Source: Ramlibacter sp. 2FC
GTDB taxonomy: Bacteria > Pseudomonadota > Gammaproteobacteria > Burkholderiales > Burkholderiaceae_C
Length of the DNA stretch: 47,114 nt
Direction of reading: 5' to 3'
Assembly: GCA_943372585.1 (NCBI GenBank)
Contig: CALRZF020000001.1
Span: 1-47,114 of the forward strand
Part shown: piece after piece, positions 1 through 47,114 of the stretch
Layout of the letters: each line of letters opens with the position of its first letter
Numbering within the stretch: the first letter of the stretch is position 1
Program-made: the position numbers and the translations under genes
The notes under the pieces: generated by a model
What the model saw: only the letters and a program-made list of their open reading frames with translations
Told to the model about the DNA's origin: nothing
The model's database searches: none

Positions 1-1211
1 TCGGAGAATTTCTTTTGTGCGTCTGGCGTGTCGGTCTTGTCAAGAAAGAGCTCGCCGATCACGACGCGTCGGGCTTTGAGCCAGTCGCATGATCCGTCGC
101 AGCTCAGGACGGTGTTTGGTGCCCGCCCCGCCTCAGTGAGATGTCGTTCAAGTGCTGCCCGAAAGTTGCTACCCAGGTCACTCGTTGCGCACCGGAACGC
201 CTTAGCGAAAATCGCAGACTCTTGGGCGCCCGTTGCAGCGACTGCATCCTTTGCACCGGGCGTCCAGCACTCCTTGCCCAGCGCCCGCATCGCTACCCGG
301 AAAGACCTTTCATTCGCTTGCGTGATCAAGGCGGCCTGTCGCTGCAGCGAATGGACGAGCAGTTTTCCGTAGTCGACCTGGTTAAGTTGGGGGCGCAGCT
401 TGATCGTCACCAATGCCCATGCGCTGGTGTCGTCGGTCGGCAGAACCGTCGTGTCGAACGCCAGCCGGTACAGTGTGTTGCCGGCGAGGTCGTGCGCGTC
501 GTCGCCGCGGGTGGCATTGATCTCGCTCTGAATGGTTTCATAGGCCGCCAGCCGGTCGTAGAAGTCCTGGATGGGTGTTTGGGAAAGCTGGGTAACGCGT
601 GGTGGTTCAGTCGGTGCAGTCAACGTGTCTTTGTTCGCTGCGAGCAACGTGCTTGCCGGAGCCGAGGCGGCCGGGGTTGGCGTCGTCGAAGTAGGAGTAC
701 TTGCTGACGCGGGTGTTGCCGTCAGACCCAGTTCCTTGAGCTGCTCTTCTGCCTGCTTGAAAGTGATCTCCTTCTTGTTGTACTTCGCGATAATCTCGTC
801 ACGCGCAGTCGCGCGCAGGGCGGATAAGGCCTTTTGATCGTCGGCTTGACTTTGCGCTCCCTGTGTGGCGCGGCCAATCTCGACGTTCTGTAGGCCGCGT
901 AGTGGGTCGAAGCTCAGATTCGCCTGTGCGCCGAGGAAAGACATGCTGGCCAAGGATGTGACGCCGCTCAAGCCCAGTTTGGCATCCCTGACCTCGTTGC
1001 GCCGCAGGGTGAGCCAGTGCTCCTTCTCGCGGCGGTCGTTTATCAATCGGTCGCTGGTCTCGACCCGGGGGCTGCCGACGTAGATGTCACCGAAGCCCGT
1101 GCCTGGTTCGTTGCGCGGGAAACTGGTGCTGCATCCCATGACCAGCGCGGCAGCGCTGGAAAGCGCGGAAACGCAGACAAAGCGGCGCTCTGCGATAAAT
1201 CGACCTGGCAT
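1..1211 (-). CDS. hypothetical lipoprotein, 3' end lies outside the window
   Basis: The minus-strand frame is open from ATG (1211-1209) to the window edge. It is absent from the ORF track only because there is no stop inside the window. AGGAGGAGGA Shine-Dalgarno (RC of 1217-1226) sits 5 nt upstream. The N-terminus MPGRFIAERRFVCVSALSSAAALVMG|CSTS is a signal peptide plus lipobox. A Pro/Thr/Ser/Ala linker (TATPASASTPTSTTPTPAASAPAS) follows later. No family recognised. Confidence 0.75.
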   Translation of the reverse strand, partial: MPGRFIAERRFVCVSALSSAAALVMGCSTSFPRNEPGTGFGDIYVGSPRVETSDRLINDRREKEHWLTLRRNEVRDAKLGLSGVTSLASMSFLGAQANLSFDPLRGLQNVEIGRATQGAQSQADDQKALSALRATARDEIIAKYNKKEITFKQAEEQLKELGLTATPASASTPTSTTPTPAASAPASTLLAANKDTLTAPTEPPRVTQLSQTPIQDFYDRLAAYETIQSEINATRGDDAHDLAGNTLYRLAFDTTVLPTDDTSAWALVTIKLRPQLNQVDYGKLLVHSLQRQAALITQANERSFRVAMRALGKECWTPGAKDAVAATGAQESAIFAKAFRCATSDLGSNFRAALERHLTEAGRAPNTVLSCDGSCDWLKARRVVIGELFLDKTDTPDAQKKFS

Positions 1212-1912
1212 AGGGATCCTCCTCCTTGATGACGCCCGTCCTGCGCATGCTTGGCACAGACATTGGCAGCTTGACTGTATCAATTTTCTTTAGTTTTTCA
1301 TCCCCAATGTTGAGGATGCGCGCGCGAGCCAAATTGGGCTTCCTGACCTTTCGCTGCTGCGAAGCCTCATAGGTAGAAACGCGTGGAGACAGCGTCATTC
1401 GCGCTTGAGTTTGTCTAGACATGCCGGCCGAACGTAGAAAAGAGCGGCCAGGGGGATGCGCAGCGGCGCTTCTTAGTGCTGTGCCGCGCAGATCCCGATC
1501 AGGAGCGAAACTTTGCGCAGGTGAAACTGCGTGTCGCAGTCATCGATCGCATTGCCTACCCGTCCGCGATAGAGTTTCACCAATAATTAACCTATGCCAA
1601 GCGCCGAACTGGTCGACTTCGATGACGAGGGCTTGTTGGAGCTGCAGGACGCGGCGAATCCCACCGTTACGCGCCGCAAGGGGCGGGCGACTGAGTACAG
1701 GTGATGTACCGGAAGTGCCGCATGCTTGTTCGGTTCGTCACACCAGTGCGCGCAGGGTGGTGGGAACGCGGATCAGGCGGCGCTGCCGCTGACCACTAGT
1801 AATTAGATGCCTCAGTACGCCAGTACTGGGACGCTATGCTTGTTAGGATGAGAGTTGATTTCAAGAGCAAAGAGCAACTCTGGTAAGCCAGTTCGCAAGT
1901 TGGCCACCCAAG

Positions 1913-2575
1913 TCATATGGACATTGCACGCAGATGCAGAAACGACGACTGCCACCCTTCGCTAAACACATGCAAAAACCACCAAACGACAAATAGCGTT
2001 GGCGCCAGCATGAAAGCGCCAGCAGAGGTGCAGTCTAGGCAGCCTTGGGCCAGGAGTTGAACCGCACCACCCAGTACTACGTAACAAGAAATCGCAGCCC
2101 AGACTTTTCGGACGATGCTGATTGCCTGGATGGGCAACTTGGGTGGCTCACGCAAATGAAGCCGCTGGTCTTTGCACTGCGCAGCAAGATTGCACACCAG
2201 GCCTCGAAAAGTCCACCAATTCAGGCCATGTGACTGCCGGATGATTCGCAGTCTCGCCCTCTCAGCGGGACTGAGATCTAGACGACCAAATTCCGCAGCA
2301 GTCAGATTTCGCTCTGCCTTGCCCAGTAGGTCCCAATATTCCGGAGTGCCTGGCGTCAATTGACGAGCACGTTCTTTCCAGAGCATATGGCGGCGGTAAA
2401 CAATCGGGTGGAAGAGCGCAAGTCGCCATCCAGATCTGAAACAGTTGACGTAGCCAGACAAGTTGAATTCACCGTAGTCGATGAAGAGTCGAACAGCCTC
2501 CGGCCCCCCATGTCTGGCCTCCTCGACCATCCTTCTTGCAAGGTCGGCCAGATCGTCTTGATCCGGCTTATCCAT
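1913..2575 (-). CDS. hypothetical membrane protein, translationally coupled to the upstream XRE gene
   Basis: ORF track gives 1913..2611. ATG at 2575 is preferred: RC upstream reads GGGAAAAGGAAACCC-ATG (SD-like), and it overlaps the XRE stop (2568-2570) by 8 nt. A soluble N-terminal part is followed by two hydrophobic helices (VWAAISCYVVLGGAVQLLAQG, AFMLAPTLFVVWWFLHVF). No family recognised. Confidence 0.6.
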   Translation of the reverse strand: MDKPDQDDLADLARRMVEEARHGGPEAVRLFIDYGEFNLSGYVNCFRSGWRLALFHPIVYRRHMLWKERARQLTPGTPEYWDLLGKAERNLTAAEFGRLDLSPAERARLRIIRQSHGLNWWTFRGLVCNLAAQCKDQRLHLREPPKLPIQAISIVRKVWAAISCYVVLGGAVQLLAQGCLDCTSAGAFMLAPTLFVVWWFLHVFSEGWQSSFLHLRAMSI

Positions 2576-3008
2576 GGGTTTCCTTTTCCCACATCGCGCT
2601 GACCAGGTCATTGCGGTCTTGACGTTGGGTTAGCGACTGCTTGCTTCGCTTGTGCTCTACATAAGCGGCATAAAGACGCTCAACCAGGTCACGTCGCATG
2701 CCTTCTGGGCAGTCCGGCACGCGTCGCGCACAGAACAAGCCGACATCCTCCACGGCTTGCCAGAGGAGAGGCCAATCGATTGCTCCTTGACAGTCCTCTG
2801 CGCGAACACCAAAGAGAACGAACGGTATGTCGACGCCGGCGCCCTCGACGCCGCGTAGATAGCCAAGAGTCGGATCGCTGGAGCCCGCCTCATATTTGTA
2901 CTGCGTTCGCCTGTCCACTTCACCAGCCTTGCCCAATTCCACTTGGGTCAGCCCAAGGCGCTGGCGTTCGGATTTGAGGCGGTCGCGTAGGAGGGCAATC
3001 AAATTCAT
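2568..3008 (-). CDS. XRE (Cro/C1) family HTH transcriptional regulator
   Basis: ORF track gives 2568..3083. Internal ATG 3008 is preferred because MNLIALLRDRLKSERQRLGLTQVELGKAGEVDRRTQYKYEAG is a canonical XRE HTH placed near the N-terminus. The longer form would also overlap the divergent gene starting at 3066. Confidence 0.7.
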   Translation of the reverse strand: MNLIALLRDRLKSERQRLGLTQVELGKAGEVDRRTQYKYEAGSSDPTLGYLRGVEGAGVDIPFVLFGVRAEDCQGAIDWPLLWQAVEDVGLFCARRVPDCPEGMRRDLVERLYAAYVEHKRSKQSLTQRQDRNDLVSAMWEKETHG

Positions 3009-3065
3009 AGAAATCAGAGTGTATTGTCCTTGTGAATCGACGTTAAGTGAACAATAATTCCCATC

Positions 3066-3365
3066 ATGGGCATTAATAGTCATTCAAAGACGTTTCAATC
3101 CGCGGAGATCAAGTCTGAATTTCAGCTCCAAGGGATGTCTATTGCGGCATGGGCGCGCGCGCGTGCCTTTGATCCACGCTTGGTCTATGCCGTATTGGGG
3201 GGGAAAAACAAGGCGTCGCGTGGCAAAAGCCATCTGATTGCGGTCGCCCTGGGTATCAAGCCGGGGCCGCAAATCACGGAAAGAACAATGCAGCTGGGCT
3301 TGGCCAGTGCACTGGGATCCCCGGATGGCTCAGTAGATGCGTCCCAGCTAGGGGAGTCCATATGA
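3066..3365 (+). CDS. small Ner/Nlp-like (HTH_35-like) DNA-binding protein
   Basis: 99 aa. AEIKSEFQLQGMSIAAWARARAFDPRLVYAVLGGKNKASRGKSHLIAVALGIKP follows the Ner/Nlp pattern (IK..l...G.SlaalAr..g......y.al......kg...IA.aLG..P). It is divergent from the XRE gene across a 57-bp AT-rich spacer. Confidence 0.55.
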   Translation: MGINSHSKTFQSAEIKSEFQLQGMSIAAWARARAFDPRLVYAVLGGKNKASRGKSHLIAVALGIKPGPQITERTMQLGLASALGSPDGSVDASQLGESI

Positions 3366-3433
3366 GCCCATAAAACTAAAACGCCCACCTATTTTCATAG
3401 GCAGGCGAGTCAGCCGTTGGCAGAACCAAACGT

Positions 3434-3498
3434 TGTGGTGACTGAAGTATCTGCTAGCGGTTGACCGGCTGTCAAGGCTTTGTCGTCCCTGAAAAACA
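3434..3498 (+). repeat. candidate right-end TnsB-binding repeats
   Basis: Direct repeats TGTGGTGACTGAAGTA (3434-3449) and TGTCGTCCCTGAAAAA (3481-3496), 11/16 identical, consensus TGTsGTnnCTGAA. TGTCAA also occurs at 3470 and 3527. They lie just upstream of tnsA, as expected for a Tn7-type right end. Confidence 0.35.
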
Positions 3499-3525
3499 AA
3501 TCTCAGGGCAGCTTGAAAGAAAACC

Positions 3526-4252
3526 GTGTCAAAAAACCTGCAGAACAGACTGCGCGAGCTCGCGCCGGGCGGCGCCGAGCCCAAACAACCCCGGAACCTG
3601 GTGACCCGAAGCGGCACCCGCGTCAGAGGAATCCACACTTCCCTGCGGTTCGGATCGCAAGTGCAATGGGAAACGCCTGAAGAACGAACTGCGATAGAGG
3701 TGCTGGATGCATCCCCATGGACGCTCGGCCTTGTGAGCCAGGCAACTCTGCTGACGATCCAGAGTTTTGAGGGCGAATTCAACTATGTGCCGGACATCGT
3801 GGCACTCCGGGAGCCTTCCGAGCTCCTCGTGATTGAGTGCAAGCCGCTGTCAGTGCTCCTGAGCGAGGAAATTCGCTCCAAACATCAGGCGATAGCACTG
3901 CAGATGAAGTCGCTAGGCGCCACCTTCATTGAACTCCCAAACGAGGTACAGCCCACTGCGGCTGTCCTGGAAAACGCGAGGCTCATGAAGGCAGCGCGCA
4001 GTTTGGTGGCCTATCCCAAAACAAAAAGAATGGAGGACGGGCGCTTGCTTGAGGAAGCGTCGGTAGCAACCTTTCGGCGACGTGTGCCGGCTCGTCGGAG
4101 CACGCCATGCCGTCGCAGCGTTAGTCATTCATGGCTGGCACTTCGATATGCATGCGCCTTTGCAACCCGAAACAGCCGTGTCACGGCAGTTCGAGGAGAG
4201 CTTTGATGGAGCGAATTACATTCACTCCGGGCTGTTCGGTTCGACTGTTTGA
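3526..4252 (+). pseudogene. tnsA: TnsA-type endonuclease gene with an apparent 1-nt frameshift near 4067-4078
   Basis: GTG start at 3526. Restriction-endonuclease-like motifs QWETPEE, YVPDIVAL, VIECKP. Frame 1 turns Arg-rich after ..EEASVATF and stops at 4206. Frame 2 (open from 4067) reads GDVCRLVGARHAVAALVIHGWHFDMHAPLQPETAV.., which is typical of a TnsA C-terminal domain, and stops at 4250-4252. Confidence 0.7.
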
Positions 4253-6296
4253 CCAAGTACATATCGTTTCAGGCGTTCGCGACAACAATTGGGTGGAGTT
4301 GATCACCGCCGACGGCAAGATCACCAAGACCCTGGATCTCACGACGCTCTTCGGACACTATCAAAGCGGAGGCCTGAAGCCAGGACCGAAACGCCGAGGC
4401 GCGAGAGTGCCCGAGCCGCATGCAGTTCTACGGCATATCCCGTACGCCGCTGCCGATCAAAGTGACGCAACAAAGCAGCAAGCGCAGGTGATGCGCGAGA
4501 TACTGCAGGCGGTGCAGGATGAGAACTGCCCGATTAAGGACGCCAGCAAATCGTTTCGCCGAACTGTTGCAGCCGTTGCGAAAAAGTTGAACGTCGAGCC
4601 CCCGAAAGCCCGCACCGTCCAGCGCTGGCTCGCGCGCCAGACCTATTCGGTTGGCGCTCGCCCGCTTGTTCCGAGGTTTGCCAATCGAGGTGGCAAAGGG
4701 CAATCGCGCTGCAGCCCGGAGGTTCAGGAGCTGATGGACGAGGTCATATTCAACGATTACATGACCACAGAGCGGCTTCCAGTTGCCCGATGCTACATGG
4801 ACCTATGCGCAAAGATTGCCGTTGCGAATCAGGCGCGCCCGTCAACCGACCTTCTGAAATCCCCATCGATCAATGCTTTCAGGAGGCGTATTCAAAGGCA
4901 GCCGGCCTTCGACATGTACGCAGCCCGCAACGGGCTGGGCGCCGCCAAGAAGAAGTTCCGGTCTACCGGTCGCAACGCCGAGAACTGGAAATTCATGGAG
5001 TGTTTTGAAGCTGACCACACCATCGTGGATGCTATGGTGGTCGACCTTGAAACTGGGCTGGTTCTCGGGCGGCCGCGCATTACCATCTTCATCGAATGGG
5101 TTACCAGGGCCTGTGTGGGGTTCACGATCGGATTTGAGGGCACTTCAACCCAGACAGTTCTGGAATGCTTGCATAACGCAGTCACACAGAAACTGGGCAT
5201 CAAGCAGCGATATCCATTGGTTCAGGGGAACTGGAACTGTTGGGGATTTCCTCGGTACCTCAAACTGGACAATGGCCCTGAATTCCACAGCGAAACCTTC
5301 GTCGGGTCCGCAAGTGAAATGGGCATTGATCTCATCTACTGCCCACGCAAAAAGGCATGGTTCAAAGGCCGGGTAGAAAGGGCCATCAAGCGGTTGAACG
5401 CTGAAATCATGGACGCCCTGCCCGGCGCGACACTGACCCAGCTCTACAACCGCGTTACCGAGCGCGACCCCTCCTCATGCGCAGTAATCGATCTGCAGTC
5501 TCTGCGGCACATCATGCACATCTGGGTGATCGACGTCTATCACCAAACCAAACACAAGGGTACAAACCGGCAACCAGGTCCGCATTGGGACGCGTGCTTT
5601 GATCTTGCTCAAGTCACCCTTCCTGCGGACCTTGGCTTGCTGGAGATTCTGTGCACTGAGCTGACGACACGTACGATCTTTCACTACGGCATCGAAATCT
5701 GTGGTGAACGGACGTTCAACAACTCTGAGCTGCAAGCTCTGCGTCGGCGTCAACAGTTTGGCGAATACGTGAAGGTCAAGGTGCGATACCGGCCTAGTAA
5801 GCTGGACAGGATCTGGGTATTCGACGCTGACAACCAAGAGTGGCTTGAAGTACTCAACTCCAACCCCGCCACGAATGATCTCGGGGAATTCCAGCTGAAG
5901 ATGCTGCATAAAATGCAGCGCGAGGCGATCTCTGCGGGGGAGCAGATCGACATCTTGACGGCGCGTCAACGCATGCGGAAGTTGGTTGAGTCGCTCAATA
6001 CTGCGAAGTCACAGCGTGCTCGCAAGAAAGCACTCAAGCTGCTGGGATTCACGAACAATCTCGACGCATTGAGCGCCACCGGAGCGGCCGATCCAGAGCC
6101 GCAATCGGATTTGGAAAATGAAGAAGTAGCTCAGAACAGCGAAACGTCAGCGCCACCGAACGGAGCCACAAAGCCCAAGCGTGGCCGTGCTGCAAAGACG
6201 CCTGACCTGCCTCCCGTCGAGCTGTATTCGGGCGTGATGCCGACCTTTCCGGCGTTTGATCCTCAAAGCCAGGCAGCCATGGGCGGTGCTGCATGA
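4206..6296 (+). CDS. tnsB: TnsB/TniA-family DDE transposase (rve integrase core, Mu-transposase-like C-terminus)
   Basis: ORF track gives 4131..6296. ATG 4206 (MERITFTPG..) is preferred because the upstream 25 codons lie in the tnsA tail. DDE triad: EADHTIVD, KLDNGPEFHS, and KGRVER about 35 aa after the second D. Confidence 0.9.
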   Translation: MERITFTPGCSVRLFDQVHIVSGVRDNNWVELITADGKITKTLDLTTLFGHYQSGGLKPGPKRRGARVPEPHAVLRHIPYAAADQSDATKQQAQVMREILQAVQDENCPIKDASKSFRRTVAAVAKKLNVEPPKARTVQRWLARQTYSVGARPLVPRFANRGGKGQSRCSPEVQELMDEVIFNDYMTTERLPVARCYMDLCAKIAVANQARPSTDLLKSPSINAFRRRIQRQPAFDMYAARNGLGAAKKKFRSTGRNAENWKFMECFEADHTIVDAMVVDLETGLVLGRPRITIFIEWVTRACVGFTIGFEGTSTQTVLECLHNAVTQKLGIKQRYPLVQGNWNCWGFPRYLKLDNGPEFHSETFVGSASEMGIDLIYCPRKKAWFKGRVERAIKRLNAEIMDALPGATLTQLYNRVTERDPSSCAVIDLQSLRHIMHIWVIDVYHQTKHKGTNRQPGPHWDACFDLAQVTLPADLGLLEILCTELTTRTIFHYGIEICGERTFNNSELQALRRRQQFGEYVKVKVRYRPSKLDRIWVFDADNQEWLEVLNSNPATNDLGEFQLKMLHKMQREAISAGEQIDILTARQRMRKLVESLNTAKSQRARKKALKLLGFTNNLDALSATGAADPEPQSDLENEEVAQNSETSAPPNGATKPKRGRAAKTPDLPPVELYSGVMPTFPAFDPQSQAAMGGAA

Positions 6297-7228
6297 TGCT
6301 GCGTCCCTACGAGCACATGGGTCCTCTGATAGCGGACCCGCATTTCAAAAGCGCCTGGCTGCGCGTGCAGCGGTGTCACAAGTCTTCAGCAAAGGGTTGT
6401 CGGCGGCAAAACCTCCGCCTCATTGGCGTATCCGGCGTGGGCAAGTCGCGACTGTTGATCGAGTACCGCGACGCACATCCCCCAATACACCACGAAGAGT
6501 ACACAGAGGTGCCGGTCATCTACGCGGAAGTACCCGCGCAACCTACTTCCAGACACCTAGCCCGGTGCCTGCTGACGGCCCTGGGCCGCCCCACGGAATC
6601 GGGAACAGCAGAAGAACTTTGGGCAACCTTCCAGCGCTTGTGTCGCGTCTGCAAGGTTCGTTTGATCTTGCTCGATGAGATACAGCACTTTGTTGACCGC
6701 GGAAGGGTCAGTACTTACGCTAACGACGCAGACATTCTCAAGCAGAACCTCTCAACGCTCGGCATCCCAACGGTGTTTGCCGGAGCCCCCCGATCGCGAT
6801 TGCTTTTCGAAGTAAACAACCAGTTGCGTGGCCGGTACAAGCCCATCCATGCGATGCGTCCATTTGCCCTTTCCAACGTAGATGAGATCGCACGTTTCAC
6901 GACCAGTGTCGCCACCGCAGCATCCAGCTTGCCGGACAAGGTTCTTCGCTTTCTGATCAGCCCGGCCATGATTCCGCGCTTGTTCTACGCAACTGACGGA
7001 ATCTTCCGAAATTTGCTGGACTTTCTGGATGGCGTCCGCGCAGTGCTGGAGGATAAGACGACATGTAGCCTTTCGCTGCTGTCTCTCGCCTTCCATGACA
7101 CGGTGTGGGTACCGGTCTCAAAAAAGGATGATCCTTTCAACGAGAGTTTTGTGCCCCGGCGGCTGATAAATCCAGGCGAGCCTTTCATGCCAAGCCCGAT
7201 GGATGGTGACAATCATGCGTACTACTGA
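6293..7228 (+). CDS. tnsC: TnsC/TniB-family AAA+ ATPase (short, 311 aa)
   Basis: Walker A GVSGVGKSRL and Walker B RLILLDEIQHF. ATGA start/stop overlap with tnsB at 6293-6296. Confidence 0.85.
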   Translation: MMLRPYEHMGPLIADPHFKSAWLRVQRCHKSSAKGCRRQNLRLIGVSGVGKSRLLIEYRDAHPPIHHEEYTEVPVIYAEVPAQPTSRHLARCLLTALGRPTESGTAEELWATFQRLCRVCKVRLILLDEIQHFVDRGRVSTYANDADILKQNLSTLGIPTVFAGAPRSRLLFEVNNQLRGRYKPIHAMRPFALSNVDEIARFTTSVATAASSLPDKVLRFLISPAMIPRLFYATDGIFRNLLDFLDGVRAVLEDKTTCSLSLLSLAFHDTVWVPVSKKDDPFNESFVPRRLINPGEPFMPSPMDGDNHAYY

Positions 7229-8117
7229 ACCAACGTCAGGTCCCGCCTTAGGACCTTGGGAATCAGCCGTGGCCCATATGGTGCGATCAGCGACGCTGAC
7301 CGGCTCAAGCTATGAACAATTAGCTGCACAGATCTCGTTGGGCTGTCGGGTAGATCAGTACATAGCAATCGGCGTTCGCGCTGAGAGGGCGCGCTACGCT
7401 GAATATCCGCAAGAAATTCACGCAGCAATGTCTGATGAAGCACCGAAGCCGCGAAGGCTCGTGTGCTCGCATTGCATACGTGAAAGACTGCCCGACAGCA
7501 TCTACGAGCGGCATCCGTACAACAGCTACTGCTTGACGCACGGGACACCGGCCTTGGCGAGGTGCCCTCGCTGCAGGCAGTTGCTGCGCTACGGTGCCAG
7601 CGACTATGACAATTGCGTATGCGGTCTTCGGTTCGACGAAGCAGACTCTAGTGGAGAAGCAGGTAGCGCGCCCACTCTGTACATGGCGGCAGCCGCAAAC
7701 GTCCCTATTGTCGAAGCGCCGAAATCGCTGGACCCCGGGGCCGACTGTCTGGACGCCATTCATGAACGGCTATCGTCTACCTGGCGGTTCATCTGTGCAG
7801 ACACCCCTGAGCAGGCAGATCACGACCCTGCTGATCTGCTGTCAAATCCGGCGAGGCTCTGGTCACACGCCTTGGACATTGTGTGTGCTGGCGGCCTGAC
7901 TTTTGAGCAGTGGGTGGTCGCAAAAATCCAGCGCTGGCGCGACTACACCCAACCGTCTTTGTATTTGGACTACTGCGTAGGAGATGACTTCGTCCGTACC
8001 AATCACTTTGCCTGGAGTTACCTGCGACGCCTTGTCGATCGGGAACTGAAAACCTGTTTTCGCACCCGCAGGCAGCCTGGACTGTTTGACGCTGAAAGCG
8101 AAGGCGCATGTCAGTGA
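7203..8117 (+). CDS. tniQ: TniQ/TnsD-family target-selector protein, copy 1
   Basis: N-terminal TniQ-like LGPWESAVAHMVRSATLTG, then a zinc-ribbon region CSHCIRE..SYCLTHG..CPRCRQ..C.C. Alternative ATG at 7215. Overlaps the tnsC stop at 7228. Confidence 0.7.
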   Translation: MVTIMRTTEPTSGPALGPWESAVAHMVRSATLTGSSYEQLAAQISLGCRVDQYIAIGVRAERARYAEYPQEIHAAMSDEAPKPRRLVCSHCIRERLPDSIYERHPYNSYCLTHGTPALARCPRCRQLLRYGASDYDNCVCGLRFDEADSSGEAGSAPTLYMAAAANVPIVEAPKSLDPGADCLDAIHERLSSTWRFICADTPEQADHDPADLLSNPARLWSHALDIVCAGGLTFEQWVVAKIQRWRDYTQPSLYLDYCVGDDFVRTNHFAWSYLRRLVDRELKTCFRTRRQPGLFDAESEGACQ

Positions 8118-9013
8118 AGATCCATTCCGGGCAGACGCTTCTTCTGGTAAGACCGCCCCCATGCGTGGATGAGAGCTGTTCTTCTTGGGCGCACCGGGTC
8201 GCGCTTGCGAATGGATACAGCTGCGCTCTGCAAATGCTGCGTGTAACTGCTGGACCCGTCTCGGCCTTCGTTGATCTGGATTTTGACCCTCCAGGTGAAG
8301 TACACCAGGTGCTTGGGCGCCTGACCGGTTATGCCCAGGAAGTGATTGCCGCGCTTTGCGCGCCCGCGACACCGACGGACTCATGGCACGGCGTCCCCCT
8401 GCGCCATGCAGTCACGCATCGCACTTTTCGCGGCCGGCGCAACAGTGTCGCTACCACGCCCGTCTGTGTTCAATGTGTGCGCCAGCGCGTTCCTGCTCGT
8501 TGGGACTTGTCTTGGAGGTACTCTTGGACAACGGGCTGCAATGTGCATCGCACTCCTTTACAGGACACCTGCAGCCACTGCCAGGAGCCGATCGAAGCCG
8601 ATCTATCCAGAACTGCTTCGATCAGGAATTGTCTGCGGTGCGGCAAAAAGTTTTCGCTTCGGAAAATACCTGCGCGCGATGAACCAATAGCGACATTGGA
8701 TGTTGAACGTCAGTTGAACACTGGGTGTCTTGCGGGTTCCGCTGATTCCAAGGCAGTGCTGAGTGAAATTTTCGAGTGGGGACGATGGGAGTACTTTGCG
8801 CTGGCTAAAGCAGAGAGCGGGTCGCTTGAAGCTGTGAAGGCTTTTGAGTTTCTGTCGTCACACCCGCCCATCCGATATTCCGTGGGCTCAATGCCTGTCA
8901 ACGTGCGACGCGTCTTCTGGGATCACGTTGGGAAGGTACTTGCCCGGCAGACGGTTGAGCCGTCATCGCTCAGCCAGGTACACAACCTCAAGCCGTTTAA
9001 GGAAATTCAATGA
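8108..9013 (+). CDS. tniQ: TniQ/TnsD-family target-selector protein, copy 2
   Basis: LLLVRPPPCVDESCSSWAHRVALANGYS (classic TniQ N-terminus). CVQCVRQRVPARWDLSWRYSWTTGCNVHRTPLQDTCSHCQEPI and CLRCGKKF. Overlaps the stop of copy 1 (8115-8117); alternative GTG at 8114. Confidence 0.8.
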   Translation: MSVKIHSGQTLLLVRPPPCVDESCSSWAHRVALANGYSCALQMLRVTAGPVSAFVDLDFDPPGEVHQVLGRLTGYAQEVIAALCAPATPTDSWHGVPLRHAVTHRTFRGRRNSVATTPVCVQCVRQRVPARWDLSWRYSWTTGCNVHRTPLQDTCSHCQEPIEADLSRTASIRNCLRCGKKFSLRKIPARDEPIATLDVERQLNTGCLAGSADSKAVLSEIFEWGRWEYFALAKAESGSLEAVKAFEFLSSHPPIRYSVGSMPVNVRRVFWDHVGKVLARQTVEPSSLSQVHNLKPFKEIQ

Positions 9014-9939
9014 ATGCGGATGAGCTGCTCGCTGACTGGTTCGCGCTGAGTCGGAAGAGGCCATTCAGTGAGTCGACGATTCAGATCTATGCCCGCATCT
9101 GGGCTATGTGGTGTGAATGGTTGGGAAAGGAGAGCAAGAGTCGTGCTGAAGGATCGCTTTGCTTTTTGACCGCAACCTCTGAAGATGTTTCCAAATTTCT
9201 CCAGTCACCATACCCTGGTTATTGGGTGAGACATCAGCAGCCGTCTAGCGATAGGCCCAAAAATAGATATCTTCAACTTCTCGGTCGAATCTACGACCAC
9301 GCGCTGAGATGCGGCGTCATGGATTGCAATCCGACGCGCGAGCTTGACAGTTCTTTGGCGGGTGATCGGGGCCCGATACCCCAGACTCTGACCCCAGCTG
9401 AATGGGCTGCGATCTATTCCGGAATGCCAATGGGTTGCAAACGGAGTGACTTACGCGATCGCGCTGTCATGTTGTTGCTGATGGATGCCGGCCTGTCTAC
9501 AGGGGAGATGGCTGCGCTGGAACGCTCCGATGTTGAGCGGGATATTTTGACGCGGTCCCAATTGCAAGTTGTGATCCGAGGATCAAGGGATGCGCAAAGG
9601 CGTACATTGAAGTTGAACCTGAGAACGAGCCTGACGCTCGAGAGGTGGCTGCAAGAGCGAGAATCAGTCATGCAATCGCCGCAGGTCAAAGGCGATCCCG
9701 TTTTTCTTACGGATACGCGCTCGCGGTTTACGCGGCGTGTTCTGGACTATTTGGCGAACCGGATGATTGGTGACGCCATTGGTGCGGCCGGGCCTCGTCG
9801 CCTTGCAAATGGCGGAGTCTCCATTGTGCGTAACACTCGCATCCTCATGTGGGCGCAAAGTGGCATGTCTCAGAAGCAGGTGATGCAAATGGCAGGCTTC
9901 ATCAACGAGTGGAGTTTCCGTGGCTTGTGGCCTAGTTGA
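9010..9939 (+). CDS. tyrosine-recombinase-fold protein lacking catalytic His/His/Tyr (TnsF-like candidate)
   Basis: N-terminal SAM-like core-binding region (STIQIYARIWAMWCEWL). Box I is retained (LRDRAVMLLLMDAGLSTGEMAALERSDV). The HxLRH position reads SIVRN. The LGH....TT..Y position reads AGFINEWSFRGLWPS-stop, with no Tyr. ATGA overlap with tniQ-2 at 9010-9013. Confidence 0.65.
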   Translation: MNADELLADWFALSRKRPFSESTIQIYARIWAMWCEWLGKESKSRAEGSLCFLTATSEDVSKFLQSPYPGYWVRHQQPSSDRPKNRYLQLLGRIYDHALRCGVMDCNPTRELDSSLAGDRGPIPQTLTPAEWAAIYSGMPMGCKRSDLRDRAVMLLLMDAGLSTGEMAALERSDVERDILTRSQLQVVIRGSRDAQRRTLKLNLRTSLTLERWLQERESVMQSPQVKGDPVFLTDTRSRFTRRVLDYLANRMIGDAIGAAGPRRLANGGVSIVRNTRILMWAQSGMSQKQVMQMAGFINEWSFRGLWPS

Positions 9940-10165
9940 CCCGGCTTTCCAGGCACCCCGCCTGAAATTGACCGCCGCACTCGCCAAACAAGTACGGATC
10001 GGTCGCGGGGCGATGACTAAATCAGCCAGTGAAACCAGCAGCACCCAAAAAGCAAAAAGCCTCCGTGAGGAGGTCTCTGCTCTTTGCGTCGGGGCGCCCT
10101 TGGAGAGTAATGCCGATCAACGCGCCGTCGAATCTTACTTGAATCCAACCGACAAGTGAAGCTAA

Positions 10166-10279
10166 TGTTTCAGTACGGCAAGGCCCTGACGCTTTTGGTA
10201 GGACTAGGTCGGTTCAGCGGAGCAACCGTACTACTGAGTAGGGGTAAGCTTGTACTGCTGCGGCACCACCGCCACCACA
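10166..10279 (-). repeat. candidate left-end repeats (inverted relative to the right end)
   Basis: RC of 10190-10166, GTCAGGGCCTTGCCGTACTGAAACA, aligns with 3471-3498, GTCAAGGCTTTGTCGTCCCTGAAAAACA (about 20 of 26 positions with small gaps). RC of 10279-10271 is TGTGGTGGC. A weaker GCTGAAC copy lies at RC of about 10211-10225. Confidence 0.3.
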
Positions 10280-10280
10280 G

Positions 10281-11213
10281 CTAGTCCGGTAGGTGCCCAA
10301 ACGCTTGGTCCACAAAGCTGTCGCTCGGGTTCTTCCAAGTCTCACGCAGCAGGTAGCTGACGGGCACGCCCAGGTTGATGCCGTAGCCTGGCAAGGGCGA
10401 GTTGAGCCACTGCTCGTGCCACCGAGCCAGCACACCGCCCTGGATCAGCGCGCGCATCTCGCGCGACAGCACAGCGCGCAGCCGCGGCTCAGTAGTGCGA
10501 AAAGCCAGCGCCTTGGCGCGCATGGAATAGGCCTTGGGAATCACCGTGTAGCGCTCCGCGCCGGCCGACAGCCGGATCGCAAACAGGCTCGCGTCATCGG
10601 CAAACAACGCCTGCGCCTCGCCCTTTCGCAGCACTTCCATCGCAGCCTTCGGGTTGCGGGCCACCACGACGCCTGCGTTCACGCCCGTCTGCGCAAGCAC
10701 GTAGCGCAGCATTGCCTCGTTGCCCGACTGCGAGGTGGTCACCACCTTCTGCCCATGGAACCGTCCTAGGTCGGTGCCCTCTACGGCACCCGGCACCAGC
10801 AGCCGCGTCGCCGCGACGAACAGGGGGACCGTCAGCCCCACCTCCTTGAGCGACTGGTTGGACACGGTGGAGTCCGCGCAGTCGATGTCGATCAGGCCAT
10901 CCGCCAGCGCTGCATTGCGCTCGTTGGGCCCCACGGGCACCCACACAACCTGCAGCGCAAGCTTGAGTTCACGGCTGAGCGCGGCGGCAAAGTGCTTGCA
11001 GACCTCCACTGCCAGGCCGGCCGGCTCACCCGCTTTGTCAATGAACGAAAACGGCACGCTGGCCGTGCGGTGGCCCAGGTGGATCTTGCGGCTGACCTGC
11101 AACTTGTCCAGCGTGTCGGCGGCCACGGCCGTGGCCGCGAACAACGCCGCTACACCGGCAGCGCGTGCGGCACGTCGGATGATTTGTCGGACGTCAAACA
11201 TTCCAGCACCCAT
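10281..11213 (-). CDS. amino-acid ABC transporter substrate-binding protein (SBP family 3, GltI-like)
   Basis: Signal peptide RRAARAAGVAALFAATAVAA. Body typical of polar amino-acid binding proteins (IHLGHRTASVPFSF.., IDIDCADSTV..). Alternative ATG at 11201. The stop (10281-10283) directly abuts the accessory segment. Confidence 0.85.
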   Translation of the reverse strand: MGAGMFDVRQIIRRAARAAGVAALFAATAVAADTLDKLQVSRKIHLGHRTASVPFSFIDKAGEPAGLAVEVCKHFAAALSRELKLALQVVWVPVGPNERNAALADGLIDIDCADSTVSNQSLKEVGLTVPLFVAATRLLVPGAVEGTDLGRFHGQKVVTTSQSGNEAMLRYVLAQTGVNAGVVVARNPKAAMEVLRKGEAQALFADDASLFAIRLSAGAERYTVIPKAYSMRAKALAFRTTEPRLRAVLSREMRALIQGGVLARWHEQWLNSPLPGYGINLGVPVSYLLRETWKNPSDSFVDQAFGHLPD

Positions 11214-11737
11214 TCGATCAGTTGCTCCACGTCGGCCGCGGCGCGCGCGGCGGGCAGCCGCGTGTCCTCATACAGCGTAAAGACGGGCTTGCCCCATTTC
11301 AGGCCCAGCGCCATCTCGGACAGCGTGCCCATGCCGCCGCCGATGGCGACCAGGCAGACGCTGCTGCGCGCGATCAGCGCGTTGCGCATCTCGCCGATGC
11401 CGGTGGGCAGCGCCACCGTGAGGTAAGGATTGGCCCCGGCCAGGTCCGCCTCGGGCAGGATGCCCACGGCAATGCCGCCAGCCTCGGCCGCGCCGCGGCA
11501 GGCGGCTTCCATTACGCCGCCACGGCCACCGCACACCACAGGCACACCGGCGCTGGCCAGCACGCTGCCCACCTCGTACGCAGCCAGGCATTCGCGGCTG
11601 CCGCCGTCGCCGGGGCCAATGATGCCCACAGCCAACGGGCTGCGCGCCGCGCCGGCCTGGGATTCTGCCAGGCGCTCCAGCCGCTCAATGGCTGTTGTCG
11701 AGAGCTTTTTGCTCACGCCGACTCGTAATGACATCAC
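11150..11737 (-). CDS. TIGR00725 / LOG (lysine-decarboxylase-like) family protein
   Basis: VGIIGPGDGG..VVCGGRGGVMEAACRGAAEAGG..VGILP..TGIGEMRNALIARSS..VAIGGGMGTLSEMALG..GKPV is the Rossmann/PGGxGTxxE pattern of this family. The annotated ends overlap both neighbours, so the start is uncertain. Confidence 0.75.
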   Translation of the reverse strand: MMSLRVGVSKKLSTTAIERLERLAESQAGAARSPLAVGIIGPGDGGSRECLAAYEVGSVLASAGVPVVCGGRGGVMEAACRGAAEAGGIAVGILPEADLAGANPYLTVALPTGIGEMRNALIARSSVCLVAIGGGMGTLSEMALGLKWGKPVFTLYEDTRLPAARAAADVEQLIEWVLECLTSDKSSDVPHALPV

Positions 11738-12506
11738 CAGCTCCCAAAACGATTACACAAATGGCCAGCAGCACCAGCGACAGGGCTGCCGCCGCCGGAA
11801 AGTCCCCGCCGCCGTCGCCCACCTTGGCCAGCAACAGAAGCGGCAGGATGTTGAGTTGCGTGCCCGCCAGCGCCAGCGCGGTGCCGTAGGTGCCCATGGC
11901 CAGCGCCGCGACCAGGCAGGCGCTGGCCAGCACCGAAGGCGCCACCTCGGGCACCACCGTGTCCCAGAACGCGCGCAGGCGGCTTGCGCCCAGCGTGCGT
12001 GCGGCCAACATCGGCCGCTCGTCCAGGTTGGCGAACACCGGGTACAGCGACAGCGCCACGCGCGGGATCAGGTAATACGCATACGCAAAACCCAACCCGC
12101 CCACGGTGTAGATCCAGCCGCCGACTTGAGCCGGGTCTGCGCCGAGCATGGCCAGCAGCTGCGTGACGAAGCCGGCGCGTCCAAATGCCAGGATGAAGCC
12201 GTAGGCAATGACCAGGCCCGAGAACGCCAGCGGCAGACCCAGCAGCGTCATCAGCCACTGGCGCCGCCCTTCGGGCTGGCGCGCCAGCTCGATCGCGATC
12301 GCCGTACCCACCACCGCCGACACCGCGCCGGCCAGCACGCCCAGCAACACCGTGTTGCGCGCCGCGCCCAGGAACAGCGGGTCGCCGAACACACGGCCAA
12401 ACGCGGCGCCGCCGTCGCTGAAGGCCTCCGGCACCAGCGCCAGCAGCGGCAGCCCAAAGAACAGCAGCAGGAAGATCCAGGCCGCAAGGCCCCCAAAGCG
12501 TCTCAT
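11685..12506 (-). CDS. ABC transporter permease (PotB/PotC-like)
   Basis: 273 aa, multiple TM segments. EAA-like loop AARTLGASRLRAFWDTVVPEVAPSV. Confidence 0.85.
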   Translation of the reverse strand: MRRFGGLAAWIFLLLFFGLPLLALVPEAFSDGGAAFGRVFGDPLFLGAARNTVLLGVLAGAVSAVVGTAIAIELARQPEGRRQWLMTLLGLPLAFSGLVIAYGFILAFGRAGFVTQLLAMLGADPAQVGGWIYTVGGLGFAYAYYLIPRVALSLYPVFANLDERPMLAARTLGASRLRAFWDTVVPEVAPSVLASACLVAALAMGTYGTALALAGTQLNILPLLLLAKVGDGGGDFPAAAALSLVLLAICVIVLGAGDVITSRREQKALDNSH

Positions 12507-12513
12507 GGCCGCG

Positions 12514-13587
12514 TTACTTGGTCAGCACGGCCTGCGCCCACAGGCGGTCGACCTCGGCCTTGCGCTCGGATGCTTTCACCACGTCCAGCGGCCGCAGCTG
12601 CGGTGCCGCCGGCATCTTGGCCTGCACGTCGGCCGACAGCCGGATGCCCGGCACCGACGGCCGCACAAAGCCCTGGGCGAACAGGTTTTGCCCCATCTCG
12701 CTCATGATGAAGTTCAGCCACAGCTTGCCGCTGTTGGGGTTGGGCCCGTTCTTGACCAGGCTGATCGCATAGGGCGCGGCCACGCTGGCTTCTTTCGGGA
12801 TCACGACTTCCACTGCGTCGCCCATGCCGTCCACGTGCTTGGCTTTCAGGCCATCGTTTTCGTAGCCGATCCAGATCGGGATTTCGCCCTTGAGGAACTT
12901 GGCATACGGCGTTGTGCCCTCCACGCGCATCACGTTGCCAGCGCCATGCAGCTGGCCCAGGTAATCGGTGCCGGGCTTGACGTTGTCCACCGAGCCGTTT
13001 TGCGCATAGGCCGCCGCGAACACCACGACCTGGCCGACGCCGGTGGAGCGCGGGTCCAGGTAGACCACGCTGTTCTTGTATTCGGGCTTGAGCAGGTCGG
13101 CCCAGCTGGTGGGCGTGTTCTTGACCAGCTTCTTGTTGACCAGGAACGCAATGTTCAGCGTATGGATGGTGAACCACTTGCCTTCAGCCTCGCGGAACAC
13201 CGGCGGCAGCTTGTCAAAGCCAATGGGCTTGAACGGCGCGACCACGTCTTTCTTCACCGCGTCAACGGCCGACGCCGCGAAGTAATAAGCCGTGTCGGCC
13301 TGAGGGCGGCGGCGGCTTTTTTCCAGCGCGGTCACGGTGGCGGCCGAGCCCAGGTCGTTGTAGGTGATCTCCAGCTCGGGGTAACGCTTCTTGAAGTCGC
13401 GGAACAGCGCCTTCCAGTTGGCCCATTCGGGGCCGGTGTCGAACGACACGACCAGGCCTTCTTTCTCGGCGGCTTCGTACAGCGCCTTTTCGCCGGGGTA
13501 CAGCTCGGGGCCATCCAGCGCGATGGCGGGCAAGGCGGTGGCAAACGGGGCGGCGGCCAGGGCCTGGATGAGGTTGCGGCGTTTCAT
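12514..13587 (-). CDS. ABC transporter periplasmic substrate-binding protein (SBP family 1, Fe3+/polyamine/phosphonate type)
   Basis: ORF track gives 12514..13623. ATG 13587 is preferred (AAGGAGAAAAC-ATG) and gives MKRRNLIQALAAAPFATALPAIA, a twin-arginine-like signal. Confidence 0.85.
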   Translation of the reverse strand: MKRRNLIQALAAAPFATALPAIALDGPELYPGEKALYEAAEKEGLVVSFDTGPEWANWKALFRDFKKRYPELEITYNDLGSAATVTALEKSRRRPQADTAYYFAASAVDAVKKDVVAPFKPIGFDKLPPVFREAEGKWFTIHTLNIAFLVNKKLVKNTPTSWADLLKPEYKNSVVYLDPRSTGVGQVVVFAAAYAQNGSVDNVKPGTDYLGQLHGAGNVMRVEGTTPYAKFLKGEIPIWIGYENDGLKAKHVDGMGDAVEVVIPKEASVAAPYAISLVKNGPNPNSGKLWLNFIMSEMGQNLFAQGFVRPSVPGIRLSADVQAKMPAAPQLRPLDVVKASERKAEVDRLWAQAVLTK

Positions 13588-13619
13588 GTTTTCTCCTTGT
13601 GGATAGGGGTGGGAGGGGT

Positions 13620-14648
13620 TCATTGGTCGAGCAGGCGCACGTGCTCGGGCGGGATGGCAATGGCCAGGCGGGCAGCCTGGCGCGACTCGGACAGCACGGG
13701 GCGCGGCGCGCCGGGCACGTTGAAGTCGTAGCGCACGATCGAGCCCAGGTAACGCTGCGTACCGGCTTGGCCGGCGAAAGTGTTGGGGGTGCCCGCCGGC
13801 GGATCGGCCACGACGTGCTCGGGGCGCACCAGCACCGTCACTGCAGCGCCCGCTCGCCGCGTACCGGTGGGCGCGTGCAGTTGCGCAAAGCCCAGGTCCA
13901 CCACGTCCGGGCCGGCAACGGTGCCGGCCAGCAGCGTGGACAGGCCCACGAATTCCGCCACTGCGCGGCTGGCGGGGCGCTCATAAATCTCCTGCGGCGT
14001 CGCCAGCTGCAGCAGCCGGCCATCCTTGAGCACGGCGACACGGTCGGCCATGGTCAGCGCCTCTTCCTGGTCGTGGGTCACCAGCAGCGTGGTGGCGTTA
14101 AAGCGCTGTTGCAGCGCCCGGATCTGGTCGCGCAGGTGGCCGCGTATGCCCGCGTCCAGAGCGGCCAGCGGCTCGTCCAGCAGCAGCGCGCGCGGGTCGA
14201 TCGCCAGTGCCCGGGCCAGCGCCACGCGCTGCTGCTGCCCGCCGGACAGCTTGGCGACCGGGCGCTGGGCCAGCTCGCCCAGGCCCACCATCTCCAGCAG
14301 CCCCTGGGCTTTGCGGGCCCGCTCGGCCGCCGGTACCTTGCGCAGCTTCAGGCCATAGGCCACGTTGTCCTGCACGTTCAGGTGGGGGAACAGCGAGTAG
14401 CTCTGGAACACCATGCCGATGTGGCGCTGGTGCACCGGCTTGCGCGACAGGTCGTCGCCGTCCAGCAGGATGGAGCCGGTGTTGCCGCTCTCCAGCCCCG
14501 CCACGAGCTTGAGCAGCGTGGACTTGCCCGAGCCGCTGGGCCCGATCACGGCGACAAGCTCGCCGGTGCGGATGTCGATGGACACGTCCGACAGGCCATG
14601 CGCGGTGCCGGGGTAGTGGTAGCTGACCTTGTCGAGTACGAGGCTCAT
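13620..14648 (-). CDS. ABC transporter ATP-binding protein (PotA/FbpC-like with C-terminal TOBE-like region)
   Basis: True start is MSLVLDKVSYHY at 14648 (ATGA overlap with the upstream permease stop). Walker A GPSGSGKST, signature LSGGQQQRVALARAL, Walker B LLLDEP. The 474-aa track ORF is a spurious 5' extension. Confidence 0.9.
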   Translation of the reverse strand: MSLVLDKVSYHYPGTAHGLSDVSIDIRTGELVAVIGPSGSGKSTLLKLVAGLESGNTGSILLDGDDLSRKPVHQRHIGMVFQSYSLFPHLNVQDNVAYGLKLRKVPAAERARKAQGLLEMVGLGELAQRPVAKLSGGQQQRVALARALAIDPRALLLDEPLAALDAGIRGHLRDQIRALQQRFNATTLLVTHDQEEALTMADRVAVLKDGRLLQLATPQEIYERPASRAVAEFVGLSTLLAGTVAGPDVVDLGFAQLHAPTGTRRAGAAVTVLVRPEHVVADPPAGTPNTFAGQAGTQRYLGSIVRYDFNVPGAPRPVLSESRQAARLAIAIPPEHVRLLDQ

Positions 14649-15424
14649 GTTTTTCTGACGACGGATGAAGAGACCAGGGCCGCGGCACTGGCGAGGATCA
14701 AAAGAATGACGGTGGCCGCGCAGGCAAAGCCCGTGGCGCCATAGAAGGCCTGCAGCAGCACCACCGGGTAGGTGCGGTTCTGGAAGCTGGTGAGCAGGTT
14801 GGACAGGCCGAACTCGCCCACCGAAATGGCCGCCACCATGACCAGGCCGCTGACCAGGCTCTGGCGCAGGTTGGGCACCACGATGCCCAGGAAGGTCTGC
14901 AGCGGGCGCGCGCCCAGCGTGGCGGCCGCGTGCTCCAGCCGCCCCAGGTCCATGTGGCGCAGGTCGGACAGCAGCGTGTTGGTCAGGTAGGGCAGCGTGT
15001 GCACCGCATGCGCGGCAATCAGCAGCGGCAGCGTGCCCAGCCACGGCAGGTAGTCAGTGTTGAACACGATCATGTAGCCAAAGCCCAGCGTGATCGTGGG
15101 CACGGCCACCGGCATGGCGCTGACGATCTTCGCGGCGAAACTGCCGCGCCGGCGCGCGCCGTGGTACAGGCTGTAGGCCAGCGGCACGGCCAGCAGCGTG
15201 TTGATGACGCACGACGCCAGCGCCACCACCAGGCTGGTGGTGAAGGCCTTGCGAAACGACGGGTCCTGCCACAGCTCCAGGTACCAGCGGCCGGTCAGGC
15301 CCGACGGCAGCAGGGAGTTGGTCCAGCTGTTGCCGGTGCTGCCCACCACCAGCAGCAGGATGGGCAGGACCAGGTAAATGCCATAGACCACGGCGATGAG
15401 GCGTACCAAGGCTCTTGTCTCCAC
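14645..15424 (-). CDS. ABC transporter permease (PotC-like)
   Basis: Track ORF extends to 15559. GTG 15424 (VETRALVRLIAVVYGIYLVLPILL..) is preferred because it leaves a 148-bp divergent promoter region before the LysR gene. EAA loop AAATLGARPLQTFLGIVVPNLRQSL. Confidence 0.8.
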   Translation of the reverse strand: METRALVRLIAVVYGIYLVLPILLLVVGSTGNSWTNSLLPSGLTGRWYLELWQDPSFRKAFTTSLVVALASCVINTLLAVPLAYSLYHGARRRGSFAAKIVSAMPVAVPTITLGFGYMIVFNTDYLPWLGTLPLLIAAHAVHTLPYLTNTLLSDLRHMDLGRLEHAAATLGARPLQTFLGIVVPNLRQSLVSGLVMVAAISVGEFGLSNLLTSFQNRTYPVVLLQAFYGATGFACAATVILLILASAAALVSSSVVRKT

Positions 15425-15543
15425 GCGGGCATGCCGCCCGTCAGTTTGTTTATTCGTCTGGCGCGATGCATGCGCCGAAGCGAAATCTATTCGATGGGGC
15501 GCAGTACGACTAGTGAATGTTTCTAAATCAACAGTTGAGCAAG

Positions 15544-15558
15544 TGGAAACGGTTTCCA
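15544..15558. promoter_or_regulatory. perfect palindrome TGGAAAC-G-GTTTCCA in the divergent LysR/ABC intergenic region
   Basis: Read directly. 7-bp arms, 15 nt upstream of the LysR ATG (15573). Candidate LysR-type autoregulatory box. Confidence 0.4.
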
Positions 15559-15572
15559 TTCATACTGCTGTC

Positions 15573-16460
15573 ATGAAACGCGCCTGCCCCACCATTCAGG
15601 AGTTGCTGGCTTTTGATGCCGTGGCGCGGCACGAAAGTCTGACCAAAGCCGCCACATCGCTGTGCATATCGGTCAGCGCGGTGAGCAAGCAGCTGGCCGG
15701 ACTGGAGCAGTTCCTGGGCCGCCCGCTGCTGCAAAAGAGCGGCCGCGGCGTGGTGCTGACAGCGTCTGCGCGGGAATATCTGGCAAAGATCGCGCCCAGT
15801 CTGCGCACGTTGGAAACCGCGACCTTCGAATTCCGCGCGGGCAGCGGGGACGCCGGCATCATCACGTTGGCGAGCGTGCCTACCTTCCTGACCAAATGGC
15901 TAATCCCGCGCCTGCCGGATTTTCGCAAGACGCACCCAGGCGTGACTTTCAGTTTCTGCCAGCACCTGGATCCCGGAGAATCGTTGACGCCGGACATTGA
16001 CGCGGCGATCCGCTACGGATCGGGTGATTGGCCTGGGATGCGTAGCGACTACATCGCTGGCAAGGAGTTCGTCTGTGTCCATGCGCCGGCTTTGAAAACT
16101 CAGTCAGGATGGCCGGCGCGCCCAGCCAACATGCTGGACCACACCCTGCTACACCACGAGCAGGCGCCACTGGCCTGGCGGTCCTGGGCTCAGCGGCACG
16201 ACATCGACGAATCGTCGACGCTGGGAGGACCACGATTCGCCCAGTACTCGGCCATCGTGCAGGCCGCGATCAGCGGACTCGGCGTGGCGTTGGTGCCGCG
16301 CATACTGGTGGAAGAGGAACTCGTCAACGGCAGTTTGGCCGCATACGGCGCATCGATCGATCTGGACCAAGGGCACTACCTGTGCTTTGAACGGGAGAGG
16401 TTGGAGCGACCGCTGTTTGCAGCGTTCAGGTCATGGTTACTGGCGCAGGGAAATCCGTGA
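15573..16460 (+). CDS. LysR-family transcriptional regulator (GcvA/AmpR-like)
   Basis: MKRACPTIQELLAFDAVARHESLTKAATSLCISVSAVSKQLAGLEQFLGRPLLQKSGRGVVLT is a LysR HTH, followed by a full-length substrate-binding domain. The track start 15396 is a spurious extension. Confidence 0.9.
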   Translation: MKRACPTIQELLAFDAVARHESLTKAATSLCISVSAVSKQLAGLEQFLGRPLLQKSGRGVVLTASAREYLAKIAPSLRTLETATFEFRAGSGDAGIITLASVPTFLTKWLIPRLPDFRKTHPGVTFSFCQHLDPGESLTPDIDAAIRYGSGDWPGMRSDYIAGKEFVCVHAPALKTQSGWPARPANMLDHTLLHHEQAPLAWRSWAQRHDIDESSTLGGPRFAQYSAIVQAAISGLGVALVPRILVEEELVNGSLAAYGASIDLDQGHYLCFERERLERPLFAAFRSWLLAQGNP

Positions 16461-16612
16461 TGGCAAAAAACGCCCGGGCTCATTGTTGTCAGCTCGAGAA
16501 AAAGGCCGGGAGACTTGCAGGTAACAACGGTCGTACTTTCACCTTCTCTGAATTAGAAGCTGTAGCCAAGACCGAAGTCAAAGCAGCTCGATGAATCGTT
16601 GGGGCTGGTCAT

Positions 16613-16691
16613 GTCCGCATTTGGCCGCAAGCAGACGGGGCCGCCATCCACAGTCCCAAGGCTGGATGTCCGCTTTCGACCCGAAGCAGAC
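16613..16691. repeat. two REP-like 24-nt units
   Basis: GTCCGCATTTGGCCGCAAGCAGAC (16613-16636) and GTCCGCTTTCGACCCGAAGCAGAC (16668-16691), 19/24 identical. Each is an imperfect hairpin (GTCCGCTT / AAGCAGAC). A related copy lies at 40008-40100. Confidence 0.45.
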
Positions 16692-16733
16692 CTGCGCAAT
16701 TTGCTGACTGCCTTCAACACGTACGGGGCTCGT

Positions 16734-18419
16734 TTATGCAGTTTTCGAAGAAGTCGGTTCAGGCATGCTAAGGCTCACAGCGTTGGCCCGCAACCGGTTG
16801 GGTGCCAGTGCTCCGGCCGAGTCCAGGATCGGGTAGGCGATGGAGCAGATGTGTGAATTGATCCGCTTCAGGTCGCTGATCAGGTCAATGTGCAGCGAGC
16901 TGGTCTCAATGCTCTGAACCGTGTTGTCTGACAGTCGCCCCAGGTGGGTCGTGGCGTATTCACGTTCCAGGTCCCGAAAACGTGCCTTTTCCTCCAGCAG
17001 CTTCTGCGCGTCGCGCACCGTGCCATTCAGGAACACGCTCATGCCCAGGCGCAGGTTGTCCACCAGGCGCGCATGCAGCTCGCAGATTTCGGCCATGCCG
17101 GCTTCCGAGAAGCTGCGGCTTTTCTTGATCTTCTTGTCCTCGATGTCGATCAGCACACGCTCGATGATGTCGCCGATCTGCTCCATGTTGATGGTGAAGC
17201 TGATGATGTCCGTCCAGCGCCGGCTTTCCTCTTCGCCCAGCGCTTCGCGCGAAATCTTGGTCAGGTAGTACTTGATGGCCGAATACAGCTCGTCCACCGT
17301 GTCGTCCATCTTGCGCAGTTCTTCGGCCAGCTGCAGGTCGTTGTCCTTGATGACCTTGAGCATGCCCAGCATCATGGTCTCTACGATGTCGGCTTGGTGC
17401 AGCGCCTCGCGTGCGGCGCACGATATGGCCAGCGACGGCGTACTCAGCGCAGAGGGGTCCAGATGATGCGGCCGCCCGGAAGCCATGGATTTTTCGGGCT
17501 TGGGCAGCCACTTTTTTACCCAGCCGGCCACCACCTGCGTGACGCCGATGAACACCACGCCCACCAGCAGGTTGAAGGTCAGGTGGAACATCACCACCAC
17601 CGTGGCCGGCTCGCCCAGATACGGGCGCACATGGCGAACCCACAGACCCAGCAGCGGCGCTGCAATCAGCACGCCCAGCGCCTTGAACACGAAATTGCCC
17701 ATGGGCACCTGGCGGACCTCGACGGTGGACTTGGCCGTCGTCAGCACGGCCAGCAGGCCGCTGCCCAGGTTGGCGCCCAGCACCAGGCCCAGCGCCACGT
17801 CCAGTGGGATCACGCCCGAGGCCGCCAGCGTGGCCGTGAGCAGCACGATAGCCAGGCTGGAATATGACACCACGGCCAGCACGGCGCCCATGGTGATTTC
17901 CAGCAGCAGGTCGCTGGCCAGCGAGGCCAGCAGCGCCTTGACGGCGGGCGCCTGCGTCAGCACCTCGGTCGATGCGGTGACCAGGCGCAGCGCCAGCAGC
18001 ATCAGGCCCAGGCCGATCAGGATGCGGCCAATGCGGCCCACGTTGGTGCTTTGGCGCGAAATGAACAGGACTACGCCCGCAAAGATGAACAGCGGCGACA
18101 GCCACGAAAGGTCGAACGAGAACACCACGGCCATCAGGCTGGTGCCCACGTCAGCGCCCAGCATCACGGCCAGCGCCAGGGGCAGCGTGACAAGGCCCTG
18201 GCCGACAAAAGACGAGACGATGAGTGCGGTAGCCGTGCTGGACTGCACCAGCGCGGTCACGCCCACGCCCGAAAGCGCGGCCGTGTAGCGGTTGCTGATG
18301 CTGTGCGCCAGAACGTTGCGCAGGTTCGCGCCGAACACGCGCAGGATGCCGGTTCGGACGAGGTGGGTGCCCCACACGAGCAGCGCGATCGCTGCCAAAA
18401 GGTTCAACAGATGCTTCAT
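16734..18419 (-). CDS. Na/Pi cotransporter family protein with C-terminal PhoU-like domain (NptA/YjbB-like)
   Basis: ATG 18419 (MKHLLNLLAAIALLVWGTHLVRTGILRVFG) is preferred over the TTG at 18458. N-terminal polytopic membrane half, C-terminal helical PhoU-like half (..DDTVDELYSAIKYYL..). Confidence 0.85.
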   Translation of the reverse strand: MKHLLNLLAAIALLVWGTHLVRTGILRVFGANLRNVLAHSISNRYTAALSGVGVTALVQSSTATALIVSSFVGQGLVTLPLALAVMLGADVGTSLMAVVFSFDLSWLSPLFIFAGVVLFISRQSTNVGRIGRILIGLGLMLLALRLVTASTEVLTQAPAVKALLASLASDLLLEITMGAVLAVVSYSSLAIVLLTATLAASGVIPLDVALGLVLGANLGSGLLAVLTTAKSTVEVRQVPMGNFVFKALGVLIAAPLLGLWVRHVRPYLGEPATVVVMFHLTFNLLVGVVFIGVTQVVAGWVKKWLPKPEKSMASGRPHHLDPSALSTPSLAISCAAREALHQADIVETMMLGMLKVIKDNDLQLAEELRKMDDTVDELYSAIKYYLTKISREALGEEESRRWTDIISFTINMEQIGDIIERVLIDIEDKKIKKSRSFSEAGMAEICELHARLVDNLRLGMSVFLNGTVRDAQKLLEEKARFRDLEREYATTHLGRLSDNTVQSIETSSLHIDLISDLKRINSHICSIAYPILDSAGALAPNRLRANAVSLSMPEPTSSKTA

Positions 18420-18447
18420 TGTTTCCAGACGATGGCCTGATTCCCCT

Positions 18448-19356
18448 TCAAATTTCAAACAACGGCTCGGGCACGGCCAACGGCTCGGCCAGTGTGGTAC
18501 CGAACAGGCTGCCCGACAGGGGCATGCTGACCAGCTCAGCGCTGCCCATGTCCTGTCTGGCGGTCGCCACCAGCAACCTCCGCCCGTCCGCGCCCCCCAG
18601 CGCAGGGCAGGTGCTGTGTGGCGCCGGCATGTGTAGTGTCAGCAAGAGGCGACCGTCCGACGCGTAGCGGCTGACCTGGCCTGCACCCCACTGCGCATTC
18701 CATAGGCAGTCCTGCGCATCGACTACCGAGCCATCGGGCCAGGCCAGAGCGTCCGCCATGGCCGCGAACGGACGCGGCTGCCCAACCCACGCCGTTTCGG
18801 CGTCGTACTCGCATTGCTGTATCAGCTGGGTCACCGTGTCGCAGAAGTACATCCGCCGCCCATTCAGGCTGAAGCAGATGCTGTTGGCAATGGTCACCGA
18901 CGGCAAATTGAGTCGCCTCAGGCCATGGCGCATCGAGTACTGATAGAAGTTTCCCGTTGGCTGGCGGTCGCGGCCCTCATTCAAGGTACCAAACACCAGT
19001 TGGCCACTGCGGTCGCATCGGCCGTCGTTGACGCGGGTGGACAACCGCTCCGACTCCACCTCGGTCAGCATCTGAAAGTCCAAGTGCGCCGTGTCATCGC
19101 CCATGTGGGTCAAGGTACCCAAGCAAAGGGACTTGGCAAAGCCCAGTAGCAGTTGCCCATTTCGCGTGTGCGCGAAGCAGCCCAACCGCTCCGGAAGTGC
19201 GATAGACATATGCGCTCCATCCCACGGCGACCAAGCATGAAGCTGCCGATCCTGTATGTCAGTCCACCACCAGCGACCGGTCGGCGCGTGCCACTGCAGA
19301 CATTCACCAAGTACTGCACCATGATGAAACGCTAACGTCAGATCGGGGCCTCTCAT
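18448..19356 (-). CDS. SMP-30/gluconolactonase/LRE-family lactonase
   Basis: ATG 19356 (ATGA overlap with the dgoA stop). LGECLQWHAPTGRWWWTDIQDRQLHAW.. and the beta-propeller repeat pattern. The context with dgoDKA suggests a galactonolactonase. Confidence 0.85.
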   Translation of the reverse strand: MRGPDLTLAFHHGAVLGECLQWHAPTGRWWWTDIQDRQLHAWSPWDGAHMSIALPERLGCFAHTRNGQLLLGFAKSLCLGTLTHMGDDTAHLDFQMLTEVESERLSTRVNDGRCDRSGQLVFGTLNEGRDRQPTGNFYQYSMRHGLRRLNLPSVTIANSICFSLNGRRMYFCDTVTQLIQQCEYDAETAWVGQPRPFAAMADALAWPDGSVVDAQDCLWNAQWGAGQVSRYASDGRLLLTLHMPAPHSTCPALGGADGRRLLVATARQDMGSAELVSMPLSGSLFGTTLAEPLAVPEPLFEI

Positions 19357-20000
19357 GGTGTAGGTGCCAAAGCGCCGCCTTGACGCCACGCGGCCACGAA
19401 ACGTCTCGCACGGTGCGTCACGTCGGCTGTGGTCATTCCAGGGGCATAGAGCGCGCTGCCCAGCCCAAAGCCGTTCGCACCGGCCGCCCGAAATGGCGTC
19501 ATCGCCTCGGGCGTGATGCCGCCCACTGGCAACAGGCGAAGCTCTGGCGGCAGAACCGCTCGCAGCGCCTTGACGGCCGACGGACCTATCAGCTCCGCGG
19601 GAAACAGCTTGACAGCGTCTGCGCCAGCCGCAAGGCAGGCGAATGCCTCGGTGGGCGTTGCGGCACCCGGTATGCAGTAGAGCCCGCGTATCTTGGCGTG
19701 CAAGACGACTGCCATATCGCTGTGCGGCATGACGACAATCCGCCCGCCGGCGGCCTCGACTTGCGTGGCCGCCTGCACGCTGAGGACTGTTCCAGCGCCT
19801 AGCAGCACCTCGGGCGGCAAAGTGCGCGCGAGTAGTTCAATGGAGTCCAGCGCCCGGGGTGAATTCAGCGGCACTTCGATCAGACGAAAACCCGCTTCGT
19901 AGAGCGCACCGGCCACAGGCTCCGCTTCTTCGGGGGTGATGCCGCGAAGGATCGCCACCAACGGCAACATGCTAAAGGCAGAGTCGAATGAAGAAGACAT
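19353..20000 (-). CDS. dgoA: 2-dehydro-3-deoxy-6-phosphogalactonate aldolase
   Basis: LPLVAILRGITPEEAEPVAGALYEAGFRLIEVPLNSP.. aligns closely by eye with E. coli DgoA (LPLIAILRGITPDEALAHVGAVIDAGFDAVEIPLNSP). Confidence 0.85.
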   Translation of the reverse strand: MSSSFDSAFSMLPLVAILRGITPEEAEPVAGALYEAGFRLIEVPLNSPRALDSIELLARTLPPEVLLGAGTVLSVQAATQVEAAGGRIVVMPHSDMAVVLHAKIRGLYCIPGAATPTEAFACLAAGADAVKLFPAELIGPSAVKALRAVLPPELRLLPVGGITPEAMTPFRAAGANGFGLGSALYAPGMTTADVTHRARRFVAAWRQGGALAPTP

Positions 20001-20018
20001 CTACAGTTTCCTGAATTT

Positions 20019-20960
20019 TTAGAGCGAGGTCGCGAGCCGGAACAGGCCCGCGCCTGCGGTGTTAGATAGCGATAGGCTGGCGGCCACGTCGAAAATTTCC
20101 AGGCCCAATAGGTAGCGCCGAACCAGCGGCTCTTCGCCAATCAGCGCCAATGGAGCGCCGCCCAACCGCAGGCCTTGGCGCCAGCGCAGACCTGCGCGCA
20201 GTTCGTGACCGATCAGCAAGCCTGACAGGTAGTCCGGCAAGGCTTGCGGGCGTAGCGTCTTGTCAAGTCCCAAGGTCCGCACGGAGAACAATTGGTGGGA
20301 CAGACCCAGATCCCCATGGTCGCGCGCGGCCCGCATACCCGCGGCGCAGGCCTGCAAGTCGCTGCCGGCGCGAGCGGACATGAGCTTGCTCAGCACTGAA
20401 TGTTGGCGAAGCAGCGCGAACATCTCGCCAGTCATGTACGTTGAGAAGGCATGAACTCGTCCGTCGCGCACCTCAGTCCATTTGGAGTGTGTGCCTGGCA
20501 TCACGATGCATGCCGCCTCAGTCAAAGGTGTGGCAAGCGTGAGCGCGCCCACAACCTGCGTCTCTTCGCCGCGCATGATGTCGAGCACGCCATGCGGCAA
20601 GTGACAGCGCAGGCCTGGCAATATGTGCACGGGATGGCCGTGCCAGTCCGCCGCCAGCGACGCGGCGGCCAGCGACCCAGGATCTGCTGGGCAGTCTGCG
20701 TAGGGTACTTCGCGCCAGCCGTGCTGGCTGCCGACCATGCCACAGGCCCAAACGGGAACATCGGCGTCGCGCCAATCGCCGACCAACTCGTCCAGCGCCG
20801 CCGAAAAAGCCTCAGCTTCGCCAGCCAGCCCCGACGCACCCCGTTTGGAGCTGCGAAGTTCCAGCACTTGGCCATCGGGGCCGAGCTGCATCGCCCGCAG
20901 CGTGCTACTGCCCCAGTCCAGTCCAATGATCCGGGGCCGGGGGGCGCGCCTCGTCACCAT
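20019..20960 (-). CDS. dgoK: 2-dehydro-3-deoxygalactonokinase
   Basis: N-terminal [12 protein letters not shown] motif and ..MPGTHSKW.. typical of DgoK. 7-nt overlap with the dgoD stop. Confidence 0.85.
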
Positions 20961-22102
20961 TCGGCCACGCTACCATCAGCGTGGCGCCAGACGGGGTTGC
21001 GCCAGTCGGGTGCCTTCTGGCTTGCGGCCGCCACACGCTCCTCATCGATCACCACGCCCAGTCCCGGTTTCGGTAGTGGCTTGACGTAGCCTTGGTCCAA
21101 CAGGAAGTCTTCACGGTTAACGACGTAGTCAAGCAGTTCGGCACCCCGGTTGTAGTGGATGCCCATGCTCTGCTCCTGCAGCACCGCGTTGTGGGCCACG
21201 AAATCCACCTGCAGGCACGCGGCCAGCGCGATGGGACCCAGCGGGCAATGCGGGGCCAAGGCAACGTCGTGCGCTTCAGCCATCGCCGCGATCTTGACGC
21301 ATTCGGTAATGCCGCCAGCGTGTGACAGGTCGGGCTGCACGATCGCAAGGCCGCCAGCCGCGAAGACACGTTTGAAGTCGAAGCTCGAGTACATGCGCTC
21401 GCCAGCGGCTAGCGGAATGCTCGTGTGCTGCGCTAGACGCGCATAACTTTCGTCCTGCTCCGCCAGCACGGGCTCCTCCACGAACAGCGGCCGATAAGGC
21501 TCGAGCTGACGCAGCAGCACTTTGGCCATCGGCGTGCCGATACGGCCATGGAAATCGATGCCGAACTCGATCTCGTTGCCGAAGGCAGCGCGGATCTCGG
21601 CGATCCGCTCGACGGCCGCATCCACCTTGGCAGCGGTGTCCAACAAGCCCATCTCTTCGCTTCCATTCATCTTGAAAGTGTCGAAACCACCCTCGCGCAG
21701 GCGCCGGATGTCGGCGATTACGTCGGCAGGTCGGTCGCCACCGACCCATACATAGGTCTTCATGCGATCACGTACCTTGCCGCCCAGCAACTCGTAGACC
21801 GGCGCGCCCAGCACCTTGCCCTTGATATCCCACAACGCCTGGTCGATACCTGCGATGGCGCTCATCAACGTTGCACCGCCTCGGTAGAAGCCGCCTCGGT
21901 ACATGACCTGCCACAGGTCGTTGATGCGCGCGGGGTCCTGTCCCACCAAATAATGACTGAACTCGTGGACGGCGGCCTCGACGCTCTTGGCTTTCCCTTC
22001 GACGACTGGTTCGCCCCAGCCGCAAATGCCAGCGTCAGTTTCGATTTTCAGGAACATCCAGCGGGGCGCCACGCGGTAGGTGGTGAGTTTGGTGATCTTC
22101 AT
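20954..22102 (-). CDS. dgoD: D-galactonate dehydratase (enolase superfamily)
   Basis: [47 protein letters not shown] ... [18 protein letters not shown] is near-colinear with E. coli DgoD as recalled. Confidence 0.92.
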
Positions 22103-22128
22103 CAATTTGATTGCTTGTTAGAAATGCG

Positions 22129-23418
22129 TTACCAACCGGCCAGGATGCGATCGACGGCTTCCTGCGCCTCGCGCAGCGCCGCCTCCGGCGTCTTGGTTCC
22201 CAACATTACAGCTTGCACGTTGCGGTCAATCTCGCCAGTGACCAAGGGCTGCTTGTAGACCGAGAGTTCGCGATCCGCATCGGCCAACTGGTCACGCGCC
22301 ACTGCGTATTGGGGGAACTTTGCAATGTGGTCCTGTAGTCGCGCCATCTTGTACGCGGCGGGCGTGGTGGCGATGTAGCCGGTCTTGACAGCCCACTCGG
22401 CTGCGCGCTCCGGCTTGCCCAGCCAGCGCGCCAGTCGGGCGGCCGCCTGCTGCTGCTCCGGCGGTGCGCCCTTGAACACGTACAGATTGCCGCCGCCCGT
22501 GGGCGTGCCCGCAGCCTTGTGGGCTGGCAACCGCGCGGCACCGAACGGAAACTTGGCGTTTGTTCGGAAGAAGCCCAAGTTGCCCGTCGTTGTCATCAGC
22601 ATGGCCGTGCGCCCCTCCACGAAATCGCGCGGGGAACTGCCCCAGTCGATTACACCTGGGGCCATCACTTTATGCATGGTGGCCAGGTCACGCCACCAAG
22701 TTAATGCGCCGATGGCCTCTGGCGTGTTCAGCCGCAGGTACCAACTCACATCCACTGAGATATCGGCACCGTTCTGGATGGAAAAGCTCTGCAGCGTCCA
22801 GTACGCGGACAGCGAGGACGGAATCTGCACACCCCAGCGAGTCACGTTGCCGACAGCGTCGCGCTTGACCAACCTCTTGGAAAAGGAGACTACTTCGTCC
22901 CAGTTCTTCGGGCCCCTCTCCGGGTCCAGGCCGGCCTCCTTGAATGCGTCCTTGTTCCAGTACCAGATCTGCACCGAGCGCTGCAGGGGAATGCCGTAGG
23001 TCTTCCCCTTGTGACGCCCATTGCGCATCAGTGCAGGAAAATAGCTCTTCAGCCACTGGGCGCTGCCGTCTGGCTGAGGAATATCCTCGAATGCCATTAC
23101 TGCGTCGGCATCCAGCAGCGTGAAGAGCTGCGCTGACAGGATGTGTGCGATCGCCGGTGGCTTGCCAGCCTTATGTGCCGCCAGCGCCTTGGCCATCGTC
23201 TCGTCGAATGTTCCAGTGTAGATAGCATTGACCTTGACGTCCGGGTTTTCGGACTGGAACGTAGCGATCTGTTCGCCGACGATACCGGCGATGGGACCGG
23301 AGGCAGAAACAGGGTAATAGAAGTCGATGACCGTAGGCGGTGCGGCGCGTACCGCCGCAGGGCACGCCAGGACGGCCGCGACCAAGGTGGCCTTAAAGGC
23401 CCAAAGTAGGTATTGCAT
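22129..23418 (-). CDS. carbohydrate/organophosphate ABC substrate-binding protein (SBP family 1), paralog 1
   Basis: True start is MQYLLWAFKATLVAAVLACPAAVRA at 23418. 429 aa. About four-fifths identical by eye to the protein at 27141-28430. The track ORF up to 23907 is a spurious extension. Confidence 0.85.
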   Translation of the reverse strand: MQYLLWAFKATLVAAVLACPAAVRAAPPTVIDFYYPVSASGPIAGIVGEQIATFQSENPDVKVNAIYTGTFDETMAKALAAHKAGKPPAIAHILSAQLFTLLDADAVMAFEDIPQPDGSAQWLKSYFPALMRNGRHKGKTYGIPLQRSVQIWYWNKDAFKEAGLDPERGPKNWDEVVSFSKRLVKRDAVGNVTRWGVQIPSSLSAYWTLQSFSIQNGADISVDVSWYLRLNTPEAIGALTWWRDLATMHKVMAPGVIDWGSSPRDFVEGRTAMLMTTTGNLGFFRTNAKFPFGAARLPAHKAAGTPTGGGNLYVFKGAPPEQQQAAARLARWLGKPERAAEWAVKTGYIATTPAAYKMARLQDHIAKFPQYAVARDQLADADRELSVYKQPLVTGEIDRNVQAVMLGTKTPEAALREAQEAVDRILAGW

Positions 23419-23447
23419 GCGAATGCCTCGCTGGGAGTGGTGGCGCT

Positions 23448-24578
23448 TTACTGACGGACGCGACCGCCAGCGCCGATGATGGATAGTTCGACAAACCGGG
23501 AGCCGGACCGCTGTCCAGACTTGAATCCGATCTGGTACCCCCCAAGGTCGACATACGCCATCGAATCCAGCGCCTGCACCAGGGCCTCCCGGCGGAGTCG
23601 CGGACCCATGCGGCGAACCGCCTCGACAATGACCTTGGCGTTGATAAAACCTTCCATCATTGCGTAGCTGACCGGCACGTCCAGCCGCTGCGTTCGAATG
23701 AACAGGCCATTGAGCTCCTTGGAGATCGGCGTGGCGACCTTGTATGGATTCGGCGTGACCTGCGCGATGGCCACGCCGTGCATTTGCTCCTCGCCCAGCA
23801 GCCGCGACAGCTGCTCCACGTCTGCGCCCGAATGGGCGAACAGAAGCGAAGCGCCCCCCGCCGTGCGGTATTGTTCGATGAAGCTGGCCGCCACCACGCC
23901 GTCGCACACCATGATGATTGCCTGAGGCGCCGCCTGTACGAAGGTGTTGACTGCAGCGCTGACTTTAGCTGTGCCGCCGGGAAACGAGCCCCGAGCTACC
24001 AGCGAGACCCGGGCGGCTTTCGCCGCAGCTTCGGCTGCGTCCAGCAGCACCTTCGCGCCCTGACCGTCCTCATACAGCAGGCCGATGCGACTGATCCCAA
24101 CGGTGGCCAAGTGCGTCATGATCTTGCTGATCTCATCGGCCAGTCCGGCACGCACGCCATAAAGCAATGGGGTTTCTGAGCGGATTTCGGCAGTGCGGTA
24201 GCCCACCAGTGGCACGCCTTCTTTCTCCAGCACGCCTGCGACGATCAGATCGGCCAGGTTACGGGTGCCAAAGAAGCCGGCCAACACCAGCGGTCGTTCG
24301 TCGGCCAGCAGCTTGCGCGCTGCAGTCACCGTGTCGGCGGGTCGGCCACCGTCATCGCGGGTAACCAGAGTGAACTGATGGCCGTTCACGCCCCCCGACT
24401 TGTTGACGTTGGCAAACGCTAAGTTCATACCTACAGCGTAAGCGCGCGCCTGGTTGGCGTCCAAGCCGGACAGCGGCGCCACCTGCCCCACAACGATCTG
24501 CGCAGCTGGGACCTCCGTCGCACACAACCCACCCGCGGCGACCAACAGTGCCGAGATTAGCTTTTTGGCGGCGATCAT
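23448..24578 (-). CDS. Leu/Ile/Val-binding-protein-family periplasmic receptor (Peripla_BP_6), orphan
   Basis: ATG 24578 with AAGGAGA SD. MIAAKKLISALLVAAGGLCATEVPAAQIVVGQVAPLSGLDANQARAYAVGMNLAFANVNKSGGVNG is a classic LIV-BP N-terminus. ATGA overlap with the upstream phosphoesterase stop. Confidence 0.85.
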   Translation of the reverse strand: MIAAKKLISALLVAAGGLCATEVPAAQIVVGQVAPLSGLDANQARAYAVGMNLAFANVNKSGGVNGHQFTLVTRDDGGRPADTVTAARKLLADERPLVLAGFFGTRNLADLIVAGVLEKEGVPLVGYRTAEIRSETPLLYGVRAGLADEISKIMTHLATVGISRIGLLYEDGQGAKVLLDAAEAAAKAARVSLVARGSFPGGTAKVSAAVNTFVQAAPQAIIMVCDGVVAASFIEQYRTAGGASLLFAHSGADVEQLSRLLGEEQMHGVAIAQVTPNPYKVATPISKELNGLFIRTQRLDVPVSYAMMEGFINAKVIVEAVRRMGPRLRREALVQALDSMAYVDLGGYQIGFKSGQRSGSRFVELSIIGAGGRVRQ

Positions 24579-25399
24579 GGTGTGTCTCCTTGTATCGCAG
24601 CCGGGAACGCGATCTTCTGCGCCACGCCAGGGTCCTGCAGCACGATCTGATGAGTAATCAGCGAATGGCCGTCCCAAGCGTGCAGAAGCGCTGCGGGCGG
24701 TTCCATCTTGACCGTCAGGCTAGTGCCGGGGTCGAGCAGGTCCAGCGCCAACTGCTGCGCTGTCGAGGGACAGGACTGCACGACCGTGCCGCCGAAGCGC
24801 CGCACCATAGACCGGTGCAGGTGGCCGCAGACTACGCGCTCGACTTGGGGGTGCCGCCGCACGACGGCCTCCAGCGCGTCCGCATCGGCAAGTTTCCATA
24901 AATCCATGCGCCGGATGCCGCTGTCGAAAGGCGGATGGTGCAGCACTACGAGGGTGGGCCGTTGCGACTGCTCGCCTAAGCGGTCGTCCAGCCACCGCAG
25001 CTGCGCAACACCCAATTCGCCGTGAACCTGCCCGGGGATCGAACTGTCCAATAGAACCAGGCGAACTGGAAATTGCTCGACGGTGTAATACAGCTGGCCC
25101 ATCTCCGGGAAATACCCCCAATCAGCGAACGCCTCGCGTAGCCCGTCGGCATGATCGTGATTACCCGGGATCAGGTAGACCGGCATGGGTAGCGGCGCCA
25201 GCAGTTCACGCAGCAGCATGTACTCGGCAGGCGCACCCGCGTCCACCAGGTCGCCACTGATGATGAGCGCATCGGGCGGCACCGGCAAAGTCCGGATGTG
25301 CTGAATCGCCGCTGCCAAGTGCCGGCCCGTGGCGAACAGCCCGTCCGGCCCCCGGCCAGGCTCGGCGATATGCGGATCTGAAAGATGTGCTACCAGCAT
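24575..25399 (-). CDS. GpdQ/CpdA-type metallophosphoesterase (candidate phosphodiesterase)
   Basis: MLVAHLSDPHI.., ISGDLVDAGAPAEY, YLIPGNHD, VLHHPP and VCGHLH match the calcineurin-like dinuclear metal motifs and the recalled GpdQ sequence layout. The track ORF up to 25972 is a spurious extension. Confidence 0.8.
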   Translation of the reverse strand: MLVAHLSDPHIAEPGRGPDGLFATGRHLAAAIQHIRTLPVPPDALIISGDLVDAGAPAEYMLLRELLAPLPMPVYLIPGNHDHADGLREAFADWGYFPEMGQLYYTVEQFPVRLVLLDSSIPGQVHGELGVAQLRWLDDRLGEQSQRPTLVVLHHPPFDSGIRRMDLWKLADADALEAVVRRHPQVERVVCGHLHRSMVRRFGGTVVQSCPSTAQQLALDLLDPGTSLTVKMEPPAALLHAWDGHSLITHQIVLQDPGVAQKIAFPAAIQGDTP

Positions 25400-25407
25400 C
25401 GCCGCTC

Positions 25408-26235
25408 TCACTTGATGCCTGCGCGCAGGAAGTTGTCGACGAACGCCCGCTGGAACATCAGGAAGCCGACGAGCAGAGGCCCAGACGTCAGCAGCGTAGC
25501 GGCGGTGATGATGCTCCAGTCCACGCCTTGATCGGCTTGGGCGAACACCTGCAGGCCCACAGTCAGAGGACGCGTGCCCACCGAGTTGGTGATGATGAGC
25601 GGCCACAACAGGTTGTTCCAGTGAAAGCTCACGAGCACCAGCCCATAGGCCACGTAGATAGGCCGAGCCAGTGGCACGTAGATCCGCCACAGGATTTCCA
25701 GCGTCCCCGCACCTTCCAGCCGCGCTGCGTCGTCGAGGTCCTTGGGAATGGTCTTGAAGAACTGCCGCAGCAGAAAGATGCCGAACGCCGAGCCCAGGTA
25801 GGGCAGCGCGATGGCAGTCAGTGTGTCCAACAGGCCCAACTGCGACACCGTCTTGTAGTTCTCGACCATTAGCGCCTCGGGCAGGATCATGAGCTGTGTC
25901 ATGACAAGGAAGAACGCCACGTTCTGCCCCCGGAACTGATAGCGTGCGAAGCCGTAAGCGGCTAGTGTGCACAGTACGAACTGCGCGATCGTGACCCCGA
26001 TTACCAGAAGCGTGGTGTTAACGAAGTAGGCCGCGAACGGTGCTGCATTCCATGCGTTGACGAAGTTCTCCAAGGTCAGAGGCGCGAAGAGGTCGAAGCG
26101 CACGGCGTACTCGGCAGGATGGAATGCAGTCCAGGCCGCGTAGGCGAACGGCAGGAACCACGCCAAGGCGAGTAACCAGGCACCCAGGACGTCCAGATAG
26201 CCGCCTTGGCGCAGGGGTCGGTGGATTGATTTCAT
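25408..26235 (-). CDS. carbohydrate ABC transporter permease (UgpE/MalG-like)
   Basis: 275 aa, 6 predicted TM segments. EAA loop DAARLEGAGTLEILWRIYVPLARP. Confidence 0.88.
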   Translation of the reverse strand: MKSIHRPLRQGGYLDVLGAWLLALAWFLPFAYAAWTAFHPAEYAVRFDLFAPLTLENFVNAWNAAPFAAYFVNTTLLVIGVTIAQFVLCTLAAYGFARYQFRGQNVAFFLVMTQLMILPEALMVENYKTVSQLGLLDTLTAIALPYLGSAFGIFLLRQFFKTIPKDLDDAARLEGAGTLEILWRIYVPLARPIYVAYGLVLVSFHWNNLLWPLIITNSVGTRPLTVGLQVFAQADQGVDWSIITAATLLTSGPLLVGFLMFQRAFVDNFLRAGIK

Positions 26236-27119
26236 CGGTAGTGCGCCTTGCGCTCCAGGAGGAAGAATTGGACTGCGGCAAGCCCTGCAAGCCCCATCAG
26301 CAGCAGGGCGGTTAGCGCCGCGGCGTAGGGAAGGTCCCAGAATTTGAATGCAGACTCATAAAGGTGGAACAACAGCAGCGACGTCGCATGGCCGGGACCG
26401 CCCTTGGTCATTACGATCACGTGGTCGATGATGCGAAACGCGTTAATCGTCGCGTTGATGACCACAAAGATCGTGGTGGGCATCAGCAGTGGAAAGGTTA
26501 TGCGGCTGAAGACCTGCCAACGGCTTGCGCCCTCAAGTCGCGCGGCGGCTATCAGGTCCGGCGAGATCTGCTGCAACGCCCCCAAATAGAAGATCATGAA
26601 GAAGCCAGCTTCTTTCCAGATCGTCACGATCATCACGCATGCCAGCGCCGTACCGGGCATGCCCAGCCAATTGCGTTCACCGATGCCGAACAGGCCGGTG
26701 AACTGGTCGATCAGGCCATACTGCGGCGTGAAGAAGAACAGCCATATGTTGGCTACTGCGATCATTGGCAGCACCGTCGGCAGAAAAAATGACATCCTTA
26801 GAAACCATGTACCGCGCATTTTCTGGTTGGCGAAGATAGCCATGGCCAGTGCAAGTCCGACGGCCACCGGGATGGTGACCAGCGCGTACAGCAGGTTGTT
26901 CCAAGCCGATGTGATGAATACCGGATTGGCAAAGATGTCCCGGTAATTGTCCAGACCTGCGAACGCCGCGGGGCGCAGCGGCGTTTTCTCCGTGAACAGG
27001 CTGTCCCACACCGTCCTCAGAACGGGCAGGTAGGTGAAGGCCGCGAGGAAACTCATCGCGGGCAGGATCAGCAGCCAGGCGGCGACGCTTTGGCTCAGGC
27101 GGAAGGAAGGTCTGGACAC
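26232..27119 (-). CDS. carbohydrate ABC transporter permease (UgpA/MalF-like)
   Basis: 295 aa. EAA loop AAARLEGASRWQVFSRITFPLLMP. ATGA overlap with the downstream permease. Confidence 0.88.
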   Translation of the reverse strand: MSRPSFRLSQSVAAWLLILPAMSFLAAFTYLPVLRTVWDSLFTEKTPLRPAAFAGLDNYRDIFANPVFITSAWNNLLYALVTIPVAVGLALAMAIFANQKMRGTWFLRMSFFLPTVLPMIAVANIWLFFFTPQYGLIDQFTGLFGIGERNWLGMPGTALACVMIVTIWKEAGFFMIFYLGALQQISPDLIAAARLEGASRWQVFSRITFPLLMPTTIFVVINATINAFRIIDHVIVMTKGGPGHATSLLLFHLYESAFKFWDLPYAAALTALLLMGLAGLAAVQFFLLERKAHYR

Positions 27120-27140
27120 GGGAAAGCTACCAGGTTGATG

Positions 27141-28430
27141 TCAGCGCATGCGCGACAGGATTCGCTCGGTCTTCTGCTGCGCTTCGTCCAGCGCCGCTTG
27201 CGGAGTCTTGGAACCGGCCATCACGGCTTGGACGTTAGTGTCGATTTCGTTCGTCACCTGCGGCTGCCGGTAGGTGGACAGTTCGCGTACTGCCGTGGCC
27301 AGTTGGTCACGAGCCACTAGGTACTGCGGGAACTTGCCCACATGTTCTTTCATGAGCGCGGTGTCGTAGGCGCCAGGTGTGGTGGCGATATAGCCGGTCT
27401 TGACAGCCCACTCGGCTGCGCGCTCCGGCTTGCCCAGCCAGCGCGCCAGTCGGGCGGCCGCCTGCTGCTGGTCCGGCGGTGCGCCCTTGAACACATACAG
27501 ATTGCCGCCGCCCGTGGGCGTGCCCGCAGCCTTATGGGCAGGAAGCGGCGAGGCACCAAAAGGAAATTTGGCATTTGCACGGAAGAAGCCCAGGTTGCCC
27601 GTGGTTGTCATCAACATAGCCGTACGTCCCTCGATGAAGTCGCGCGGTGAGGTGCCCCACTCGATCACGCCAGGAGCCATAACCTTGTGCACCGATGCCA
27701 GGTCACGCCACCAGGTCAACGCGGCCACCGCCTCGGGCGAATTCACGCGCAGTTTGGCTTCATCGGTGGAAATGTCGGCGCCGTTCTGCAGTGAAAAGCT
27801 CTGCAGCGTCCAGTACGCAGACAGCGAGGAGGGAATCTGCACGCCCCAGCGCGTGACATTTCCCGAAGCGTCACGCTTGACCAGCTTTTTGGAAAAGGAG
27901 GCTACCTCGTCCCAGTTCTTCGGGCCCTTCTCCGGGTCCAGGCCGGCCTCCTTGAAGGCGTCCTTGTTCCAGTACCAGATCTGCACCGAGCGCTGCAGCG
28001 GTATGCCGTAGGTCTTCCCCTTGTACATGCCATTGCGGGTGAGTGCGGGAAAGTAGCCTTTGACCCAATCCGTGTTGCCGTCAGGCTGCTTGATGTCGTC
28101 GAAAGCAGCAACGGCGTCTGCTTCCAACAACGTGAATAGTTGCGCCGATAGGATGTGCGCGATCGCAGGCGGCTTGCCGGCCTTGTGCGCGGTCAGCGCC
28201 TTGGACAGCGTCTCGTCAAAGGTGCCCGAGTAGATCGCGTTGACCTTGACGTCGGGATTTTCCTTTTGAAAGTCGGTGATCAGGTCCTGAACGATCTTGG
28301 CGATCGGGCCGGATGCCGACACGGGGTAGTAAAGGTCGATTTCCGTCGCTGGGGCGGCGGTAGCCGACAGCGACAGCGCCAACCCGCCGGCCGCCAGCGC
28401 GGTGCACAAGGCTCTTCTGATAATTTGCAT
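27141..28430 (-). CDS. carbohydrate/organophosphate ABC substrate-binding protein (SBP family 1), paralog 2
   Basis: 429 aa, signal peptide MQIIRRALCTALAAGGLALSLSATA. Colinear with the protein at 22129-23418. Confidence 0.88.
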   Translation of the reverse strand: MQIIRRALCTALAAGGLALSLSATAAPATEIDLYYPVSASGPIAKIVQDLITDFQKENPDVKVNAIYSGTFDETLSKALTAHKAGKPPAIAHILSAQLFTLLEADAVAAFDDIKQPDGNTDWVKGYFPALTRNGMYKGKTYGIPLQRSVQIWYWNKDAFKEAGLDPEKGPKNWDEVASFSKKLVKRDASGNVTRWGVQIPSSLSAYWTLQSFSLQNGADISTDEAKLRVNSPEAVAALTWWRDLASVHKVMAPGVIEWGTSPRDFIEGRTAMLMTTTGNLGFFRANAKFPFGASPLPAHKAAGTPTGGGNLYVFKGAPPDQQQAAARLARWLGKPERAAEWAVKTGYIATTPGAYDTALMKEHVGKFPQYLVARDQLATAVRELSTYRQPQVTNEIDTNVQAVMAGSKTPQAALDEAQQKTERILSRMR

Positions 28431-28471
28431 TTCATTGTCTCCAGGTTAAGGGCTTGCGCCCGATGGGTTGA

Positions 28472-29521
28472 TCAGTCGAGCCGCGTTTGGCCGACGTGGT
28501 GGAAAAGATGCTCTTGCGTTTCGTGCCAGGTCACCGGGACAACTTCGCCGACAGCAGGAACGGCACGGTCGGATGGCGCCCGCAAGACAAGCGAGCCGCC
28601 AGCGACCTCACAGGTAACCATGGACGCGCCTCCCACGTATTCGACGTCAGTCACCCGGCCCATAAACCTTGCAGGATCACCCAGGACCACATGCTCCGGG
28701 CGAACCCCCACCACGACGCCGCCATCGCGGGCGAGCGCTGCTCGCGCGCTGGCGGAATGCACCTGCGCGGAATCGTTCGCGCCCGGGGCCAGGGTCATCA
28801 GGTTCATGGCGGGCGAGCCGATGAACCGCGCGGCGAACAGGTTCTGCGGTGTCTCGTGCAACTGCGTGGGACTGCCCTTTTGCATCACGTGGCCCTGCGA
28901 CATCAGCACAATCTGGTCGGCCATGCTCATGGCTTCGATCTGGTCGTGGGTCACGTAGATCAGCGTGAAGCCCAGGCGCTTTTGCAGCCCCAGGATTTCG
29001 CGCCGCACCGAGTGGCGCAACTGCACGTCCAGGTTGGACAACGGCTCGTCCATCAGGCATACGGGCGTGCGCGCCACGATCGCACGACACAACGCCACGC
29101 GCTGCTGCTGGCCACCCGACAGCTGGGCGGGGCGGCGATCGAGCAGCGCGCCCAGATTGAGCATCTCGGCGGCCTCTGCCAGCCGCTGGCGCCGCTCGGG
29201 TTCGGGTACGCGACGCACCCGCAGCCCGAACATGACGTTCTCGGCCACCGTCATGTGTGGAAACAGGGCATAAGACTGGAACACCAACGACAGCCCCCGC
29301 TGCTGCGGCGGCGCTTGAGTGATGTCGTTGCCGTCCAGCACGATGCGCCCCTGGTCGGCGTGATCCAGACCGGCAATGAGCTTGAGCAGGGTGGACTTGC
29401 CGCAACCAGAAGGGCCAAGCAGCGCCACAAACTCACCGGGCGCGGCAGTGAAGCTCACGCCATCCAGAATCTTGTTGCCGGCAATGCTCTTGGTCAGGTT
29501 TTCTACGCGCAGTTCTTTCAT
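28472..29521 (-). CDS. ABC transporter ATP-binding protein (UgpC/MalK-like)
   Basis: Walker A GPSGCGKST, signature LSGGQQQRVALCRAI, Walker B CLMDEPLSNLD. MalK-type C-terminal regulatory domain. Confidence 0.9.
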   Translation of the reverse strand: MKELRVENLTKSIAGNKILDGVSFTAAPGEFVALLGPSGCGKSTLLKLIAGLDHADQGRIVLDGNDITQAPPQQRGLSLVFQSYALFPHMTVAENVMFGLRVRRVPEPERRQRLAEAAEMLNLGALLDRRPAQLSGGQQQRVALCRAIVARTPVCLMDEPLSNLDVQLRHSVRREILGLQKRLGFTLIYVTHDQIEAMSMADQIVLMSQGHVMQKGSPTQLHETPQNLFAARFIGSPAMNLMTLAPGANDSAQVHSASARAALARDGGVVVGVRPEHVVLGDPARFMGRVTDVEYVGGASMVTCEVAGGSLVLRAPSDRAVPAVGEVVPVTWHETQEHLFHHVGQTRLD

Positions 29522-30360
29522 CGATCGCTTTCAAAGGGGAGAAGGCCGTGCGGTGGCGGATTGCAGCGGATGGCGTGCAGCGCCGAATCCACTGCCGCCG
29601 GCAGGCCGGCTACACAGGCGAAGGGGCCGGTGGTCGGGTCCGCAGACCATTCCAGCGTGTGCGTCAGGCCCACCTCTTGCAAAATCAGGAAGCCCGCGCA
29701 GACATCCCACAGGTGGTCGTCGAGCGCCAGGTACAGGTCGCCCTGCCCTTGGGCCAGCGCCGCGAGTGCTGCCGTCGCGCAGTGCAGTCGGCGTTCCGAA
29801 CCCCGTAGTTCGTCTCGCACCAGCGTGGTCAGCCAGCACAGAGCCGGCGTGCTCATGCGGGGGCCCGCGCCGGTGAAGGCCAATAGGTCGCCCGCGCCAC
29901 GGCGCGTTGGCAACTGCACGCCGTTGCGCCATGCGCCTCGGCCGTTTTGCGCAGTCAACAGCACGCCCAATGCGGGCTGGTAAATCACGCCCGCCAATGG
30001 CCGGCCCTGCTCCAGCACGCCGATGGACACGCCCCAGTGAGCCATGCCGCGAATGAAGTTGTGCGTGCCGTCGATCGGATCGATGACCCACAAGCGGCCC
30101 GAAGCTCCGGTGCGGCTCGCGCCCTCTTCGCCCATTACAGCGTCACCGGGAAACAACCGGGCGATTTCCGAGGTGATGAACGACTCAACCTCGCGGTCGG
30201 CCCTTGTCACGTAGTCCAGCGCGCCCTTGCTTTCCACCGCGAGCGAATGGAGCTCGCCCTGGTGGCGCAACGCGAGCGCGCCGGCGCCTTGCGCGATGAC
30301 GGTGAGCGACGCTCCCCAGTCCAGCCCAGGCGTCGCTTCAGGATTGCAGTGCGTGGTCAT
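29518..30360 (-). CDS. inositol-monophosphatase-family phosphatase
   Basis: ATG 30360 (ATGA overlap with the galM stop). Motifs VMGEEG and WVIDPIDGTHNFIRG. ATGA overlap with the downstream ATPase start. Confidence 0.85.
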   Translation of the reverse strand: MTTHCNPEATPGLDWGASLTVIAQGAGALALRHQGELHSLAVESKGALDYVTRADREVESFITSEIARLFPGDAVMGEEGASRTGASGRLWVIDPIDGTHNFIRGMAHWGVSIGVLEQGRPLAGVIYQPALGVLLTAQNGRGAWRNGVQLPTRRGAGDLLAFTGAGPRMSTPALCWLTTLVRDELRGSERRLHCATAALAALAQGQGDLYLALDDHLWDVCAGFLILQEVGLTHTLEWSADPTTGPFACVAGLPAAVDSALHAIRCNPPPHGLLPFESDR

Positions 30361-31382
30361 TCGCCCGCCCCCTGGAGGAACTGGTAAGTAATCGCATGGC
30401 GACGCGGGTTGCCGGGCTGCTGCGTGGGCTGCGGCCACGCGGTGCGGTTCGGACTATCGGGGAAGTACTGCGGCTCCAGCGCGATGCCGGCATGGGCGCG
30501 GTAAGGCGCGCCGTCACGCCCGGGCGTGCCCGCCAGCTGATTGCCGGTGTAAACCTGCAGGCCCGGGTAGCTGGTGGACATGCTCAGGCCCAATCGCCCG
30601 TCCGCGCTCCACACCTCGGCCGCCGCTTCACCCGGCGCCTTGCAGGCCGCACGCAGCGCATAGCAGTGGTCGTAGCCGCCGGCCAGCGCCAACTGCGGAT
30701 GACCATTGAGGCGCTCACCGATGACGCAGGACCCGTTCAGATCAAAGGCCGTTCCGTGCACCGGCGCCAGCTCGCCTGTGGGGATCAGGCCGTCATCGAC
30801 CGGCAGAAAGTGATCGGCGGCAACGCGCACGCGATGGGCATGCACTGTCTCGTGTTGCGCGTCCAGGTTGAAGTACGCGTGGCTGGAAAGGTTGACAGGA
30901 CACGGCGCATCAACTTCCGTCACGAAGGTGATGGACACCTGGCGCGGCGTCGCAATGCGGTATTCGACCTGCGCGCGCAGCGCGCCGGGAAAGCCCTGGT
31001 CGCCCGGCGGAGAGGCCAGCCCGAGTCGCACGTGCCGCGCATCGCAGCTGACCTCGCGCCAGCGGCGGCGGTCGAAGCCGTCAGGGCCACCATGCAATTG
31101 GTTAGCCCCTTCGTTCCGCTCCAGAAGATGGGTCCGCCCATTCAACTCGAAGCGGGCGCCAGCGATGCGATTGGCGTACCGCCCCACCACCGCGCCCAGG
31201 TAGCCGGGCTGAGCAGGATGATCCTCGGGCCGGGGGCGACCCAGTAACACTTCGCGCCGCGCGCCGTCCACCGGCACTTGACAGGATAGCCAAGTGGCAC
31301 CGATGTCCATGATCTGCAGGGAAAAGCCCGTCTCGTCCGACAACGTGAATAAGCGGGGGGACTGAGGAAGATTCACACGCAC
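30357..31382 (-). CDS. galM: aldose 1-epimerase (galactose mutarotase)
   Basis: ..GRYANRIAGARFELNGRTHLLERNEGANQLHGGPDGFDRRRW.. is typical of GalM. GTG start at 31382 (alternative GTG at 31376). Confidence 0.85.
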   Translation of the reverse strand: MRVNLPQSPRLFTLSDETGFSLQIMDIGATWLSCQVPVDGARREVLLGRPRPEDHPAQPGYLGAVVGRYANRIAGARFELNGRTHLLERNEGANQLHGGPDGFDRRRWREVSCDARHVRLGLASPPGDQGFPGALRAQVEYRIATPRQVSITFVTEVDAPCPVNLSSHAYFNLDAQHETVHAHRVRVAADHFLPVDDGLIPTGELAPVHGTAFDLNGSCVIGERLNGHPQLALAGGYDHCYALRAACKAPGEAAAEVWSADGRLGLSMSTSYPGLQVYTGNQLAGTPGRDGAPYRAHAGIALEPQYFPDSPNRTAWPQPTQQPGNPRRHAITYQFLQGAGE

Positions 31383-31406
31383 CTTTGCAACAACTTCGAC
31401 TTATTG

Positions 31407-31424
31407 TCGCAATATTTATTGCGA
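31407..31424. promoter_or_regulatory. palindrome TCGCAAT-ATTT-ATTGCGA upstream of galM (candidate operator)
   Basis: Read directly. 7-bp perfect arms, 25-42 nt upstream of the galM GTG. Adjacent GCGACAAT (RC of 31403-31410) recurs at 32610-32617 upstream of ugpB. Confidence 0.4.
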
Positions 31425-31497
31425 TTAAAGCTAGGGCAAACCCTTGGAGGAGCTGGAAGGCAATGGACTAACGCCAGACGGCGCCGGCCGGGCGGGG

Positions 31498-32469
31498 CTA
31501 GATCTTGGTGCTGACCAAGGGCGCCGGCGTGCCACGCGGGAAGTCAAAGGCTATGCGCATCACCATGTCCTGCGGATAGTTGCCGAACTTGCGGCCAAAC
31601 AGGTTCATACCGCCTTGGTGGCGCGCGTCGGGCTTTACGCCCAGGCGCACCTTGATGTGATTGGCCTTGTCGAGGTTGAGGCTGCCGATGTCCACGGACG
31701 ACAGGGTTACGCCGTCGATCATGGCGCCCTGCGGATTGACCGACCACTGCTTCTGAAGGCCGTGAGTGGTGCGCTCCACTGGCCACCAGGCGGGCGTCAT
31801 CAGCGCGGCCGCGCCGCCGAAGTCTCCGGGACAGGTCCAGGTGCCGATCTCGATGTCGTTGATCCACAACGTGATGTCCGACGGCCAGTCCGGGTTGTAC
31901 TGGGGCGCTTCGGAGCAGATTTCGACCGACAGCTCCAACGTCCGGGGGATGGCGCCGAACGGCAGGTTGTTGGGAAAGGCGTATTCGATGCTGCCATGGG
32001 CAAACCAGATCAACTGCGCATTCACGTGCTCGGGTTCGTAGAACGAGCGCGGGTCGTCCAGCATCCCGATGATCTTGTTTTCGGACACCAGGCCGCAGGT
32101 GGGCCGGGCCTCGACATGGCGATAGCTGCCAATCGGCATCGAGATCGAGATCACGTTCTTGTCAGCCTGGACTTCGGCGCCGGGCAGGCGGATGCGGACT
32201 TCGTCGTAGCGCTTGCGGCACAGCTTCTGGGTGCCGCGCGTGCCGGGCTCGGTCTCCACCACCACCAGCCCCACCGCCTGCAACTGGTTGACGTTGAAGC
32301 TCACCGTGGAATGGGGCAGGCCCATGGCCTGTGCCAGCTCGGACAGGTTCAGGCCTTGGTGCGTGAGCAGGCCCAGAATCGCCTGGCGCGGCTCGGAGGC
32401 CAGTGCCTTGACCACTGGCACCACCGCTTCGCCTTCCACGATCAATACCCTTGCGTCATCCGTTTTCAT
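31498..32469 (-). CDS. ArsR-family HTH regulator with a large C-terminal domain
   Basis: ATG 32469. VVKALASEPRQAILGLLTHQGLNLSELAQAMGLPHSTVSFNVNQLQAVGLV is an ArsR-type winged HTH, followed by about 230 aa of an uncharacterised beta-rich domain. The track start 32544 is an extension. Confidence 0.75.
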   Translation of the reverse strand: MKTDDARVLIVEGEAVVPVVKALASEPRQAILGLLTHQGLNLSELAQAMGLPHSTVSFNVNQLQAVGLVVVETEPGTRGTQKLCRKRYDEVRIRLPGAEVQADKNVISISMPIGSYRHVEARPTCGLVSENKIIGMLDDPRSFYEPEHVNAQLIWFAHGSIEYAFPNNLPFGAIPRTLELSVEICSEAPQYNPDWPSDITLWINDIEIGTWTCPGDFGGAAALMTPAWWPVERTTHGLQKQWSVNPQGAMIDGVTLSSVDIGSLNLDKANHIKVRLGVKPDARHQGGMNLFGRKFGNYPQDMVMRIAFDFPRGTPAPLVSTKI

Positions 32470-32692
32470 GTCGCTTCCACTCACTATTGCAAACCAAGTT
32501 GCGAGTTTACCGGGGGCGTTGGACCTTCGAAAACATTCTGTCAACGACGGTCTGGCTCATTTCCGCCCATATTTGAGGGTAATTACCTATATTTATCACA
32601 ATATCAATCGCGACAATCAATTCGACTTGTTAAATACTCCATTAGGAGTGATCCCGGCCTCTGGCCTATTTGAACCACTGAGGAGACAGACC

Positions 32693-34000
32693 ATGAAGAT
32701 GCGCATCTTGGGGGCCGCCGTCACGGCGGCCGCCTGCGTGACCGCCGCGCAGGGCGCGAACATCGAGTTCTGGTACGGCAACACCGGCCACGTGGAGACT
32801 GCGATCCGCGCGCAGTGCGACGCCTTCAACGCCGCCCAATCCCAGCACCGCGTGAACTGCGTGGGTCAGGGGACCTACGAGATCGCGATGCAAAAGGCTA
32901 TTGCCGCCTACCGCGCGCGCAATCACCCGGTGCTGATCCAGTTCTTTGACGCGGGCACGCTGGACATGATGCTGTCCAACGCCGTGGTGCCGGTGCAGGA
33001 CATCCTGCCGGACGTCAAGTGGGACAACTACATTTCAGGCGCGCGGGCCTACTACGAGACTTCGGACCGCAAGCTGTACGCGCAGCCGTACAACTCTTCC
33101 ACGCTGCTGTTCTATACCAACAAGACCCAGCTCGAAAAGGCCGGCGTCACCAAGACACCCACCACCTGGGAGGAAGTGATCGACGCCGCGCGCAAGCTCA
33201 AGGCGTCGGGCCACAGTTGCCCCTTCGTCACCAATGCCGAGCCCTGGATCGTGCTGGAGCAGTTCTCGGCGCGGCATGGCGTGCCCATCGCGAGCAAGCA
33301 CAACGGCTACGGCGGCCTGGACGCCGAGTACGTGTTCAACAAGACCATCGCGGCCAAACACATGACCAACTTGGCCCAGTGGCGCAACGAAGGCCTGGTG
33401 CGGCTGAACCCCGATACCAAGGCAGGCAATTTCATCGGGGCGTTCAGCGCCGGGGAATGCGCAATGGTGGAAACCTCGTCGCGCTACTACGCGCCGTTCG
33501 CCAAAGCATTCGATGGCAAGTACGAAGTCACCGTCAGCATGGCACCCATGTACAAAGGCCACAAGCGCCACAACACCATGGTGGGCGGCGCTTCGATCTA
33601 CGTGATGAAGGGCCACAACCGCCCCGAGATCGAGGCCGCCAAGGCGTTCCTGGACTTCGTGCGCCGTCCCGAGCAGCAGATGAGTTTCGTCGCGGCGACG
33701 GCCTACGTGCCCGTCACCAACGACGTGATGCTGTCCATCGCCCGCAGCGGGGAAATCAACTCGCCCAAGTACGCCACCGCTGCCATCGGCATCGAGTCGA
33801 TGAACCAGCCGCAGACCGCCGACACGCGCGGCATCCGCCTGGGTCTGTTCGGACAGTTCCGCCAGTTCTGGGAGGAGGAAACGCAGAAGGCGTTCGCCGG
33901 CAAACAGAGTATGCAGGTCGCGCAGGACAACGCCAAGAAGCGCGGCGACGAACTGCTGCGGCGCTTCCAGCAGACCTACAAGGGCGTGAAGCTTCCCTGA
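32693..34000 (+). CDS. ugpB: sn-glycerol-3-phosphate ABC transporter substrate-binding protein
   Basis: ATG 32693 with GAGGAGA SD. Colinear by eye with E. coli UgpB (..AQPYNSSTLLFYTNK.., ..MVGGASIYVMKG.., ..AKAFLDFVRRPEQQ.., ..RGDELLRRFQ..). The track start 32213 is spurious. Confidence 0.85.
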   Translation: MKMRILGAAVTAAACVTAAQGANIEFWYGNTGHVETAIRAQCDAFNAAQSQHRVNCVGQGTYEIAMQKAIAAYRARNHPVLIQFFDAGTLDMMLSNAVVPVQDILPDVKWDNYISGARAYYETSDRKLYAQPYNSSTLLFYTNKTQLEKAGVTKTPTTWEEVIDAARKLKASGHSCPFVTNAEPWIVLEQFSARHGVPIASKHNGYGGLDAEYVFNKTIAAKHMTNLAQWRNEGLVRLNPDTKAGNFIGAFSAGECAMVETSSRYYAPFAKAFDGKYEVTVSMAPMYKGHKRHNTMVGGASIYVMKGHNRPEIEAAKAFLDFVRRPEQQMSFVAATAYVPVTNDVMLSIARSGEINSPKYATAAIGIESMNQPQTADTRGIRLGLFGQFRQFWEEETQKAFAGKQSMQVAQDNAKKRGDELLRRFQQTYKGVKLP

Positions 34001-34051
34001 ACGGCAGACCCGTGCGGCGCCCGCACGCGGCGCCGCACACACTGAGACCCC

Positions 34052-34942
34052 ATGACATCCCATTCGACTTATTTCAGGGGCCGCTGGCTGCCGGTGCTGC
34101 TGGTGGCCCCCCTGTTGTTGCTCATCGCACTGTTTTTCTACGTGCCGATCTTCCAGGCGTTTTACTGGTCCCTATTCCTGGAGCGGCCGTTCGGCGGCGG
34201 ATCGCAGTACGTAGGCCTGGACAATTTCGAGCGAGTGCTATCTGACGCCGAGTTCTGGAAAGCCGCCACCCGCACGCTCGTGTTCATGGTGACGGCGTCC
34301 GTGCTGTCGGTGCTGGTTCCGCTGGTGCTGGCGCTCGCCGCCGACCGCAAGATCCGTCTGTCCATGCCCGCACGCAACATCCTGGTGTGGCCCAAGGGCG
34401 TTGCCGGCGCATCGATCGGCATGGTGTTCGCGTTCGTGTTCAACCCCTTCGTGGGCGTGCTCGCGCCGCTGAACGCCCTGTTCCCCGGCGCCTGGGCACC
34501 GGGCGTGGACGGCACCGATGCATTCATCGCCATCGTCGCCGCCTATGTGTGGGGCGGCATCCCATTCAACTTCATCATCCTGCTGGCTGGGCTGCAGTCG
34601 ATTCCGCACACGATGCACCAAGCCGCGGCCATGGACGGGGCAAGCCCTTGGCGGCAGATCTTTGACCTTCAGATTCCGCTGATCGCGCCCCAGCTGTTCC
34701 TTACTTTAGTGCTGGAGTTCACCGAAAGCGTAACTTCGGCCTTCGCGCTGATCGACACGATCACGCGGGGCGGGCCGGGCGGCTCCACCACGCTGCTGGT
34801 CTACAAGATCTACGCCGATGGGTTCAAGAGCTATGACCTGTCCGGCGCATCCACGCAGACCGCCATCCTGATGGTCTTTGTCCTATTGCTGACCGCCGCG
34901 CAGTTCGTCTTTCTCGGACGGCGCATCAACTACGAGCGCTGA
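34052..34942 (+). CDS. ugpA: sn-glycerol-3-phosphate ABC transporter permease
   Basis: FRGRWLPVLLVAPLLLLIALFFYVP.., ..YVGLDNFERVL.., ..LQSIPHTMHQAAAMDGASPWRQIFDLQIPLIAP.. parallel E. coli UgpA. Confidence 0.85.
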   Translation: MTSHSTYFRGRWLPVLLVAPLLLLIALFFYVPIFQAFYWSLFLERPFGGGSQYVGLDNFERVLSDAEFWKAATRTLVFMVTASVLSVLVPLVLALAADRKIRLSMPARNILVWPKGVAGASIGMVFAFVFNPFVGVLAPLNALFPGAWAPGVDGTDAFIAIVAAYVWGGIPFNFIILLAGLQSIPHTMHQAAAMDGASPWRQIFDLQIPLIAPQLFLTLVLEFTESVTSAFALIDTITRGGPGGSTTLLVYKIYADGFKSYDLSGASTQTAILMVFVLLLTAAQFVFLGRRINYER

Positions 34943-34944
34943 CC

Positions 34945-35859
34945 ATGGTCGAGAACGCACGATCCATCAACATCGCCGCTGGCGCGATCCTGCTCGCGGG
35001 CATGGTCTATATCCTGGGGCCGCTTTACCTGACACTGGTCACAGCGTCGCACTCGTTCGAGTTCATCCTGCGCAACGGCCTGACCTGGTACCCGGGCGAC
35101 CAGCTGCTGCACAACCTCCGCCGGATTTTCGACACCCGTATCCCGCTCCAGCTAATCAACAGCATGGTCGTGGCCATGGGCGTGGCTCTGGGGACGTGCG
35201 CACTGTCCTTCCTGTCGGCCTTTGCGATCGTCTACTTCCGCGCGCGCTGGGCGGCCGTGGTGTTTGCACTAATCCTGGCCACCATCATGCTGCCGCTGGA
35301 CATCCGCTTCGTCACTACCTACCAGGTGGCATCCAACGTCCTGTCGCCCCTGAACTGGCTGCTGGACGTGACCGGGCTGAATCTGCTGATCGCCCGGTGG
35401 TGGGGCGCGCCGGTGGAGCTGGAGTACAGCGTGCTGAACACCAACTTCGGGCTGATCGCGCCGCTGGTGGCGCACGGCATGGGCACATTTTTGTTCCGGC
35501 AGTTCTTCCTGACCCTGCCCGACTCGCTGTTCAAGGCTGCCCGTATGGACGGCGCCGGGCCAATCCGCTTCATGTTCGATGTACTGCTGCCGTTGTCAAA
35601 AACCAGCTTCGCGGCCCTGTTCGTACTGACCTTTCTGAGCGGCTGGACGCAGTACCTTTGGCCCTTGGTGGCGGCGTCTTCGCCCGACATGACCACAGCG
35701 GTCGTCGGGCTCGCCCGGCTGGTGCCCGACGTGGACGGCGACATCCCCGACTACCCGCTCATCATGGCGGGCGCCCTGGTCGTTTCCATCATCCCACTGG
35801 CCATGATCGCGTTTCTACAGCGATTCATCGTGCAGGGGCTCGTACTTTCGGAGAAGTAA
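34945..35859 (+). CDS. ugpE: sn-glycerol-3-phosphate ABC transporter permease
   Basis: ..FLFRQFFLTLPDSLFKAARMDGAGPIRFMFDVLLPLSKTSFAALFVLTFLSGWTQYLWPL.. and the C-terminal ..RFIVQGLVLSEK parallel E. coli UgpE (..RAFVRGLVDSEK). Confidence 0.85.
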   Translation: MVENARSINIAAGAILLAGMVYILGPLYLTLVTASHSFEFILRNGLTWYPGDQLLHNLRRIFDTRIPLQLINSMVVAMGVALGTCALSFLSAFAIVYFRARWAAVVFALILATIMLPLDIRFVTTYQVASNVLSPLNWLLDVTGLNLLIARWWGAPVELEYSVLNTNFGLIAPLVAHGMGTFLFRQFFLTLPDSLFKAARMDGAGPIRFMFDVLLPLSKTSFAALFVLTFLSGWTQYLWPLVAASSPDMTTAVVGLARLVPDVDGDIPDYPLIMAGALVVSIIPLAMIAFLQRFIVQGLVLSEK

Positions 35860-36957
<1,098 letters not shown>

Positions 36958-36978
36958 ACAGATGAAGTGGAGAACGTC

Positions 36979-37743
36979 ATGAACAGGTTGCAAGGCAAGG
37001 TCGCCCTGGTCACGGGCTCGACGGCGGGCATCGGCCGCGCGATCGCGGAGCTGTATGCAGAGGAAGGCGCGCGGGTGGTGCTGAACAGCCACATCGAGGA
37101 CGGCGACGCACGCGCGTTATGCGCGCGCCTGGGCCCGGACACCGCGCATTTCATCCAGGCAGACATCGCTGACGGCGGGGCGGTCGATGCGATGGTGCGG
37201 CAGGCTATCGACCGTTTTGGCTCGGTCGACGTCCTGGTCAACAACGCGGGCGTGGACGTGTTCGCGGACCCGCTGACGATGACGCCAGCGCAGTGGCGGC
37301 GCTGCTTTGAGATCGACCTGGAAGGCGCCTGGAACTGCTGCCGCGCGGTGCTGCCGGGCATGCTCGCACGGTCGGCGGGCGCCATCGTCAATATCGCCTC
37401 GGTTCATGGGCACCGCATCATTCCCGGATGTTTCCCCTATCCGGTGGCCAAGCATGCGCTGATCGGATTGACCCGTTCCCTGGCCATCGAATACGCAGCA
37501 CGTGGCGTGCGGGTCAACTCCATCTCTCCAGGGCTGATCCTGACCGAACGCGTACAGTCGTGGCTCGACGGGCTCACGCCCGAGGTCGCCCGGCGCCAAG
37601 CCGACCTCTTGCCGTGCAAGCGGATCGGCACGCCGCGCGAGGTGGCATACACCGCGCTATTCCTGGCCAGCGACGAGGCGCGGTTCATCAACGCAAGCGA
37701 CATCCTTATAGACGGCGGACGCTCGCAGCTATACCACGAGTAG
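36979..37743 (+). CDS. short-chain dehydrogenase/reductase (SDR)
   Basis: ATG 36979 with GGAGAA SD. TGSTAGIGRA cofactor motif, NNAG, and the catalytic S..YxxxK region (ASVHG.. YPVAKHAL). Confidence 0.88.
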   Translation: MNRLQGKVALVTGSTAGIGRAIAELYAEEGARVVLNSHIEDGDARALCARLGPDTAHFIQADIADGGAVDAMVRQAIDRFGSVDVLVNNAGVDVFADPLTMTPAQWRRCFEIDLEGAWNCCRAVLPGMLARSAGAIVNIASVHGHRIIPGCFPYPVAKHALIGLTRSLAIEYAARGVRVNSISPGLILTERVQSWLDGLTPEVARRQADLLPCKRIGTPREVAYTALFLASDEARFINASDILIDGGRSQLYHE

Positions 37744-37826
37744 CGCCGCGTCGGGGTGTTCGCATGTGCTGAACGCCCCGGTCCGCACGTACATGACGGT
37801 CCCGGACAAAACTTGACAAATCCGCC

Positions 37827-38159
37827 ATGTCTAATTCCGTGAACATCGCAAGGATTGATCTGATTTCCATCCATTTGGTGGTGCTGTGCGCCGACAGCGG
37901 GAGCCTGGGCGCCGCCGCCAAGGTCGCCCACATGTCCAAGTCGGCAGCAAGCCAGCGCCTGGCCAGCCTGGAATCCGCCTTGGGAACGCCCCTGTTCCAC
38001 CGCGACCCACGCGGCCTACAGCCCACCCAGGCGGGCGTGGACTTTACGCACCGCGGCCGCACCATCCTCAACGAGGTACGCCAGCTCAGCAACCACCTTT
38101 CAACGATGCAAATGGATAGGGAAATAGATCGTTATGTAGCGCCAGACCGACGCCGTTAA
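37827..38159 (+). pseudogene. LysR-family regulator truncated after the HTH/linker helix
   Basis: A normal LysR N-terminus runs through ..GRTILNEVRQLSNHLST (about residue 93), followed by unrelated MQMDREIDRYVAPDRRR-stop. No co-inducer-binding domain follows in any frame. Confidence 0.65.
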
Positions 38160-38187
38160 GCAGCGACGTACACCCACTAACCCGGTT

Positions 38188-38208
38188 TGTGTTTTCTCTG
38201 AAAACACA
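38188..38208. promoter_or_regulatory. perfect palindrome TGTGTTTTC-TCT-GAAAACACA upstream of the porin gene
   Basis: Read directly. 9-bp arms, centre about 75 nt upstream of the porin ATG (38273). A second small palindrome, ACCGG-TGAAT-CCGGT, lies at 38221-38235. Confidence 0.45.
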
Positions 38209-38272
38209 TAACTTTGCGCTACCGGTGAATCCGGTTCATTTCATTAACTTCCCCATAAGGATAGAACTTCAT

Positions 38273-39343
38273 ATGAAGAAGACCTTCGTTTCTCTGGCGG
38301 TGCTCGCCGCGGCTGGCGCCGCCTGTGCCCAGTCGTCCGTCACGCTGTTCGGCGTGGTGGACGCGACCCTGGCTTTCGGCAAGGGCAGCATCGCCGACCG
38401 CACCCGCCTGACCAACTCCGGCTACAACAGCTCGCGCATGGGCTTTCGCGGGGCAGAGGACTTGGGCGGCGGCATGTCCGCGTCGTTCTGGCTGGAGGCG
38501 GGCATCGCCAATGACGACGGCACCGGCGGTTCCACCAACACGAACAACCAGGCGTCGGGCGCCGCGCTGGCCGGGCTCAACGGTGGCCAGGGGCTCACGT
38601 TCAACCGCCGCTCGACCGTGTCGCTGGCGGGCGGCTGGGGCGAGCTGCGCCTGGGGCGCGACTACACGCCGCAGTTCCACAATATCAGCACCTTCGACCC
38701 ATTCGGCACGAACGGTCTGGGCACGGCACAGACCCTGAACTCCATCATCACCGGCGTCACGTCCGTGCGTGCGTCCAACAGCGTGGGGTATTTCCTGCCC
38801 GCGAGCCTGGGCGGCGTGTACGGCCAGGCACAATTCTGGCTGGGCGAGAACGCGCAGAACGGCGCGGCGACTGAGGACGACGGCAAGGGCGTGGGCGTGC
38901 GGGTGGGCTATGCCGCCGGCCAGCTGAACGTCGCGATCGCGCTCAGCCGCACGAGCTATGCCGCGGGCGACGTGCGCCAGAACAACATCGGCGCGCAATG
39001 GGACTTCGGCGTCGCCAAGCTGATCGGCCACATCACCCGCGACCGCAGCGGCACGACGGACGGCACGGGCTACCTGGTGGGCGGGCATATCCCGTTAGGC
39101 GCCCATCTGGTGCGACTGTCATATTCGCAGTATCGCGCGGAGCCTGGCGGCGCGGCACCCCAGCCCCGCACCCGCAAACTGGCGCTCGGCTACATCCACA
39201 ACCTGTCCAAGCGCACGGCCTTGTACGCCACCTTTGCGCAGGCCCGCAACAGCGGCGGCGCCAGCCATGCTCTGAACGGAGCGACCACGGCCGCCAACGC
39301 GTCGTCCACTGGCTACGACTTCGGGATCCGTCACAACTTCTGA
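38273..39343 (+). CDS. Gram-negative porin (OmpC-like, Burkholderiales type)
   Basis: MKKTFVSLAVLAAAGAACAQSSVTLFGVVDATL.. signal plus first beta-strand, ..GFRGAEDLGGGMSASFWLE.., C-terminal ..YDFGIRHNF. The track start 38189 is an extension. Confidence 0.9.
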   Translation: MKKTFVSLAVLAAAGAACAQSSVTLFGVVDATLAFGKGSIADRTRLTNSGYNSSRMGFRGAEDLGGGMSASFWLEAGIANDDGTGGSTNTNNQASGAALAGLNGGQGLTFNRRSTVSLAGGWGELRLGRDYTPQFHNISTFDPFGTNGLGTAQTLNSIITGVTSVRASNSVGYFLPASLGGVYGQAQFWLGENAQNGAATEDDGKGVGVRVGYAAGQLNVAIALSRTSYAAGDVRQNNIGAQWDFGVAKLIGHITRDRSGTTDGTGYLVGGHIPLGAHLVRLSYSQYRAEPGGAAPQPRTRKLALGYIHNLSKRTALYATFAQARNSGGASHALNGATTAANASSTGYDFGIRHNF

Positions 39344-39366
39344 TCATCACCTTCTACACGTGTTCT

Positions 39367-39407
39367 GATCGGCAGTCACATGCAAGTTTCTCCGCCGATC
39401 TTTTTTT
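39367..39407 (+). terminator. hairpin GATCGGC..GCCGATC followed by T7
   Basis: 7-bp stem (39367-39373 / 39394-39400), a 20-nt loop, then TTTTTTT (39401-39407). Lies 24 nt after the porin stop. Confidence 0.5.
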
Positions 39408-39409
39408 AG

Positions 39410-39440
39410 CCCCGGAACAGGAAGTTCCGGGGGGTTTTTT
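39410..39440 (+). terminator. rho-independent terminator
   Basis: CCCCGGAAC (39410-39418) / GTTCCGGGG (39424-39432), a 9-bp perfect stem with a 5-nt loop, then GGTTTTTT. Confidence 0.8.
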
Positions 39441-39549
39441 GTTCCGTGCAAGCGAATCGATTCACCGACTGCTGGATGATGTCTGCTAGTGGCCGAAAGA
39501 GGACCTCCGGCATTGGAGGGTGCTGCCAGTGATCCCAGAGGGTCGCCGA

Positions 39550-39852
39550 CTACGCGCTCACGCACAGCTTGTCTGAGAGCGCAATCGTCATTTCAGTCTG
39601 ATGGCGCGCTTTCAACTCGGCTTCGAACTGCAAGACCTTGGCAGGCGGTGTCGCGACACAAGTCGAAATCAGAACACGTGCAGGCTTGGCCCGAACGACT
39701 TCATCCACCACAGGCGTAGCGAGCGGCGACTTGAAGCTGCCAACGTGGTATGCATCTGGCGTAATGATGACCTCGATCAGCGGCGACTGCGCACCCACGC
39801 AAAATGACGTCAAAGACAAGGCAAGCAAGTGCAAGCGTGGGACCATCTTCAT
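39550..39852 (-). CDS. small secreted hypothetical protein (100 aa)
   Basis: Within track ORF 39550..39972, internal ATG 39852 gives MKMVPRLHLLALSLTSFCVGAQS|P, a plausible signal peptide. No family recognised. Confidence 0.4.
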   Translation of the reverse strand: MKMVPRLHLLALSLTSFCVGAQSPLIEVIITPDAYHVGSFKSPLATPVVDEVVRAKPARVLISTCVATPPAKVLQFEAELKARHQTEMTIALSDKLCVSA

Positions 39853-40007
39853 GAGCAGCTCCTGAGCGGCATGGATGCGCATCGCATGCCGGTCATCATA
39901 GCGAGCCCACATCATCGATAGGCTCTTCTGGCTAAGCAGCGTAGTGAGCACTCGGGACGTCGCCAGGATCAAAGATCCGCAGGGAGCTTAGACGGCGCGT
40001 CTATTGC

Positions 40008-40100
40008 GATGTCCGCTTTCGCAGGTTTGCGGCTGGTCATTGTCGAAATTGGTACGTCTAGCCCTGTTCTCGGACGTCTTCTGCTGGCCAGAAGCAGAAG
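40008..40100. repeat. REP-like element related to 16613-16691
   Basis: The 14-mer GATGTCCGCTTTCG (40008-40021) is identical to 16665-16678. GGCCAGAAGCAGAAG (40086-40100) resembles GGCCGCAAGCAGACG (16623-16637). Local hairpin CTTCTGC (40078-40084) / GCAGAAG (40094-40100). Confidence 0.4.
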
Positions 40101-40155
40101 TCGCACTTAAAAAAAGGGAGCAGTGGTGACGTCGCTATCGACAAGCAAGCAAGAG

Positions 40156-40190
40156 AAAAAAAAGAGGCCGGCGCTTGCTTCGCCGGCCCC
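40156..40190 (-). terminator. rho-independent terminator of the minus-strand porin gene
   Basis: GGCCGGCG (40166-40173) / CGCCGGCC (40181-40188), an 8-bp stem. On the minus strand it is followed by TCTTTTTTTT (A-run 40156-40163 on plus). Confidence 0.8.
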
Positions 40191-40254
40191 AACTACCTTG
40201 GAGACTCAACCTTTTTGTTATCACCTACGGCCGCTGCATTCGAACCGAGCGCGC

Positions 40255-41334
40255 TCAGAAAGAGTGACGCACTCCCAAATCCAGGCCGGACGACGACTGG
40301 TTGGGACCGGTGGTTGCGCCGTTCAGGGCGGCTGTGGCACCACCGCTGTTGCGTACACGCGCGTACGTACCGTACAGCGCGGTGCGCTTGGACAGGTGGT
40401 GCACGTAGCCGAGAGAAATCTTCTTCGTCTCCGGAGTACCGGCCGCACTGGTTTTGTAGCTTGAGTACTGCGCCTTGACCTCGCCAGCACCCATCCGCCA
40501 TATGCCACCGATTTGCGGGCCGCGGCCGGTCACACCCGCCACGGTGCTGACGCGGTCTCGATAGTAGCCGCCCATCAAGCTGAAGACGCCGATGTCCCAT
40601 CGACCGCCGATGTTAGTCGCAGTTATATCCCCTGTGGTGGCCGTACTCGCGTATTGCGTTCTGGCGTGCGCCACAGCCACGTTGAACCGGCCGCTGCGCC
40701 AGCCAAGCCGAACACCGGCACCCGTGCCGTCATCCTCGGTCGCGCCAGCATTGCTGGCGTTCTCGCCCAGGTAATACTGGGCTTCACCGTACAGGCCGCC
40801 CAGATTCGGCGGCAGGAAATACATGATGGCATTCGACACGCGTGTGCTGACCTGGCCGCCCAGCGTGCCGACCTGGGTCTGCGAGGTACCCACGCCGTTG
40901 TTTCCAAAGGGGTCGAAGTCGCCGCGGTTGTAGTACTGCACCGAGAAATCCCGGCCCAGCCGCACCTCACCGAAGCCCCCCGAGAGGCTCACGGTGGAGC
41001 GGCGGCCGAACAGCAAGCCCTGCCCGCCGGCCAGTGCGGGGGCCACGCCGCTGTTCTGGTTGTTGGTATTGGTGGTCTGGCCGGTGCCGTTGTCCACCAG
41101 GAAGCCCGACTCCAGCCAGAAAGACGCCGACAGGCCGCCGCCCAGGTCCTCTACACCGCGAAAGCCGATGCGCGACGTGCCCAGGCCATTGGCTCCGAGC
41201 TGCGTGCGGTCCGCGACGCTGCCACTGCCACGCTGGAACGTCGCGTCGGCCACGCCAAACAAGGTCACTGACGACTGCGCGTAGGCACTGATCGCGCCCA
41301 ACGCCATGGCGCTTATGAAAATTTTCTTCTTCAT
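40255..41334 (-). CDS. Gram-negative porin (OmpC-like), paralog of 38273-39343
   Basis: MKKKIFISAMALGAISAYAQSSVTLFGVADATF.., ..GFRGVEDLGGGLSASFWLE.., C-terminal ..LDLGVRHSF. Confidence 0.9.
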   Translation of the reverse strand: MKKKIFISAMALGAISAYAQSSVTLFGVADATFQRGSGSVADRTQLGANGLGTSRIGFRGVEDLGGGLSASFWLESGFLVDNGTGQTTNTNNQNSGVAPALAGGQGLLFGRRSTVSLSGGFGEVRLGRDFSVQYYNRGDFDPFGNNGVGTSQTQVGTLGGQVSTRVSNAIMYFLPPNLGGLYGEAQYYLGENASNAGATEDDGTGAGVRLGWRSGRFNVAVAHARTQYASTATTGDITATNIGGRWDIGVFSLMGGYYRDRVSTVAGVTGRGPQIGGIWRMGAGEVKAQYSSYKTSAAGTPETKKISLGYVHHLSKRTALYGTYARVRNSGGATAALNGATTGPNQSSSGLDLGVRHSF

Positions 41335-41383
41335 CCAATATCTCCAACCAGGTTTGATCGTTTAAAAATTCATCGATTTATCC

Positions 41384-41402
41384 GATGTGATCTCTTCACA
41401 TC
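41384..41402. promoter_or_regulatory. CRP/FNR-like palindrome GATGTGA-TCTCT-TCACATC upstream of the porin gene
   Basis: Read directly. 7-bp perfect arms containing TGTGA/TCACA, centre about 59 nt upstream of the porin ATG (41334). GATGTGAT is repeated at 41405-41412. Tandem ATGAATCG at 41411-41418 and 41420-41427. Confidence 0.45.
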
Positions 41403-41476
41403 TGGATGTGATGAATCGTATGAATCGAGCCGATCCAACTCTGTCGGATTGCCGACAATCGCGTGGCGTCAATGCG

Positions 41477-42202
41477 TCAGTTTTCTAAAGCCGATGCAAA
41501 TTTCTGAAGCGCGAAAACATCCTTCACTTCAACACGGCTGTATCGCGTGCTGAGAAAACCCTGGGCGGCCAATGAACGCAGGATCTGATTGACCGTCTGC
41601 CTGGAAAATCCCACAAGCTCCGCGATGTCTTCCTGCTTGACTTCGAGAGAGCTCACACCGTCGCAGCCCAGCTCTCGCGCGAGGTCGGCGACAACCCGCG
41701 CCACCAGCGCGCTCTTGGAACGGGTTCGCCCGCCATCGATACGCTCCATCAACCGGCGATGTTGATAACTGGTTTGCCTGAGGACGAATCCGCAGAACTG
41801 GATATTGCTGATCAGGAGCCGCTGGAACACCCCACTGGGCATGATCAGAAGGAGGCTGTCAGCCATCGCCACAACGTCATGCAATCGCGGAGCGTTCTGC
41901 ACAAGCTCCTCGCCGTTGATCCACTGGGATTGCCCAGCCAGCAGGTAACTGGATACCTTTCCCTCAATGTCCGAAGCGCTCGCCTTGAGCAACCCCTGGA
42001 CAACACCGGCCCAGTGTTCAGGCACTGCACCCCGTCGCCCGGCTATTGCGCCGGCCGCGAGGCTGCGGAGGCTGCATGCCTGCAAGACCAGTTGCTGTTG
42101 CTCGTCAGAAAGAAGGCTGAACCAGGGGGCAGCTACTGCCTGTTGCCGCGCCGCCGCCTGGTCTTTCCAGCAACTCTTGAGCGACCGCACCTCGCACAGC
42201 AA
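41477..42202 (-). CDS. Crp/Fnr-family transcriptional regulator
   Basis: N-terminal cNMP-binding-like barrel and C-terminal HTH QEDIAELVGFSRQTVNQILRSLAAQGFL. TTG start 7 nt after the Bug gene stop; start uncertain. Confidence 0.8.
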   Translation of the reverse strand: MLCEVRSLKSCWKDQAAARQQAVAAPWFSLLSDEQQQLVLQACSLRSLAAGAIAGRRGAVPEHWAGVVQGLLKASASDIEGKVSSYLLAGQSQWINGEELVQNAPRLHDVVAMADSLLLIMPSGVFQRLLISNIQFCGFVLRQTSYQHRRLMERIDGGRTRSKSALVARVVADLARELGCDGVSSLEVKQEDIAELVGFSRQTVNQILRSLAAQGFLSTRYSRVEVKDVFALQKFASALEN

Positions 42203-42208
42203 GATCGC

Positions 42209-43168
42209 TCAGTCCATCTGGATGTTTGCCTTCTGAATCACCGGCGCCCAAACCTTGGTCTCCTGCTCCATCAGCCTTGCCGATTCGGCGGAGTTCCTTG
42301 CGAACGGAACTGCGCCTTGGCCGGCGAGCCGCGTTGCAAAATCTTTCTCGTTTGCAATGGCCAACACGGTGTCCTGGAGAAGTTTCACAACCGCGGCGGG
42401 CGTGCCCGTCGGCGTCATGATTCCGTACCAGGAATCCAGTACGACATCCTTGACCCCGCCTTCGGTAAAGGTGAGGACATCAGGAATCGCAGCCGCACGG
42501 GTGCCGGATGCGATACCCAGCAGCCGTACCTTTCCGGCCTTGGCGAAAGGAAGCACGTTCGGAAGATTCACGAAAAGAGCGTTGATCACGCCAGACTGCA
42601 AGTCCGTGGCCGCCAGCGCAGCGCCCTTGTACGGAACGTGCGTCATTTGAACGTTGGCGCGGTCTTCGAATATTTCGCCGACCAGATGGTTGATCGACCC
42701 GACACCCGAAGACCCGTAAGTCAATGCTTTCGGATTGGCCTTCGCATAAGCCACAAACTCCGCCATGTTCCGGGCAGGCGTGGTCATGGAAACCGCCAGC
42801 ACGTTGGGAACAGATGCAAACGTGGCGACCGTGACAAACGCCTTGGCACCATCGAAGGGCAGTTTCTTGTAAAGCAAGGGCTGCACAATTTGCCCCTGAG
42901 TTCCCACCAGCAAGGTGTACCCATCAGGCTGCGCCTTGGCCACGTACGCCGATCCGATCGTGCCGCCTGCGCCGGCGCGGTTGTCGACAATAACCGGCGT
43001 GCCCAGCCTGTTGGACATCCGTTCCGCGATGAGACGGCCCATCACGTCGACCCCACCGCCGGGCGCGAAGGGCACCACCAGCGTGACGGGTTTGTTCGGA
43101 TAGCCTTGGGCGTTAGCGGCAAGCGAAAACATCAGCGCAACCATCGTTGCGGCAAATTTCTTGAACAT
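42209..43168 (-). CDS. Bug-family (TctC-like) tripartite tricarboxylate transporter substrate-binding protein
   Basis: Signal peptide, then QGYPNKPVTLVVPFAPGGGVDVMGRLIAERMS..GTPVIVDNRAGAGGTIG..KAQPDGYTLLVG, the hallmark Bug N-terminus. Confidence 0.9.
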   Translation of the reverse strand: MFKKFAATMVALMFSLAANAQGYPNKPVTLVVPFAPGGGVDVMGRLIAERMSNRLGTPVIVDNRAGAGGTIGSAYVAKAQPDGYTLLVGTQGQIVQPLLYKKLPFDGAKAFVTVATFASVPNVLAVSMTTPARNMAEFVAYAKANPKALTYGSSGVGSINHLVGEIFEDRANVQMTHVPYKGAALAATDLQSGVINALFVNLPNVLPFAKAGKVRLLGIASGTRAAAIPDVLTFTEGGVKDVVLDSWYGIMTPTGTPAAVVKLLQDTVLAIANEKDFATRLAGQGAVPFARNSAESARLMEQETKVWAPVIQKANIQMD

Positions 43169-43232
43169 TTTTTTAACCTTCCGGATTTGTGACCGAGTTG
43201 ATTTTCAGCGTCTGTTAAGAAGTGGAACCCGC

Positions 43233-44783
43233 TTAGCTGGCCATGCTGTTCTCCTCTTGTGCGAGGTTGATCAGCACTTTCGCCGAGTCCTGCCGTGCCG
43301 CGGCCGCTGCATTGACCTGCAGGTGCCGCATCGCGAGCCACTGGTTTTGCTCCTGGACGGTGAGTTCTGCCAGGGCAATGAGCGAGGCGATCTGGCCAGG
43401 CGCCGCTCCGCCTTCGGACAGGCGCGTCTGCACGAAAGCGCGCGCGTCCAGGCAACTGCGGATTTGATCCGTCGGCAAACCCGGGTCGGATATCCCCAGT
43501 GCCTGTGCCGCATCGGCAACCAGCTCACTGGTGACGTCCTGAACGCCAACGCTTCGGTCAATGCAGGTCCGCACCAGCCGCGCTACGACGCTATGGGCTT
43601 CGCGAAACGACAAATTGCCGTCCCTCACCATTTGGTCGGCCAGGTTGGTGGCAGTGGACCAGTGCGCATCCGCCGCGCGTGCCATGTTCTTCTCGTGAAC
43701 CGTCAGGCTTGCCAGAATGGCTTCCATGAGTTTCAGGCTGCCGTCGGTTGAACTGAAAGCCTCGTCCAGCAAAGGCACCTCGCGCATCACCACGTCACCG
43801 GTTCCTTCAGCGCGGAATGTGGCCAGGGCCGATGCCAACCAGGTGGTGGCACCTCCGGCGGCAAACTTCACAGCTTCCAGACCTGCGGGGTTTTTCTTCT
43901 GCGGAAAAATGGAGCTCGTTCCGCAGAACTCGTCGGCTGTCTCGACAAACCCGAATTCGTGGCTCGACCACAGGTGAAGGTCTGTCGCCAGGTCGTTCAG
44001 AGTTGCCATGACAAACGACAGGGCGGCCGCGACTTCGGCGGCGTAGTAGGCTTCGCGCGCCAATTTGGAGTTCGTGACCAGCCCGTCAAAACCCAGCAGT
44101 TCGGTGGTCAACGCCCTGTTGATCGGCCATGATGTGCCTGACAGTCCCGCCGCACCCAGGGGGTTCAGGTTCAGCCGTGCATAAGCCGCGCGAAGCCGGT
44201 CGAAATCATCCGAGAGCTTGGTGCTGAACGACAGCAGATAGTGTCCGAAGGTGGTGGGATGCGCGTGCTGCATGCAGGTATAGCCTGGCATCACGGTGCC
44301 GGTGTGGCGCGCTGCTACGCCCAGAATCACCTCTTGCACGCCCATGAGGCTGTCCAGCACCTTCAGCAGATGGCGCCGCTTGTACAGTCGGCGAACTGTC
44401 GGGCCCTGGTCCAGGCGGCTGCGGCCGGTATGCATACGACCCCCCACCGATTCGCCGATACGTTGGAACAGGTAGGCCTCCACCTGCAGCAGGAAGCTGC
44501 CCTGCGCCGGATCAAGCGGAAAGTGGTCGGCACCCAAGGTGGCGATTTCCTGCAACGTGGCCAGTATGAGCCCGGCATGTGCGGGCTCCAGAATGCCCTG
44601 CTGTGCCAGCATGATCGTGTGCGCGACGTCCACTTGCAGGTACTCGTCGAACTGCCGGATCTCCCGCGCGAGATGGGGTGCTTCATACAACGCCACCATC
44701 AGCGCCGAGGGAACTGCGGCCAGCCGCGCTTCGACCAGCGCTCGGCCGACCGGCGGTGTGTTGTTGAGAAGCGGGGAAGCCAT
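43233..44783 (-). CDS. argininosuccinate-lyase-family (fumarate lyase superfamily) protein
   Basis: ..GGRMHTGRSRLDQ.., ..GYTCMQHAHPTTFGHYL.. and the signature loop GTSSIFPQKKNPAGLE. 516 aa, longer than typical ArgH. Confidence 0.85.
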   Translation of the reverse strand: MASPLLNNTPPVGRALVEARLAAVPSALMVALYEAPHLAREIRQFDEYLQVDVAHTIMLAQQGILEPAHAGLILATLQEIATLGADHFPLDPAQGSFLLQVEAYLFQRIGESVGGRMHTGRSRLDQGPTVRRLYKRRHLLKVLDSLMGVQEVILGVAARHTGTVMPGYTCMQHAHPTTFGHYLLSFSTKLSDDFDRLRAAYARLNLNPLGAAGLSGTSWPINRALTTELLGFDGLVTNSKLAREAYYAAEVAAALSFVMATLNDLATDLHLWSSHEFGFVETADEFCGTSSIFPQKKNPAGLEAVKFAAGGATTWLASALATFRAEGTGDVVMREVPLLDEAFSSTDGSLKLMEAILASLTVHEKNMARAADAHWSTATNLADQMVRDGNLSFREAHSVVARLVRTCIDRSVGVQDVTSELVADAAQALGISDPGLPTDQIRSCLDARAFVQTRLSEGGAAPGQIASLIALAELTVQEQNQWLAMRHLQVNAAAAARQDSAKVLINLAQEENSMAS

Positions 44784-44871
44784 TGATTTCCTTCAGAAGA
44801 CTCATTCAAAGAGGATGAACGCGATGTCCGGTGCAATGTACGATTCACGCAATAATCCGTCCAATTGATTC

Positions 44872-44886
44872 CGCGACGATGTCGCG
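44872..44886. promoter_or_regulatory. palindrome CGCGAC-GAT-GTCGCG in the divergent LysR/lyase intergenic region
   Basis: Read directly. 6-bp perfect arms, 26-40 nt upstream of the LysR ATG (44912). Confidence 0.35.
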
Positions 44887-44911
44887 ATAAGTTCCACTGA
44901 TGAGGTGCGAT

Positions 44912-45805
44912 ATGGAGCTGCGGCAGGTAGAAGCATTTGTCTCGATCGCAACGCTGCGCAACTTTCGCGCGGCGGCCAACCGCTTGCATATCACCCAGCC
45001 GGCGATTTCAATGCGGCTCGCTTCACTGGAAGAAGAACTGGGGGAGCAACTGATTGACCGCAGCGGTGGCAACGTCCAGCTCACGGCAAAAGGCATGCAG
45101 CTCCTGCAGCTTGCAGAGCACCTGCTGGAGACCTCCGCCGAGCTCAAGGTGCGTGCTTCAGGCAAACAGGCCCAGTTGCAAACGATCCGCATTGGCACGA
45201 CCAGCACCATCGTGAACGCCTGGATCGCCCAGCTGTTTACCGAAATGGCGCGCGATTTACCGCACCTGACGGCGGAGCTGATCATCGACACCTCTCCGCG
45301 GCTTCGAAGCCTGCTGGTCAGCGGCGAACTGGACCTGGCGATCATCATGGGCAGCACCCTGTCGGCCGGCGTACGCAACCTGGCGCTGGCGCGCTATCGA
45401 ACCGTATGGATCGCCAGCCGCGCGCTTCGCCTTCCGGCCGCCATGTCGCTCGATGAGCTTGCCGGGCACCGCATCATCACGCACGCCCGCGACTCGGCCA
45501 CCTACGGTTCGGTGGAGGAGGTGTTTCGCAACAGCAATCTCTGGCCCGTGAAATTGAGCTCCACCAGCTCGGTCGAAGCCCTGATCCGGATCGTGAGGGA
45601 GGGGCTGGGTGTGGGCGTCATCAGCGCAGCGTGCGTCAACCACAAGGGCGACATGCGCTCGCTGAAGATCATCGACTGCAAAGCCCGCCTGCCCGAGTAC
45701 GAGTACTTTGCGTCCTATCACATGGATTCGGTCGGCCGTGTCGGAATGCTGGTGGCCAGCATCGCCCAACGTGTGTGCCGGGCCATGGAGGGCGGCGCCG
45801 GCTAA
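44912..45805 (+). CDS. LysR-family transcriptional regulator
   Basis: ATG 44912 (GAGG 6 nt upstream). MELRQVEAFVSIATLRNFRAAANRLHITQPAISMRLASLEEELGEQLIDR is a LysR HTH; the protein is full length. Confidence 0.9.
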   Translation: MELRQVEAFVSIATLRNFRAAANRLHITQPAISMRLASLEEELGEQLIDRSGGNVQLTAKGMQLLQLAEHLLETSAELKVRASGKQAQLQTIRIGTTSTIVNAWIAQLFTEMARDLPHLTAELIIDTSPRLRSLLVSGELDLAIIMGSTLSAGVRNLALARYRTVWIASRALRLPAAMSLDELAGHRIITHARDSATYGSVEEVFRNSNLWPVKLSSTSSVEALIRIVREGLGVGVISAACVNHKGDMRSLKIIDCKARLPEYEYFASYHMDSVGRVGMLVASIAQRVCRAMEGGAG

Positions 45806-45886
45806 TGAAGTCAGGCGAGCTTGCGCAGCGCCGCTCGCCAATTTCGTGGGCGAACTCCGACAACCGTCTGCGCCAGCCAGGCGGTC

Positions 45887-46141
45887 TTAGACAGGCTGCG
45901 TCCGCTGTCGGCCCGCTGCATCAGGCGGCGATGTTTTCGTGGTGCTGGCGATCTCCACCAATTTCTTCCATTTGGCGGACTCTGTTTGGATGAAGTTGGC
46001 GAGGCGATCTTTAGGAAGGTCCATGGCGGCGATCAATTGACCTGATACATAACCAACCTCGTGGTCGCGCTGTGCTTGAGCGACCCATCTCAACGCAATC
46101 GGTATCGGCACGCCGGCGGGGCTCGCTGGCTTGCAAAGCGT
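45887..46141 (-). pseudogene. C-terminal fragment of a Bug-family receptor gene
   Basis: Within track ORF 45887..46189. ..PAGVPIPIALRWV..GYVSGQLIAAMDLPKDRLANFIQTESAKWKKLVEIAS matches only the last about 70 residues of Bug proteins (..PAGTP.., ..F..FI..E.AKW.K..). No N-terminal two-thirds lies upstream. Confidence 0.5.
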
Positions 46142-46305
46142 CCATGAAAACCCCAGACCCAGGGATAAGCTTGGCTTATGCGCGTCCAAGCGCTCTTGGT
46201 GTTGTATCGGCGTGAGCTACGGGTGATGATTCCAGCAGCAGATGAGCAAAGCGCGACAAGGGAATGCGTGCCGCCTTATCCAACTTCACCCCTTCGGAGA
46301 ACCTC

Positions 46306-47114
46306 ATGAAACGCCCTCTTACCGCCGTCGCCGTCTTGACTTTCGGACTTCTTGTGACGGCCAACGCCTTTGCTCAAGAAGCTTACCCGAACGGAGTGGT
46401 TAAGCTGGTGATCCCATTTGCAGCCGGTGGATCGACCGACCTGTTGGCACGCAGCGTTGCAGAGCGACTTGCAGACGTGTGGAAGCAGCCGGTCATTGTG
46501 GAAAACCGGGCTGGTGCCGGGGGCGTCATTGGCTCCGATGCGGTCGCCAAGGCCAAGCCAGACGGGTACACCCTTTTGATGGGAACCAATACTACGCATG
46601 CGGTCGCTCAAACGCTGCATCCGAAGCTGCCCTACAACGTTCAACGCTCGTTCGCGCCGATCGCGGAGCTGGTCACCATTCCTCAACTGCTGTCGGTCAA
46701 TCCTTCAATGCCCATCTACTCGCTGAACGACTTCGTCAGCTACGCCAGAGCCAAGCCGGGCTACATCACACATGGCGGTGGAACTGGGTCGGCCGCTCAC
46801 ATGAGCATGGAGCTGCTGGCTTCGCGGGCGAAGATCAAGGTGTTTCACATCCCTTACAAGGGATCGGGGCCCGCAATGGTCGATCTTTTGGGTGGGACAC
46901 TGTCCGCCAATTTCGACGTCATCATGACCACGTTGCCACATATACAGTCGGGAAAGTTGCGAGTCCTTGCGGTGACAAGTGCGCAAAGATCTCCCTTGGC
47001 GCCGAGCGTGCCTACTGTGGCTGAACTAGGTTATCCAGGGTTTGAGGCCAGCGCATGGTTTGGCTTGTTTGCCCCAGCAGGAACGCCGTCCGCCATCGTC
47101 AACAAAATCAGTGC
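46306..47114 (+). CDS. Bug-family (TctC-like) substrate-binding protein, 3' end outside the window
   Basis: Not in the ORF track because it runs off the edge. ATG 46306 with GGAGAA SD. MKRPLTAVAVLTFGLLVTANAFAQEAYPNGVVKLVIPFAAGGSTDLLARSVAERLADVWKQPVIVENRAGAGGVIGSDAVAKAKPDGYTLLMG. Confidence 0.88.
   Translation, partial: MKRPLTAVAVLTFGLLVTANAFAQEAYPNGVVKLVIPFAAGGSTDLLARSVAERLADVWKQPVIVENRAGAGGVIGSDAVAKAKPDGYTLLMGTNTTHAVAQTLHPKLPYNVQRSFAPIAELVTIPQLLSVNPSMPIYSLNDFVSYARAKPGYITHGGGTGSAAHMSMELLASRAKIKVFHIPYKGSGPAMVDLLGGTLSANFDVIMTTLPHIQSGKLRVLAVTSAQRSPLAPSVPTVAELGYPGFEASAWFGLFAPAGTPSAIVNKIS

Follow-up and report, generated by a model that had tools for sequence, protein, structure and literature searches.

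Tn7 and Tn6677 (type I-F3 CAST core) are built around a heteromeric pair of TnsA and TnsB, an AAA+ TnsC and TniQ-family selectors. Tn7-like transposons are known for their defense-rich cargo (Benler et al. 2021, PMC8649781), and tandem tniQ/tnsD genes have been reported at 1,048 loci (Faure et al. 2023, PMC10293859). In Tn6022, a TniQ gene is followed, through an overlapping stop and start, by a tyrosine-recombinase derivative that has lost catalysis (PMC10293859); this protein, TnsF, binds the attachment site and docks on TniQ (Faure et al. 2023, PMC10293859).

Here we analyzed a window of 47,114 nucleotides from Ramlibacter sp. 2FC, which is the entire contig CALRZF020000001.1. Taken as a whole, the best explanation of positions 1 to 10279 is probably that they form one arm of a larger transposon, which belongs to the Tn7 family and to a rarely sampled clade. 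The contig would stop inside the element, which would begin with a terminus beyond the contig and a variable cargo bay, represented here by 1-1862 and one gene without an assigned product. Then would come a control module, in which the genes of a 220-aa membrane protein and an XRE repressor (minus strand) diverge from a Ner-like gene (plus strand), a small antisense RNA gene, and a translationally coupled operon of tnsA, tnsB, tnsC, tniQ-1, tniQ-2 and a dead tyrosine recombinase. The arm would close with an end of ~150 bp finishing at 10279, a single base away from where a substrate-binding-protein gene has its stop codon. The window being the whole contig, the other element end would lie beyond it, and because this second end is unseen, element size and cargo were deduced from relatives; a full-length element was demonstrated in a lineage with a TnsB just 53% identical. 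Published precedents exist for tandem TniQ genes and for a dead recombinase as selector; the apparently new features are the Mu-like switch, the antisense RNA and the upstream position of the cargo.

Element ends and the cargo side

The transposon end on the tniQ/recombinase side probably spans 10130 to 10279, as judged from its motifs and its match to relatives' ends. The GC content breaks at ~10280, rising from about 0.55-0.58 to 0.65-0.70, and an intact host gene for an amino-acid ABC-transporter substrate-binding protein (10281 to 11201, minus strand; SBP_bac_3, PRK10797) has its stop at 10281-10283, which confirmed both the break and the flanking gene described in the earlier note. The product of this gene, P0041, has 306 aa, and its orthologues reach 84% identity. 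A single base separates the stop codon of the gene, positioned as in L072, from the element terminus; Tn7-like elements likewise insert just beyond a host gene stop codon. Within the end, an inner site (10160-10193) is an inverted copy of 3468-3497 at 20/29 positions by eye, a core at 10196-10216 resembles the palindrome-bearing core of relatives' ends (15/19 match to the L004 core), and two direct YYGTACTRCTG repeats stand at 10228-10238 and 10251-10261. The end finishes with ...CACCACA at 10279 (reverse complement 5'-TGTGGTGG), and TCAG (10213-10216) is 62 nt from the ACA terminus, compared with 63 nt in L082. It is colinear with the ends of relatives L004 and L081, and homology to host relatives restarts at 10285. 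It seems that 10279 is probably the right terminus; because L012, which is 88% identical, is common with the window only to ~10222, some doubt attaches to the final 57 nt. A hairpin with a T-run at 10060 to 10073 (minus strand), detected by a terminator scan and conserved in L012, appears to be placed where it would keep transcription of the host binding-protein gene from running into the element. The tRNA search found none and the Rfam search of 1-11000 gave no match, in agreement with the earlier failure to recognize a classical attachment gene (glmS, comM, tRNA, SRP RNA) on either flank; unlike Tn7 and Tn6677, the element in the window has no CRISPR-Cas genes, TnsE or classical attachment gene.

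By comparing the relatives, we found that in L004 and L081 inverted terminal sequences (5'-TGTCGC..., with repeat arrays) lie outside several kilobases of upstream-side defense cargo. A 95-bp segment (17323-17417) lies on the tniQ side of L004, before host NiFe-hydrogenase genes; L081 and L082 have an 83%-identical copy on their cargo side, with its inside-to-outside orientation unchanged. The terminal sequence is 5'-TGTCGC... in both L081 and L082 and also on the left of L004, whose left end resembles its own right end only weakly; TGCTA stands on either side of L004 374-17458, and the outside flanks are homologous between L004 and L081. As in Tn7-like elements, relatives' ends begin with 5'-TGT and have subterminal repeat arrays and a 5-bp flanking repeat.

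On the other side, a stop-free reading frame runs off the contig start (3 to 1211, minus strand; frame 3-1289, with possible starts at 1211, 1139 and 944 in a six-frame scan). It encodes a plausible protein with no Pfam or PADLOC match, shares the low GC content of the element and is most likely cargo. Cargo-junction breakpoints against the window (blastn) fall at 1862 in L076-L079 and at ~1910 in L089, L004, L001 and L081, placing the junction at the conserved 3' tail of the 220-aa gene (1862 to 1912, minus strand). The genes past the 220-aa gene differ in every lineage and are mostly defense cargo, as in other Tn7-like elements (PMC8649781): methylases in L076, GmrSD, AAA_13 and CBASS in L080, PRTase-CE with ORC-CDC6-like in L081 and L004, restriction-modification in L001, and an SNF2-like helicase in L089, while the cargo region of L085 contains IS66. 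In contrast to Tn7, the tns operon here reads toward the nearest end, not inward, and the cargo bay lies upstream, past the control module. The earlier statement that there is no room for cargo holds only downstream of the operon.

A second reading, which we regard as unlikely, is a compact element of 8.5 kb (~1727-10279) that includes the control module and is cargo-less here, with host DNA to the left of ~1727. The 1781-1841 segment is weakly colinear with the reverse-complemented far end (GCTGCCGCTGACCACTAGT vs GCTCCGCTGAACCGACCTAGT, then TCAG, then GCC(A)GTACTG), a TGT at 1727 stands 54 nt ahead of the 1781 block compared with 56 nt at the far end, relatives' ends are ~150 bp long, and the ~900 bp of 950-1862 hold no convincing ORF. 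However, the alignment score of 21.5 falls below the shuffled-control mean of 23.6, the terminal 8 nt match at 4/8 positions only, and GCTAG, the partner of a 5-bp duplication, is absent from all of 1-1900. Moreover, the GC content of 1-1860 (0.59-0.61) is not above that of the element, and genes stand at the cargo junction in all other lineages examined.

Control module and candidate antisense RNA

In the larger transposon that we favor, three genes precede tnsA. The Ner-like DNA-binding protein of the BcepMu gp16 family (3066 to 3365, plus strand; TIGR04111 5e-23, phrog_925 5e-21) has a sigma-70-like promoter at 3030-3058 according to a promoter scan, and its gene precedes tnsA throughout the clade. 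Diverging from it is an XRE/HTH_3 repressor-like gene (2568 to 3008, minus strand; Pfam HTH_3 and PHROG repressor families), whose product has 146 aa in relatives, whose ORF is open to 3083 and whose place next to the tns genes is conserved in relatives. The 220-aa protein (1913 to 2575, minus strand; ORF open to 2611), encoded in the same orientation as the repressor, is all-helical with two C-terminal hydrophobic helices in a structure model of low confidence (pLDDT 60); only 8 protein clusters of its family were found, and each context examined includes this tns module. The interval from the Ner-like gene to tnsA revealed neither a promoter nor a terminator on the plus strand, and transcription of the tns operon therefore probably continues from the Ner promoter. 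Judging from this layout, expression would be set by a repressor/Ner switch, as in the phage Mu early region.

The same interval contains a candidate gene for an antisense small RNA of ~65 nt (3372 to 3439, minus strand). A scan placed its promoter at 3475-3470 (-35, TTGACA) and 3451-3446 (-10, GATACT), and the TGTGGTG at 3434, which the earlier note had taken for an end, lies at its predicted transcription start. A variable 5' body with a small hairpin leads to a terminator with an invariant 12-bp stem (3407-3382), a GNRA loop and a U-tail, whose G.U pairs and GAAA/GCAA/GUAA loops are valid on the minus strand only. This layout is repeated in L015 and L019, the fold z-score is -3.7, and a covariance model located a single antisense copy ahead of tnsA in each of 14 loci, the window among them, and a further weak one in L016. 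The candidate is exactly complementary to the Ner/tnsA junction, an arrangement suggesting that it would probably damp or process read-through from the Ner promoter. IS10 RNA-OUT and lambda OOP are antisense RNAs gating mobile-element genes, and by analogy the candidate transcript would be short and constitutive-looking, would have a promoter and an intrinsic terminator of its own, and would be complementary over its full length to the message immediately before the gene under control. Unlike them, it overlaps an intergenic read-through segment, not a ribosome-binding site or coding end, and it shows no sequence or Rfam relationship to them.

The first reading of this DNA placed an element end at 3434, made the Ner-like gene its left flank and treated the six genes as a compact, cargo-less element (3434-10279). 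This boundary did not survive comparison. The left "flank" shares the low GC content of the element and is conserved with the tns genes in relatives: L076 and L077 are 90-91% identical to the window in an unbroken blastn alignment over 1862-5227, straight through 3434, L089 is 89% identical over 1910-3463, and the control module adjoins tnsA in L001, L003 and L004, in the L015, L016, L019 and L020 clade, and in L076-L089. On sequence grounds, the Ner-like gene, the XRE repressor and the 220-aa gene, which accompany the tns genes in every clade relative, belong to the element; the Ner-like identity stood and the role as flank did not. In relatives, the element is larger, with upstream genes and cargo beyond 3434. 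The other end lacks an inverted copy of the block that begins at 3434, the TGTGGTG common to 3434 and 10279 is just 7 nt, and 3434/10279 show no target-site duplication (AACGT vs GCTAG).

A version of that model in which the attachment site is the conserved hairpin ~25 bp away, downstream of the Ner-like gene, is improbable, even though several features imitate it. TGTGGTG at both ends resembles the Tn7 terminus, TGTGGGCG; the order of hairpin, ~25-nt variable spacer and conserved block mimics the geometry of a TnsD site and its insertion point; the high-identity block of L001/L004 begins just ahead of the hairpin; and in L015, the tnsA-proximal TTTTCTGTGTTGTTAG has a 16/18 inverted copy 1.3 kb past tniQ, a match expected by chance ~0.6 times. 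However, none of the far ends carries an inverted counterpart of the conserved block, the target duplication is absent, and the hairpin is a terminator, specific to the minus strand, whose conserved partner promoter lies within the supposed element, so that a single gene would straddle the 3434 "end." Block and terminus do not co-vary, as L081 combines TGTGGTGAC in the block with TGTCGC termini. The hairpin is ~100% conserved while Ner genes fall to 48% identity, unlike the behavior of a target gene, and the control module would become an orphan 1.5-kb unit always beside the element.

The gene order of phage Mu is c/ner/A/B, and in the Mu/BcepMu early region a repressor gene likewise diverges from a Ner-like gene heading the transposase operon; unlike that region, the locus here has Tn7-type machinery downstream and no phage genes, a repressor that seems to be co-transcribed with a 2-TM protein, and a candidate antisense RNA gene between the Ner-like and transposase genes. 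That the repressor, Ner, transposase and ATPase are the early region of a Mu-like transposable prophage remnant is very hard to credit, because, although the gene order, the BcepMu gp16 family membership, a PHROG transposase match (phrog_310, 2e-45) and the Mu-transpos_C domain fit it, the nearest solved relatives are Tn7-family TnsB proteins with no MuA chain among the matches listed, the locus encodes a TnsA-like nuclease and has two TniQ genes, phage structural genes occur in none of the loci, and viral contigs gave no match.

Transposase genes and target-selector candidates

Downstream of the control module of the proposed larger transposon, the six co-directional ORFs described earlier (3526-4206, 4131-6296, 6293-7228, 7203-8117, 8108-9013 and 9010-9939) were all found, together with their ATGA junctions (6293-6296 and 9010-9013) and overlaps (7203-7228 and 8108-8117), and the reading as a transposition module of the Tn7 family, with at least two selector candidates, was supported. 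The tnsA-like gene (3526 to 4206, plus strand) encodes a putative PD-(D/E)xK-type endonuclease (weak match to NF033179, 2e-8) with invariant WETPEE, YxPD and ECKP motifs and an invariant E49...D90...E104-x-K106. Unlike in Tn7, this TnsA is too divergent for Pfam thresholds: matches to PF08722 are likewise weak (5/9 relatives, best 0.0044), and the single-sequence structure model, at a pLDDT of 30, did not confirm the fold. A TGATG junction joins tnsA to the conserved start of tnsB at 4206; the tnsB ORF extends upstream to 4131, which makes the conserved Met of the alignment its residue 26. The DDE transposase TnsB (4206 to 6296, plus strand) was verified by the Pfam domains rve and Mu-transpos_C, and its best match among solved structures is Tn6677 TnsB (E 2e-46); Tn7 TnsB matches at 2e-13. 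Likewise, TnsC (6293 to 7228, plus strand) is a TniB-type AAA+ ATPase as proposed (PF05621 7e-25; AAA_22 1e-15), short at 311 aa unlike that of Tn7. From established knowledge of these families, TnsA and TnsB would excise the element, and the TniQ proteins would mark the target, to which the TniB-type TnsC would link the transposase.

The pair of TniQ zinc-ribbon proteins was also corroborated. The first (7203 to 8117, plus strand) has no Pfam match on its own; its family profile matches the TniQ chains 7u5d_I (9.4e-9) and 30ga_I (8e-5), its Cys/His positions are conserved, and BLASTP relates it to the neighboring gene product (4e-6). It varies from 282 to 593 aa across relatives, and its gene is missing from the L080 gene list. 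The second (8108 to 9013, plus strand) matches PF06527 (1e-11) and the TniQ.1 chain 30ga_I (2e-5). The earlier remark that such an array is unexplained by known architectures does not stand, tandem tniQ/tnsD genes having been published (Faure et al. 2023, PMC10293859).

The last gene (9010 to 9939, plus strand) encodes a 309-aa Xer-like tyrosine-recombinase homologue, whose match to TIGR02225 (4e-14) falls below the family cut-off. Its active site is degenerate, as had been proposed: the catalytic Arg-I is replaced by Ser, which aligns with XerD Arg148, and the C-terminal 45 residues contain no Tyr. Set beside it by description, TnsF has ~498 aa and combines zinc fingers at the N terminus with tandem CB domains and only a partial catalytic domain, whereas the recombinase in the window has no zinc fingers. 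Also unlike Tn6022, the target here is not comM, and the dead recombinase gene is lineage-specific, being found by tblastn in L012 only among the loci fetched. By analogy with TnsF in Tn6022, the dead recombinase may add DNA recognition to the TniQ pair.

Extent of the element and its left boundary

The element had been delimited in the earlier note as a compact, cargo-less Tn7-like transposon at 3434-10279. The right-hand compositional break it invoked is present as a rise in GC from about 0.55-0.58 to 0.65-0.70 at about 10280, and no break was found at 3434; because positions 1-3434 are as low in GC as the gene chain itself, composition marks one boundary only. Relatives of the window TnsB are scarce, forming 18 clusters at 43% identity or more. 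The Ner-like gene (3066-3365, plus strand) precedes tnsA (3526-4206, plus strand) in every relative with upstream sequence except locus L002, in which just an HTH gene lies upstream of tnsA. In relatives whose DNA reaches further, a divergent XRE repressor gene (2568-3008, minus strand, in the window) and the gene of a 220-aa protein (1913-2575, minus strand) precede the Ner-like gene, and the 220-aa family comprises eight clusters, all of those examined being in this tns-module context. The relatives' loci L076 and L077 align continuously with the window over 1862-5227 at 90-91% identity, and L089 aligns from 1910 to 3463 at 89%. Since the Ner-like, XRE and 220-aa genes travel with the tns genes and these loci are colinear, what was taken as flank and what was taken as element are one inherited unit.

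The sequence of a 65-bp block, which starts with TGTGGTG at 3434, is almost the same in lineages with about 53% identity between their TnsB proteins. A near end at this position was not borne out, as relatives are colinear across it, an inverted copy of the block is absent from every far end, and no target duplication was found between the ends at 3434 and 10279. When inverted copies of 3366-3526 or of the block were sought in the window and its relatives by blastn-short, ungapped scans and nhmmer, only a short pair (3471-3486 and 10175-10190) was recovered; k-mer enrichment for end repeats was uninformative. The cargo-free character is likewise not supported, given that the upstream genes are co-inherited and that relatives measure about 17 kb and carry cargo. 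The finding in its earlier form is partly refuted and the 3434-10279 element is disfavoured. The main value of the present analysis is corrective: this is not a minimal, cargo-free relative of Tn7.

Other placements of the ends were rejected. Co-variation of the first 9 nt of the block with the termini was promising in the window and L004 and failed in L081. Alternative ends consisting of TGACCGGC at 3462 and ...GGTTCA at 10216, flanked by GCGGT and GCGGA, were ruled out because relatives are colinear there, and an outer end immediately to the left of the 220-aa gene was ruled out because L001 and L004 have no sequence in common at that place despite cores with 87% identity.

Cargo and termini in relatives and in the window

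Past the 220-aa gene, the gene content differs in every lineage: DNA methylases in L076-L079, GmrSD, AAA_13 and CBASS in L080, PRTase-CE with an ORC-CDC6-like protein in L081-L083 and L004, restriction-modification in L001, two genes without assigned function and an IS66 in L085, and an SNF2-like helicase in L089. The corresponding place in the window holds a gene without assigned function that runs off the contig, and PADLOC and Pfam searches of the ORFs in 1-1900 gave no match. The window may instead carry a cargo-less copy whose end lies near 1727, but statistically this end has no support. Between the partial gene at the contig edge and the 220-aa gene lie about 900 bp (950-1862) with no convincing ORF, all ORFs listed there giving Arg/Ser-rich, low-complexity translations. 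The operon is transcribed toward its nearest end, and in L004, L080, L081, L076 and L089 the cargo is found upstream of the control module.

The ends could be followed best in L004, where the operon is succeeded by a gene for a 234-aa protein, an XRE gene and then the NiFe-hydrogenase genes of the host. A 95-bp segment (L004 17323-17417) sits between these post-operon genes and the host genes, and an 83%-identical copy lies on the cargo side of both L081 and L082, oriented inside-to-outside as in L004; judged by sequence, the segment behaves as a terminal inverted repeat. L001 has its copy at 18927-18967. Outside the segment are repeats of TTT[GC]GA[TC]GGAA(A)TT, and 5'-TGTCGC... forms the termini seen in L081 and L082 and the left terminus of L004. 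L004 and L081 are also homologous in their outer flanks, which lie upstream of a malic-enzyme-like gene (sequence read by eye), and TGCTA brackets L004 374-17458 on both sides, which is suggestive only as a 5-bp target-site duplication. From the inverted ends, the repeats, the TGTCGC termini and the TGCTA brackets, we conclude that the relatives' elements measure about 17 kb and carry their cargo upstream of the control module.

Further features were seen around these ends. A near-palindrome, CCTACGTGGG (L004 17378-17394, L081 15556-15572, L001 18936-18952), is present in the conserved end segment about 70-80 nt from the terminus; it looks like the binding site of a dimeric protein that is not the transposase. 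L001 carries at 6758-6771 (plus strand), left of the control module, the 14-mer GGCCTTGCCGTACT, identical to window 10172-10185 and inverted in the far end of the window element; this copy could be a relic or an extra putative transposase-binding site. In L015, a 16/18 inverted repeat pairs the tnsA-proximal spacer (9177-9192) with a site 1.3 kb past tniQ (16899-16914), and the two places share a second motif, CCACTGT...TAGAGG; the repeat could be due to chance (about 0.6 expected) or could be an inner end. A second variable region lies downstream of tniQ, where the 87%-identical L001 and L004 break (L001 16492-16629, L004 16468-16974) within an XRE gene that is truncated in L001.

The contig holds one end of the window element, 10130-10279, with the terminus TGTGGTGG and two YYGTACTRCTG repeats. 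Positions 10196-10216 match the core of the relatives' end segment at 15 of 19 positions, and the distance from the TCAG that follows this core to ...CACCACA at 10279 is 62 nt, as against 63 nt to ...GCGACA in L082; both YYGTACTRCTG repeats fall within the 62-nt stretch. Homology to host relatives resumes at 10285, and the host gene for an amino-acid ABC-transporter substrate-binding protein (10281-11201, minus strand) is intact. On the core match, the spacing and the resumed host homology, 10279 is fairly probably the terminus, as the earlier note had placed it. The main caveat is the divergence of L012, an 88%-identical relative that shares the window sequence up to about 10222: over the last 60-75 nt or so, L012 5295-5400 has no similarity to window 10222-10279. 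Such a mismatch possibly reflects a decayed end in one of the two, or a fork in the assembly where it met an inverted repeat, like that of L081 versus L082.

GCTAG flanks this end of the window element and has no partner in 1-1900. Orthologues of the binding-protein gene did not lead to an empty site, because in each relative the homology ends with the stop codon; beyond it, L072 has a different island and L074 a transketolase gene. The island in L072 (2296-6670; binding protein 84% identical) is headed by a Phage_integrase-family gene directly after the orthologous stop codon, and the binding-protein gene may have at its 3' end a hot spot for integration in general. Inside the element end, a predicted hairpin followed by a T-run (10060-10073, minus strand), kept in L012, faces the incoming host gene and would terminate read-through from it.

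The operon and its relation to known systems

The six co-directional ORFs with overlapping junctions are present as the earlier note described them, and TGATG at 4204-4208 joins the tnsA stop to the conserved start of tnsB. Profile searches upheld the family assignments of TnsB, TnsC and TniQ. TnsB (4206-6296) has an rve core and Mu-transpos_C in Pfam, and its closest solved relatives are of the Tn7 family (Tn6677 TnsB, 2e-46; type V-K TnsB, 2e-19; Tn7 TnsB, 2e-13), while TnsC (6293-7228) is a 311-aa TniB-type ATPase (PF05621, E 7e-25). The product of 8108-9013 is a TniQ (PF06527, 1e-11; solved TniQ, 2e-5). The product of 7203-8117 had no Pfam match on its own; its family profile matched the TniQ chain 7u5d_I at 9.4e-9, and it matches the 8108-9013 product across the zinc ribbon at 4e-6, so we take the two as tandem TniQ paralogues. 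The TnsA-like protein is divergent, scoring 2e-8 with NF033179 (below the cut-off of that model) and matching PF08722 in five of nine relatives (best 0.0044), and it had no match among PDB sequences; its putative active-site residues E49, D90, E104 and K106 are invariant in nine relatives. A single-sequence structure model of TnsA had a pLDDT of 30, which is unusable, and a model of the 220-aa protein had a pLDDT of 60. The last gene (9010-9939) encodes a 309-aa Xer-like protein below family cut-offs, which has Ser where the first catalytic Arg would be, lacks Tyr in its last 45 residues and is predicted to be an inactive tyrosine recombinase. The XerD reference sequence used for the latter check agrees with the printed XerD alignment. 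Exact-sequence look-ups of the window TnsB and the host binding protein returned no record.

With Tn7-like transposons the window shares TnsB, a TniB-type TnsC and TniQ selectors. Their ends, which are inverted, begin with 5'-TGT and carry arrays of transposase-binding repeats of about 20 bp, have counterparts in L004, L081 and L082, one end being visible in the window. Their layout, however, with the operon at the right end, transcribed inward, and cargo between it and the left end, is not the layout here, and this clade shows that the usual boundary rule (an end adjoining tnsA, cargo downstream of the operon) can mis-delimit elements. According to Benler et al. (PMC8649781), 96% of Tn7-like elements hold at least one cargo gene. 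Unlike Tn5053/Tn402, which combine TniA-TniB-TniQ with the TniR resolvase and lack TnsA, the operon has a TnsA-like gene, no resolvase and an inactive tyrosine recombinase in last place. The selector set had been thought to exceed known architectures; instead it follows published themes, since tandem tniQ/tnsD genes occur in 1,048 loci of a published survey and an inactivated tyrosine-recombinase domain is documented as a selector in TnsF (PMC10293859). TnsF of Tn6022 has N-terminal zinc fingers, CB1-CB2 and a partial CAT domain, and this description sets it apart from the 309-aa Xer-like protein, which is without the zinc-finger region. Tn6022 inserts in comM, whereas the flanking gene here encodes the amino-acid-binding protein.

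A Mu-like prophage remnant would account for the Ner-like gene and repressor, which recall the c/Ner early region of such phages, but the transposition genes are of Tn7 type. No phage structural genes were found in the window arm or in relatives, and viral contigs gave no matches, so this origin is disfavoured. In plasmids, only distant TnsB relatives (<30% identity) turned up, and the control module was absent.

The control module and a candidate antisense RNA

The promoter/terminator scan placed a minus-strand promoter at 3475-3446 (TTGACA, 18 nt, GATACT) and a minus-strand terminator at 3407-3372, a 12-bp stem with a U-tail about 30 nt downstream of the predicted start, which together outline a candidate RNA at 3372-3439. 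G.U pairs occur in the terminator stem, and the loop reads GAAA, GCAA or GUAA depending on the lineage, a pattern that makes sense only as a minus-strand RNA. The 5' body differs even among 90%-identical elements; within it, a small hairpin is kept between the window and L076 by a compensatory T-A to C-G change (by eye). Promoter and terminator are arranged in this way also in L015 and L019, with TnsB about 48% identical and hosts of different GC. A covariance model matched 14 loci, the window among them, each with a single copy that lies antisense and immediately upstream of tnsA; L020, outside the training set, scored 44 bits, and L016 had a weak match at the expected place. Rfam had no match on 1-11000.

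A promoter for the Ner-like gene was predicted at 3030-3058 (plus strand). Since the scan detected no plus-strand promoter or terminator between the Ner-like gene and tnsA, the tns operon would be read through from this promoter, and the cis-antisense RNA would act on the Ner-tnsA junction of the read-through transcript.

How Tn7-family transposition is switched on and off in native hosts is little understood, and CvkR, a MerR-type repressor of type V-K systems, is one of the few switches described (PMC9938897). In the literature searched, the Mu-like control module, the conserved candidate antisense RNA, and a tns operon reading toward its nearest end with cargo upstream each appear undescribed. 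A tentative reading, which we hold to be somewhat short of probable, is that this clade took over a phage-type decision circuit (repressor, Ner-like protein, membrane protein and cis-antisense sRNA), with bistable transposase expression and an "immunity" specific to each lineage, and that it takes up its defence cargo upstream of the control region, not downstream of the tns operon. In such a circuit, the sRNA 5' body would diverge fast while the promoter and terminator stay fixed. If true, a tnsABC-tniQ operon under a Mu-like repressor/Ner switch with an antisense RNA at the junction would be a directly testable regulatory model.

Weak matches to the RNA model (E about 0.5-0.7) also lie just upstream of tnsA in two Burkholderia loci, L010 (9223-9270) and L011 (9225-9296), whose TnsB is 25% identical; such matches hint at a similar terminator or RNA among more distant relatives.

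Follow-up and report, generated by a model that had tools for sequence, protein, structure and literature searches.

The closest described relatives of the locus analysed here are the Tn7-like elements of the Tn6022 family, which encode TnsF (Faure et al., 2023, PMC10293859; Peters lab, 2024, PMC11014353). TnsF is an inactivated tyrosine recombinase-domain protein encoded in an operon with tniQ. It is 481–498 amino acids long and consists of an N-terminal multi-zinc-finger region, the tandem core-binding (CB) domains CB1 and CB2, and a partial catalytic domain; it binds TniQ as well as the attachment site, and Tn6022 cannot transpose without it (PMC10293859, PMC11014353). The TnsD protein of Tn7 has long C-terminal DNA-binding extensions, and the 369-amino-acid TniQ of Tn6022 needs TnsF (PMC10293859). 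A further point of comparison is provided by the Tn5053/Tn402 elements (tniABQ-tniR), whose TniR is a serine resolvase, active at res, and which lack TnsA.

A 47,114-nucleotide stretch of DNA from Ramlibacter sp. 2FC (hereafter the window) had been read by eye, and the original prediction was that it encodes a catalytically dead, possibly TnsF-like, tyrosine recombinase-fold protein in a transposition operon. Here that protein, termed XerL, and the element that carries it are described.

A compact Tn7-like element with two tniQ genes

Homology between related copies defines a conserved mobile unit of ∼ 8.3 kb, found in four different genomic contexts with sharp limits at about 1848–1866 and 10171–10183 of the window. 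Apart from the tns genes and xerL it encodes two regulators and one small ORF, with no other cargo. Its features outside xerL are as follows (L001 and L031 are related copies).

1848–1866, no strand: approximate left limit of the conserved unit, from homology between copies
1913–2611, minus strand: ORF of 232 amino acids with a hydrophobic C-terminus, conserved with the element (dN/dS 0.14)
2568–3083, minus strand: cI-like HTH repressor, conserved with the element (L001, L031)
3066–3365, plus strand: Ner-like small HTH protein, divergent from the cI-like gene and conserved with the element (L001, L031)
3526–4206, plus strand: tnsA-like endonuclease subunit (NCBIfam TnsA_like, E = 2e-8, below the curated cutoff)
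4131–6296, plus strand: tnsB DDE transposase (rve and Mu-transpos_C)
6293–7228, plus strand: tnsC/tniB AAA+ ATPase (Pfam TniB, E = 7e-25)
7203–8117, plus strand: tniQ-1, a divergent TniQ-like zinc-finger protein of 304 amino acids (PADLOC TniQ_IF, E = 2.8e-5)
8108–9013, plus strand: tniQ-2, 301 amino acids (Pfam TniQ, E = 1e-11; dN/dS 0.30), presumed partner of XerL
10060–10073, no strand: conserved GC hairpin CCTCC-GTGA-GGAGG between xerL and the right limit, resembling a minus-strand terminator
10171–10183, no strand: approximate right limit of the conserved unit (...GTTTCAGTACGGCAAGG), beyond which the flanks diverge between contexts

The Tn7-like gene set (tnsA-like, tnsB, tnsC and tniQ) lies in one operon, with a weak TnsA assignment that includes a weak match to the PGAP-annotated TnsA of another locus (L032). 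Two TniQ genes had been placed ahead of xerL, and this holds: in addition to the matches listed above, TniQ-1 resembles TniQ-2 across the CxxC zinc-finger region (BLASTP, E = 4e-6), and both proteins are ∼ 300 amino acids long. The nearest plasmid-borne relatives of TniQ-2 are of the Tn5053/Tn402 type. In a distant relative of the element, the position of xerL is taken by the gene for a large serine recombinase, which suggests that the slot after tniQ may simply collect recombinase genes. The cI/Ner-like regulator pair matches phrog_925 (E = 5e-21). Searching the region against Rfam and PADLOC and for tRNA genes gave nothing relevant except the weak TniQ-1 match, and metagenome scans for tniQ-2 relatives and for a 22-mer of the conserved left region gave no matches.

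Non-coding DNA is also strongly conserved. Among copies that are 88–91% identical overall, the 230 bp from xerL to the right limit are nearly invariant, 1889–1960 is 100% conserved and 3360–3530 is 98% conserved. DNA-binding tests had been proposed for 3366–3433 and 10280–10350 as the flanks of the element, but these are not the correct limits, as the conserved unit spans ∼ 1850–10183; 3366–3525 is internal and forms the tnsA promoter region, which is 98% conserved. The left-limit region of the window has a small deletion relative to L001 and L031.

Repeat scans, inverted and direct, of the window and L001 found no transposon ends. Likewise, k-mers of the left region had no inverted match in the right end, and searching for the inverted right terminus as a pattern gave no hit; comparison of the left flanks with the right end was not significant against shuffle controls, and neither an inverted repeat nor a target-site duplication was found at the homology limits. 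A 40-bp ‘direct repeat’ (1810–1850 versus 10170–10212) was equalled by 57 of 1000 shuffles and is therefore not claimed. The palindrome ACAAG-N6-CTTGT (5+6+5) near the right limit was rejected as a recombinase-type site, being too short and broken in both L001 and the window. Inside the element, neither a repeated or palindromic site of a size suited to a recombinase-fold dimer nor a dif-like 11-6-11 site was seen.

The gene on the right flank encodes an SBP_bac_3 ABC-transporter component and the left-flank ORFs have no Pfam match, in keeping with the earlier observation that the flanks are not comM. The other copies adjoin AbiE, RepB/ParB, LRAT-like and methyltransferase genes. No common target was demonstrable among the four insertion contexts, the flank similarities being short and mostly non-significant.

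xerL overlaps tniQ-2 and is maintained by selection

The xerL gene follows tniQ-2 directly, and the relevant features are the following.

8999–9013, plus strand: translational coupling signal, AAGGA at 8999–9003 followed by ATGA at 9010–9013
9010–9939, plus strand: xerL, encoding a tyrosine recombinase-fold product of 309 amino acids
9940–10032, plus strand: former 31-codon tail of xerL, read through in relatives to a stop at the equivalent of 10030–10032

The reading frame and translation given originally were confirmed, and the XerC/D-like character assigned to the product is borne out by the profile matches and predicted fold described below. Within the ATGA sequence the xerL start codon (ATG at 9010) overlaps the TGA stop codon of tniQ-2, and the AAGGA sequence is a Shine–Dalgarno-like motif ahead of xerL. 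The 4-bp overlap is kept in every related copy (L001, L024–26 and L027–31), as is the Shine–Dalgarno-like motif, in elements whose TniQ-2 proteins are 80–100% identical, which supports the original view that xerL is a member of the transposition operon. Comparison with three diverged copies gave dN/dS values of 0.25–0.39 for xerL, close to the value for tniQ-2. These values rule out a chance ORF and, as judged from the codon comparisons, xerL is a real gene under purifying selection.

In five sister lineages the TGA at 9937–9939 is read through to give a XerL protein of 340 amino acids, and the stop codon in the window is premature relative to all five. The former tail in the window contains a second in-frame stop, TAA at 10018–10020. 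It had been considered that a frameshift might hide a normal C-terminus; however, the 31 additional residues of the 340-amino-acid relatives (LPGFAGTPPAIDRRARRTSTDRSLGDDQISQ) include neither Tyr nor His, so that no such C-terminus is concealed. The truncation in the window falls three residues past L306, the last position conserved in the family.

XerL has a recombinase fold with four replaced catalytic residues

The NCBIfam XerD and XerC models match XerL with E ∼ 1e-14 and stop early (model positions ∼ 7 to ∼ 215–227 of 290–300). Matches were also obtained to a PHROG integrase (E = 1e-13), to Pfam Phage_integrase (E = 6e-5) and to the PDB entry for XerD, 1a0p (E = 6e-4). XerL lies under the curated cutoffs of Pfam PF00589 (23.4 versus 27.1 bits) and of the NCBIfam models for XerD (52.5 versus 329.6) and XerC (50.7 versus 335).

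An AlphaFold2 model built with a 106-sequence alignment (pLDDT 90.2, pTM 0.80) has a two-domain tyrosine recombinase fold, with core-binding and catalytic (CAT) domains; a run on a four-sequence alignment was discarded (pLDDT 33). In the model, residues 1–116 form a single, helical core-binding domain. The fold of the catalytic domain is complete, its helices including residues 242–258, 269–283, 288–295 and 300–303. Foldseek aligned the model over its full length, at E values between 5e-10 and 1e-7, with XerA, Cre, lambda Int, XerH and Tn1549 Int. XerL contains five cysteine residues (C35, C51, C101, C106 and C143), and these include no CxxC pair.

The catalytic register was established by profile-to-sequence alignment against an active Xer protein (hhalign probability 98%). 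Both catalytic arginines are kept, Arg-I as R149 and Arg-II as R274. The β-hairpin lysine position is occupied by Q196, the His-II position by S271 and the His/Trp-III position by F297, and the nucleophilic tyrosine position by W307; in addition, N275 rather than histidine directly follows R274. Four of the six residues of the R-K-H-R-H/W-Y hexad are thus replaced (K to Q, H to S, H to F and Y to W). This placement shows that the register first drawn by eye (SIVRN; AGFINEWSFRGLWPS) was correct, including the retention of Arg and the loss of both histidines and the nucleophilic tyrosine. Given the predicted fold and residue alignment, XerL cannot recombine DNA by the canonical mechanism, as had been proposed.

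XerL belongs to a Tyr-less family of mostly stand-alone genes

Word-indexed searches returned just near-identical copies of XerL, and it was only by exhaustive HMMER searching that a wider family was uncovered. The search, which extended to E values of 1e-3, gave 300 clusters at 50% identity, with ordinary active Xer recombinases at its weakest end. XerL matches family members over its full length (E = 1e-37 to 1e-10, 25–38% identity). The proteins are ∼ 320–360 amino acids long and share invariant residues W31, R86, Y95, R149, R198 and R274 (XerL numbering). Across 106 family sequences both catalytic arginines are invariant (106/106) and 91 have Gln at the lysine position; His-II and His-III are not conserved in any, and the tyrosine is absent throughout. 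The motif [LVIM]RN[TS] replaces LRH, and AG[LFY]K[DN]...L replaces LGH...Y; XerL, which reads IVRNT and AGFINEWSFRGL at these positions, fits this definition and shares all of the invariant residues. The Tyr-less ‘LRNT/AGLKD’ family defined here is previously undescribed.

All 11 of the other members sampled are stand-alone genes, none adjoining tniQ and none with tns genes nearby. They reside on plasmids of Comamonadaceae or Cupriavidus, within defence or accessory islands, or in a chromosomal tadA–maf slot. The primary function of the family is therefore a different one, which weakens the idea that the family is an intrinsic transposon selector. Only the XerL clade was found within a Tn7-like operon; it is 31–38% identical to its nearest stand-alone members and so has long evolved within the tns operon.

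XerL differs from TnsF in architecture

XerL and TnsF share a tyrosine recombinase fold from which the nucleophile is gone, and each is encoded directly after, and overlapping, a short tniQ gene in a tnsABC-tniQ operon. By analogy, both may act as DNA-binding adaptors that let TniQ choose a target. To this extent the description ‘TnsF-like’ is apt. It does not extend to the architecture. TnsF has a zinc-finger N-terminus of ∼ 200 amino acids, whereas XerL has none. TnsF has two CB domains and a partial catalytic domain without the catalytic chamber and helix K, whereas XerL has one CB domain and a complete catalytic fold altered by point substitutions, in a protein of 309 or 340 amino acids rather than 481–498. 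Moreover, TnsF has known active ancestors (Tsy), while the nearest relatives of XerL are themselves inactive; and the TnsF element targets comM, whereas the XerL element is not in comM and has two TniQ genes ahead of xerL. By its architecture, set against the published description, XerL is not TnsF, and it most likely represents an independent recruitment. None of the Acinetobacter matches examined carried TnsF, and the plasmid match among them is a TnsD-type element.

The best matches of XerL are to XerC, XerD and XerA (PF00589; 1a0p, 5hxy), with which it shares the two-domain fold, box I, both arginines and the β-hairpin geometry; unlike these proteins it has four of six catalytic residues replaced and no dif context. 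The XerL element also resembles Tn5053/Tn402 in that a recombinase-family gene comes after those for a TniB-type ATPase and a Pfam TniQ protein, but here that gene is translationally coupled and encodes an inactive tyrosine recombinase fold, and the element has a TnsA-like gene.

Proposed role of XerL

The shape of a recombinase without the catalytic tyrosine points most readily to a DNA-binding helper for target choice. On the analogy with TnsF, XerL may be a TniQ-partnered target selector, that is, a non-catalytic DNA-binding protein recruited into the transposition machinery, and this reading, the best supported of those considered, is put forward tentatively, at somewhat short of an even chance. 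The gene is present in every copy of the element found, and the contents of the unit conserved in four contexts (tns genes, regulators, a small ORF and xerL) leave little room for a pure passenger. From these observations we infer DNA binding, contact with TniQ-2 and a selector role. Translational coupling would cause XerL to be made in a fixed ratio with TniQ-2. XerL would then clamp a specific DNA site through its core-binding and catalytic-fold domains, with its two kept arginines and the invariant R198 still holding the phosphate backbone, and would present the clamped site to TniQ-2, a short protein that lacks a DNA-binding extension. TniQ-2 would nucleate TnsC, and TnsC would recruit TnsA and TnsB, leading to insertion nearby. 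TniQ-1 may represent a second targeting pathway.

An alternative that is unlikely but carries appreciable weight is that xerL is the sole cargo gene of the element, performing a transposition-independent job of its family, for example as a DNA-binding regulator or in plasmid or island maintenance. The 11 lone relatives fit this well, as does the location of xerL, since the cargo of Tn7-like elements normally lies in the interval that separates the last targeting gene from the far end; yet every copy preserves the overlap with tniQ-2, xerL has no separate promoter region, nothing else in the element is cargo-like, and the clade is well separated in sequence from the stand-alone members. Alternatively, XerL could be an accessory protein rather than a selector, binding within the element, either at one of its ends or at the tns promoter, and so shaping the transpososome, expression or target immunity. 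The near-invariant 230 bp to the right of xerL, together with 3360–3530 and 1889–1960, are consistent with internal protein-binding sites. This role is nonetheless improbable, since no dimer-sized repeat or palindrome accompanies them, the ACAAG-N6-CTTGT sequence is short and broken, and a cI/Ner-like regulator pair is already in the element.

A precedent exists for a third arrangement, in which XerL would be the inactive partner of host XerC or XerD on one half of a hybrid dif-like site, serving cointegrate resolution or Xer-dependent integration: a transposon-borne XerC-like protein of Tn6022 islands works with host XerD at such a site, but it keeps all of its catalytic residues (PMC11014353), whereas XerL is without the Lys, both His and the Tyr. 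Relatives of Tn5053 type do have a resolvase gene after tniQ, as the distant relative has its serine recombinase; against this, no dif-like site was seen in the element. TnsA, whose presence usually removes the need for cointegrate resolution, is encoded as well, and a Xer partnership is accordingly regarded as very improbable. Least credible of all is a decaying pseudogene, the relic of a once-active integrase. The two in-frame stops in what is elsewhere an ORF of 340 amino acids, and the small deletion in the left-limit region, would suit decay, but dN/dS is well below 1 in three comparisons, the catalytic loss is ancient and family-wide with all six signature residues still invariant, and the truncation lies only just beyond L306 in a protein whose fold is predicted with high confidence.

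If XerL is a target selector, then Tn7-like transposons have recruited recombinase folds at least twice, with different architectures, and the recombinase DNA clamp would be a recurrent solution for protein-guided targeting. XerL would be the second, separate case of the TnsF strategy first described in 2023. The specificity of such a compact module (∼ 310 amino acids plus a 300-amino-acid TniQ) might be re-engineered, as has already been done for Cre and Xer. A more speculative extension, to which only a small likelihood is given, is that XerL is a second independent recombinase-fold selector, drawn from a family of Tyr-less DNA clamps, that steers a cargo-free element not to a chromosomal housekeeping gene but into other mobile elements, for instance into regions of plasmid maintenance or recombination and into defence islands; the element would then be a ‘res-hunter’ with its own decoy recombinase.

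A sizeable Tyr-less recombinase-fold family is now defined on Burkholderiales plasmids, in islands and in the conserved tadA–maf slot. Its members are currently named ‘site-specific integrase’ or ‘hypothetical protein’ in their source records, and those labelled integrase are mis-annotated.

The window carries a Tn7-like element that has recruited an inactive protein of recombinase fold as a putative partner of its tniQ.

xerL is translationally coupled to tniQ-2 and under selection

As originally predicted, the open reading frame at 9010-9939 (plus strand) encodes a 309-aa protein, XerL, with the residues then quoted. Its start codon and the TGA stop codon of the 301-aa gene tniQ-2 overlap as ATGA, and 6 nt before the xerL ATG there is an AAGGA motif. 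The tns genes that precede it form a single, closely packed operon:

3526-4206, TnsA-like protein
4131-6296, TnsB, DDE/Mu-C transposase
6293-7228, TnsC, TniB-type ATPase
7203-8117, TniQ-like zinc-finger protein (tniQ-1)
8108-9013, TniQ-like zinc-finger protein (tniQ-2)

All elements with a TniQ-2 of 80% identity or more keep both xerL and the identical 4-bp overlap. Comparison with three diverged copies gave dN/dS values of 0.25-0.39 for xerL (0.30 for tniQ-2 and 0.13 for tnsC), and xerL is therefore, as judged from substitution rates, a functional gene and not a relic.

XerL has a complete recombinase fold and a dead active site

Tyrosine-recombinase sequence models recognise XerL across its first two thirds only. 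For the equivalogs XerD and XerC, E is ∼1e-14, but the matches cover model positions 7-215/227 of 290-300 and their scores are far under the curated cutoffs; Pfam Phage_integrase gives 23.4 bits against a cutoff of 27.1, and XerD in the PDB (1a0p) matches at E 6e-4. An exhaustive HMMER search with an E limit of 1e-3 recovered 300 cluster representatives, 83 of them below 1e-10; nearly all are full-length proteins of 320-360 aa that share 25-38% identity with XerL. AlphaFold2 run on an alignment of 106 of these representatives gave a model with pLDDT 90.2 and pTM 0.80 (one built from four sequences, pLDDT 33, was discarded), in which a single helical N-terminal core-binding domain (residues 1-116) is followed by a complete catalytic-type domain. 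Foldseek matched this model over its whole length to XerA, Cre, lambda integrase, XerH and the Tn1549 integrase.

Profile alignment to an active Xer protein (hhalign probability 98%) places the catalytic hexad of XerL at R149, Q196, S271, R274, F297 and W307. Across the 106 family sequences neither catalytic Arg varies, Gln occupies the Lys position in 91 and Lys in none, His-II is replaced by Gln, Asn or Met, the residue following Arg-II is Asn in 97, the His-III position is Leu in 71, and no sequence has Tyr at the Tyr position, which holds Arg, Ala or Leu. Of the HMMER matches, 112 of the best 149 carry [LVIM]RN[TS] where HxLRH is expected, and ordinary Xer proteins (HxLRH...LGH...Y) first appear at E ∼1e-7. 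It follows that the catalytic register first read by eye was right, and catalytic death is, on this residue evidence, an ancient trait of the whole XerL family.

No normal C-terminus lies hidden behind a frameshift. The protein is 340 aa in all related copies; five other lineages continue through the window TGA (9937) and terminate at the counterpart of 10030-10032, and the additional 31-aa tail, LPGFAGTPPAIDRRARRTSTDRSLGDDQISQ, contains neither Tyr nor His. Since the truncation in the window falls three residues past L306, the last family-conserved position, the folded core of XerL is complete. The former tail region holds another in-frame stop codon (TAA at 10018), and the window copy of the element may be beginning to decay. 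Near the left limit of the element, the window lacks ∼4 bp that loci L001 and L031 have. In the copy at L030 (10001-12580 of a 42-kb JGI contig) TnsA is shortened to 181 aa and TnsB is fragmented (473 aa), but xerL is intact at 340 aa.

Extent, content and flanks of the element

Copies with 88-95% DNA identity occur in four genomic contexts that differ on both flanks: the window; L001 and L002; L024, L025 and L031; and L027 to L030. Homology begins near window position 1848-1866 and ends at 10171 (L001), 10183 (L024, L025, L031) or ∼10195 (L027-L029), limits that define an element of ∼8.3 kb. Beyond the tns genes and xerL it contains three open reading frames only:

1913-2611, minus strand, 232-aa ORF
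2568-3083, minus strand, cI-like HTH gene
3066-3365, divergent from the cI-like gene, Ner-like small HTH gene (phrog_925, E 5e-21)

The divergent cI-like and Ner-like genes (2568-3365), upstream of tnsA, constitute a regulatory pair of the phage-Mu c/ner style on a Tn7-like element; the pair is conserved in L001 and L031, with a similar arrangement on the Piscinibacter plasmid L032.

The G+C content is 55-58% within the element and 62-69% in the chromosome on its right, which opens with an amino-acid ABC transporter operon. Window positions 1-1865, with an intermediate G+C content of 57-60%, showed no convincing ORF and no match in Pfam or PADLOC, and may be degraded mobile DNA. The flanks first proposed for binding tests were misplaced, as 3366-3525 is internal to the element and 98% conserved. 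Between the window and L001, positions 1889-1960 (72 bp) are 100% and 3360-3530 (171 bp) 98% identical, against 91% for the elements overall; both are candidate protein-binding or promoter regions.

No terminal inverted repeats, repeated TnsB sites or 5-bp duplication were found at the homology limits. A few short flank matches were seen: on the left, 15/16 between L001 and L030 and the 9-mer CCTCAGTAC common to the window copy and L030; on the right, 22/25 between the window copy and L030. In L001, two perfect palindromes (12237-12283 and 12321-12369; arms of 23 and 24 nt, 1-nt spacing) lie upstream of an AbiEi/AbiEii-like pair adjoining the element.

Compared with TnsB proteins encoded on plasmids, the element TnsB reaches no more than 25-29% identity. 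In L032, a distant relative of the element (NZ_CP136338.1, 4986-14883; TnsB 27% identical), the layout is the same, HTH/small ORF/TnsA/TnsB/TniB/TniQ1/TniQ2, with a large serine recombinase gene after tniQ in the place of xerL. Its TniQ1-like ORF (9617-10597) is unannotated. Two RepB/ParB genes follow the serine recombinase, and RepB/ParB genes also lie just past the element in L025.

Proposed role of XerL

The best-supported reading, which we hold tentatively, is that XerL may be a non-catalytic DNA clamp and the source of DNA recognition for the short TniQ-2. XerL would be produced in a fixed ratio with TniQ-2 and would make up for the DNA recognition missing from the short TniQ; recruitment of TnsC and TnsA/TnsB by TniQ-2 would come next. 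This reading is suggested by the conserved coupling, the purifying selection, the short TniQs, an element that carries no further cargo, and the precedent of TnsF, the Tn6022 target selector (PMC10293859, PMC11014353). The observation in the original prediction was confirmed and its interpretation supported in part. 'TnsF-like' may hold only as an analogy of action, and XerL fails the architectural definition. The published TnsF starts with a zinc-finger region, continues with tandem CB domains and only part of a catalytic domain, and targets comM; none of these features applies to XerL. As compared with that description, XerL was probably recruited independently of TnsF, from a newly delineated family. 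Our literature search turned up no account of an Xer-like family without the Tyr nor, TnsF excepted, of any protein of this kind encoded in a Tn7-like operon.

Other roles were weighed. A decaying pseudogene, to which the early stop in the window might point, is highly improbable given the dN/dS values. That XerL is the inactive partner of host XerC/XerD at a hybrid site is very unlikely; an internal accessory role, end-binding or regulatory, is unlikely. A passenger gene retaining the family's own role is the least improbable of these rivals, though less likely than the clamp. In its favour, none of 11 sampled family members outside the window clade lies beside tns genes; the conserved overlap with tniQ-2 counts against it.

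Two of these members, which among relatives outside the transposon come closest to XerL (31-43% identity), are lone genes flanked by tadA, encoding tRNA adenosine deaminase, and by maf-rlmH-rsfS; they come from a Xylophilus MAG and a Burkholderiaceae MAG (L011, 9992-11002; L013, 1422-2435). This arrangement, shared by two distinct genomes of the Burkholderiales, points to a chromosomal slot conserved for a recombinase-fold protein that lacks the Tyr. Three members are plasmid-borne (Delftia, Cupriavidus, Acidovorax) and six lie in accessory or defence-type neighbourhoods with KAP NTPase/HNH/Mrr, Mrr_N-methyltransferase, OLD+UvrD, Fic or PemK genes. Family members are annotated at source as 'site-specific integrase' or 'hypothetical protein'. 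Close to stand-alone members, genes for N6_N4 methyltransferases occur repeatedly (L016, 689-1921; L034, 9312-10541; both with an Mrr_N domain), and another lies in the left flank of the transposon copy at L031 (1118-2809).
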